A stretch of 64,000 nt of DNA from Octopus vulgaris (lineage: Eukaryota). Shown here in pieces: positions 1 through 64,000 of the stretch. A program made the position numbers and the translations under genes. Location: NCBI GenBank assembly GCA_951406725.2, contig OX597825.1, positions 47,430,001 through 47,494,000 on the forward strand. The letters are read 5' to 3'. The first letter of the stretch is position 1, and each line of letters begins with the position of its first letter. The notes under the pieces are model-generated. The model saw only the letters and a list, made by a program, of their open reading frames with translations. It made no database searches and was not told where the DNA came from.

Positions 1-77
1 GGTTGCAGTAACTTCTGCCTCATATATGATAGATTTAGTCATACCTTGTTGGTCAAGTGGATGTATGTATGCATGTA

Positions 78-990
78 GGAGAGGCTGCATGGCAAGAAGA
101 TTGCTTTCCAACCACATGGTTCTGGGTTCCGTCCCATTGCGTAGCACCTTGAGAAAGTGTCTAGCACTATAGCCTCGAACCAACTTAACCCTTGTGAGTG
201 TATCTGGTAGACTGAAAGAAGCCCGTCGTACATATATATATATACATATAAAGGGAAAGTTTACGAAAACAAACATAAAACGAAGGCAGGTGGTGTACAA
301 ACAAACAGATGTATTAGTGTAACGCTCAGGAATAGAAAAAGTCTTTTACGTTTCTAGCCTACGCTCTTCTACAGAAAGGTACACAGAAGAAACAAGGAGA
401 GAAAAAAATGTGTGTAGTAGCTAACGATCTATCATGGCGTCTGACTCGGACAGAATGGTCAGAAGGGAAGGGGAAAGTAGGGGAGATAATAAGGTCAAGA
501 TGACCTCCAACACGAAGGAGTCCCCAACACAAAGGTGCGTGTGCGTATAAGAGAGTATGTATGTGCGTGTGAAAGAGGGCTGGTGGTCTGTACGTGTGTG
601 TGTATGTATAAGATGTGGGAATGGGTGTGTGGGTGGTGTGATGTGATGTGATGTGTGTATGTATGTGTAGGTGTAAAGATGTGGCGATGGGTGTGTGGGT
701 GGTGTGTTGTGATGTGATGTTGTTGGGAGGTGGGGAAAGCACAGGTGGGGTGTGGGTTCGGCTGGAGGTTGGGGTAGAGTGGGGGTTGTGGGTAGGCAAT
801 ATATATATATATATGTATGTATATATGTATATATATGTGTATGCATGTATTTGTGTGTCTGTGTTTTCTCCTCTCTATTGCTTGTCAACCGATGTTGGTG
901 TGTTTTCCTCCTCGTAAGCTAGTGGTTTGGCAAAAGGGAACGATAGAATAAGTACTAGGCTAACAACGAATAAGTCCTGGGTTCGATTTT
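78..990 (+). mobile_element. tRNA-derived SINE, degenerate, interrupted at its internal (TA)n by a Penelope-like 3' fragment (~250-800)
   Basis: 78-228 matches the head of the SINE at 20113; 880-990 matches its core and tail (AACCGATG.TGGTGTGTTT...GATAGAATAAGTACTAGGC...AATAAGTCCTGGG). Confidence 0.8.
343..378 (-). ncRNA. Atypical minimal hammerhead-like motif
   Basis: Minus strand reads CTTT-CTGTAGAA-GAGC gtag GCTA-GAA-ACGT-A-AAAG. Stem I is CTTT/AAAG and stem III is the palindrome ACGT; the core deviates (A6U plus an extra A). A partial copy of the same repeat lies at 53203-53310 (+). Confidence 0.4.
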
Positions 991-1329
991 TTTTGAGAAT
1001 AACGTATTATTCTATGAATATTACCTGCATATTACAATACTAGGTGTGCCGTTGGATTCACTAAGTCATTCAATTTCATAGGTATATGTTCTGCGCTCAG
1101 TTAACCCTTATACCAGCTTCAATAAATTCTTCATTGCTCTCATTACTATCGTTATAGATACAAACGTTCAGTATATCCCTGCTCTTATTCATATCATATC
1201 CGACACCATCTGTATAGGTATTATTATTACTACTAATATTTACTTTATCCTTATTTATATTTGTATTAATCGTAATTACCCGGTCCATATTAGCGAACTC
1301 TAATTTCTCTTAACTTGTGCGCTGCAATG

Positions 1330-4300
1330 ATTTAGGTGAGGTTTCTTGGTGAAAAAAAATACGTGTAGGTTATGAAGCTGGTGCATCAGATAGTACTCGA
1401 AGGAAATCAGGGTTCTGTGGCCTGCTGCTAATGAGAAAGTAAAACATAAAGAGCTTAAAATCAAGGTGTGTCGAGCTCTTTATGAAATGGCAGGCTCTAC
1501 AGAGGAGAAACTAGGAAAATTAACAAGGTCAATATACGATACAGGAAAGGAATAATTTGGAATGAAAAATAGTATCCGATTAGCGAAAGAAAACTAGGGA
1601 CCAAGCAGGAGGATCAGAAAAATGAAACAGTTGAAGAAGGAAAAGACCAGCCGAAGAAAGCGATGGAAATGGGCTGCGGAAGACGAAAAATCTGGCCTCG
1701 TACTGCTGTACGACGATTTGAAAAGGAAATGCTGTTATGTGCAACGATATATTCGCCCATATGAGCGACAAAAGGAAAGTAAAGAAACTCGGGGGCAGTT
1801 TCTGAAGGGCCCGTACAAGGTTACTAAGAAGCTGTTCACTGAACCGAAGAGTGGACTTTATCGTGCACAAGAGAAGAATTTGAGGTTCATATCAAAGAAA
1901 CCTACAGCGATCCACATCGCAACCAGCCACTAAATGGTCTAAATCATATCTTAAAACCTGATATAGAATTCCAGATTGGGGGCATTAGGGAGAAAGAGGT
2001 GAGGGATTTCGTATGAAAAGCTAGAGCAAAGATTGCCCCAGGAGGTGATGGTGTCTCGTATATAAATATTAAAATATAAATATTAAAATCTGCGAAAGAT
2101 CTTTGTCCTACTACGACAGCAGTGGTGCGACGAGACTCTTGTAGAGGATCGGTGTAAGGCAGAAGGCATATACCTGCCGAAGGAGGCCAAGACAGGGACA
2201 ATAAAATAGTTTAGGTCAATATCCTTATTGAACGTGGAAGGCAAGATCTTTATGGGTACTCTCTCGAGGAGAATAGTTACATATTTACAGAGCAATGGAT
2301 ATGTTGATGAATCTGTTCAAAAGGCCGGAATCCCTGGGAACCTTGGGATCCCTGGATGCGTTGAACACTGTTTTTTCGATTTGGAAAGCGATCCAGGAAA
2401 CCAAACAGAACAAGAGAAGTCTGAACGTGGTATGGCTTGACCTAGCTAATGCATATGACTCAGTTCCACACGAATTACTGATGAGAGCCATGGACCACTT
2501 CCACATTCCAGACAAAGTAACCAAAATAATGAGGATATATTATGACAGTTTCGAGATGAGGTTTACAGCTGGAAATTTTACAACAGATTGGCACCGATTG
2601 GAGATTAGCATTGCTGCTGGTTGTACAATATATGTCACGTGTGTTATCTTAGTCATGGAGATGATTTGAAAACCGTGGATTTTTCGGAACAAACCACTCA
2701 TGTACAATCGCCTAAGAAAGCCTTCATGGTGGACGTGACACTTCTATCAACAGACAAGCAAATCATGCAGAGTGTCTTCTTGAGACTAGACGAGATTGTG
2801 AAGTAATCAAGGATGTGTTTTAGAGCAAAATAATTGCGTAGTTTGACATTTGTTAAGGGAGTGCAGAAAGAAGTCAAGCTATTCAGCTGAAAAAAGCATG
2901 CGAAAAGTCGAAGAAACCGTCAAGAGCTTAGTCAGATAGGAGTCACAAAATGGAAATTATAACAGAAGCCGAGGTTGGATTATCAGCAATTGATAACTCA
3001 AAGTTACCAAGTAAATATAACATTTGGTGCTTACATTTCGGCTTGTATCCGCGACTTTCGTGGTCACTTTTAATATACGAGGTAGAATTGTCACGACTTC
3101 AAATCATTGAACAAAACGTAATGTGTTCTTTAGAAAGTGGCTAGGCATACATCCGATATTGAACAGTTCAGCTCTTTATCGTGAAAAAGGCTCGTTGCAG
3201 TTACCACTGGCATCAACAGTCAAAATATATCAACTGGGGAAGGTAATAACGGTGATGATGCTGAGAGAGTTTAAGGACATTGAAATCAAGAGTAATCTAC
3301 CAGGTGTGAAAACAGCCAAGAAGTGGAAAGCAGAAGCAGAGACTGATGACATTCTGTCTTCTCTTACACACCGAGATATGGTGGGTGCAACGCAAATTCA
3401 TCGGAAGGGATTTGGTTTTGATGCAGATCGGTTCAGACCATTTGCAAGTATGATGCGGAACGAACGCAGATCTGTTGTTAGCAACAGCGTCAAAACGAGG
3501 GAAGCAGAGAGAAGAAAGATTCATTTGATCCAATGCATTCAAAAAGGACGGATGAGGAGATGGGAGGAACATGCTGTTGAGAGGAAAATAATTTGGGATG
3601 AGATATGGAGATGGACTGCATTTCGGCTAAGTTTTCTGATTCATTCATTTATCCTATGATGTTTTGCCATCACCTGCAAATCTAGTAAGATGGAACGTCT
3701 CAGAGAATGATACATGCAAATGCGGAAAGGTCGTAACACTGAAACATATTCTTTCCAACTGTTCACTAGCATTGAACAGGTATACATGGAGATACAATCT
3801 GGTCCCTAAGGTTATCTTCAATGCTATAAAGAACCAAATTGATCTCAACAACAGTGAAAAAGTACCGTTGAAAGTACCAACTAGAAATTTCATTATCTTC
3901 GTGCGCTCAGGACAGCGGATCCATTTCAAGAAGAACGAAAAACTTCCTGTGAGTAATGAAAAGTGGAACGGCTATTGGGAGGTGACTTCAGATTTACCAG
4001 GATGACAGGGACTTTTTCCCATCTCAGTTAGGAAAAAACAGGACGTTTTAATATGGTGTGAAAGAAAGAAAGTTGTGAATCTAGTCGAGTTAACGGTTCC
4101 TCATGAAGATAACATGGACGCCGCTCGGGCTCGAAAGATTGACCGTCATGTAAACCTCTTCGAGGAATGTGAAGACGCAGGCTGGAAAGCGAAGCATTTT
4201 CCAATCGAAGTCGGTTTGTTGGACACGGTGTAAGACAACAGTTGTTATCGTTAGGCCTTACTCATCGTAAAGTAAATACCATCATGACCGTTATCCAAAC

Positions 4301-4400
4301 TATAGTGGAAAGGGCTAGACACTGGATTTGGTTAAAAATAGACCATGAGCGATGCTTAGAAGAATATTGAGCTTTATTTGATAATTAGTTGATCTAGCAA
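1330..4400 (+). mobile_element. Decayed non-LTR retrotransposon with restriction-like endonuclease (Hero/NeSL-like), many frameshifts and stops
   Basis: RT motifs VWLDLANAYDSVPH and GIPGCVEH; CCHC knuckle CKCGKVVTLKHILSNC followed by RYTWRYN; RLE motif VELTVPHE near 4084. Confidence 0.85.
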
Positions 4401-4876
4401 GCGGGGGGCTCATATTAGTGATGGGGGTGGGCAGTGAGCATTGATGCCGTCAAGAGGTAGGTCCCGAAACGGCGCGCATTTTCTCCTGATAACCCCATAC
4501 ACTTGCTGGCTTCCAGTATGCGGAGTCTTCGACGAGTAGCACTTGCATGTGCAAGTTATTTTCAAAACATCTAAATCGATTAAATGTACAAAACTTGTAT
4601 CAGAAGCATTTTCGGAGTGTAATATGAAGAAAATGATCTTCATTGAATAAATTTTAAAGATGTGTATATTTCCATTCATCATGGTGTTTTGATAATACAC
4701 TCTGCATTCCACATGGAATTCATTAAAGTGAACGTCCTAGACAGAGAAATATAAATATATGCATTTTTATATATCATTAAACTAAACTACAGCAGGCTAC
4801 AAACGGCAGAGTACCTTAAAGGAGGAGAAATAAGGTGATGAGTCCAACAGTTGCTTCTAGAGGGTCGGATATCCAT

Positions 4877-4919
<43 letters not shown>

Positions 4920-5357
4920 AGGTATGTATAGGTACACATGTGTATGTGTATGTGTATGTATATGTGTATATGTATGTATATGTGTATATGTATGTATGTG
5001 CACACATGTATATATATGTATGCGTGTATATGTATATATATATATATATATATATGTACATATGTGTATGTGGGTGAATGTATATATAGGTGTAAATATG
5101 TGTATATAGGGAACTAGGTGTGTTGTGTGTGCATGAGTGTATGTGCGTATGAATATATATTTTTCTGTGTATATATGTATGTGTGGTCGTGGGTATATAT
5201 ATATATATACATGTGTGTATGCGTGCATGCATGGGAGTGAGTGTATGCATATATACGTGTGTGTATGTGTAGACAGGTATATGCATGTGCATGTGTATAA
5301 ATTTGTATATGTGGGCGGGTGTATGTATGTGTGTATGTAGATATGTATGTATATGTG

Positions 5358-5406
<49 letters not shown>

Positions 5407-5893
5407 GTGTATATATGTGTGTGTAGATACGTATACATGTGTGTATAGGTATAAGTGAGAATCTCCTTATTTACCTATAACTCTATCCCCCCTTTTTTTA
5501 TATATATATTTTTTTATATATATATTTTTTATATATATTTTTTATTTTTATTTTTTTATTTTTTTATTTTTTTATTTTTTTATTTTTTTATTTTTTTATT
5601 TTTTTATTTATCTATTCTTTCATCTAACTTACCACTGACTCCTTGACCACTCCCCCAAGTATGATATTTTGCGCTATGCCTAACCCCAAAAAAAGTCCCC
5701 CACCACCACTCCTTTAAACCTGCCTAAATGTATAAATGCTAATACAATTCTTGTTAAATAGCTTCCTGAAGATTTCTCTTGAATGAAACAGTACTAGTCC
5801 TGTAGAAGCTCCTTCTATATAATAAATTAATTTTACTCTGCTATGTATTGAGTACCTTACTTACTGTGGTTAACCCCGAATCAACCCGGGACC

Positions 5894-5898
<5 letters not shown>
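4920..5898 (+). mobile_element. Penelope-like 3' terminal repeat fragment with hammerhead; inverted homolog at 10530-11180
   Basis: 5450-5820 is the reverse complement of 10530-10830; flanked by (TA)n. Confidence 0.65.
5760..5810 (+). ncRNA. Type I hammerhead ribozyme
   Basis: AGCTTC-CTGAAGA-tTTC tctt GAAt-GAA-ACAG tactagtc CTGT-A-GAAGCT. Stem I 6 bp, stem III 4 bp, GUA cleavage triplet, weak stem II. Confidence 0.7.
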
Positions 5899-5957
<59 letters not shown>

Positions 5958-6385
5958 GGGAGTATAACTTCAAACTTACAGGGAAAATTCAAATTAGTAT
6001 TAAATCAAATTTCACAGTATAAATATATAAAATATAAAATATGAATTAGAGATAAAACCACAATGATGCAACTCAAACAGTGATAAACATAAACCAATAC
6101 ATAAATAACAAATAATATATATAATTAATATAATATAATATACAATATATATATATATTTTTCTTTTTCAAAAAGTATAAAATGAATGATAAATATAATA
6201 TAATAAGTACTTATATTATATTTATCATACATTTTATACTTTTTGAAAAAAACATTTATATATATATATATATATATTATATATTATATAATATTAATTA
6301 TATATATTATTTGTCATTTATGTATTGGTTTATGTCTATCACTATTTGAGTTGCATCATAGTGGTTTTATCTCTAATTCATATTT

Positions 6386-6494
<109 letters not shown>

Positions 6495-6515
6495 ATATCC
6501 ATTATATGTATATGT

Positions 6516-6552
<37 letters not shown>

Positions 6553-6554
6553 TC

Positions 6555-7826
6555 TAATAAGGAAAATAAGCACAAGGTAGAAAATGCTAAAATAATTTTA
6601 TCATGAAGAACATTTTAGCACCGGTTTCAGCCTTTGCGACTTTTCCAACTTAGAGTAAATCAGGAAAAACAATTAAATTGTGGAAAATTTAAATGAAATG
6701 TTTTTAAAAATTATCTCCATAGTTTTCAAATGCAAGGGACATTTTCCTTTTTTCTGTCTGTCTCTGGCTCTCTTTTTTACATTTGTGGGTTCCAGGTAGT
6801 TAGCAGCAGCTAGTTTGGTATGAATTCTTGTCTTTGTAGCAGTAGTAGTAGAGGAAGGAGGCGGCAAAGAAGAAGAGAAAGAATTAAAAAATGCGGGAGT
6901 GGTATGACAGTAAGAGGATGTTGGTGGAATCCTCTTCAATGGTCAAGTGAACTAAAATTGGTACGTTGTGGTAGTAATAGTAGTGACTGGAATTGTTCTG
7001 AATAAATTTATGTGAAGTGACTGTTTTGAATATATTGTTTTCAATATTCGCGTGGGTGTTATTCTAAAGACCTGGAAATAGAGGGTTTATATATTGTGAT
7101 AAAGAATGACTCTTTACTAATGTGCTGACTACAGGTTACAATACAACCTGTAGTCAGCGCATTAGTCATTCTTTATCACAAAATATAAACACCATTTGAA
7201 TGCATCCACCACAAATGACACTATCACCAGGGCCTTAGAATAACACCCACGCAAATATTAAAAGCGATATATTCAAAACTGTCACTTCACATAAATTTAT
7301 TCAGAACCTTTCCAACCACTACTATTCCAACAACAACGCATCAATTTTAAGTCACTTGACCATTTTAGAGGATTCCACCAACATCCTCTTACTGTCATAC
7401 CACTCCCGCATTCTTCTTCTTCTTCTTCTTCTTCTTCTTCTTCTTCTTCTTCTTCTTTTTCTTTTTCTTTTTCTTCTTCTTCTTCTTCTTCTTCTTCTTC
7501 TTCTTCTTCTTCTTCGCTGCCTCTTTTCTCTACTACTGCTATTTAAACAAACAATGACAAGAATTCATACAAAACTAGCTGCTGCTAACTACCTATAACC
7601 CACAAGAATAAAAAAGAGAGACAGGGACACAGAAAAAAGGAAAATTCCCTTTGCATTTGAAAACTATGAAAATAATTTTAAAAAACATTTCATTTAATTT
7701 TTCCAAAACTTAGTTGGTTTTCATGCTTTACTCAAAAGGTTCAAAAATTCGCAAACACTGTACTAAAATGTTCTTCATGATAAAATTACTTTACCATGTT
7801 GTACCTTGTTTTATTTTCCTTATACA
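6555..7826. repeat. Long diverged inverted repeat (fold-back) centred near 7141
   Basis: TGACTACAGGTT-acaatac-AACCTGTAGTCA at the centre; arms align outward for about 580 bp; the right arm carries an expanded (TTC)n at 7411-7515. Confidence 0.85.
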
Positions 7827-7966
7827 TATCAACTCGTGTGTTTCTTTTCAACCTTCTACGCACACACACACATTCACACACATATATATCCATCATATAT
7901 ATATATATATTCCTTATATATAAATAAATAAATAGAGTTAAGCGCAGTTGTTATTCAAATTCTTTT

Positions 7967-8055
7967 AATTCCGACACATGTATCGAAGATATCATTGGTG
8001 TTATTCCAAAGGAATAAAATGGTGTAAAACAAGTTAATCTTCTCTTCAGGGAAAT
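7967..8055 (-). ncRNA. Hammerhead motif, inverted copy of 10166-10262 with GAAA>GATA core mutation
   Basis: Minus strand reads ATTTCC-CTGAAGA-GAAGAT...ATCTTC-GATAC-ATGT-GTC-GGAATT. Confidence 0.6.
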
Positions 8056-8443
8056 GAAGAAATAAAGCTCGTCAATCAGACAATTTAACAGAATATCCTT
8101 AAGGCTTCTCTGTCCTTCTAGCTCTGACATCGGTGTACTTAGTAAAAATGTTCTAGATAAACATATTCCTACCTTATGGTGTAATTCATTCCAAGTCGTC
8201 GACTGGTTTAGTTCTATTACTCATAAGAGGAGCACTAATTTTATCTAGTTTGACATTTCTAGTTTTTATTCCTCTATCAACCCAATAGTATTTAATAAGG
8301 TACTTTGCTCATAACAGAACTGGTCTCACCTGGGAGGAAATCTATCATAAAATTTGACATCAAGCTGTGGGTCCGTAAAGATACACCCGATGGGTTTGAT
8401 GTTACGATGGGAAGTTCAGATTCAGCAGAAGTAGCTGAGTTAG

Positions 8444-8571
<128 letters not shown>

Positions 8572-10165
8572 TACTTTATTAAAATGGAAAACCAATTCCC
8601 AAGAATCAATGGAGGTCTATATCGTGATGATTGTTCACTCTACCTTCAAAATGCTTCTAACTAAAAAGTACAAAAAGTTTAGAATAGTTTAGTCGAATTT
8701 TTCCGTAGAATGGGCTTAAGCATCGTTTTTGATGATGTAACGAAAGCCAACTTTTTAGATATTACACTTAACTTACATAATAATTCATACTTCCCATACC
8801 ACAAACCATCGACCAATCTTAAGTATATTAGCCAATTCAGTAATCATTCAAGGGCAATCACTAAGAACTTAATTAAGAATATTTTATTTAGATTATTTAT
8901 CTGCTAACGTTGACATTTTCAATGATAAGGCTGAATTTTTTAACTCTGCCTTTCTTAAAGCAGGTTATACGATAAAGTTACCTACATTAATTTCATTCAA
9001 TCTTATTCTACCTTTACTAATGGGGACATGAATTCTAATTGTAAGGATATAAACGATATCAATTTTAATTTATACGCCAACACTAAACAGGAAGAGAGAT
9101 AACCCTTATGTAACCCCCTTTTTTCATTCTAAAGGTAAATCGATGTCTTTTAAAGATAGTTACACTAAAAATAAGGCAACTAATAGTAAAACTATTTGGT
9201 TGATTATTTCTTATGGGAGGCAAATTAAATCTAATTTTCCTTTACAGTTTTGGGAAGCTATTATTAGGAATTTTCCAAAGAATTCTTGGTATTACTCTAT
9301 TATCAACTCGCACACGGTTAGGATTGGTTTTTCCAACACAAAAATTCTCTTACAAATTATCTCCTTACATAATATTAGTCTGTTAAATAAGAATGTACTA
9401 ATACTAACAAATGTACTAATACTAACATTAATTTAGCTAATACCATCCATCCCCCTAGAAATGTTATTGTCTCTGAAGTCAATTCCAACAAAATTAAGTC
9501 TAAGTCAAGTAATTCTGAAATTGAAAACTCTAAATACCAGTGTAAAATTACTTCAGGTACAGATGTCCTTTTTTATATAGGTAGTTCTTATTCTCAGTTA
9601 TCTAAAGAATTTCTAATCATTACTCTACAATTTACAATAAATGTAAATTAATTTCTATCTAAGAGACCATAATGAACAATATAATTTAGATTGGTTGATT
9701 CTCTCCATTTCGTTCCCTTATGATAAAGGCAAAAAATTCTGTCTTCTCTGTAAATGTGAACTATTTTTTATTCTTTTTCTAAAAACCCCCCTGTAAACAC
9801 GGTTACAGAGCGTGCTTACCTATGTAAAAATTAGCAGAAACACATCTTTAGTTCATATAAGTGATATCTACCATTATATGTAATTTAAACATTGATTTTC
9901 TTCTTACATTACACTTCCACTAGATACATCTTCTTCCAAGACTTTCAGGCATTATTTAATTTACATATCGTTCTATACTTCTCATTTATTTGGTTTCTGA
10001 TCTTTTTTTTATTTCCTTTACCCCTCCTCTTTCTATAGGCTACATTTGACGTTATATCCTCTAACCTTTTTTATTTTTTCTAAATAACTTAATAGCGTTT
10101 AGTTCATCACTATACATATCCATCATATTCTGTTAAAATGTCTTATTGACGAGTTTTATTTCTTA

Positions 10166-10262
10166 ATTTCCCTGAAGAGAAGATTATATTGTTTTACACC
10201 ATTTTATTATTTTATTCCTTTGGAATAATACTAATGACATCTTCGAAACATGTGTCGGAAGT
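10166..10262 (+). ncRNA. Minimal type I hammerhead ribozyme with a long loop II
   Basis: ATTTCC-CTGAAGA-GAAGAT[54 nt]ATCTTC-GAA-AC ATGT GT-C-GGAAGT. GUC triplet; contains the palindrome ACATGT. Confidence 0.8.
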
Positions 10263-10441
10263 AAAAGAATTTGAATTACACCTGAGTTTAACTCCATTTA
10301 GTTATTTATATATATTATACAAAATATTTCACACACACCCGGAGTTTCTACATTCAAAAACAAGGTGTTTTATATGTATGTATATATATATATATATAAA
10401 TATGTATATATATGTATGTATATTTTATATATATATATATG

Positions 10442-10496
<55 letters not shown>

Positions 10497-10538
10497 ATAT
10501 GTATATATATATATAATATATATTTATTATATAGAAGG

Positions 10539-10589
10539 AGCTTCTACAGGACTAGAACTGTTTCATTCAAGAGAAATCTTCAGGAAACT
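10539..10589 (-). ncRNA. Type I hammerhead ribozyme (same family as 5760-5810)
   Basis: Minus strand reads AGTTTC-CTGAAGA-TTTCTCTTGAAT-GAA-ACAG ttctagtc CTGT-A-GAAGCT. Confidence 0.7.
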
Positions 10590-11219
10590 AGTTAACAAGA
10601 ATTGTATTGGCATTTATACATTTAGGCAGGTTTAAAGGGGTGTTGGTGGGGGACTTTTTGGGGGTAGGCATAGCGCAAAATATCATACTTGGGGGAGTGG
10701 TCAAGGAGTCAGTGTTAAATTAGATAGAAGAATAAATAAAAAAAAATAAAAAAAATAAAAAAATATATATATATATATAAAAAGGGGGAATAGAGTTTTA
10801 GGTAAATAAGGAGATTCTCACTTATACCTATGCACATATGTATACATATATACACACGCATACAAACATATATACATATACATACACACATACATACACA
10901 CACATATATATATACATATATATACACTTACACATACATATACATATCTACACATACACATATATGTATACATACACACACTCACATGCATACACGTATA
11001 CACACATGTATATATACACACACACGACCACACATACATATACACACAGAAAAATATATATACACATACACACACATACTCACATACACGCATACACACA
11101 CAAATCCACACACACACATGCACACACAGCACACTAGTCCCTATATACACATATATACACATACACACATATATACACACACAGTAGACAGATAAATGGA
11201 CTGGCTGTCATAGGCATAT

Positions 11220-11266
<47 letters not shown>

Positions 11267-11370
11267 CATACATATATATATATATGGTGACAAGCCTAAT
11301 CAATGGTGTTATCGTGCAATGCCTGTGCAAGAAGATACTGACATATATATGTATGTAAGTATATATGTAA

Positions 11371-11425
<55 letters not shown>

Positions 11426-11543
11426 CATACATGCCTACATACATACGTACATACATACATACATACATGTGTACATACATACATATATAGATAGATATAC
11501 GAATATATGGGTACAGGGCGTCATAGAACGTAAACAACATAAA

Positions 11544-11636
11544 ATAGAGTGGTTGTATACTGTCAACTTAACGTGACAGTCCTGTAAGGGAATTTCAGGA
11601 CTGTCACGTTAAGTTGACAGTATACAACCACTCTAT
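11544..11636. repeat. Perfect 41-bp hairpin inside a short insertion
   Basis: 11544-11584 is the exact reverse complement of 11596-11636, with an 11-nt loop. Confidence 0.9.
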
Positions 11637-12493
11637 CGCTTCACCACCGTACATATCTCTATGAGATATTTAGAAATTTAATATTTCTGAACATAAAATA
11701 CATACATGAAATGCGAAATACGAAAAACAACATGAAATACGAAGACAAAACTTTTTTGCGAAGAACGAGAGAAACAAATGGAAAAAGACAAGTAACATAA
11801 AGAATGATCCTTCATCAGTTTTCAGCTGTTAATCTACTCCACATTTCCACCAGTTCATGACAATATGTGCCTTCGATAAAAAAGTTGCTCCAGCAAATCA
11901 AACTATAGTTTGAGATTTTACTGAAGGCCAAAGTTGGTAACAAAAGCCAGATGGGGTTAGGTGGCAAACCCCGAGAAACATTCTTCGACAGGAGAAAAAG
12001 TAAGAGAGGAGACGGACAAGAATACATCTGGTCTGTGCAACAGACCAGATGAAAAGGAAGATGAAAACGTGTGGAAAAGAGATGGTCGATGGTCACGTGT
12101 GAGCAACGAGAGTAAAGGAGGAGGAAGGAGAGAGTGAGGGACAGATAGAAAACGGTGAAGGGGAGAAAAAAGTATGAGCGAAAGGATGAGAGGGAAAAAC
12201 GAAAGGGAGAGAAGGGGAGGATAAAAGAATTAGAGAAAGGAAGAGAAGGAAAAACGAATGGGTGAGAGAGTCGCATCAAAATTATTAAGATAAATTTACT
12301 TGGAAATGGATGCGTGGCGTCCATTTATATAATAATATAAATAATATATATATATATAAATTAGAGAAAAAACACTATTATGTAATTCAAACAATGATAG
12401 ACATAAACCATATCATATAGGAAAAAAATTAAACATATATCTAGATCACAAAAGGTACATAATAATGAATAAACATTATATAATAAGTAAAAA

Positions 12494-12595
12494 GACTACG
12501 TACGTTTCGTGGCTATAACTTCAATTCGAATTACAATTGAATTTAAATTTAATCCCCAAACAATTCAATTTAAAAGTATAGTCAGACCTCAGGTC
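12494..12595 (-). ncRNA. Decayed hammerhead motif in a Penelope-like terminal repeat fragment (12360-12950)
   Basis: Minus strand reads GAC-CTGAGGT-cTGACTATA...TATAGCCAC-GAA-AC GTAC GT-A-GTC. Confidence 0.5.
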
Positions 12596-13000
12596 AACAA
12601 TAATAACAATAATAGTTAAATAAATAAATATTTTTAATAAATAATCAAATAGAATTAAACAATATTTCTTAAAGAATATAAACATGATTCTTCTTATAGA
12701 TGAAACTCATGATAATAGACACCTGGTCCTACTTTTTAAGTTTCAAATTTAGTTATAAAAATTCAAATTTCGATAAAAGTAAACAAAGTTTGCTTTAGAA
12801 GCTTTGAGATGTCTGAGAAAGTTAAAGAAGTAATTTTTTTTTAATTCTCCAACGCAGGATAATACTAATAATATAGCATGAACAGGATAAACTACTCCTA
12901 TTTTGCAGAAAAAAGTGTTCGTGGACAGCCATAAGACACGAGCTCACATACCTACCTTACCTTTAAGCTAAGCTGCCTCCACAAATATATATATATATAT

Positions 13001-13031
<31 letters not shown>

Positions 13032-13089
13032 CACACGCACACACATATCTATATATACATACGTATATGTATGTATGTGTGTATGTATG

Positions 13090-13385
13090 TGTAAAGCTGG
13101 ACTCAAGAATCATCTCCGTAGTAATAAAGCGAGACAGATGAGTGACAACCTGGCCAATGGTGGTGGTGTTACACACCATACTAATCATATCTATCAGGCA
13201 TGTGGAAGAGAGTGTACATGAAGCCCAGTTACAACTACAGCCGGCTATTACCGGTAAAGGTTTTAGCTGCCAATTCTGTACAAGACATTGTACATCTTTA
13301 GCCGGGCTAAAAAGTCACAGCACCAATAACGGAATTTTGTTAAGCTTCGTGCAATGGCCATACTCGATAACGAGGGGGCAGCCAT
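13090..13385 (+). mobile_element. 3' end remnant of an RTE-like LINE
   Basis: Terminal zinc-finger-like string FSCQFCTRHCTSLAGLKSH, typical of the C-terminus of RTE ORFs. Confidence 0.5.
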
Positions 13386-13399
13386 CATGTGTATATATA

Positions 13400-13573
13400 C
13401 GTGGGGTGGTGAAAAGTTCCTGAGTTTGGGTAAAAGAAAATTCAAGAGGATCGGTTAATAATGATTTTATTCAACATATTCCCTTCTCAGATTCACAAAC
13501 GTTTTGTGAAGTTTGGGCTTCTAGACAGATCTTTCGCGACACCCTAAAGCTAGGAACTTTTCAGCACCCCTCG
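13400..13573. mobile_element. Tc1/mariner-derived MITE
   Basis: TA|CGTGGGGTGGTGAAAAGTTCCT...AGGAACTTTTCAGCACCCCTCG|TA; imperfect ~28-bp TIRs and TA TSD. Confidence 0.85.
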
Positions 13574-14498
13574 TATATGTATTTTATTTACTATATGAAT
13601 GTGAATGTGTTATTATTATATGAACCTTCACAGAAGTGCATTAAGTGACCACATGATGTTTGTATATCATTATTAGTTATTACTGTCATATACCGGTAGA
13701 AATAAGTGACCCAACATTCCTCCCTTGTAATGGCCTCTCTATTATGAATTGGTTTTATTTCAATTTTTGAAATTCAAAATGAGATGCAAGTATCTTTGTA
13801 TTGTATTTAAGGAAAATAAATTTAATTTGTATGTTTTCTTCTTCTCATGTGATGAAAGGTGTTGGGTCTATTGCCATCTTTAGTTTTCCAACATTAATGA
13901 CATTTGACCTAAAACTTGCAAGTCGCTGGCTGTGTTTGTGTACTTAGAGAGCACGTGAGCCAACACTAAGCTAAGTTAAAGGTTCACTCAGTTTCGTGAC
14001 TGAAGCAAAGGATTATAACCAGTATAAAACACAGAAATGTACATGAGATGTAAGCTTAGCTCTCAATTCAATGTGCAGAGATATGGATGTGTAGAAGATG
14101 GAAATAGAATTGGAAATAGGTTGACTAGATGTTGTCAACAAGTACCTCAAAGCCAATGGTGCAGTCTATTCGTGATGGCTCGAACCACTAGAAATAACAG
14201 TGAAATTTCCATTAAATTTCACCCTAATTCCTTGAAAAGAGAGGGTTTTATTGGATAATATATTCCTCGATATACAGTGTGTGAGACAAAGATGGGGTGG
14301 ATATGATTAGAATGTTTTGTTCACATGACTGCTCAATCAGAGCAGACTTGAGGCTAAACAACATAGGCTTCAATGGTAACCCCATTTACATAATTGGTAG
14401 CAGCTAAGAAACTAGAAATACAAGAATAATACTGGAAAGTTTGTTGTAATTCGTTGTTTTTAAACACAATTAACTGAACATCATTTTCTCCATTACAG

Positions 14499-14625
14499 GT
14501 TTAAAGTAAGTGATATGAACCTTCATAGAAGTGCATTAAGTGCCTGCGTTGTTAAAGGACTACAAGATGTGAGCAAATATATTTACGAGCGCGCACAGGA
14601 TGATAGTGCTTGGAAGTGGTTTTAA
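14499..14625 (+). CDS. KLHL10: Terminal coding exon of a Kelch-like protein 10-like gene (upstream paralog; earlier exons not found in the window)
   Basis: Acceptor ttttctccattacag|G; reads (W)FKVSDMNLHRSALSACVVKGLQDVSKYIYERAQDDSAWKWF*, resembling the last Kelch repeat and C-terminus of KLHL10; AATAAA at ~14684. Confidence 0.8.
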
Positions 14626-16395
14626 CAAGTACGAAAAATATGAGTTTATTGCCTTATACCCAAAGTTGGTCGGGCAATGTGTTAATAAATTGATTTTTCT
14701 TTTAGCTCATGTTTCTTTACCTTTTAAACAAAGTAATATAAGCTAGGAGGTATTGCTAATTACCGTTTAGTATTGTTTTAAGTTTCACTATATTTTATCA
14801 TGTGGTTGAAGATTGATAAGTTTGATGTTTTTATAAGTTTAAACTTGAGAATTGTTAAACTTAGTCAATTCAACTTTGTCAATTCTACGTGACATCTGTT
14901 TTGTATGAGAAATATATATATTTGTATGTACACGATGTGTAGGAAGTGTCAGATTAACATAGTTAACAAAAGCATAGGCTGAAAGGTCCCACCTTTTCAG
15001 GGACCAACGCTAAATATTTTATCATCACAGTACTCTTCTGGGGAACCACTGGATGCTTAGCGTTGACTCAAAACTTTCAGGATCCAATATATTTTAAATA
15101 AAATAAATGCAATATATTTAATGTCAACGGTATATGAGTAAACTTTGCAAACTAATTTAGTTGTTCATCCAAACGTACTACCATCATAAACATGCCTTTT
15201 TACAGAGTAAACGCGTAGAGGACATTCTTCGTTAACAGATGTGCCATAATCATCAACATTCAGGCTTATCATCGATTTAAACCGCTGTTGTATTAACGAA
15301 TGTTGATTATAAGGAAACTAGTTGTTAAAGAGCCTACGAATACAAATATTGGTTTTGGTTAAAGGGCATGCAGCCTGACCCAAAGTTGTAGGGTCAGTCA
15401 ATACAGTTCGTGAGAGCAATACCGGATCATAGTGTCCATGACGATACAACAATGTATCAGTAGTCACACTGCAAGTGACAATCGTTGTAGTAATGGTAAC
15501 TGCTCCAATCATACTAGCCGATAGAGAGTAGACAGTTTTATATAGGAGCAATGGACAACAGACCAGCTATAGAACCATCACTTTAGATACAGCCTTCCTA
15601 AACTTCCCAGATATCACTATACGGAACAGAGATCGGCTCGTCAATTAAATATTCATGGAGCAGAGAGACGGCCAAGCTCACAGAAGAACTACCGAGTGCA
15701 TATCAGACCAACTTTTAAGAACTCAGATGGCTAATCTTTTCATTACCACTGATATATACATAAGGTTTGTTATGAAAAGATTAGGTTGTTTCTTTTGCCA
15801 CAAAATAAACAGACGCGCTATGTAGTCATAGACATTTCTGATATGAGGAAGGAGCTGGTTTCTGACAAAGATACAAAGCTCCGTCATTCCAATGTAGATA
15901 ACGAAGACAATGCCACATTTCAAAAGTTTTGCGTATTTTTATTGCTCCACTTACAGATTGTATTTGTAATGCGAATCAGTTGGTTGATTTCTTTTTCTGA
16001 AAGCCCAAGCTTATGCAGACTGTCAGATTTTACTCACGAAACCAAGTGCACCAATTATTGGTATAAATGTAAATTGGTAATCTTGATAGTGAAGCTGGAA
16101 GTTTCGAAGCAGTTATCCATAGTTATCCACCTTCACTTTGATTTTCAAAGAGATATTCACATCAGTAGTACAGTTTACCACTATCACGGTACATACTTTT
16201 GTCTTTTCTATCCAATACAATATCCGGCCGGTTTTCCTTACACTTCCGAGATGTTTTGTTGGAATATTCCACCAGAGTTCCTTGAGCTGTTGTTTGTGTG
16301 CGTATTCCATGTATGTATGCATATATGTATGTATATGAATATATATGTCTGCGCGTGTATATCTTATATTGTCATATTATATATATATATATATA

Positions 16396-16755
16396 ACAAT
16401 TGCAGCGTGGAAGGTGTTTATAAGCCATTTAAGAAACACACAAAAGCCGTTCGACTCACTTCAACATTTAAGTTTAATTTGTCAAAATATTTTCGTCGCT
16501 AAAATCCGCGACCTGTTCATATATATATGACGAACTAACTGTTACTTTCTCAGATGCAGCACGGATTTTTGTCAGTGAACAGGTCGCGGATTTTAGCGAC
16601 GAAAATATTTTGACAAATTAAACTTAAATGTTGAAGTGAATCGAACGGCTTTTGTGTGTTTCTTAAATGGCTTATAAACACCTTCCACGCTGCAATTGTT
16701 TTCGTTTCAGCACACGATCTCAGATCAAATCACTTGCTATGCGAGTACATCTCCG

Positions 16756-16758
<3 letters not shown>
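16396..16758 (+). mobile_element. ~230-bp non-coding hammerhead-variant element (16529-16758) preceded by an inverted partial copy (16396-16520)
   Basis: A second full copy at 40251-40482 (-) has the same termini; both are embedded in (TA)n. Confidence 0.8.
16568..16617 (+). ncRNA. Hammerhead-like motif with a G3-C8 swapped core
   Basis: TTTGTCA-GTGAACA-g-GTCGC ggatttta GCGAC-GAA-AATATT-T-TGACAAA. 7-bp stem I, 5-bp stem II, palindromic AATATT. Confidence 0.6.
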
Positions 16759-16834
<76 letters not shown>

Positions 16835-16850
16835 TGTATGTATATATCAT

Positions 16851-16969
16851 ATTTAAAGTTAGTACAAGGCATGAGGATGACTTCCTGTGGTTGTATTAGG
16901 AATTTAGCTGCTATTTCTAAACAGGTCGATGCTCTCTCCGCATCCTCATGCCTTGGGCTAACTTTAAAT
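16851..16969. repeat. MITE-like 119-bp inverted repeat
   Basis: 29-bp arms ATTTAAAGTTAG(ta/cc)CAAGGCATGAGGATG with 2 mismatches. Confidence 0.7.
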
Positions 16970-17129
16970 TTTATAGCTAAATAATGCTAATAGGCCTGTT
17001 GAATCACCTATGTTACTGATATTAATATTATCAATTAAGAATATTCACTGCAGATATTAACAATAGTAACATTTTACTTCGAGTGTAAACACTCGAATGT
17101 TTTTGCTCATGTATACATACATACATACA

Positions 17130-17204
<75 letters not shown>

Positions 17205-17287
17205 AAAAAACAATAATGATTGCGTGCGTTACATAAATAATATTTTCAGGATTAAATAAAAAACAAAGGAAAACATGACGTACCTGC

Positions 17288-17362
<75 letters not shown>

Positions 17363-17374
17363 TAAAAAAGCTTG

Positions 17375-17920
17375 TAGAAAATAAACTTAAGAGATTTTAC
17401 TAAGTACACAGACGAAAGGAAAACACAGAAGGTCACCAACTCTTCTTCAGTTATCAGTCAGAGACTCAAGCTCAATTTCAGCCACTATCGATAAAATTTC
17501 CTCCACTCTGGAGGCACCGGCAAGAAACTTGACGGGAATGGGACTAAAACATAACAAAGCAATAAATAGAATAAAGGCTTAGGGCCACACGGAGGCAATA
17601 ATTAAAATGATAATACATGTACAGCAAAAAAACCTTAGGGGTGCAAGTTAAGACAAGAATGGGTGACGCGAAGGAGAAATGAATGTCTTCGGGTGGCCCT
17701 AAGCCTTTATTCTTATTATTGTTTTATTATGTTTTAATCCAGTTCCCGGTAAGTTTCTTGCCGGTGACCCTAGAGTGGAAGCAATGTTATTGATAATGGC
17801 CGAAATTGTGTTTGACCCTCTGACCGATTACTAAAGAGGAGTTGGTGACCTGTGTTTTCCGTTCGTCTGTGTATACAAAGTATTGTATATAAATGTGTGT
17901 TTATTTTCTACAGGTTTTTT
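17375..17920. repeat. Diverged inverted repeat of a TE terminal fragment
   Basis: 17375-17590 is approximately the reverse complement of 17695-17920 (e.g. AGGTCACCAACTC / GAGTTGGTGACCT). Confidence 0.7.
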
Positions 17921-17947
17921 TAATGTATGTATGTATATATAATAATA

Positions 17948-18036
<89 letters not shown>

Positions 18037-18169
18037 TACTACTACTACTACTGTTATTATTATTATTATTATCATCATATATATCTATATATATATACAA
18101 GTATGTAATATATTCCGTTGTTTTTTTTTTGTTTAATCTCCAATAAAATATATATATATAGACAAACAC

Positions 18170-19055
18170 TTTCCATCCACTCTCAAATGCAGGAATATAT
18201 TTGATAGGCTTTCTCTGAAATTATCATATAGCTGCTGCCCCAGTATGAAAAGTATCATTACTGGTGGTCAGCACCAAGAACCTGAATCCAGCTGCAACTG
18301 TCACGACCCAGCATCCTGTCCACTTGACCAATGATGTATAACTAAATCTATCATAAATAAGGCAGATGTTACTGCAATCCTAAATAATAGAATTGATAAG
18401 ATCTATCTTGAATTATGTAAAGGAGATTTTAAAAAACCACTATGCCTATGACATAGCCTCCTTCCGACAGAGAGACAAAAGTAACGCTACTAAGTTGGTT
18501 AGCTATGTATGGACTTTAGAAGATAACGAAACACCGCATGCCATTAAATGGAAAGTAATTGAGAAAGCCATACCTTGTGTGAATGAATCGAATAAATGTA
18601 GATCTTGTTAGGTTGAAAGAGCGCAGACCCTGTTCAGATCTAAGATCCCTAAATATATTCTGAAGAATTGGGAAAATTCCACCCATTCCTGACTGACTTG
18701 ATATCTTTCCAGCCTTATCATTTAAGGTCTAAGGAGGATAGATCTTTTACCTTTTACTTTATATTCTTGACATTTTAGCTTATGTTTTCGTCCTCCGTCT
18801 TTCGTTTTCCATTGTTTTCTGTCTGCGTTTTCTAATTGCTGCCTCCTCAGTGTTTTCGCGCTTCTTCTATTATTCACATTCTCTAGTTTGTTATGATATG
18901 TGGTTTGCACCTGAAGAATATGTTTGAGTTTTCTCAACATATGAAACTATTAGTAGTGCTTTGATACATGTTTTGTGATATTTAAATAAATATTATTTAT
19001 CTCTCACCAGTTGGAGTTTTTTTGGGGGGTTGGATTTTCTTCACGGATCATTACA
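18170..19055 (+). mobile_element. Penelope-like 3' fragment (GIY-YIG remnant plus terminal repeat)
   Basis: CNCHDPASCPLD, KSNATKLVSYVWTL...IKWKVIEKAIPC...KCRSC; hammerhead downstream. Confidence 0.8.
18907..18959 (+). ncRNA. Type I hammerhead ribozyme, canonical core
   Basis: GCAC-CTGAAGA-ATATGTTtGAG tttt CTCAACATAT-GAA-ACT att AGT-A-GTGC. Confidence 0.85.
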
Positions 19056-19084
19056 CTATATATATATATATATATATATATATT

Positions 19085-19906
19085 TTATAAAGGGCTTAGT
19101 AAAATAAATTACTTTGCCACATACTGAACTCATTAGAAATAGCAGCCAAAAAAAAAATTTTTTTAGCCATTTCTAATACTTAAAGAAAATTTCTCTCAGA
19201 TAGTGTTTACTCAAAATAGCCCACGAAGGTATGGGGGTAAAAACATTAAAAAATCACAAGTGCAAAGATTATTTGAGAACGTACGTTTCTAGATCAGCCA
19301 AATACAATTCGATATTTCTTTCGTCAGCTCAAAATTCCTTAATTCGGATTTGTAAACACTGAAAGTAGGAGCATACCCTTTTGGCGACTTTTCACCTCCG
19401 AAGATCCGTTCAAACTAACAGTGCCAACAAATTCAAAATATGCAAGCGAAGAATTTCTGCTCTCCCCTTTCCACCCACGTGGGCTAACCTAGCAAACACC
19501 ATAATTTTATCGGTGAAAACCGAAGCATTAAACAGAGAGAAATGAATTATAATTTCAAAAATTGAGGGTAAAATTAATTAATTATTAATCAATTTCACCA
19601 AGTATTCAGTATGTAAAGGGACCATTTAAGGCGAATTCAAAATATTACATTTTATAAAGGGCTTAGTAAAATAAATTACTTTGCCACATACTGAACTCAT
19701 AAGAAATAGCAGCCCAAAAAAATTTTTTTAGCCATTTCTAATACTTAAAGAAAATTTCTCTCAGATAGTGTTTACTCAAAATAGCCCACGAAGGTATGGG
19801 GGTAAAAACATTAAAAAATCACAAGTGCAAAGATGGTCCCTTTACATACTGAATACTTGGTGAAATTGATTAATAATTAATTAATTTTACCCTCAATTGT
19901 TGAAAT

Positions 19907-19910
<4 letters not shown>
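19085..19910 (-). mobile_element. ~567-bp non-coding unit in partial tandem (1.3 copies) with a short terminal inversion; contains a hammerhead
   Basis: 19085-19268 is repeated at 19652-19834; 19833-19910 is an inverted copy of 19547-19624; same family at 30921-31626. Confidence 0.85.
19272..19333 (-). ncRNA. Minimal type I hammerhead ribozyme
   Basis: Minus strand reads TTTGAG-CTGACGA-aAGA...TCTa-GAA-AC GTAC GT-T-CTCAAA; palindrome ACGTACGT. Confidence 0.75.
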
Positions 19911-19950
<40 letters not shown>

Positions 19951-20112
19951 CATTATAATTTATAATTATAAAATGTAAATACAAATAGATAAATATAAAT
20001 ACTATATTCTATTGTACCATGATTAACTATACAAAGAAGTTACAAACCCCTTCACAATCCATAGAACTTACACCAGTATATACGAGGATAAATAGGTATA
20101 CAAAACACAATA

Positions 20113-20247
20113 GGCGCAGGGGTGGCTCTGTGGTAAGAAGCTTGCTTCAACCACATGTTTCCGGGTTCAGTACCACTGCGTGACACCTTGGGCAAGTGTC
20201 TTCCTTGTGAGTGGATTTGATAGACGCAAACTCAAAGAAGCCCGTCG

Positions 20248-20298
<51 letters not shown>

Positions 20299-20497
20299 CT
20301 ATGTTTGTCCCAACATTGCTTGACAACATCGCTTGATGCTGGTGTGTTTTTGTCCCCGTAACTTAGCGGTTCAGCAAAAGGCCGATAAATAAGCACCACG
20401 CTTACAAAGAATAAGTCCTGGGATCGATTAGCTCGACTAAATGCGGTGCTCCAGCATGGCCACAGTCAAAGGACTGAAACAAGTAAAAGAATAAATG
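20113..20497 (+). mobile_element. tRNA-derived SINE, near full length
   Basis: A-box TGGCTCTGTGG, B-box-like GGTTCAGTACC, internal (TA)n(TG)n, 3' tail GCGGTGCTCCAGCATGGCCACAGTCAAAGGACTGAAAC. Confidence 0.85.
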
Positions 20498-20749
20498 AAA
20501 AGAAATGAATAATATAAAAGAATAAATAAAATAAACTAAAAAAAGAATAAAAGGATTTATAAAATAAAAGCAGACATAAAGATTAACATTTTATATTGTA
20601 AAAACCATAAAATACTGGATATAAAAAGAGTAAAAGAATATGAAATAAGGATTAGCCGAGGTATTCTTAACAAAAGCAAATTTTAAAATATATACAGTAA
20701 GACAACGGTACCATTGGATGTGGTTATATAAAATATTTGTAAAATGTAA

Positions 20750-22080
20750 TATTACAGGTACTGATGTGTGTTGAATCATACAGTTCCTAGGGTAAGCGTA
20801 AGAACTGGTAATTCATTGTAAATATACTGATTATGACTGATAGAACTGAAAGAAAAACACTGTAATCTAAGTACAGGATCAATGCCGAATAAACTGGTAG
20901 GAGCTATATTAGGGCAGTATTATATGTAATTCCATACATTAGCGAGTATGTTATTAACACACTAGTTAATTTCTGCTACCAAATCATAGCACGATAAATA
21001 TAATATTATTTGTTTTTACAATATTTAAATGTACGGGTGATGCTATGCACACAGGATAACATGCACTCTTATATTTTCCAAAGTTTCTTTAAATAAGTTT
21101 ATCTTTTGTAGAACTGCTAATTTTTTTAGCACTTAATCTTTGGTTTTCAGTTGAAAGAAAATGTGTACCCCTTCTTGGATGAAATTTGAATTAATCATAG
21201 GTTCATTGTTGAATTGTTTTATTGTGACAACCTTAACATTATGCTAGGATGAAGCATTATGAGGTTTCTGTTTTATATAAAAGTACTCCATTTTTAGGGC
21301 TCAGATTGTTTCATGTATCCTTCTTCTCTTACTTGGTGCTTAAATCCCTTTCTAAATTTTATTATTTACTATACAAAATATAATAATATATAAATTTTGC
21401 TAAATTTGGATAAATATATTTCCCCTGAACCCTTAATGCCTTAATGCCCAATTGTGACCGTTTTTTGCTTTCTATTTTAGGCCCTCTTTCTGTTATCACC
21501 TATATACTATTGTCTTGCTAGCATCTTCTGAGGCATGTTCTTTTATGTAAGTACAGTAAAACAGGTGTCGGGAAGCGTAGCTGACATTAATTATATTTAT
21601 CACCAGCAGCAAGAACTTAACAGTCAATTCCCAATGGTGTTAATTCTAAGGGGGTGTAGAATACTTGCTGCATTGGATCTTTTGATTGTGATGAGAATAA
21701 AATTGCCTGTAGCTATATCACCACAACTATTTCTTGACACCCATTGCTATTTTCCTCTGCCACTCTAAATCGCAGTAGACCTTAAGTATTATCTCCCTAA
21801 ATTTCATTCTGCTACAATAATCTCAGTGAGCAATGTAATTGCTTTATTCTTTAGTTCAGATGCAAACTTTGCTAAAATAATTATAATGGAATATCTTGCA
21901 TGTTGAAAACTTACGAATTTAGGCATCCAAGGATAGCGGGTTATTTTTAATTGATGTAATGCTTGCATTGATCGATTAAACAGAGCAACTTGAAACGGCT
22001 GTAATGCACTAATAACTGGACATCATTGTGATTTATTTGCTTTTTATTGACCCAACTTCGAGCAGTGCGGACAATACCGG
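20750..22080 (-). mobile_element. Possible highly decayed LINE RT remnant
   Basis: Faint KDP...Y.P motif near 21650-21700 on the minus strand; no sustained ORF. Confidence 0.3.
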
Positions 22081-22133
22081 ACTGAATTAGTGCCCGAATT
22101 TAAGTACCTAATTCAAGTGAATCTTAATTATTT

Positions 22134-22172
<39 letters not shown>

Positions 22173-22244
22173 TTATAAGTATATATATATATATTTATTG
22201 ATAAGTATACATATATACATACGTATATATATATACATAAATAT

Positions 22245-22316
<72 letters not shown>

Positions 22317-22323
<7 letters not shown>

Positions 22324-23263
22324 TATAGGATAAACATTTTTTCGGGAAAAATTTTTTATCAATGGCCAGCATATCAAAAACTGCCTTTAAAGGTTAAATT
22401 TATAAATAATTTACAAGATAAGGGCAGAAGAAAAATTCTAATGCCAAATATCCCGAAACAAAAAATTGTCGATAACCATTATAATTTATGCGTCTCGAAA
22501 CAAACAGAAATAAATCTCTAAAAAATTCGTTATTACCGTATTGGTCCAATTTCGGGGTTAATTCATAACAAAATTTTCCCCTCTTCAGCGGCAAATACGC
22601 GAGATATAAGTGAAATACTTATTCATACCCATGGAAAAAGCAAGCACTAAGTCCTGAGCAGACTTAAGTACCCCAAATATATCCAAAAGAGAAAAATCTT
22701 CGGCACACCTCGAGACGCATAAATTATAATGGTTATCGACAATTTTTTGTTCCGGCATATTTGGCATTAGAATTTTTCTTCTGCCCTTATCTTGTAAATT
22801 ATTTATAAATTTAACCTTTAAAGGCATTTTTTGATATGCTAGCCATTGATAAAAATTTTTTCCCGAAAAAGTTTTTATCCTATATTAATTATAAATTGAT
22901 TAGTGTTTACTTCCGGATTCTCTCACTCCGTGAAAGTCTCTAGTTCGAATCACACGTGTCTCGAGGTGTGCCGAAGATTTTTCTATTTTGGATATATTTG
23001 GGGTACTTAAGTCTGCTCAGAACTTAGTGCTTGCTTTTTCCATGGGTATGAGTAAGTATTTCACTTATATCTCGCGTATTTGCCGCTGAAGAGGGGAAAA
23101 TTTTGTTATGAATTAACCCCGTAATTGGCCCAATACGGTAATAACGAATTTTTAGAGATTTCTATCGGTTTGTTTAGAGACGCATAAGTTATAATGGTTA
23201 TCGACAATTTTTTGTTTCGGCATATTTGGCATTAGAATTTTTCTTCTGCCCTTATCTTGTAAA
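22317..23263. mobile_element. 465-bp-period non-coding hammerhead unit: one inverted copy plus a partial tandem
   Basis: 22711-22892 is the reverse complement of 22317-22497; 22960-23263 is the reverse complement of 22415-22714; GAGACGCATAA recurs at 22712 and 23177. Confidence 0.85.
22533..22594 (-). ncRNA. Type I hammerhead ribozyme (plus-strand copy at 23080-23141 has GAA>GTA)
   Basis: Minus strand reads TTGCCG-CTGAAGA-GGGG[20 nt]CCCC-GAA-ATTG gac CAAT-A-CGGTAA. Confidence 0.8.
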
Positions 23264-23286
23264 GATATATATATATATATACATAA

Positions 23287-23325
<39 letters not shown>

Positions 23326-23359
23326 TAAGAAAGTTTGTTTGTGAAAGCACGTGGGTGAA

Positions 23360-24779
23360 TATATAAGAAAATAGTAAAGAGTGAAAAAACGACAGAAGGC
23401 TTAAATGTTAAAGAATATATATATTTGCGTCAATATGTCTGGAGAATATTGGAAAAATTTTTTTTCCCCTCATAATGACATAATTTTATAATTTTTATAG
23501 AAAGACCGGTTTCGCATTTAGCTCTTCAAATTTCTTGCGACGTTATGTTTATCTTTAATAGCGTTATCCTTGTTTTTTTGCTACGGAGATTTCTAAATAA
23601 GGGAAGGTAGTGCGTGATTTCTTCCGGTGTAAGGGAGATAAAAGAAACATCCCCTTCAACCTTGCAAGAAGGATATGCACAATAGTGTCAGAACAAAATA
23701 CCAGGAACTTCAGACTGCAAGAACTCAAAAACACCTTAATTGACAGACATTACCCAGCTCAACTCAGACGTGCAACAGAAATCAACATAGAAACTTTAAG
23801 AAAAGTTCAACACAACAACACACCTTCCCCGAAAATACTACCTTACATATCTACATACAACCCCAGAAACAAAGAAGCTTTCACCATCATCACCCAGAAT
23901 TTACCAATACTTCATAAAAACCCAAAATTAAAGGAAATTCTAAACATACACCAAATCATTAAAAGCTACAAACAGCTTAAATCACTTAAAAAGATTCTCA
24001 CAAAGGCAAAATTATCTTCTGAAATTACGGATGCAAAAGTAAAAAAATGTGGTAGATCGAACTGTGCAACATGTCCTAACCTACTAGAAGGATCAGAATT
24101 CTTCTTTAAAGAGGGACAGAAATTCAAGATCAAATCTAACTTTACTTGTGCCTCTGAAAACATAATTTATGTCATTAAATGCTCGGGATGCCACCAAGAC
24201 TACGTGGGGTCCACGGGACTATCACTCAGACGTAGGTGCACGCTGCATCGACAACAGATTGCATTCCCAGAATATAGAATGATACCTTTTAGTGAGCACA
24301 TTGAGAAATGCGCAAAGCAACTACAACCACAATTTTTAATCTTTCCATTTTACCAATGTGCTTTCGGATCATCAACAGAAATTAGACTAAACAAGGAAAC
24401 ATTCTTCATTGAAAAGTACAAACCCAGACTCAACTATCCAAACATAATAATACAGAGAAATTAACACTAAGAGAAAAAGGAGAAAAAAATTTTTTTAAGC
24501 GATTATCTCCCTTACACCGGAAGAAATCACGCACTACCTTCCCTTATTTAGAACTCTCCGTAGCAAAAAAACAAGGATAACGCTATTAAAGATAAACATA
24601 ACGTCGCAAGAAATTTGAAGAGCTAAATGCGAAACCGGTCTTTCTTTAAAAATTATAAAATTATGTCATTATAAGGAGGGGAAAAATATTTTTTCCAATA
24701 TTCTCCAGACATATTGACGCAAATATATATATTCTTTAACATTTAAGCCTTCTGTCGTTTTTTCACTCTTTACTATTTT

Positions 24780-24785
<6 letters not shown>
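23360..24785 (+). mobile_element. 5'-truncated Penelope-like element: open thumb/linker/GIY-YIG ORF between ~280-bp inverted terminal repeats
   Basis: ORF 23610-24464 contains KKCGRSNCATC and NIIYVIKCSGCHQDYVGSTG (GIY-YIG); 23360-23640 is the reverse complement of 24505-24785. Confidence 0.9.
24608..24646 (+). ncRNA. Ultra-short hammerhead-like motif (U3 variant); inverted copy at 23499-23536
   Basis: AAGAAA-t-TTGAAGA-GC taaat GC-GAA-ACCGGT-C-TTTCTT. Confidence 0.55.
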
Positions 24786-28005
<3,220 letters not shown>

Positions 28006-28716
28006 TTTCTCCAAAATGAATAAATATTGGATTCATAATTTCTCCTTTAATCCAACGTATCAAAATATTCAAAATCTACCAGCTAAGTATAAAGTTGATG
28101 TATATAAGTATAAAAGAATCTCTGTATTCTCTATGAGTGGTCAGTGTGACCATTTTACATTGATCTAGTTTTCCTAATGCGAACTCTGTTTGCCAAATAG
28201 TAAACAGCCTCTGTAGCATTACAACCCTCTCTCTACCTTAATTTCTTTATATAGAACTTTGATATCTATTTCACCCCTATTTCTATAAATAGAAAATCTT
28301 TCTTGTCTCCTTTCAGTTGATCATTCTTCCCAAACCTTCTAGCGGATCAAAACAGCTGAATATTCTGAATATTCTTCAGTCAGTTAATAAACTCTACTAC
28401 CTTAATGTTCTTAAAATTTAAATCGACATCTTTGTCTGTATATCTACCTTCTCTATAATGTTACAATTGATATGAAAATTATGTATTAATGGAAAACCTC
28501 TATTAATGGCTGATGATTGGTCAAAACTTTAAAACTGTTGTAATACTTACAACATTAAATAAAATGTTGTAGCGTGAAACGATCGTACGAAATTACCGAA
28601 GTTATTCTTGTTGCTTATTTTGATTATAATCACCCCAATAATCTATATGGATAACACCATACAAAATTCTGGTGCATGCATCTAACCATATTTATTTGAA
28701 TCGAAATTTTGCTGAA

Positions 28717-28770
<54 letters not shown>

Positions 28771-28779
28771 GAAATATTT

Positions 28780-29670
28780 TATAATTATATACATAATTAT
28801 AAGAAGGGGTCGGATTTATGCCTCACCACGCACCATAAGAAATAGACACTAAATTCTTTTTTACTACCTTTAAATCTCCGAGAATAACATATTTTATTGT
28901 AGGGAAGGAAAAGAAAAATAATGAATCAATAAGGCTGGTTAACTATGGACGCGTTTCAAACTTGAAGTAAAGAATAATTTTACTTATTGTTTCTTAAAAT
29001 ACACTTGCGTATAAAAGAATGATATAAATTATACTCTGCAGTATATTTTACGAGTGTTGGTAGATATTGGATATGCGAAGACGATGATCGCGTGCATATT
29101 TTGAAATACTTGAAGTTATACGGAATATTATGCCGAAGAGAAACAGCAAAATTAGTTTTTAATTTAACTGCGAAACGCATCTATAGTTAACCAGCTTTAT
29201 TGATTCATTAACTTTCTCTTGCTTACCTACAATAAAGTGTGTTATTCTCGGAGATTTTAAGGTAGCAAAAAGGACTTTAGGTTATATTCCTTACGGAATA
29301 GACCCTAAAGTTGCCTATTGTTATCGTCAGTGACAGTATTCCATAGCATAAATTTACGAGTATCCCAAAATACGCATGTGAGCTGCGACTTCGCATAGCC
29401 AGTCTCCAGCCACACTAGTAGAAATATACTGGAAAGTAGAATTCACATCTTTTATATCCACGTGTAGTGTGTCAAGACCTGGGCCGCAGTAAATACAGTT
29501 TCGATCGGGGAGTAAATTTTTCAAATATTAATTATAATATTGCTACAATATAGTGCGTTATTCTCAGAGAATTTAAGGCGGCGATAGGGGCTTTTGGCGT
29601 CTATTTCTACAGTGCGTGGTGAGGCATAAATCCCATCCCTTGTTTTATGTATATAATTATAAAATATTAT
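28780..29670. mobile_element. Old fold-back Penelope-like terminal repeat with a decayed hammerhead (29129-29185 +)
   Basis: 28850-28955 is approximately the reverse complement of 29170-29290; TATG-CCGAAGA...CTGC-GAAACGCATC-TATA, and the other arm keeps GAAACGCGTC-CATA. Confidence 0.55.
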
Positions 29671-29673
29671 ATA

Positions 29674-30190
29674 CTGGCAGTATCGCCCGGCGTTGCTCGG
29701 GTTTGTAAGGGAAATAACTATATAAGCATTTTTAGAGAGTTACTTCCTGTATAGATGCCAATTCGGGCTTTCTTAGCCATTTCTGTTTTGGTGTCTTCAA
29801 GTCATGAAGTCGTTGTTCTAAAAGAACGCTGGTCTCCTTGACAACGCATTACGACGTTGATTTCCTTAAACTCCCTTCCCCACAGCTTCAAGAGGGAGGG
29901 AAGAAGGGGGAGAAGCAAACACAGGTGCAGGTGTTTGAGCGTGGACGCCAACTCCGCCGCCATCAACACACGAAAAATTATGCATTAAAATGGAATAAAA
30001 AATGATGTTAAATTATTTTTAAAATCGTAGACACATCGTAGACGCGCGCTAATACACAGACGGGCTCGATATTAATCACGACTATAAGATACCCGAATTT
30101 GGTTAGACTGCACCGCAAAATGTGGGAGGAGTTAGGAATCTAAATCGTAGGAGACAGACACTCACACAACTACAGTTTTATATATATAGA
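29674..30190 (-). mobile_element. Non-autonomous Helitron
   Basis: Minus strand has 5' A|TCTATATATATAAAAC and a 3' GC hairpin CCCGAGCAACGCCGGG followed by CGATACTG-CCAG|T (CTAG variant); A^T insertion site, no TSD. Confidence 0.75.
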
Positions 30191-30309
30191 TATGTTTCTA
30201 TATATGTATATATTTATATATATTTATTCATGCATATACATATATTTATATACATACATATATATATATACATACATACATACGTACATACATACATACA
30301 TATATATAC

Positions 30310-30700
30310 TCTCTTTTACTTGTTTCAGTCATTTGACTGCGACCATGCTGGAGCACCGCCTTTAGTCGAGCAACTCGACCCCGGGACTTATTCTTTGTAA
30401 ACCCAGTACTTATTCTATCGGTCTCATTTTGCCGAACCGCTAAGTGACGGGGACATAAACACACCAGCATCGGTTGTCAAGCAATGCTACGGGGACAAAC
30501 ACAGACACAAACACACACACATATATATATACATATATACGACAGGCTTCTTTCAGTTTCCGTCTACCAAATCCACTCACAAGTCTTTGGTCGGCCCGAG
30601 GCTATAGTAGAAGACACTTGCCCAAGGTGCCACGCAGTGGTACCGAACCCGGAACCATGTGGTTGGTAAGCAAGCTACTTACCACACAGCCACTCCTGCG

Positions 30701-30702
<2 letters not shown>
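30310..30702 (-). mobile_element. tRNA-derived SINE, full length
   Basis: Reverse complement starts GGCGCAGGAGTGGCTGTGTGGTAAGTAGC and ends GCGGTGCTCCAGCATGGTCGCAGTCAAATGACTGAAACAAGT. Confidence 0.9.
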
Positions 30703-30747
<45 letters not shown>

Positions 30748-30869
30748 CTTCTTATGAAGATTTTATCCTATTTTAAAATTATATATATATATATATATAT
30801 AGGGGAGAGTTCACGAAAAATAGGAAAGAATAGATGTGTGTAGTGGCCACCGATCTATCATGGCAACTG

Positions 30870-30920
<51 letters not shown>

Positions 30921-30928
<8 letters not shown>

Positions 30929-31626
30929 GGCTTAGTAAAATAAATTACTTTGCCGCATACTGAACTCATTAGAAATAGCAGCTAAAAAAAACTTTTTTAA
31001 AAACTATTTCCAATACTTAAAGAAAACCTCTCTCATATAGTGTTTGCTCAATTCAACTCACAAAAGTATGGGGGTAGAGACATTAAAAAATCAAATGCAA
31101 AGGTTATTTGAGAACGTACGTTTCAAGATTAGTCAAAATCGACACTTCTATCATCAGCTCAGAACTCCCTGGTTTGGATTTGAAAACACTGAAAGTGGGA
31201 GCATACCCTTTCGGCTTGTTATCACTTCTGAAGATCTGCTCAAAACTAACAGTGCCAGCAAATTCAAATATGCAAGCGAAGAATTTCTGCTCTCCCCTTT
31301 CCACCAGCGTGGGTTAAAATCAGCAAACACTATGCTTTTTTCGGTAAAATCCGAGGCATTATATAGAGAGAGATGAATTATAATTTCAACAATTGAGGGT
31401 AAAATTAATTAATTAATCAATTTCACCAAGTATTCAGTATACAAAGGGACCATTTAAGGCGAATTCAAATTATTACATTATATAAAAGGGCTTAGTAAAA
31501 TAAATTACTTTGCCGCATACTGAACTCATTAGAAATAGCAGCTAAAAAAAACTTTTTTAAAAACTATTTCCAATACTTAAAGAAAACCTCTCTCATATAG
31601 TGTTTGCTCAATTCAACTCACAAAAG
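30921..31626 (-). mobile_element. 560-bp non-coding hammerhead unit in partial tandem (family of 19085-19910)
   Basis: 30921-31066 is repeated exactly at 31481-31626; hammerhead at 31109-31161 (-): TGAG-CTGATGA-tAGA...TCTt-GAA-ACGTACGT-T-CTCA. Confidence 0.85.
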
Positions 31627-32172
31627 TCCTTTGTTTTCTTCTCACTTATTTGTGTCTCTCCTTACTAACCGTCAGCCATTTTATATTTCTATTGTATGTC
31701 TTCATTTGCGCATGCTTATGTCTCTATGTGCGTCTATGTTTATTTAGTGTGTGTGGGGGGATGCCTATAATATTTGTATCTTCTGTTTATAAACAGAAGA
31801 TACAAATATTACAGGCATCCCACCACACACATACTGAATAAACATAGACGCACATAGAGATATAAGCATGCGCAAATGAAGACATACAATAGAAATACAA
31901 AATGGCAGACGGTTAGTAAGGAGAGACACAAATAAGTGAGAAGAAAACAAAGGACCACTGATGCAGTCACAGGAGTGTGACGAAAGAACTCTGGCCGAAA
32001 TAAGATTAAGATTAATGTAAAAAATAAATATCACTGAAGCAAAATAACACCAAATATATAGTGCGTGTGTTTTTATTGGCTAAACTGGCAATATGACCAT
32101 TCCGAAATATAACAATATCTGTTTCAACACACGACTTCACATAAAAAATCTTGCTCAACAAATATTTAAACG
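31627..32172 (+). mobile_element. Solo 3' terminal repeat of the 60013-63344 Penelope family with a spacer-less fold-back
   Basis: 31794-32172 matches 63022-63344 and the reverse complement of 60013-60392; palindrome centred at 31789/31790. Confidence 0.85.
31953..31996 (+). ncRNA. Hammerhead-like motif with a 1-nt core insertion (CUGAUG-C-A); copies at 63180-63223 (+) and ~60189-60232 (-)
   Basis: CCA-CTGATGCA-GTCACA ggag TGTGAC-GAA-AG aa CT-C-TGG. Confidence 0.55.
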
Positions 32173-32185
32173 TATATATATATAC

Positions 32186-32303
<118 letters not shown>

Positions 32304-32655
32304 ATAATCAAATAGGGTAATAAAATAAATTATTAGTACCAGTGGCCTAGCACAAAAAACGAATTAGTCATTAGACTATATATTTTTCGTATAGAAATAT
32401 AATAAAAGCCTTCCAAATAAGGAAGCGTAGTGCTAGAAACACAAAAAGGGTTAAATTCATGAAAGGAATGTAAATTAAAAACATTTACCATCTCAGCTAT
32501 ATCCCAGACCGAACGGTTTCTACCTATTTTTAGCAAACAGACAGAATATATTTGCCAGGCCAGGTTCTTTAGTGGGAAGCCATCGTAATCCTAGACGCAC
32601 ACTGTTAGAAGCACATGTAGATCTAACGGTTTGTATATCCTAACTTTGTATATCC

Positions 32656-32741
<86 letters not shown>

Positions 32742-33558
32742 CATATGTATATTTATATTTATATATAATTCCAAGAGAATTTGAGGTTGTGAATCCAACC
32801 AACTAAAGGTAGATTACTGGTAGATTACTAAATTATTAATACACAAGTGTTTTCATTGCGTGGCACTTACACTACTAAATGTAATAAATGGGTGAGGATA
32901 AAAAGTTGTTTAACCCTTAATTTATATGCCAATAAGAAATTGGAGGGGATCAAGTGGTGGTATTCATCAGCCTTTAGACATTATATTATGTCCATTTATT
33001 TTTAAAAAAAACAATTATAACTATACATAAATGTATAACAAATTATGCTTTACATATATAAAAATACCAGTAATTATTGAAATATATAACATGGAACATA
33101 GAAAGTAGAATATTTTCTTACAGTTGTTTCATCCAAGAGGTCACAGTACCCTACTTTACTTCCATCACTTCAGTGAAGTGAAATGTTTGGTAGATAAAAT
33201 TAAGGTCAGAGAGTTTAGAAAGTTCATAAGGTTAAGTTATAAATATAAATGCATACATATATATACATATATATGCATAAATATACATAAATACATATAC
33301 ATACATTTATATATATATATGTGTGTGTAAATGCATACAACGGAATCAATTATTATTATTATTAGGTGTATTATATTATTCTTATTAGATAAAGTATAAA
33401 CAGAGGAAAGAGAAAATTATCAAAAGAGAAATAATAGTGCAATCTAAATTATCAATCTAGCTGAATGGTAATGTAGTTTTCTGGGTAGAAAAGGTATATA
33501 AATGAGGAATACATATTTATATATTTTTATATTAAACACACACAGACACACACTCAAA

Positions 33559-33647
<89 letters not shown>

Positions 33648-34163
33648 TTACGTACAAACATACCCGTAAACACATACATATTTTATGTACCGAGAAGGGA
33701 GGATTTCTTTAGTACTTCGTAGTTTTCTTTTCATATAATTATAATAATTATACACAAACATATAAATATATAAATGCATGCACACATATATATACATACA
33801 TATAAACATACGATATGTTTTCTATTGAGGTCTTCAGATAAAGGTCCACAGTAAGTGGACCTTTAAAACTTGTGATATTATTCGATACTAAAGTAATACA
33901 TTTCCGGGTATTAATCAAGATACTTTATTATTTTCCGTTACATTTTGCTTATCGAGTTACTGAAACCCTGCGGGAAGTGGGGAGGGAGTTATGGTCAGTC
34001 CCGTAATCTAATTGTTCATCTATTGTTTTGAAAGGCCATGACTTTGTTATGATTGGTTAATGGATAACCGATAATATAAACAACAAAGTAGGCAAATATA
34101 TATAAATTATACATATATAATTCATATATATATATTCATGTTTGCGGTGAATGTGAATATGTA

Positions 34164-35444
34164 CGAGGGGCGTTCAATAAGTAATGCCCCTGACCCACTT
34201 CCCATAGCAGTAGATCAACGAAACAGTTATTAGTCTTTTTCTACATAGGAACCAACCAGAGTTACGCATTTCTCCCATCGTTTGATGCGGCTCTGGAGAC
34301 CGTTTTTGTAGAAGAACCCAGCTTGGTCCTCCAACCTCAACGTGACTTCAGAAATCAAGGCTGCATCATCTGGGAAACGCTTTCCTTTCAAAAACAACTT
34401 CATGATTGGGAAGAGGTGAAAATCAAAGGGTGCAAGGTCAGGAAAGTAGGGGGGGATTGGGAGGAGTTCATAGCCATACGCCTGTGCTTCTGATCTGGCG
34501 ACAAGCGAGTTGTGGACCGGAGCGTTGTCCTGCAGGAGGAGGATGCCTTTGCTGAACTTGCCCCGCCTCTTGATTTTGATAACTTCTCTTAATTTCCTCA
34601 AAAGTGAAGCATAATAGGCTCCTGCAATTGTGGTACCCTTTGCCAGGAAATCTGTCATCACTACTCCGTCCTGGTCCCAGAAGACTGTGAGCATGACCTT
34701 GCCAGCGGAGGGCTGCACCCTTGCCTTCTTTGGAGGGGGTGAGTCACGGTGCTTCCACTGCATTGACTGGGATTTGGTCTCTGGATCATCGTGATGGACC
34801 CAGGTTTCATCCTGTGTAATCAGTCTTTTGAAAAATTTTGACTCATCTTCTTGGCTCATCTCCAAATTCCCCCTCGAGCCTTCGACGCGTTCTTGCTTCT
34901 GGAAAGGCGTGAGCAACCTGGGAATCCATCTGGCAGACACCTTTTGCATATGCAAATGGTCATGAATGATAGTTTCCACAGACCCGGTACTAATCTTGAC
35001 CTCATGGGCTATTTGGCGAATAATTATGCGTCGATCTTCCAAAATGGCAGCCTCAACTCGACGGACAGAAGCCTCATCAATGGCAGAAGGGGGCGACCAG
35101 ATCTGGGAGCTGTTTTCACAGAGTTCCGACCATGTTTGAATTCACGATGCCAGCGTTTTACAAGGTCATATGATGGGGCATCATCACCATAAGTTAGTTT
35201 CATTTCATCAAAAGTCTCCCGTGGTGTGCGTCCTTTCAAATACAAAAACCGGATCACTGCTCGACACTCAACAGGCTCCATTTCACACCTGACTCTGTTC
35301 AAACACCTGTAAATCAGAAACCACAATTAATTCAGAGCTGTAATTTGCCACTTACTCTATAGAGATATAAATAATTGCACATGCAAAATTTCAGATCAAA
35401 CAACTGCAAGTGGGTCAGAGGCATTACTTATTGAACGTCCCTCG
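34164..35444 (-). mobile_element. Full-length mariner (D,D34D) DNA transposon
   Basis: TA|CGAGGGGCGTTCAATAAGTAATGCCCCTGACCCACTT TIR mirrored at 35408-35444|TA; 1281 bp. Confidence 0.95.
34230..35281 (-). pseudogene. Mariner transposase, split by a frameshift near 35050-35090
   Basis: MEPVECRAVIRFLYLKG HTH start; WIPRLL, ITQDETW, LLQDNAPVH, YFPDLAPFDFHLF. Confidence 0.9.
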
Positions 35445-35740
35445 TATACGTTTTATGTTTTGCGTATGTGTTTTCATTTGTATAAATGTCTTATATCTAC
35501 GCGAGAATAATGTTGAAAATGTATTTATACGTATGTGAGTGTATATTTGTACATATATATGCATATGCGGGGGTTTTGTCTATCCGCGTGTGTAAATGTG
35601 TATATGTATATTCATACATGTGGCGTGTGTGAATATATTCCTGCTACGAACGTTAACACATGTATATTATTTACGGTTTTGTATAAGTATTTTTATATAA
35701 GTTCTAAGGTAGATGTAAGCTTTTTTATGTGAAGATGAAG

Positions 35741-35795
<55 letters not shown>

Positions 35796-35931
35796 TATGT
35801 ATATGCGTATGTATGTGCGTGTAGAGATCTGTATATGAGTATAATAATGCGTGCATGGGTACATATAGGTGTGTAGATGCGTGTATGCATGTGTATGTGT
35901 GTGCATGCATATATATATTTATGTATGTGAG

Positions 35932-35970
<39 letters not shown>

Positions 35971-36397
35971 GTATGTGAGTACGTATGTACGTATGTGTAT
36001 GTACATATACATGTGTACGTGTGTAGATTTTATGAACGATATTTCTACCTTTACGTGGCTGCATTGCTATAATATCTTGTACCTTTTACGTTTATTTACT
36101 TTCACCACACGTATTAGAGTAACTTCCATTTATTCAACGCTCTTTTTCGTAGCGTTTTTGTTTTAATAAGTGATGTGGATATCTTTTAGCTCCGACATCT
36201 GGAACTCTGAGTATTATTATGACAACTAACTGATTATCTTATCTTATATTATATTATATTATATTATATTATATATATATATAAATTCCTCTATTTACAT
36301 AATACCGAGGTCTCATTCATTCTTTTGTTGTCATATTATTATCAATATATTTAGATATATATATATGTATGTTTATAAATATATAAATATAAATATA

Positions 36398-39333
36398 TGC
36401 ATTGCACTCACAGAAACGCATCTTGAACCCGATATAGGTGATGCAGAAATACACATGCCGCAATATGCAGTCATACGCACAGATAGAAAAGGGAGGAGCC
36501 ATGGTGGAGTTGCAACGTACATCCGAGATGACCTCATGCCCCAGGTCCTGTTGTCATATTCAAACTCAGTGTGTGAAACTCAAATTGTACACATAAGACA
36601 ACTGAATATCGTCATATGCACTACATATCGCCCGTCAGATGCCCCAAATCACTCAGGCATGTTTGAAGACTGCCTAACAAAAATAGGAGAAGTCCTCACC
36701 AACCTTGAACAACACAACAGTGTATTCTTCATGGGTGACTTTAACCTCCCCGATGTGGAATGGCCTGGGGGGTGCAGATGCTCCCAGGGATGACACACCA
36801 TCAGCAGGCACAGGCAGAGTCCCTGCTCCATCTCACAAATGCCTCTTTCATGGAGCAGATAGTTCTGCAACCAACAAGGGCAGATAATATACTGGATCTC
36901 TGCTTCACGAACAATATGGATATTATCCATAATGTTAATGTGATGCCGACAATGATCACGGATCACAACAAAATAGAGCTGTCTATGTATGTAGACACAT
37001 AGCCTATACGAAGCATCCACCATCTCTCCAACTTAAACTTTCATAAAGCAAACTGGAAGTTGATTGAGAAAGAGATCCTCAAACAGGATTGGCTTGAATG
37101 TCTCTCCACACCGGACATAAACATGAAGCACAAACACTTCATGTCCATAATACAAGCCATATGTGACAACTATGTCCCTGTGTGCAGGGCCAGCACACAC
37201 AAAAACAAAAACAGGATCCCTAGAGAAAGGAGGATTCTTATGAGACGACGGACAAGGATTGCAAACCGCCTGAGCAAGCACACCAAAAGTGATGAGAAGT
37301 CTCGGCTCGAGAGAATGCTAATGGAAACTGAGAAAAGTCTGCATCAGTCCCATGAAAAGGAGAGAGCAGATAAAGAAGCTTGGGTAACAGAAAATATAAA
37401 ATCAAACCCTAAAGCTTTCTTTAAGTTTGCCAAAGAGACAGCCACAGTACACCAGAGAATAGGACCTTTCTTCCAAAAAGATGGCTCTCTCACAGGAAAT
37501 CCCACGAGGATAAGTGAAATACTGAACGAACAATTCCAAAGTGTGTTCACTACACCTCTAGAACGCAGGCAAGTAAACAACCCAGAAGAATTCTTTACCA
37601 CTTTACCTGCGGCCAAAGAGGCAAAAATTGAGTACATCAACATCGAAGATGATGATATCACACTAGCCATAGATGAGATTGACACAAACTCAGCTGCTGG
37701 ACCTGATGGATTCCCAGCGAATCTTCTCAAATCGTGCAAACGAGCCATTGCAAAACCGCTACAGCTTCTTTTTCAGAGCTTTCTTGCAAGTGGTAAGCTC
37801 CAAGTCAAATTGAAAGAGGGGGTAATATGCCCTATCCATAAGGGAGGTAGCAGAGCAGATGCTAAAAATTATAGGCCTATTTCTCTGACCTCACGCATCA
37901 GCAAAGTCATGGAACGAATAGTCCGTAAGAAACTAATCATGTTTCTTGAAGAAAATGACTTACTGTCTGACACCCAGCATGGATTTTGACCAGGTAGAAG
38001 CTGCCTAACACAGCTCCTGCAACACTATGACTGGGTGTTGAAACAGCTACTGAATGGCTCAAATGTGGATGTAATATATCTCGACTTTGCAAAAGCCTTT
38101 GATAAGGTCGAGCATGGTATGATCTGTCACAAACTGCGTGGTCTCGGCATAGGCGGAAAACTTGGAGAGTGGCTGCACAACTTCCTAAAAGACAGAAAAC
38201 AGGCAGTTGTGAGCAATGGAGCCGCCTCCAAGGAAACACAAATAACAAGCGGTGTCCCACAGGGCACTGTCTTGGGGCCACTGATGTTCATAGTGACCCT
38301 TTCAGACATGCCTTCAGTTGCTACGATGACCACCCTTGCTAGCTATACAGATGACACAAAAGTCTCCCACGCAATACAAAACGCTGAAAATATTGCGCAT
38401 CTGCAACAGGAGTTGGACACAATATACAGGTGGGCTGAGGACAACAACATGCAGTTTAATGCAGGTAAGTTGCAGGCCCTGCGTTACTGGCACACAAAGG
38501 TAAACGACGTGCAGACTGAATACACTGGCCCAGGAAGAATTGCAATCCCTGAGTCAAAATCAGTGCGTGACCTGGGCATTGACATGAGCAATGATGCATC
38601 TTTCCAAGTGCATATTGCTAATCTGGTGATAAAATGCAGACGGCTAGCTGGATGGATTCTCCGAACTTTCAGAACAAGAGAGAAGGAGACACTGATGGTC
38701 CTATGGAAAACATTCGTACTCAGCCGCTTGGACTACTGCTCCCAACTGTGGTCACCACACAATATAAAACTAACAGCAGAACTCGAAGCAATTCAGAGAA
38801 GCTACACAAAGAAAATCGTCTCAATGCAAAATATCAGCTACTGGGAAAGACTGAAGGTATTAAACCTCTTCTCCCTAGAGCGGAGGCGGGAGAGATATGC
38901 GGTGATATACATCTGGAAAATCCTGGAGGGTCTTGTCCCAAACTTTGGCATTCAAAGTTACTCCAACCGCAGAACGGGGCGCCACTGCATGGTGCCAAAG
39001 ATTCCAACATCACCATCAAAATACAGGTCCAGATACTGCAACAGCTTGGGTTTCAGAGGACTACAGCTCTTTAACATCCTCCCTAAATTCCTGAGAGACT
39101 TACATGGTGTGGATGTGGGTTTCTTTAAAACTAAACTGGATCTCTTCTTTTCGGGAGTCCCAGATGAACCTACCCCACGACAGGAGACGCAGATGCGGGC
39201 AGCAGCATCGAACTCCCTTCTTGATCAAGTGCCACGTATCAGAGGTGGATTCACAAATTAGTGTAGCTCATTCAGCGGTGGTGCCCCAGCATGGCCGCGG
39301 CCTTCGGGCTAAGACATTTTTAAGGATTTAAGG
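36398..39333 (+). mobile_element. CR1/L2-group LINE ORF2 (APE plus RT), 5'-truncated, with few lesions and an intact 3' tail
   Basis: ALTETHL, MGDFNLP, ILDL, TDH; NYRPISLTS, YLDFAKAFDKV, GVPQGTVLGP, YTDDTK; frameshift ~36770, stops at 37000 and 37987. Confidence 0.92.
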
Positions 39334-39369
39334 ATATATATATATATATATATATATATGTGTACTTAT

Positions 39370-39624
39370 ATTTCGTTTTTGTATTTAGTTTGCAAGATTC
39401 TTTATGTGAGTTCGTGCGTTGAAGCATATTCTGTTGTGTCTGGGGAGAGTCCTTTTCTTTTTAGTCTTATAATTTAACAGACTCACCTGTAAAATTTCCA
39501 CTTATTTCTTATTTTCATTTTCTTAAAATTTTCGTTGCGTCTTGCAACCTTTTCAAGAGTATTGAAAATGTTGCAAGACGCAACGAAAATGACTCTCCCC
39601 AGACACAACAGTTTATAATTATAA

Positions 39625-39625
<1 letters not shown>
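39370..39625. mobile_element. Penelope-like terminal repeat fragment with fold-back and a U3-A8 hammerhead-like motif
   Basis: 39528-39556 is approximately the reverse complement of 39562-39590; minus strand reads TTGAAAA-g-GTTGC aagac GCAAC-GAA-AATT-T; related copy at 53495-53680. Confidence 0.55.
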
Positions 39626-39713
<88 letters not shown>

Positions 39714-39782
39714 TATAATTAATTATATATTTATATACACATACATATATACATACATTCATATATATATATATATTTAGGC

Positions 39783-39821
<39 letters not shown>

Positions 39822-40099
39822 GCAATACGAGAGTATTGCTTTCCAGTAAAGAATAGCCCGTGAGGGTAAAATTATACATAAATTATTTCCAGTAAATATC
39901 GGTACTTCGTTGTACCATTTATTTACTTTTATGTATATATATATATATATATATATATAGCAAGGAAAAATTGTAAAATTGTATATATATATATGTATAC
40001 ATGTATTTATATATATTTATATATTTATATATATACATATATATAGAGAAATATATATATATTTAGATGTATATTTATATATGTTTCGATATAAATATT

Positions 40100-40482
<383 letters not shown>

Positions 40483-41370
40483 TATATATGTACGTATGTA
40501 TGTGTGTATGTATGTATACGCGCATGTATGCATGTATGTAGGTATGTACGTACATACACCTGTGTGTATGTATGTATGTATGTATATATGTAAGTATGTG
40601 TGTGTATATGCACGCACACACACACTATAAACTTAAAGCTATAAACCTGTAGTGATGGATAGATGTAGACTGACCACTCATCACAATAATATCAAATTTC
40701 AACCTTCCCCGCCGAAACTAGGAAGTGATTTACGACCCTCAACCCCAAAACAAAACTCTAAAACCTATTATCAGACATTTATCTCTATATCACAAAACTT
40801 TTGTTTTACTATTGCTTGTTTTTTTTTGTATTTTCTTCCTCCCTTACATCTAGTTAGTTCAGGTTAAATATATATAAGTATGTATGTGTGCATGTATGTA
40901 TGTATGTATGTATGTATGTATGTATGTATGTATGTATGTATGTATGTATGTATGTACGTATGTATGTGTGTATGCACGTACGTACGCCTGTGCGTATGTA
41001 TACTCGCACGTATGCATGTGCCTATGTATGTGTGTGCGTACATGTGTGTGCGTATGTACGTGTGTATGCCCATACGTAGGTATGTATGTATGTTTGTACT
41101 CATGTGCTACATATGTATGTGAGTATCTAGGAGAATGGGCAGACGCGTCTGTGTGTGTGTGTGTGTGTGTACATGTGTATGTGCATGGGAACGTATGTCC
41201 GTGTACTGGTATGTGTCCGTCCAAGTTGTGTACATGACTGTTACTTTGTTGAAGGTTGTATATATATATACACACATATATGTTTGTATAGACGCACACA
41301 CACATATATATATATGTGTGGGTGTGTGTTTGTTCCTCTCATCATGTAAACGAGAGAGAGAGAGGGGTGG

Positions 41371-42740
41371 TTATACAATGGTCCTCCTGAATGGGATCTG
41401 GATGTTACTCCATTTGGATTTTCGGTTGAGAGTAGGTTTGTATTCTTGTATACAAACAGCTTCTGTGACCTGTCTCAACATTGCATCGGTGGGATGTGTT
41501 GATAGGATGTTCAACTTAAGTTTCCCTAAGGATCTCTTGTGGCAGTCTACAGCATGTTGGTAGAAGATGGAGTTTGGCTTCCTTTCAATGTAGTTGTCCA
41601 GGTGTTCTTTGAACCTATCATTGATACTCCCAGAAGTCTCACCTATGTATGACTCTGGGTTAGTCGTGCAAGCTCCCTCCTGGCACTTAATCTGGTATAC
41701 AGTGCCCTTGGTTTTGCAATTTACATGTGGATTTGTCGAACATACTGCACAATTACTTTGACAGGTGATTCTATCAAATGGATATGTTCTGCATAATGCC
41801 GATTTGATAGTCCTACCTGTCTTTTCTACAACTTTGATTTTAAGGCCAGTAGTGCGCAGGATTTTCTTGAATGCCTTACTTAGCTCGTTCTTAGGTGTGG
41901 CGTCAACGAACATTACTCCGTGAAATTTCCTGTTATCATACCAAGTATCGTTTCTCATCCTTTTGTTGGTGTCCCTCTCTAACCTATTCCAGAACTTGTT
42001 GCGGTATAGGGGGCATATACCGTTTTCGTCGTCCCTTAGAATGCGTTCGAATCTTGCTTTCGCTCTCTTGTACACTCTGACTCTATCGTCTTGTGTGTAT
42101 TCGGAGCGTTGCATTCGGAATATGTAGTGCTGGATGTGTTGTTGTCGTTCTTGTGGTTGGCATAGTGGTGATACATTCCTCATTACTCTAATTAAGTCTG
42201 CCACTAGGATGTTGAGTTTGGCAGTATTCGACATAGCTGAGTCACTACGGATGACTAGTGGATTAGCCATCGGTTTCTAATAGTGTGAGTGGAGTATACA
42301 GGGTTTAATGGTTCCATTAACCATAGCATCTTCTATCCATAGCTCAGTATCTAGGACGGGTAATCGTTTACTGGGGTGTTTAGAGGGGTAGTCTACGGTA
42401 ACTTTTATACTGTTTTGGACAGAGTCAGCTATGTGTTGTATAGATGTCATCACCTGTTCTTCACTTGGTAGAGGGCCCATAACTGTGTCTGTATTATAAC
42501 ATTTCATAACAAGGTTAATGTCGTCGACGTAACGAGAGTACATAGCCAAGTGGATGTTACGGTTTGCTAGGCACTGTTTAAATTGTTTGTCCCACCATAC
42601 CATGAAGAGGTTTGCAACGTCACCGGCGATCCCTACTCCAATAGCACCGCCTTTCGTCTGCCTATACAATTTGTTGTCAAACAAATTGTATAGGCAGTAT
42701 ATGATCCATGTGGCTCTTATGATCTTTGCGAAGGCCATAT
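41371..42740 (-). mobile_element. Penelope-like element, 5'-truncated RT plus GIY-YIG, one frameshift at ~42275
   Basis: YRQTKGGAIG, YSRYVDDINL, LPVLDTELW; GTVYQIKC...SYIGET; related to the 60919-62676 family. Confidence 0.9.
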
Positions 42741-42789
42741 AGGGGTGGGACTTCGTTGTTGGTGGTTAAGAAGTTGTTAGCTGTGCGCT

Positions 42790-44879
42790 TCTCCGACTGA
42801 AGAATGATACTCAGTATATTGCCCAGATTCTATCCTCTCATTAAAACACACAAGGAGAACAACACGATCCAGATTAGACCCATCGTCTCCAGCGTAGAAG
42901 GACCCCTTTATAAAATACCCTGGCTACTTTCTCATTTCCGGAAACCCATACTCTCCACCTTCCATGGACACGTCAAGAACTCCGATGAAGTCATCAAAAG
43001 ACTGCGCCAACTACCCCCCCCCCCCAGATCAACTCAGACAAAACAGATATGTCTTTAGTCTTGACGTTGTCTCTATGTACACAACAGTGCCAGCACATTT
43101 GGCGGTCAACCTATTGATTGACTGAATAATTGCGTCCGACATCCACTGCTTCGGACTTACTACAGTTGATATACATCAACTTTTATCCATCATCGTGGAC
43201 AACACATACTTCTCTTTCCAGGACCACATATACAAACAGACAACAGGTCTCCTCATGGGATCCATAGTATCTAGCCATCACCTATATGAACCACCTGGAA
43301 CGTCGAGCACTGAACATCTGCCGCTCATGCGCCTTCTTCATCAGGTATATAGATGACATCCTCATACTCACATCCTCCCGTGAAGAGGCTGACAGAATAT
43401 TCCCGACGTTCAGCAGCATGAACACGAACATAAAGTTCACTATAGAACATCCCGACAACACTGGATCACTATCACTACTTGACTTCCAACTGAAAATAAC
43501 AGAAGGAGAGATTCATACCGAGTTCTACAGAAAAGCAACCAGTAGTGGTATATTTGTCCACTACAGTTCAGCGCTTCCACTCGGTGACAAGTTAGGATAC
43601 GCCAGATATGAACTTGAACGCATCCAGTGCATATGCAGCAGGACAGAAGACATGGTGACCTACACTACACGCTTCCTAGAAATATTACACACCACCCAGA
43701 TAAACCCAACACACACGGACACATACAGAACCTCTGATAAATACAACACACTTACACACACATACACACCTACACAAGCCCCCACACACATACATATGCA
43801 CTCTCACACACACATACACACACACCACAAGGACAATTAAAACACAAACATACTCAGACGGACACAACACACACACTCACGCACACACACATAACATCCC
43901 CACCAAGACAAAAAACACACAAACATACTCAGACAGAGACACACACACACTCATGTGCACATACACTCACATACACACACTCACGTACACACACTAACAT
44001 CCCCACCAACACAAAAAACACACAAGCATACACATGCACCCACAGGTGCACACATTCACACTCGCGAACAAACACATACACACACATGCGCACACACAAC
44101 GCCCTAACAAATATTAATCACACACACACCATACTACCAAATATAAAACACACACAGACACATTTACACACACCACAATAATCTCTGGAACTAATCAAAA
44201 ACGGCTCACACACACAAACACAAACACATGTATATATACACACATAGAGACGTACACAGTGACACACACACTCACACGATTCTGACCTCTAAGACCAGTC
44301 CCCAAAACCACTGAACCATGACAGACTAACCCAGACACAAAAATCCTTTCAATTCCACATTGCTCTTCCTTCCCTCACCCCAACCAACCTCCCTCACTGT
44401 CCCTTAAAATAATACACAACCCTGAGCTTCGCACCAAATAAAAAAAAATGCTAAAACAGGTCAGTTCAACTCAAATTCTTTGTAAACTTCTAAATATATC
44501 CCCTTCTGTGTATATAAATACTACCAAACATGATTTTTATTGAACTTCTAATACTTTTCTGTGTAAGTATATAGATACTTCCAAACAAACATGCTTTCTA
44601 TTGAACTCCTAATATTTTTATCGGACTTTTTGTTTAATATTTTCTCAGATATTTCCATGTAAACTGTTTTGAACATTTTCTTATTATCAAAGAATGTATA
44701 TATGTATTTTAATACTTTTGTAACAACCAGTACTTAACACAACAAAGCTTATACAAAGCTTTACATTTTACTTTTGATAATCATTTTAAAAAAAGTGAAA
44801 CCGTCAAATGAATAAACATCTTTAAAATTGCATTTTCAAACCTTCTTTCATATATATTTCCAATCGTGCAGTATCTTAC

Positions 44880-44880
<1 letters not shown>
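42790..44880 (+). mobile_element. Second Penelope-like element (different family): decayed RT followed by a CA-rich tract and terminal repeat
   Basis: FYPLIKTHK, IRPIVSS, SLDVVSMYT, IRYIDDIL, LSLLDF, FYRKAT. Confidence 0.85.
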
Positions 44881-44929
<49 letters not shown>

Positions 44930-45033
44930 AACAAAGGGTAATAATATGGATTACTACCAGTGGCCCAGCACAAAAGACTAATTAGTCATTAGACAAAATA
45001 TTATTCATACAGAAAAATGTTATTCATATAGAA

Positions 45034-45160
45034 ATATAATTAAGGGCTCCTAAATAAGGATGCCAAGTGCTAGGGGCACAAAAAAAGGATAGATTTTCAC
45101 TCTCGATAAATCTATCCTTTTTTTGTGCCCCTAGCACTTGGCATCCTTATTTAGGAGCCC

Positions 45161-45170
<10 letters not shown>
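45034..45170. repeat. Perfect 63-bp inverted repeat ending a TE terminal fragment (44935-45170; related to 32310-32450)
   Basis: 45034-45096 is the exact reverse complement of 45108-45170. Confidence 0.9.
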
Positions 45171-45214
<44 letters not shown>

Positions 45215-46039
45215 GTACTTCAAGACATACACACGCATACAAACTCGTGTATGTTCTCGCGCATTCACACACATGCACACTCGTTTGTATCCATTTTTGT
45301 ATATATATAAATTTTTTTTCATACAAAAAAGCATGCATACAAACACACACACGTGTATACTCATGTGTATGTGTATATATACACACGGCCGCACACACAC
45401 ACATACACACGCAGGCCCGTATGTGTACATATATATATTTACATATCCCCACATACAAATCCATACTTATATAAAATATCTATACACTTACTCATGCATA
45501 CACACATGTACCCGTATGCATGCTCATATATGTATTGACACATTTATACACATACATATACTCACCTCTCTCTTCCTCCTATCACTTTCTTCTGGCCACT
45601 AACACACCCTTTCTCTTCATTTCATTTTTGTCTCCCTCCCTTTTGCTTCTTCTCTTTTTCCTCCCATTCTCTCTTCCTGTTTTCGGTTTGACCTATCTCT
45701 TCTTTCTAATCAAATATATCTCTCCTCCCTCTATCTATCCATTAACACTACCAACACAATTTAATTCACACAAAAAAAAAACTTCAATCGGCCAACACTT
45801 TTACAAGACTCTATGCTTGGAACGACAAATATAACCAGCATTGGGAACTCACACACCAGGTACAAGAAAATTTCTTTACCAAAAAGTTTTTTTCACCACT
45901 TATATACACGATTCTACTTGAATAATGGAACTGCAAATACAATATCCTAATGTAACTCACTTCGACATTCATTCTCTTACTTTCCTCTGCATTTCATATC
46001 TTCTCTTCAATAATTAATACTCAAACATTTTCTAGCAAC

Positions 46040-46087
46040 GTTTCTGATGACGGGATATATAAAATATCCCGGAAACAGCTGTAAGAC
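46040..46087 (+). ncRNA. Minimal type I hammerhead ribozyme, canonical core
   Basis: GTTT-CTGATGA-CGGGATAT ataaa ATATCCCG-GAA-AC AGCT GT-A-AGAC; 8-bp stem II, palindrome ACAGCTGT. Confidence 0.88.
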
Positions 46088-46150
46088 CTTTTCTTGATAA
46101 ATGTTATGAAATCTATTTACTGCCCTGGTTTTTTAAAATCTCATTCTGTC

Positions 46151-46203
<53 letters not shown>

Positions 46204-46284
46204 TGTATGTATAAAGAGGACAACAAAGGGTAAGACAAGACAAACATTTCATGATATATCTTTATACTATTAGAAAAATTTTAA

Positions 46285-46340
46285 GTCTTACAGCTGTTTC
46301 TGGGGTATCCTAAAATATGGGATATGCCATCATCGGAGAC
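46285..46340 (-). ncRNA. Minimal hammerhead motif (U4>C)
   Basis: Minus strand reads GTCT-CCGATGA-TGGcaTATCC catatttta GGATAccCCA-GAA-AC AGCT GT-A-AGAC. Confidence 0.65.
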
Positions 46341-48675
46341 AAATAGGGAAAATGTGAAGGGTATAAATTAAGTAAACGATGAAATAAAGGACTGGCGAAA
46401 AAGAAATAAAGAATTGAAAAAAGAAAGCTGCGATTATAGCCATCATAATGTGAGTAGTGCAGATATCTAGAGAAGAACGTGATCATTCATTGAAAAACAT
46501 TGCTTGAAGCAAGTAAAAGAATAAAAGAGGTAATCTCTTTTGTGTATAAATGTACACTAATTTTATTTGAAAAATATGTTGTCCATTTGACTATTTTATG
46601 CATGCTAGGCCACTTGTAGAAATGTTCTCTTCTACCCTATATTTTCTTAATATGATTTTCAGTAATTTTGAAGAAAGTCGGCAAATAAAGTTTTTATTTG
46701 CTGCCAACGATAACTGCGTTATATACTTTATATATATAATATATGTATGTTATGTGTAAATGAAATTTTCATGATTAAAGCCAACCTTCCGCTTGTAAAT
46801 TCTCTTAAGGAGAGAAATGTTTCCTGCTTTCACAAGACCGAGCACACCTTTTCAAAATACCATTAGTAATAATTATCTAATTCCCACTAGCACTAGCGCC
46901 ACTAGTATCATAATAACAATATTCGTATTCTTAACACTTTCCTGCACATGGTCACCATATAATGTATGCAACATCCCCCCATTGCGCTGTATGCCATGGT
47001 TCTTCCCACCTTAACTAGTTTGCAATTAAGCTTTTTCTATGTAGGTGCCAGAATATACTTTTGGGTGTATGTATGTACGAATATATGCATGTATGCTGCG
47101 TGTGCAAATGTATATATGTATGTATACATGTATGTGTGTGCACATATAAGTACATGCGATTGTAACCCTATTTCAGTGTGTGTATGTGTAGGTATAGGTC
47201 TTTGTGTATATAGGTATGTTTATTGTGCCTGTATGTATGAGTGTGCGCTGTTTGAGTGTATATATACATGTATAAGTATGTATGTGTATATGTGTGTGTA
47301 TATGTATATATATATATATATATATACACATATATGTACGTATATATAATTATGTGTGAGTCTATTTTTGTGTACATGTATATGTACATATATATGTGGA
47401 TGTGTATATATGTGTATATATATATACACATATATACACATATGTTTGTGTGTGCGGTTGTATATACAGGCTTATATAGGTATAGATATGGGCATGTGTA
47501 TGTATGCACATATGTACATATATATATGGGTATATATGAGAGGCTATGTAAGAAACCACAGGCTTTTGATGTTTACACACATATGTATCCATAGTTGTGG
47601 AAATGGATATATACTTGTGTGCACTTGTGTGGAGACAAGTGTGTGAGTAAGGGCCAGTATGGATTTGCATGTATATAATGGTGTACACACGCGGATATGA
47701 GTGTGAATGTATATCTGATTAGTATTAATATAGGTGCATTTGTGTGTCTGTAGATATACTTGTATGTATACTTGCTGGAGTACTCCATACTGCTATTAGG
47801 AATACTCTACATAAACCTAGCTTATACTCTGGGGCTAAGGTCCCTCTCTTATGAACCTTTTGAAAATACACGCGGTACTAGTTTATCATACATACTAACG
47901 CTTAGTAATTGAAATGGGTTCACCATCATAGGTTGCTTATGCCATACTATCCGCAACGTTGTACCTACTAGCTTGCACTTTACATATAAACGTTCACCTC
48001 CGTAACGCGGACCATACCTTCAAATCCACCACTGTATTTCTATGTAAACATAATGTGATTTTCTATGTAAACATAATGCGAACTACTACCTAAATTCACC
48101 CTTACTCAAAAAAACCCTCCTGAGAACGATTATATTCACCTATCAACAATTGGACGAAATAACATGATTCTTGGATTACCCTCATGGGACGTGTGTAGCT
48201 TATTCCCCTTCCTGCACCCAAATAATTTTAATAAGTTGTGCTTCACTAACATCATTATATTTGCTCCTATTCTTTTTCTGCCCTTTCAAAAAGACAAACA
48301 AACTGTACCTATTGTTAACTGTTTCTTATATGTATTAACCCTCCCAACCGCTTAGACACTCTGAAGAAGCCTTGAGGCACATTCATCAACCAAACTTTGT
48401 CTGCCCACCCCTGCAGAGCACTGAGGAGATTGAGATGGCATGGAGGATTTCGTTTCCTCTTGGCAGAAACGGTCATAATAAACTAGAACCTACTACCAAT
48501 CTGATCTTTTTCTCTTTTGCTCTTTTCTGTAATATTAGTACATGTGTATGTAGCACATAGTTATTACATGTGTATGTATTCTTCTAACACTTTCAAATAT
48601 TTTGGAATAAATAGACATACTAGAATGTCTACCGGCTTACGTATGTCGTTTGTGCATCGTCACCATTTTCTTGTT

Positions 48676-48717
<42 letters not shown>

Positions 48718-48774
48718 TAGAAAAATAACCACCTTTTATCAAAAAATGAACAATGGAGCAAGTTGTACTCAAAC

Positions 48775-50990
48775 CAACCAACCAACTAGGGCGAATAACA
48801 TTCTGAATATCTACTTCACGAACAATATGGACATCATTCATGATGTGAAAGTGACACCGACATTAGTCTCGGATCACAACATAAAAGAGCTGTCTATGTT
48901 TGGACTGAAAGTAACCAGAGACACAGCCTAAAGGAAGCACCCGAAATCTCTCCATTCTGAACTTCCACAAAGCAGATTGGAAATCGATCTAAAAAGAGAT
49001 CCTCAGAGAGGACTGGCCGAAATGTCTCTCCACACCAGACATTGACATGAAACTAGAATGTTTCATGTCTTCTGTGCAAGCTGTATGCCAGAAATTTGTC
49101 CCAGAGCACAAGGCCAAAACAAATAGGAGCAAGATTCCAAGAGACAGGAAGATCCTCATGAGTCGACGGATGAAGGTTGCAAATCGACTCAACCAACATC
49201 CCAAAAGTAGCGAAACGTCCCGCCTAAAAACAACACTGATGGAAATCGAAAAAAAGGCTGCAACAATCCTATGTGAGAGAGAAAGCAGACAAAGAAGCCT
49301 GGGTTATAAAAAACATTAAATCAAACCTTCTTTCATTACGCGAAAGAAACAGTCTCAGTACACTACAAGATAGGACCTCTCCTCTAAAAGGATGGCTCCC
49401 TCACAGACATTCCAACTAAGATCAGTGAGATATTGAATGACCAGTTCAAAAGTGTCTTTACCACCCCGTTGGAACACAGACAAGTAACCGAACCAGTGAA
49501 CTTCTTTGCCGCCTCACCTATAACCAGCGAGGCAGTTACAATAGAATACATTGACATTAGCGAAGAAGATGTACTACTAGCTATAGATGAAGTGGACGCA
49601 AACTCAACTGCTGGCCCTGATGGTTTCCCAGCAATCCTCCTCAAAGCGTGCAAGCATGCCCTGGCAAAACCCCTCAAGATTCTCTTCCAGAGCTTTCTTA
49701 CAAATGGCAAACTGCCAAACAAGCTGAAGGAGGGAATAATATGCCCAATACATAAAGGGGGAAGTAGAGCAGATGCCAAAAACTATAGGCCTATCTCTCT
49801 GACTTCACACATCACCAAAGTCGTGGAGCAAAGTCAGAAAGAAACTAATCGCATTCCTTGAGGAAAATAACTTGCTGAGTGATACCCAGCATGGTTTTCG
49901 ACCAGGTAGGAGCTGCCTGACCCAGCTCTTACAACATTATGACTGGGTGTTGAGGCAGTTACTCAACAAATCAAATGTGGACGTAATATACCTTGATTTT
50001 GCAAAAGCTTTCGACAAGGTGGTTCATGGTATGATATGTCACAAACTTCGTGACCTCGGCATAGCTGGAAAACTTGGAGTGTGGTTGCATGACTTCCTGA
50101 AAGATAGGAGTCAGGCAGTAGTGGTTAATGGAGCCACCTCTATGAACACACAAATAGTGAGCGGTGTTCCACAGGGCACTGTCTTGGGACCACTGCTTTT
50201 TATAGTGGCCCTCTCAGATATGCCCTCAAATGCCCGGATAGCCACTCTGGCCAGCTATGCAGACGATACGAAAGTCTCGCAGAAAATACAGAACCCCAGC
50301 GATGTTGCACACCTGCAGCAGGAGTTGGACGTAATCTACAGATGGGCTGAGGATAATAATATGCAGTTTAATGCTGAAAAATTCCAGGCCCTGCGCTACC
50401 AGCATCCAAAACTGAATATTAAACTTACAAGGTTCACCGGTCCACAGGGAATTTCAATCCCAGAGCCTAAGTCTGTGAGAGACCTGGGTATCAACATGAG
50501 TGATGATACCTCTTTCCATGTGCACATTACCAGGATGGCGACAAAGTGCAGACGACTGGCTGGGTGGATCCTAAGAACATTCAGAACCAGACATAAGGAA
50601 ACTATCGTGTATGCATGTATATATATATATATATATATATATGAATCTATCTATATATGTATATGTATGTGTGTATGTCTATATATGTATGTAAGTATAT
50701 ACATACACATATATATAGATGAATGTAGTCAATATATAATGTATATATATATATATTATATATATATACTTGCACAAAGTAGATGTAGCGGTTTTTAAAT
50801 CAAAGCTGGACCTCTTCCTGTCGAGAGTCCCAGATGAACCTACCTCACGGCAAGAGGTGCAAATGAGGGTAGCTATATCAAACTCCATTCTTCACCAAGT
50901 GCCACATATTAGAGGAGGCCCTTAGTAATAACAGTGTAGGGCAAAACGGCGGTGCATCAGCATGGCCGCAACTCTGAGCTGAAACAAAAA
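48775..50990 (+). mobile_element. CR1/L2-group LINE copy, 5'-truncated, with an internal deletion replaced by microsatellite (50605-50768)
   Basis: ORFs 49433-49861 and 49872-50603 with YLDFAKAFDKV, GVPQG, YADDTK; 3' tail at 50945-50990. Confidence 0.9.
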
Positions 50991-51099
50991 AAAAAAAAAC
51001 AAATAACAAAGAAATTAAGTTAGGAATAATATTTCCTGAAATAATTATTATTATATATATTATATATATAATAACTATATATACATATATTTTTTTTTC

Positions 51100-52394
51100 T
51101 AGTTTCAGCTCAGAGCTGCGGCCATGCTGATGCACCGCCTTTTTGTGCTACACTGTTATTGCCACGAACCTCGTCTAATATGTGGCACTTGGTGAAGAAT
51201 GGAGTTTGATACAGCTACTCTCATTTGCACCTCTTGCCGTGAGGTAGGTTCATCTGGGACTCTTGACAGGAAGAGGTTCAGCTTTGATTTAAAAACCGCT
51301 ACATCTACTTTGTGCAAGTTCCTCAGACTCTTTGGGAGAATATTAAAATGCTGTGGGCCCTTGAAACCCAGGCTGTAGCAGAAGCTGGTCCTGAAGCGTG
51401 ATGGCATTGCTGGAATCTTTGGCACTATGCAGTGTCGTCCCGTTCTAGCATTGGTGTAGCTTACAATGCCAAAATTTGGCACAATTCCTTCCAGGATCTT
51501 CCAGACATATATTACTGCATACCTCTCCCGTCTTCTCTCCAGGGAGTAGAGTCTCAGCTGTTTCAACCTTTCCCAGTAGCTGAGCTGTTGCAAAGAGACG
51601 ATCTTCTTTGTGAATCTTCTCTGGATTACTTCAAGGTCTGCTGTTAATTTTACACTGGTGGGTGACCATAGCTGTAAGCAGTAATCCAGGCGGCTGAGGA
51701 CGAATGTCCGCCAGAGGACCATCATGGTTTCCTTATCGCTGGTTCTGAATGTTCTTAGGATCCACCCAGCCAGTCGTCTACACTTTGTCGCCATCCTGGT
51801 AATGTGCACTTGGAAAGAGGTATCATTACTCATGTCGATACCCAGGTCCCTCACAGACTTAGGCTCTGGGATTGAAATTCCCTGTGGACCGGTGTATCCT
51901 GTAAGTTTAATATTCAGTTTTGGATGCTGGTAGCGCAGGGCCTGGAATTTTTCAGCATTAAACTGCATATTATTATCCTCAGCCCATCTGTAGATTGAGT
52001 CCAACTCCTGCTGCAGGTGTGCAACATCGCTGGGGTTCTGTATTTTCTGCGAGACTTTCGTATCGTCTGCATAGCTGGCCAGAGTGGCTATCCGGGCATT
52101 TGAGGGCATATCTGAGAGGGCCACTATAAAAAGCAGTGGTCCCAAGACAGTGCCCTGTGGAACACCGCTCACTGTTTGTGTGTTCATAGAGGTGGCTCCA
52201 TTAACCACTACTGCCTGACTCCTATCTTTCAGGAAGTCATGCAACCACACTCCACGTTTTCCAGCTATGCCGAGGTCACGTAGTTTGTGGCATATCATAC
52301 CATGATCCACCTTGTCGAAAGCTTTTGCAAAATCAAGGTAGATTACGTCCACATTTGACTTGTTGAGTAACTGCCTCAACACCCAGTCATAATG

Positions 52395-52397
<3 letters not shown>
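51100..52397 (-). mobile_element. CR1/L2-group LINE 3' portion with open RT, tail-to-tail with the previous copy
   Basis: Open frame from QHYDWVLRQ to HIRRGSWQ*; nearly identical to 49934-50985. Confidence 0.92.
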
Positions 52398-52441
<44 letters not shown>

Positions 52442-52504
52442 CATATATATATGTACATATATATATATACATACACATGTATGTATGTATATATGTATAC
52501 ATAC

Positions 52505-52549
<45 letters not shown>

Positions 52550-52654
52550 TTCATTTATACATATATAGACATATATACATATGTATATAGATGTAGACAT
52601 ATATATGCATGTTTATATACATACATGCATACACACACACACACATATCTATGA

Positions 52655-53198
52655 AAATCAGTGCGTTATCTGGTTATTGACATGAGCAATGATGCATCTT
52701 TTATTTGTTAATAAAAAGCAGACGACTGGTTGGAGGGATCCTCCGAATTTTCAATACAACATAAAAGGAGACAGTGATTGTCCTTTGGAGGGCACGCGTT
52801 GTCAGCCTCTTGGACTATTGCTCTCAACTATAGTTACTACACAATATAAAATTAAAGGCGAAACTCGAACCAATCAAACGAAGCTACAATAAGAAAATCG
52901 TCTCAATCGAATGTATTAGTCACTGGGAATGATTGAAAGAATTAAAACTCTTCTCTCTAGAATGAAGACATGAAAGATATTCCAGGATATACATCTTGAA
53001 AATCCTGGAAGGCCTTGTATCAAGTATTGGCATTGAAAGTTACACAAACAGCAGAACAGGGCGCCACTCCATAGTGACAAAGATCCCTGCATCTCCAACA
53101 AAATACAGGAGGAGATACTGCAACAGCTTGGGTTTCAATGACCCACCGCGATTCAATATTCTTCAAAATGCCCGAGGGATTTGCATAGTGTGGATATA
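52655..53198 (+). mobile_element. Older decayed fragment of the same LINE group
   Basis: KILEGLVSSIGIESYTNSRTGRH...YCNSLGF. Confidence 0.75.
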
Positions 53199-53306
53199 GG
53201 TGTTCGAAACGTTAAAGACTTTTTCATTTCCCGAGCGTTATACTAATACATCTGTTTGTTTTCTACACGACGTGTCTTCGTCTTTTGTTTTTTTTTTGTG
53301 AATTCT

Positions 53307-53478
<172 letters not shown>

Positions 53479-54040
53479 ATATATATATATACGTATATAT
53501 TTCTTTTTTAGGTTTGGCTTGCAAGATTCTCTATGAGGGTTCGTGTGTTGGAGCATATTGTGTCCGGAGTTAGTCATTCTCTGTTAGCGCCTTATAATTT
53601 AACACACAAACCGGTAAAATTTCAACTCGTTTACTTATTTTTCACAAATTTTCGTTGCGTCTTGCAAACTTTGCAGTAGTTGCTTCTGTCCGTTATTCAG
53701 GCAGCGTTCTGTTTGTTTGTTTGTGCGCATGTGTGTGAGTCAGTGTGTGTACGCATACACATGTATGTATGTATGTATGTATGTATGTATGTATGTATGT
53801 ATGTATGTCTGCATGCATGCATGTATGCATGTATGTATGTGTAATGGGGCTCGAGTATACAGGGGTGCTAGAAAGAAGTTAGATGACATTGTGTAATGAG
53901 ACCAGTGGTACCTGCCATAGATATAGAAGCAAAGACTGGAATAGGATACAAAGGGTTTGTTAAATTGTAAGGCACTAAAAGAGAATGACTCTCCCCAGAC
54001 ATATCAGAATACTGCTTATATATGTACATATATTCTTTTA

Positions 54041-54263
54041 TTCTTTTACTTGTTTCAGTCATTTGACTGCGGCTTAGCTGGAGCACCACCTTTAGTCGAA
54101 CAAATCGACTTTAGGGTTTATTCTTTGTAAACCTAGTACTTATTTTATTGGTCTCTTTTATCGAACCGCTAAGTTACGAGGACATAAACACACCAGCATC
54201 TGTTGTCAGGCGACGGCGGGGAAACATACACACACACTCACATACATACACACACACACACAG

Positions 54264-54302
<39 letters not shown>

Positions 54303-54454
54303 GATGGGCTTTAAGTTTCCGTTTGCCAAATCTACTCACAAGTCTTTGGTCAACCCGAGGCTATAGTAGAAGATACTTGCACAAGTTGCCACGCAGTGGA
54401 ACTGTACCCAGAACCATGTGGTTCGGATGCAAGCTTCTTACCACTCAGCCACGC

Positions 54455-54455
<1 letters not shown>
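54041..54455 (-). mobile_element. tRNA-derived SINE
   Basis: Colinear with 30310-30702. Confidence 0.85.
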
Positions 54456-54531
<76 letters not shown>

Positions 54532-54986
54532 CCTGTGTGCATGTATATGTAGCTATATATGTATATATATTATATGTATGTATCTATCTATATGCATATA
54601 TACATACATATGTGTGTATCACATTTTTGTGCAGAAATGTACTATCTATCAATAACCCTGTAGAAAATTATATGCATGCCCATCTTGATGACTTCTGCTC
54701 CTTTCAGTTTCTTTGCGATATTCATTAATTTATGATTATTTGTAGTATCTTTTCAGTGTCTATTATTTTTCTTTGTTTTAAAATCGAAGCTATATATAAA
54801 TTATAGTTAGATGTCATCAAGCAATTTTGTTTATCGTGGAGTGAATTTACAATTTTCTAGTGTTGTCTATGTACCAATACTATGTATGTGTAAACGTTGC
54901 ATATAGTTTGATTGTATCTTTCTGTAAATATTTGTAACATGTCTATAAGTTGCATCTTTACTGCAAGATAAATCTAATTCGCACAC

Positions 54987-54994
54987 TGACGTCA
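54987..54994. promoter_or_regulatory. Palindromic CRE (TGACGTCA) upstream of the KLHL10-like gene
   Basis: Exact motif about 155 bp upstream of the ATG; putative 5'UTR intron 55054-55145 (CAG|GTAAAA...TTGCAG). Confidence 0.4.
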
Positions 54995-55147
54995 TTAAGA
55001 CTTATGACGAACAGTTGGGGAATTCATGTCAACTATAAGGCGTTATTTCTCAGGTAAAATTGAAATCAAAATAACAAAGCGAGATAATATTATTATTTTC
55101 AATAGAGGTAAAGTAAAAAGGTTACTTTTAAAGTTGAAATTGCAGTG

Positions 55148-56114
55148 ATGAATTCCAAGAGTTCACTCAGAAAGTCAAACAATCAGCTGCAGAAAGAAAT
55201 GTTTTCTGAAACACGGCACGTCCTTGTAGAACTTCGGGAATCAGGACAACTTTGTGATGGTGTAATAAAAGTAATCGGAGAATCAATATATATCCATCGC
55301 GCCATATTATCGGCTTGTAGTCCTTACTTCCGGGCACTTTTTACCAATGAAAATTTCGACACCAATCGCAAGGAAGTCACTATTACAGACATTTCTTCCG
55401 AAAATATGCGCCATATAATTGAGTATGCTTACACCCAAACATGCCAAATAACAAGTGAAAATGTCAAAGATATATTGGTTGCTGCTGATTTTTTTCAAAT
55501 CTCTGGATTACAAAAGACGTGTTCTGAATTCATTCTTTCTGAACTTTCTCCATATAATTGCATTAGTATTAAGAAGTTTTCTCAAAAGTATTTCTGTTCT
55601 AAACTCATTAATGCCGCACACAAATTCATTTTACAAAATTTTGCTGAAGTTTACAAGGTATCCGAAGACTTTCTAGAATTAAATCTAGAAGATGTTTGTG
55701 AAATCATTAAAGCAGATGAATTAAATCTGAAATCGGAAGAGATTGCATTTGAAGCCATTATTCGATGGATTAATCATAATCCGGACGAAAGAAAATCTCA
55801 TATCATTAAGTTGATGCGATATGTTCGTTTTGGTTTGTTATCGACGCAGTATTTTCTTCTGACTGTAAAGAATCATGAATACTTACGAGTTGATGAAGAA
55901 TGCAAGAATTTTGTGTTAGAAACCTTAAATTTACTCTTTGATCTTGACATGGGACGGGTACACAATGAACAAGACAACCTTATGTCAAGGCCCCGTATGC
56001 CACATGAGATTCTCTTCGCTATCAGTGGTTGGAGTGGCAGCAGTCCTACAAATACTGTTGAAGTTTACAATCCACGAGCAGATCGCTGGATTAGAAGTAG
56101 AAGTGTAAAATCTG
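55148..56114 (+). CDS. KLHL10: Kelch-like protein 10-like, first coding exon (BTB, BACK and start of Kelch 1)
   Basis: GQLCDGVIKV...HRAILSACSPYFRALFT, IIEYAYT, NCISI, FLEL, FEAIIRWINH, PRMPHEILFAISGWSGSSPTNTVEVY; phase-1 donor G|GTTTGT at 56114/56115. Confidence 0.9.
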
Positions 56115-57725
56115 GTTTGTATTCAGCAGTTAGACAGCAAGGGGTTTGGTTGATTTTTATTTTTGGTGTTTATAAGAGGAACAACAAACCTCGACGGTCC
56201 ATGGGATTGTCCTAGAATTATAGCTGAATTGCGAAATATTACAAGAATTAACATTTAGTTTTAAACGTTAAGTTACTATTTCATGGACAGAGAGTTGCAA
56301 ATAATTGTTTGATGTCTGTTACTGTGCTGTGTCTCTAGAAACCATGCTAAGAAATACACAGTCCTACGTTCATGGTAAGCATATAGCTCTGTATCCGTGG
56401 CAAACAGTAATGTCGCCATTGTCTATCCATGGTAAACACATAACAATGTTTGCACTAAATGTAGCTAACCCATAACCTTATATACAGTAAGCCCATTTCT
56501 ACATAACTTTCTAGACAAAAATTAGCTCTAAACACATAACAGTGTCTTTATACGCAGTGTAGATATAACTGCATCTAGTAAACACAGTGAACACCAAACT
56601 GTTTTGATACCATAAGTGTTTTTGCAGGAAACGAATAACTTCCTAAAATAAACCAATGTCGTCGTAGTAAATGCATTATTGTAGCTCTAGTAAATGTAGT
56701 TTACATAACTGCGTCCATATTGAGCTTATAATTCAAAATTTAATATCCTCTTTGCTCCCAATAATATAGCATAAGTTGGGGTGGGGTAGATATATCAAAG
56801 GAAGGGGAACACCATATAATATCTGAGTGATGTTACTATGAAATAATGATGTCATACAGAAAACAAACTAGCTGTAGACTTGCTTGGAGAACACATTAGA
56901 CATAGACTGGATCAAGTGAGTTGTAATTAAAAGAAAAATGATTCGACTATGTGATTTGTACGGCTGTGCACGGTGGACTGAGGGAATGTTGAACGTCCGG
57001 ATTGGATAGGTGTTTTTGTAAAGTAGTAAATAGTTGGCTGCCGGTAGAAACCACTACAGCAAAATAACAGATGTCGTTGGTTGGTCAATGATGAACTTTT
57101 CTCATTGGTAGTTGAGCAACTTTTCTCCGATCTGTTCTTGCTTTGTTTACTTTACTCCCCACTTAATGGAACACTCTGTGTGACTAGGGTTATGTGTATT
57201 TGGGACACTGAAGGATCGTGTTAAAGGGACATCGCATGACTGGAATTATATGACTGTACATCTGGGAACATGCGCATGTGAATGGACTATGAATATCTAC
57301 AGCATTCAGTACAACTGCAATCATTTGGTTCCAAGTTTGATCAAACGCCGTGGCATCATTGGCAGGTGTCTTTTTGATCCAAACCGGGAAGGAAATTAGC
57401 TGGATGAAAACTGTGTGGAAGCCCATTGAATAGATTGTCCATCTAGTTCAAAGGCTTTGTCTTGTCTCACTGGTTCTGCTTAGGAATTACTTTATGTGTT
57501 CATCTGTCTAGGAATTACTTAGTCATTCATATGCAAATTTAAGAAGCATGTAGTTCACTTCGAAATATTGAAGACCCATTTACTTTTACACATATCAAAG
57601 TGTGGCTACATATTTTAAAGTTAGATGCTCATTGTATACATGTATGTGTGTATGTATATATGTATGAATTTATTCATACATATATAATTGATATGTGTGT
57701 CCATAAAGATAAATACGCGCATCGC

Positions 57726-57803
<78 letters not shown>

Positions 57804-57833
57804 GTAATAATAATAGTAATAATCGTAATAATA

Positions 57834-57896
<63 letters not shown>

Positions 57897-57897
<1 letters not shown>

Positions 57898-58284
57898 CAG
57901 TGGCATTGCCCTGATCCAATACCAGACAGTGGCTCTCATGGCTTCTGATCTTAACTGACTGGAAGTGTTATCATGTACATTGTTTTGTCTTGGTATAAAA
58001 GATGGGCTAAAGCAAATATTCTGCTCAATACCACAGATTTGCTTGTCAGTTGTTTAACCTAAGCAACCCTTATTCGGGTTACTCGACCAGAAGAAAATTC
58101 TAACTGGGCCCCACCTGGAAGGTCATGTGCTGTTTATCGTGATATGAGATCACCATGTCGTGCACATATGGTTGTGATGCATGTGCCTGGTGTGCCCTTA
58201 TCAGACGGGTAGTCATGATGGGTATACTGGACTTCGTATATTTTACCCAGTGTCACTTTGTTGGCATGCACTGCTCTATCACTC
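57897..58284 (+). mobile_element. (TAA)n-flanked SINE-like element, internally deleted copy
   Basis: Reverse complement of 26310-26850 lacking about 170 bp of the centre. Confidence 0.75.
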
Positions 58285-58315
<31 letters not shown>

Positions 58316-59818
58316 TGATCTTTCATAGTGTTATTACGAACAGAATAAAGAGTCATGCAGAGAATATATTATAATACTTAAATCGTGTACTAGATATCTT
58401 TTGTGGAGTAAATATTTATTATAATACAATATTTAAAATTGAGACTACGACTTTAGTTTAACTTTACTGTCAAAATCCAAGCAACCTGTTAGGTATTCCT
58501 TCTATTAAACAATAAATTAAATTTTACGGTTAAATCTTTGGAGTTCATGTCAAGGAGAACGTAATGATAATACCTAATGATATTTCTCTAAAGAAATATG
58601 AGAGCATACTGATCAGGAGTCAGTATTCGCCAAAAAGGAGTATTCTTGGAAGGGCACCTGGGCGTCGGATATTATAACGGCCAAATTCTAATGTATTTTA
58701 TACGATCGGGGATTTCGCTTATTATATTGGTAAATTATGATAACGCATTAGAAAATATTAGTCTCAAAGACAACATACATTTCATACTTAGACAACCACA
58801 ATTTTCCAACAAGTAAAGAAAATATTTATGATTTGGCTTAAAACTCGCCCGCTTTTATTTTCTTTGAGTATCAAGTCTATAGAGAGATACATTTTAGCAC
58901 TTCTTTTTTTAATAAACACTTTCCTATCGTGCACAGATTCTGAAAATTTTGTAATACACATAATTTTGCGTAGCTTTTAGATTTTAACTAACGAGAGCAG
59001 AAATTGAAATATGTATTTGTCGTGAAAAGAAAATAAGAATTTTGAACTTGCGACAGTTATTATCAAAAATTTTCATATATAGAGTTAGCACCACTGACTT
59101 CTACTGAGATGATTATGACTAAGCACTATATTGTCAAGAATTGCTGTTTGAATCATGCTCTTTCCGAAATGAAAATAATATACTACAGCTCTTTCCATTT
59201 ACGCATGGAAATTGAAAGGTTGTTGTGCTGATAACTTAAATACTGAATAAGTAGTTATAATGATAATAATACATACATACTTACATACACACACACATAT
59301 ATATATATATACACACATATGTATGTATGTGTATATATATGCATATGTGTATGTGAGTATGTGTGTATGTATATATGTATGTATTTATGTATATATAAAT
59401 ACCACTAAGCAAATAAGTTTGATAAATTGTAACGTCAGCTGAATATATAGTTTTCCGGTTGTTTACAAGGAGTTCCACTGGGATAATGCCTTAACTGTTT
59501 TGCGTTGCAGAATTACTGTTCCAGTATTATTCCTCACTCACTGTCCTGATTTCATGTGATGTTTATAACATTCGCTGTCTCCTACTACTCTGTTATAATA
59601 TATAAGGTCACCAGGCTCAACCATAGGTTTATTACTTCATTGATATACAACCGGACGCTTACTATATATTAACCTTGTCATCAAACCCCAACTACCACGT
59701 TTTATTTGTTTCCCTTAATGGAGAAAACACCTACAATTTTTTATATATTTTGGTTGGATAAAACTTAAACATATGTTACTGGTAGCCAAGTTTTATCATT
59801 ACACTGTGACAAACACAA

Positions 59819-59917
<99 letters not shown>

Positions 59918-60012
59918 TACATGCATAATACATGCCTGCCTGCCTGCTTGTCTACCTACATACATATATACATACATGTGTATGTATATGTATATATATA
60001 TATATATATATA

Positions 60013-60550
60013 CGTTTAAATATTTGTTGTGCAAGATTTTTTATGTGAAGTCGTGTGTTGAAACAGATATTGTTATATTTCGGAATGGTCATATTGCCAG
60101 TTTAGCCAATAAAAACACACGCACTATATATTTGGTGTTATTTTGCTTCAGTGATATTTATTTTTTACATTAATCTTAATCTTATTTCGGCCAAAGTTCT
60201 TTCGTCACACTCCTGTGACCGCATCAGTGGTCCTTTGTTTTCTTCTCACTTACTTGTGTCTCTCCTTACTAACCGTCAGCCATTTTGTATTTCTATTGTA
60301 TGTCTTCATTTGCGCATGCTTATATCTCTATGTGCGTCTATGTTTATTTAGTGTGTGTGTGTGGGGGATGCCTGTAATATTTGTATCTTCTGGTTATATA
60401 CATTCTTGTAATTTGTATTTTGTTTTTGTTGTTGTTGCTTTTGTTCTAATTTTGTTCATGTGTTTACATCCACCCATTATTATCATTACATATGCTTGTA
60501 TGTATGTATAACAACAATATTAGTAATTATAATAATAAATCTAATTTAAA

Positions 60551-60606
<56 letters not shown>

Positions 60607-62772
60607 TATACACATATACATACACATATACATATATATAGTTATTCATTTCTATTTCTTTAATTATCTGTGTATTTATTATGTTTGCAGGATCCACTAT
60701 CGTCATATGTTGTGGTGTGCGCTATTGCTCCATTCTAGTTTTCTATTCAGGCTAGGTTTATTTTCTATTATATGTGTAGCTTCTGTAATTTGTCTAATTG
60801 TTGCATCTGTTCTATGTGTGGACAATATCTTAATCTCTATGTTATTGATTGATCCCCCGTGTTCTTGTTCAGCGTGTTGGTACAGAATCGATGAGCTTTT
60901 ACCTTCCTTGAGTTGTCTTCAATGTTCATTCACCCGCTCACCAATGCTTCTTGCTGTTTCCCCTACGTATGTTACTGTCTTGTTACTGCATCGTCCCTCT
61001 ATACATCTTATACTATAGACCACATTTCTGGCTTTACAGTTTGTTTGTGGGCTAAATCTACATACAGTGCAATAGTTATCCGTACAGAGAGTTCTACTAA
61101 AAGGATAGCTTCTACCAATTATAGATCTGATAGTGTTGCCTGGCTTTTCAACAACCTTAATTCTTAGTTTAAGTTTATCTAGGGTCCTTCTAAAGCGGTA
61201 CGCCAGTTCACCTCCAGGGGTGGTGTCAAGGAACATGACACTCTGGTATTTATGGCTATCATACCAAGAGTTGGCCTTCCCTATTTTCTTTTTTGTCCTT
61301 TCTATAGTGTTCCATGACTTGTTCCTATAGAGTGGGCAAATCCCATTCCTATCATTACATAATATATTATCAAATTTCTTCATGGCTCCTTTGTATACTC
61401 TGACCCTTTCTTTATGGCTGTAACCTGAGAACTGCATGCGGTGAATGAAATACTGTATGTGTCTCTTTAATTCTGTAGGCTCGCACATGCGTGACACATT
61501 TCTCATTATTCTGACGAGGTCTGCCATCAAAATATTGAATTTGGCATTGCCCGCAATGGCTGAGTTCCGGTGGATCAGGTATTTTGAGGCCATAGGTTTT
61601 GCATAGTATGAATGAAGGATTTGGGTTTCATTTTTCACAATTTCTAGCCAGAGTTCAGTGTCTAGTACTGGTAGTCTATGGTTGGGGTGTTTAGTGGGGT
61701 AGTCTATTGTGACCTTAATACTCTGGTGGATGGAGTTAGCTATTTGCTGGATGCTCTCCATAGTATTAGTTTCTATTACTATATCAACATTACTCTCTTG
61801 TGGGGGTGCCTTTACTCAGCCATTGCGGGCAATGCCAAATTCAATATTTTGATGGCAGACCTCGTCAGAATAATGAGAAATGTGTCACGCATGTGCGAGC
61901 CTACAGAATTAAAGAGACACATACAGTATTTCATTCACCGCATGCAGTTCTCAGGTTACAGCCATAAAGAAAGGGTCAGAGTATACAAAGGAGCCATGAA
62001 GAAATTTGATAATATATTATGTAATGATAGGAATGGGATTTGCCCACTCTATAGGAACAAGTCATGGAACACTATAGAAAGGACAAAAAAGAAAATAGGG
62101 AAGGCCAACTCTTGGTATGATAGCCATAAATACCAGAGTGTCATGTTCCTTGACACCACCCCTGGAGGTGAACTGGCGTACCGCTTTAGAAGGACCCTAG
62201 ATAAACTTAAACTAAGAATTAAGGTTGTTGAAAAGCCAGGCAACCCTATCAGATCTATAATTGGTAGAAGCTATCCTTTTAGTAGAACTCTCTGTACGGA
62301 TAACTATTGCACTGTATGTAGATTTAGCCCACAAACAAACTGTAAAGCCAGAAATGTGGTCTATAGTATAAGATGTATAGAGGGACGATGCAGTAACAAG
62401 ACAGTAACATACGTAGGGGAAACAGCAAGAAGCATTGGTGAGCGGGTGAATGAACATTGGAGACAACTCAAGGAAGGTAAAAGCTCATCGATTCTGTACC
62501 AACACGCTGAACAAGAACACGGGGGATCAATCAATAACATAGAGATTAAGATATTGTCCACACATAGAACAGATGCAACAATTAGACAAATTACAGAAGC
62601 TACACATATAATAGAAAATAAACCTAGCCTGAATAGAAAACTAGAATGGAGCAATAGCGCACACTACAACATATGACGATAGTGGATCCTGCAAACATAA
62701 TAAATACACAGATAATTAAAGAAATAGAAATTAATAACTATATATATGTATATGTGTATGTATATGTGTATA

Positions 62773-62858
<86 letters not shown>

Positions 62859-63344
62859 TTTTCAATTAGATTTATTATTATTATTATTACTAATATTGTT
62901 GTTATACATACATACAAGCATATGTAATGATAATAATGGGTGGATGTAAACACATGAACAAAATTAGAACAAAAGCAACAACAACAAAAACAAAATACAA
63001 ATTACAAGAATGTATATAACCAGAAGATACAAATATTACAGGCATCCCCCCACACACACACTAAATAAACATAGACGCACATAGAGATATAAGCATGCGC
63101 AAATGAAGACATACAATAGAAATACAAAATGGCTGACGGTTAGTAAGGAGAGACACAAGTAAGTGAGAAGAAAACAAAGGACCACTGATGCGGTCACAGG
63201 AGTGTGACGAAAGAACTTTGGCCGAAATAAGATTAAGATTAATGTAAAAAATAAATATCACTGAAGCAAAATAACACCAAATATATAGTGCGTGTGTTTT
63301 TATTGGCTAAACTGGCAATATGACCATTCCGAAATATAACAATA
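60013..63344. mobile_element. Young Penelope-like insertion: two nearly identical 3' halves in head-to-head inverted orientation within the KLHL10-like intron
   Basis: 60067-61563 is the reverse complement of 61814-63344; GIY-YIG NVVYSIRC...TYVGET; the right arm is open to 62676, the left arm has a TGG>TGA stop at ~60919. Confidence 0.92.
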
Positions 63345-63417
63345 TATATATATATATATATATATCATATTATATATCATGTGTGCGTGTACGTATGTAT
63401 TCCATCTGGAATTTCAG

Positions 63418-63565
63418 ATTATCGTGCTTATCATGGAACATGCATACTCGACGGTCTTATCTATATTATTGGTGGTTTTGATGGAATCGACTACTTCAAC
63501 AGTGTTCGCTGCTTTGACCCTGTCTTACAAATTTGGTCAGAGATAGCACCAATGTACTACAAGAG
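63418..63565 (+). CDS. KLHL10: Kelch-like protein 10-like, second coding exon (Kelch repeat)
   Basis: atttcag|AT completes G+AT=Asp in phase with exon 1; YRAYHGTCILDGLIYIIGGFDGIDYFNSVRCFDPVLQIWSEIAPMYYKR; donor AG|GTAAGC. Confidence 0.9.
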
Positions 63566-64000
63566 GTAAGCTTTATAATACAATTGATAAATACCATCAT
63601 GATACAATGAGTTCATATATTTCAAGTATCTTAAACATGTTACAAATATTTTCAAATAATAACTCTACAATTATTCTTATCCATAGAATTATAACAAATA
63701 TTACTAATATAGATTTATCGATGTAATTACTGCTTAAATATTACATCATCATGTGTTAGAATTATTCCCAACAATATCTACAGAGAAGCAGGGTTTCTCC
63801 AGTACTGGATATTACAAGATATTGCTTGAGACTTAAACTCCATTTTGTACATTGATAAACGGAACTTGAGCACCATTTGTTCAAAAGATATTTAAATGGC
63901 CAACTCTTGGAAGAAAATTTGCTTGCATATCAGCAAGAAAAGTTGTAGCTGAAGATTGCATTTGAATGAATTTTAACTGCATTTCACACATGCAATGCTA

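Follow-up and report, generated by a model that had tools for sequence, protein, structure and literature searches.

A hammerhead-homologous motif with G3-C8 in place of C3-G8 in the pseudo-LTR of a Penelope-like element from Octopus vulgaris

Results

The window, i.e. the whole stretch of 64,000 nucleotides of Octopus vulgaris DNA analysed here, holds copies of three families (A, B and C) of Penelope-like elements (PLEs), among them two full copies of a 230-bp family A unit that lie on opposite strands, share 95.7% identity and had been picked out by an earlier, sequence-only reading (Table 1). The termini quoted there are those at which the copies end, save for one flanking T per side that had wrongly been included. 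That reading also saw the unit as ORF-less and as bounded by (TA)n in both copies, neither of which holds: (TA)n adjoins the unit at its 3' end alone, the 5' side running into element sequence, and the ATG inside the unit opens a frame that reaches the open reading frame (ORF) for the reverse transcriptase (RT) in a tandem copy elsewhere in the genome (L083). Two features had escaped it, namely an inverted piece of the unit beside copy 1, without G3 and without the 5' strand of stem I, and, upstream of copy 2, an ORF for an RT and a GIY-YIG endonuclease, 92% identical in amino acids to the long ORF of genomic locus L081, albeit with an in-frame stop and an internal deletion. An RT/GIY-YIG element sharing the end of the unit, the search for which had been proposed as a check, is thus present here and in genomic loci. 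Of the two identities that had been offered, a retrozyme-like element or a Penelope terminal repeat, it is the latter that stands; a stand-alone 230-bp retrozyme does not fit copies that lack a defined 5' end and are linked to an ORF.

Table 1. Features of PLE families A, B and C in the window (positions count from its first nucleotide; pLTR, pseudo-LTR)
Feature	Position	Strand	Remarks
Family A pLTR, copy 1	16529..16758	+	5'-truncated PLE insertion; longer 3' end (ORF +92), then (TA)n
Inverted partial copy of the family A unit (unit positions 48-172)	16395..16519	-	adjoins the 5' side of copy 1; shorter 3' end (ORF +33)
Type I hammerhead-homologous motif, copy 1	16568..16617	+	
Stem I of this motif (7 bp)	16568-16574/16611-16617	+	
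Stem II of this motif (5 bp)	16583-16587/16596-16600	+	
Core of this motif, 5' part	16575-16581	+	GTGAACA; G3 at 16575, C8 at 16580; extra G at 16582
Core of this motif, GAA	16601-16603	+	
Palindromic AATATT (AAUAUU helix III)	16604-16609	+	followed by U17 at 16610, the predicted cut position (3' side)
Start of the PLE ORF (codons 1-31)	16667..16758	+	ATG at 16667; inside the 230-bp unit
Family A pLTR, copy 2	40252..40481	-	G3-C8 kept; G12 replaced by T (40409)
3' UTR of that element, rich in microsatellites	40482..41370	-	continuous with copy 2
Broken family A ORF	41371..42812	-	RT (YVDD), Zn-finger linker and GIY-YIG; upstream of copy 2
Family B hammerhead motif	31952..31997	+	C3-G8
Family B motif	60188..60233	-	C3-G8, C9, U17; downstream of ORF remains 60724-61791
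Family B motif in inverted partner copy	63179..63224	+	
Family C motif	39518..39561	-	U3-A8; inverted partial partner from near 39556 (+)

In the genome (2.8 Gb, 227 contigs), the best 30 copies have the 3' end against (TA)n in common but not the 5' end; upstream, GTACATATATAT is common to 25 of these 30, the unique 3' UTR of the element is reached in 19, and ORF sequence more than 90% identical is reached in 13 of 20 loci that were extended to 10 kb and had been picked mostly for long upstream homology. A stand-alone element possessing a 5' end of its own was rejected on these grounds (no common 5' end, upstream linkage to UTR and ORF), and the short family A copies are ordinary 5'-truncated PLE insertions. 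From pLTR to pLTR the family A element measures about 4.3 kb and encodes a telomerase-like RT with a C-terminal GIY-YIG endonuclease in a single ORF. Locus L083 presents a pLTR (4697-4925), the ORF, into which the frame from the unit ATG continues, and a second pLTR (8958-9182), 4,261 bp from repeat to repeat, together with an inverted 5' copy; locus L081 (2971-6045, minus strand) offers a 1025-aa frame with YVDD and a Pfam GIY-YIG domain above cut-off. Its predicted protein structure (pLDDT 80.8) has telomerase RTs (TERTs) as top three PDB matches; a sequence search of the PDB gave no match, and a protein search returned 336 relatives, the closest named one, at 60% identity, being from Octopus vulgaris. 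The 3' ends of family A fall into two groups, at unit positions ~171 and ~230 (ORF +33 and +92), with (TA)n next in most copies, and partial tandems and inverted 5'-truncated copies occur (L083; the inverted piece beside copy 1). Some inverted or direct junctions are perfect fold-backs centred on the helix III AATATT (C4:131113944-131113991, C5:7194597-7194644).

A contact between C3 and G8 is central to the active hammerhead fold. In the motif that sits inside the family A pLTR, the literal C3 and G8 of CUGANGA are absent and G3 and C8 are found instead, while the remaining type I core (U4 G5 A6, G12 A13 A14, A15.1-U16.1, H17) is present in copy 1 and in the family majority. Copy 2 fails here: its core reads TAA where GAA is expected, and because G12 is absent (40409) the whole core is confined to copy 1. 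G12 is called critical for the hammerhead in a review (PMC8495972). The layout previously ascribed to both copies therefore survives as to G3-C8, which both keep, and breaks down at the GAA of copy 2. Minimum free energy folds contain stems I and II (z -3.1 for copy 1, -3.7 for copy 2), and a motif with equally long stems was met in 0 of 30 block-shuffled windows. With Rfam, no hammerhead family matched the 230-bp unit at E<=10, and on the window the 150 listed of 218 matches are microsatellite noise; the expectation that CUGANGA searches would miss the motif is borne out, G3-C8 being fixed in the family. By eye, CUGUUAC (16539-16545) could pair with the core GUGAACAG, leaving one bulge; the computed fold of 16529-16660 prefers stems I and II over this pairing, and no counterpart of it was seen in family B.

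Throughout the genome, an exact 31-letter pattern in which positions 3, 7 and 8 were left free has 1,956 matches (control, 0), of which 1,937 carry G3; GTGAACA is read in 98 of the first 100, and C3-G8 in 0 of the 19 that are without G3. A looser G3-C8 pattern yields 8,412 matches versus 260 for its control. An older A subfamily, ~90% identical to the young one and different in loop II, has G3 in 30 of 31 copies and C8 in 31 of 31. Between the two subfamilies fixed changes in the motif are restricted to loop II, the other core positions and all stems being intact in both, albeit the counts behind this (0 of 42 in core and stems, 9 of 155 outside the motif; p 0.11) are not significant. Consulting genomic copies had been suggested along with the original description; their consensus keeps G3-C8 and the stems, and the stems covary across families (below). 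Since the family A copies represent one evolutionary event, such a test must run across families. A possible second G3-C8 family, suggested by a match at C1:12071836, turned out to be a single copy with no RT nearby and was taken as chance; further G3-C8 families may exist beyond the pattern and motif-model searches used here.

Family B, whose 1312-aa frames share 58% amino acid identity with family A, has a hammerhead motif in the same place that shows C3-G8, shares the extra G and has compensated stems, and its pattern has 3,374 genomic matches with C3-G8 in 98 of the first 100. Young, near-identical copies (L089:7219-7264 and, in the window, the motif behind the ORF remains and that of the inverted partner) carry C9 and U17, as opposed to canonical A9 and C17 in older copies (L101-L103), so the young, expanding family B has drifted off the hammerhead consensus. 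One 1312-aa ORF of this family (L089:2763-6698) has a long asparagine-rich low-complexity insert ahead of the RT. Family C was found with a model built from the motifs of family A, family B and relatives; its pattern has 2,657 genomic matches, and U3-A8 is read in 27 of 27 motifs from 30 loci. Here (window 39518-39621; L164-L175, L179-L208) helix III is a 4-nt palindrome and proximal stem I has 3 bp, and the N-terminal peptide (0 of 5,000 shuffles) as well as the endonuclease are related to those of the sister families. Among 28 metagenomic loci, DNA behind the ORF is available in 12 and a hammerhead motif in seven of these, with C3-G8 in L137, L138, L139, L142 and L153 and U3-A8 in L136 and L140; all seven have the extra G, helix III is palindromic in each, and L136 also has C9. 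L148 and L150 carry a core with a long unresolved insert, and the DNA behind the ORF of L143, L144 and L154 gave no motif. The motif of L138 (4967-5015) has U15.1-A16.1 and UAGCUA as palindromic helix III.

Positions 3 and 8 form a Watson-Crick pair in 10 of 10 families (C-G in six, U-A in three, G-C in one), and this all-Watson-Crick outcome corresponds to 1 of 840 arrangements, kinship uncorrected. We aligned 11 motifs (A twice, B twice and seven relatives, family C being left aside), cut to our own reading of the motif: 89% of cells are paired versus 22-48% in slid controls, the score is reached by 0 of 500 shuffles, and both sides have changed in 10 of 11 pairs. U4, G5, A6, G12, A13 and A14 are invariant in all 11 motifs, the proteins of which are 30-58% identical. 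An RT tree (14 rows, midpoint-rooted, comprising neither family C nor reference PLE clades) unites A and B as sisters with support 100 and places the U3-A8 relatives L136 and L140 apart, and because of this topology G3-C8 would, most simply, be a derived state of the A branch. At least three separate 3-8 changes (A; L136; L140) fall within the clade, all Watson-Crick and 0 mismatched; family C may add a fourth. To arrive at G3-C8 from C3-G8 or U3-A8 by single changes, a mismatched intermediate is needed. U17 as a specific offset for G3 (avoiding G3-C17), an idea prompted by a remark in PMC3884650, found no support: U17 is present in 6 of 10 families, and in L137, L138, L139 and young family B it accompanies C3-G8.

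Discussion

Our findings identify family A as a new core variant within the known PLE hammerheads and not as a new class of mobile element. We consider it rather likely that the 230 bp are the 3' pLTR of an autonomous PLE and that its hammerhead, with G3-C8, still cleaves itself after U16610, slowly and with the help of a dimer or of protein. A bolder proposal, quite possible but held tentatively, is that a PLE lineage with an unusually long fingers insertion has tried C-G, U-A and G-C at the 3-8 pair, that its three sister families are spreading in one genome and that family A represents an active G3-C8 hammerhead in ~8,000 copies, slow and dependent on dimer or protein. If true, nature itself would have furnished proof of the 3-8 contact in the rarest of its forms, and entire families of animal ribozymes would be missing from counts made by core-motif searches. 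Reports of 'no hammerhead' for PLE families rest on CUGANGA descriptors, and these miss A, C and young B (~14,000 pattern matches). Moreover, G3-C8 beside C3-G8 and U3-A8 sisters, in the same genome and element context, would provide a matched set with which to probe the purpose of PLE hammerheads and a comparison for whether they must cut.

As for the mode of action, the PLE of the anole (Poseidon PAc, Anolis carolinensis; Frangieh et al. 2024, PMC11167929) has a hammerhead that cuts only with the PLE protein, that is dead as C3G or G8C single mutant and that has cleavage partly restored in C3G/G8C; its RT begins synthesis at two internal sites within the first part of the ORF, its endonuclease cuts AT-rich DNA, and dead hammerhead mutants insert normally in vitro. 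By analogy with this element (PMC11167929), the family A protein would bind pLTR/ORF-start RNA and nick AT-rich DNA, and reverse transcription from two internal sites would give rise to the two 3' ends; early stops of reverse transcription may then account for the many short copies, e.g. copy 1 in the window. In tandem transcripts, two pLTRs might pair via AAUAUU to form a 6-bp helix III and cut slowly after U17, a double hammerhead that would trim such transcripts only occasionally and leave most templates of genomic copies uncut. The swap itself would be a single event, starting from C3-G8, on the branch that leads to family A.

We favour a double hammerhead as the active form because helix III lacks the length that a monomer would require; its closure in a monomer has a computed cost of 5.4 kcal/mol. 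Computed energies are -27.2 kcal/mol for the double hammerhead, -26.6 for two open monomers and -31.3 for a non-hammerhead dimer; with the latter 4 kcal/mol lower and the double hammerhead about level with open monomers, it is plausible from these energies that a protein assists the family A double hammerhead.

If cut RNA were often the template, 5' breakpoints would be expected to accumulate at the cut site. Tallied by eye among the first 100 of 311 matches, 33 are indel variants and 67 breakpoints spread over 11 positions, nine of them at the cut site and 2-11 per position over the ten positions upstream of it, i.e. there is no pile-up at the predicted cut. A cleavage-derived 5' truncation was therefore dismissed, and the templates appear to be mostly uncut. 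The same distribution suits a scenario in which the element is just as described but the motif no longer cuts, its fold, including a 3-8 pair of whichever Watson-Crick kind, being kept as a structural signal, e.g. one bound by the PLE protein or one controlling the start codon that lies 92 nt downstream. This would also agree with the tolerance of C9 (young B, L136), of U15.1-A16.1 (L138) and of U17 (6 of 10 families), and with the anole PLE, for which insertion in vitro proceeds without cleavage and no reads end at the site (PMC11167929). It sits less well with the invariance of U4, G5, A6, G12, A13 and A14 in 11 of 11 motifs at 30-58% protein identity, with the 3-8 pair as a contact of the active fold (PMC3088659) and with an engineered G3-C8 PLE hammerhead that does cut (PMC11167929), so to our minds a purely structural role is unlikely, albeit worth keeping in sight. 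Our preferred reading remains that the family A motif is predicted to cut itself slowly. Since young family B has C9 together with U17, and L136 has C9, fast catalysis seems unneeded for spread; judging from these comparisons of sequence, the fold appears to be under constraint across families and fast cleavage not to be needed.

Alternatively, the swap could be a neutral relic, fixed by chance in one master after the ribozyme had died and merely looking compensatory. Few masters stand behind all A copies, hence thousands of them count as one event; the sparing of the core between A subfamilies stays above significance (p 0.11), and G-C has a single event to its name among 10 families. Against such drift speak the 3-8 changes in A, L136 and L140, at least three and separate, which end Watson-Crick and never mismatched, and the two A subfamilies, whose changes in loop II have left the other core positions and the stems intact, so we rate a relic as improbable.

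Spread via a small circular RNA as a stand-alone 230-nt retrozyme or SINE is very improbable and largely refuted, for while short copies far outnumber the 5' part of the ORF in sequencing-run contigs (14 presumed-RNA and 6 unlabelled sets from four organisms), where depth is not copy number, and one locus is an array of six 426-bp units with the old-subfamily pLTR, family A lacks a defined 5' end, is linked to the ORF in 13 of the 20 loci that were extended and shows 0 head-to-tail 230-bp repeats among the loci examined, and the unit of that array includes unrelated flanking DNA and damaged stems. The array (L130:1-2580, contig C27) consists of tandem units each made of an old family A pLTR plus such flanking DNA and looks like a pLTR-born satellite. 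Loose ends with GTGAACAGG occur in X8, X15 and X17, which speaks for presence only; the sequencing-run contigs held no informative ends or joints for family A. Metazoan non-LTR retrozymes, for which an origin from PLE pLTRs has been proposed (PMC7229834; bioRxiv 10.64898/2026.07.22.740005), do resemble the unit in their type I hammerhead and similar size. They are, however, ORF-less tandem repeats with canonical hammerheads (units of 170-400 nt, head to tail and outside a coding element), whereas the family A unit forms the terminal part of an element that codes for protein.

The autonomous PLE that we favour instead has close parallels. Metazoan PLE hammerheads are described as carrying one additional nucleotide at 9/10.1, as having a helix III that is palindromic, as slow and weakly active and as acting in dimers (Cervera & de la Pena 2014, PMC4209133). 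Family A shares with them the type I architecture, the location in the pLTR, the extra nucleotide between 9 and 10.1, G10.1-C11.1, the small palindromic helix III and the thousands of copies that are mostly solo and truncated. It departs from them in G3-C8, which is not among the variants given in the parts of that paper on PLE hammerheads, and in the co-existence of C-G, U-A and G-C in sister families of one genome; U3-A8 covariation was noted there in Schistosoma PLEs. With PAc (PMC11167929), family A has in common the RT with a C-terminal GIY-YIG, a pLTR that overlaps the ORF start, two 3' ends ('tail') and AT-rich targets. In contrast, the PAc core is naturally C3-G8 and its ORF start lies inside the ribozyme, while in family A the ATG follows 92 nt after position 3, the tail comes to ~59 nt, and a long insertion separates RT motifs A and B.

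Partial tandems, inverted 5' copies, an optional tail and a microsatellite bias are hallmarks of PLEs at large (Craig et al. 2021, PMC8557442). As in Neptune and Nematis of that study, family A combines a CX3CxxC linker ahead of the GIY-YIG (CQSNCAVC) with (TA)n targets and tandem plus inverted 5' copies; besides the linker, the long A-B insertion is present too. From the motif A Asp to the motif B Gln its RT counts 128 aa (L081), about twice the spacing of the Neptune and Hydra rows in the supplement (PMC8557442), and this segment resembles an insertion in fingers, which EN+ PLEs with a C-terminal endonuclease are said in PMC8557442 to be without. The words LRWR and KDHK are shared with Hydra sequences of the supplement (PMC8557442), yet family A has DKS in place of DKG/DKT, and the Hydra clade, marked by RWK, DKT, a CxCX5C linker, a length <3 kb and no CCHH, differs from it in that family A spans 4.3 kb, has a CX3CxxC linker and shows candidate C-C-H-H residues. 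Going by such sequence features, its RT type is possibly an undescribed PLE lineage.

Natural U3-A8 is on record among hammerhead core variants, and G3-C8 is unnamed in the core-variant section of the same paper (Perreault et al. 2011, PMC3088659). In the literature covered, with Lunse et al. 2017 and the figures and supplements of surveys outside its scope, G3-C8 came up in engineered cases only and not as a natural pair, and what it contained on octopus Penelope hammerheads gave nothing on family A; our claim of novelty for natural G3-C8 is limited to this compass.

The window contains further mobile-element remains. Three hammerhead-like motifs at 18911 (+), 46044 (+) and 22588 (-) have canonical CUGANGA cores and probably belong to other PLE families. 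Remains of a different PLE-type RT (42801-43840, +) lie head-to-head with the family A fragment, and remains of a LINE-type endonuclease and RT, with diverged and inverted copies, are found at 36230-39261 (+) and about 48779-52397.
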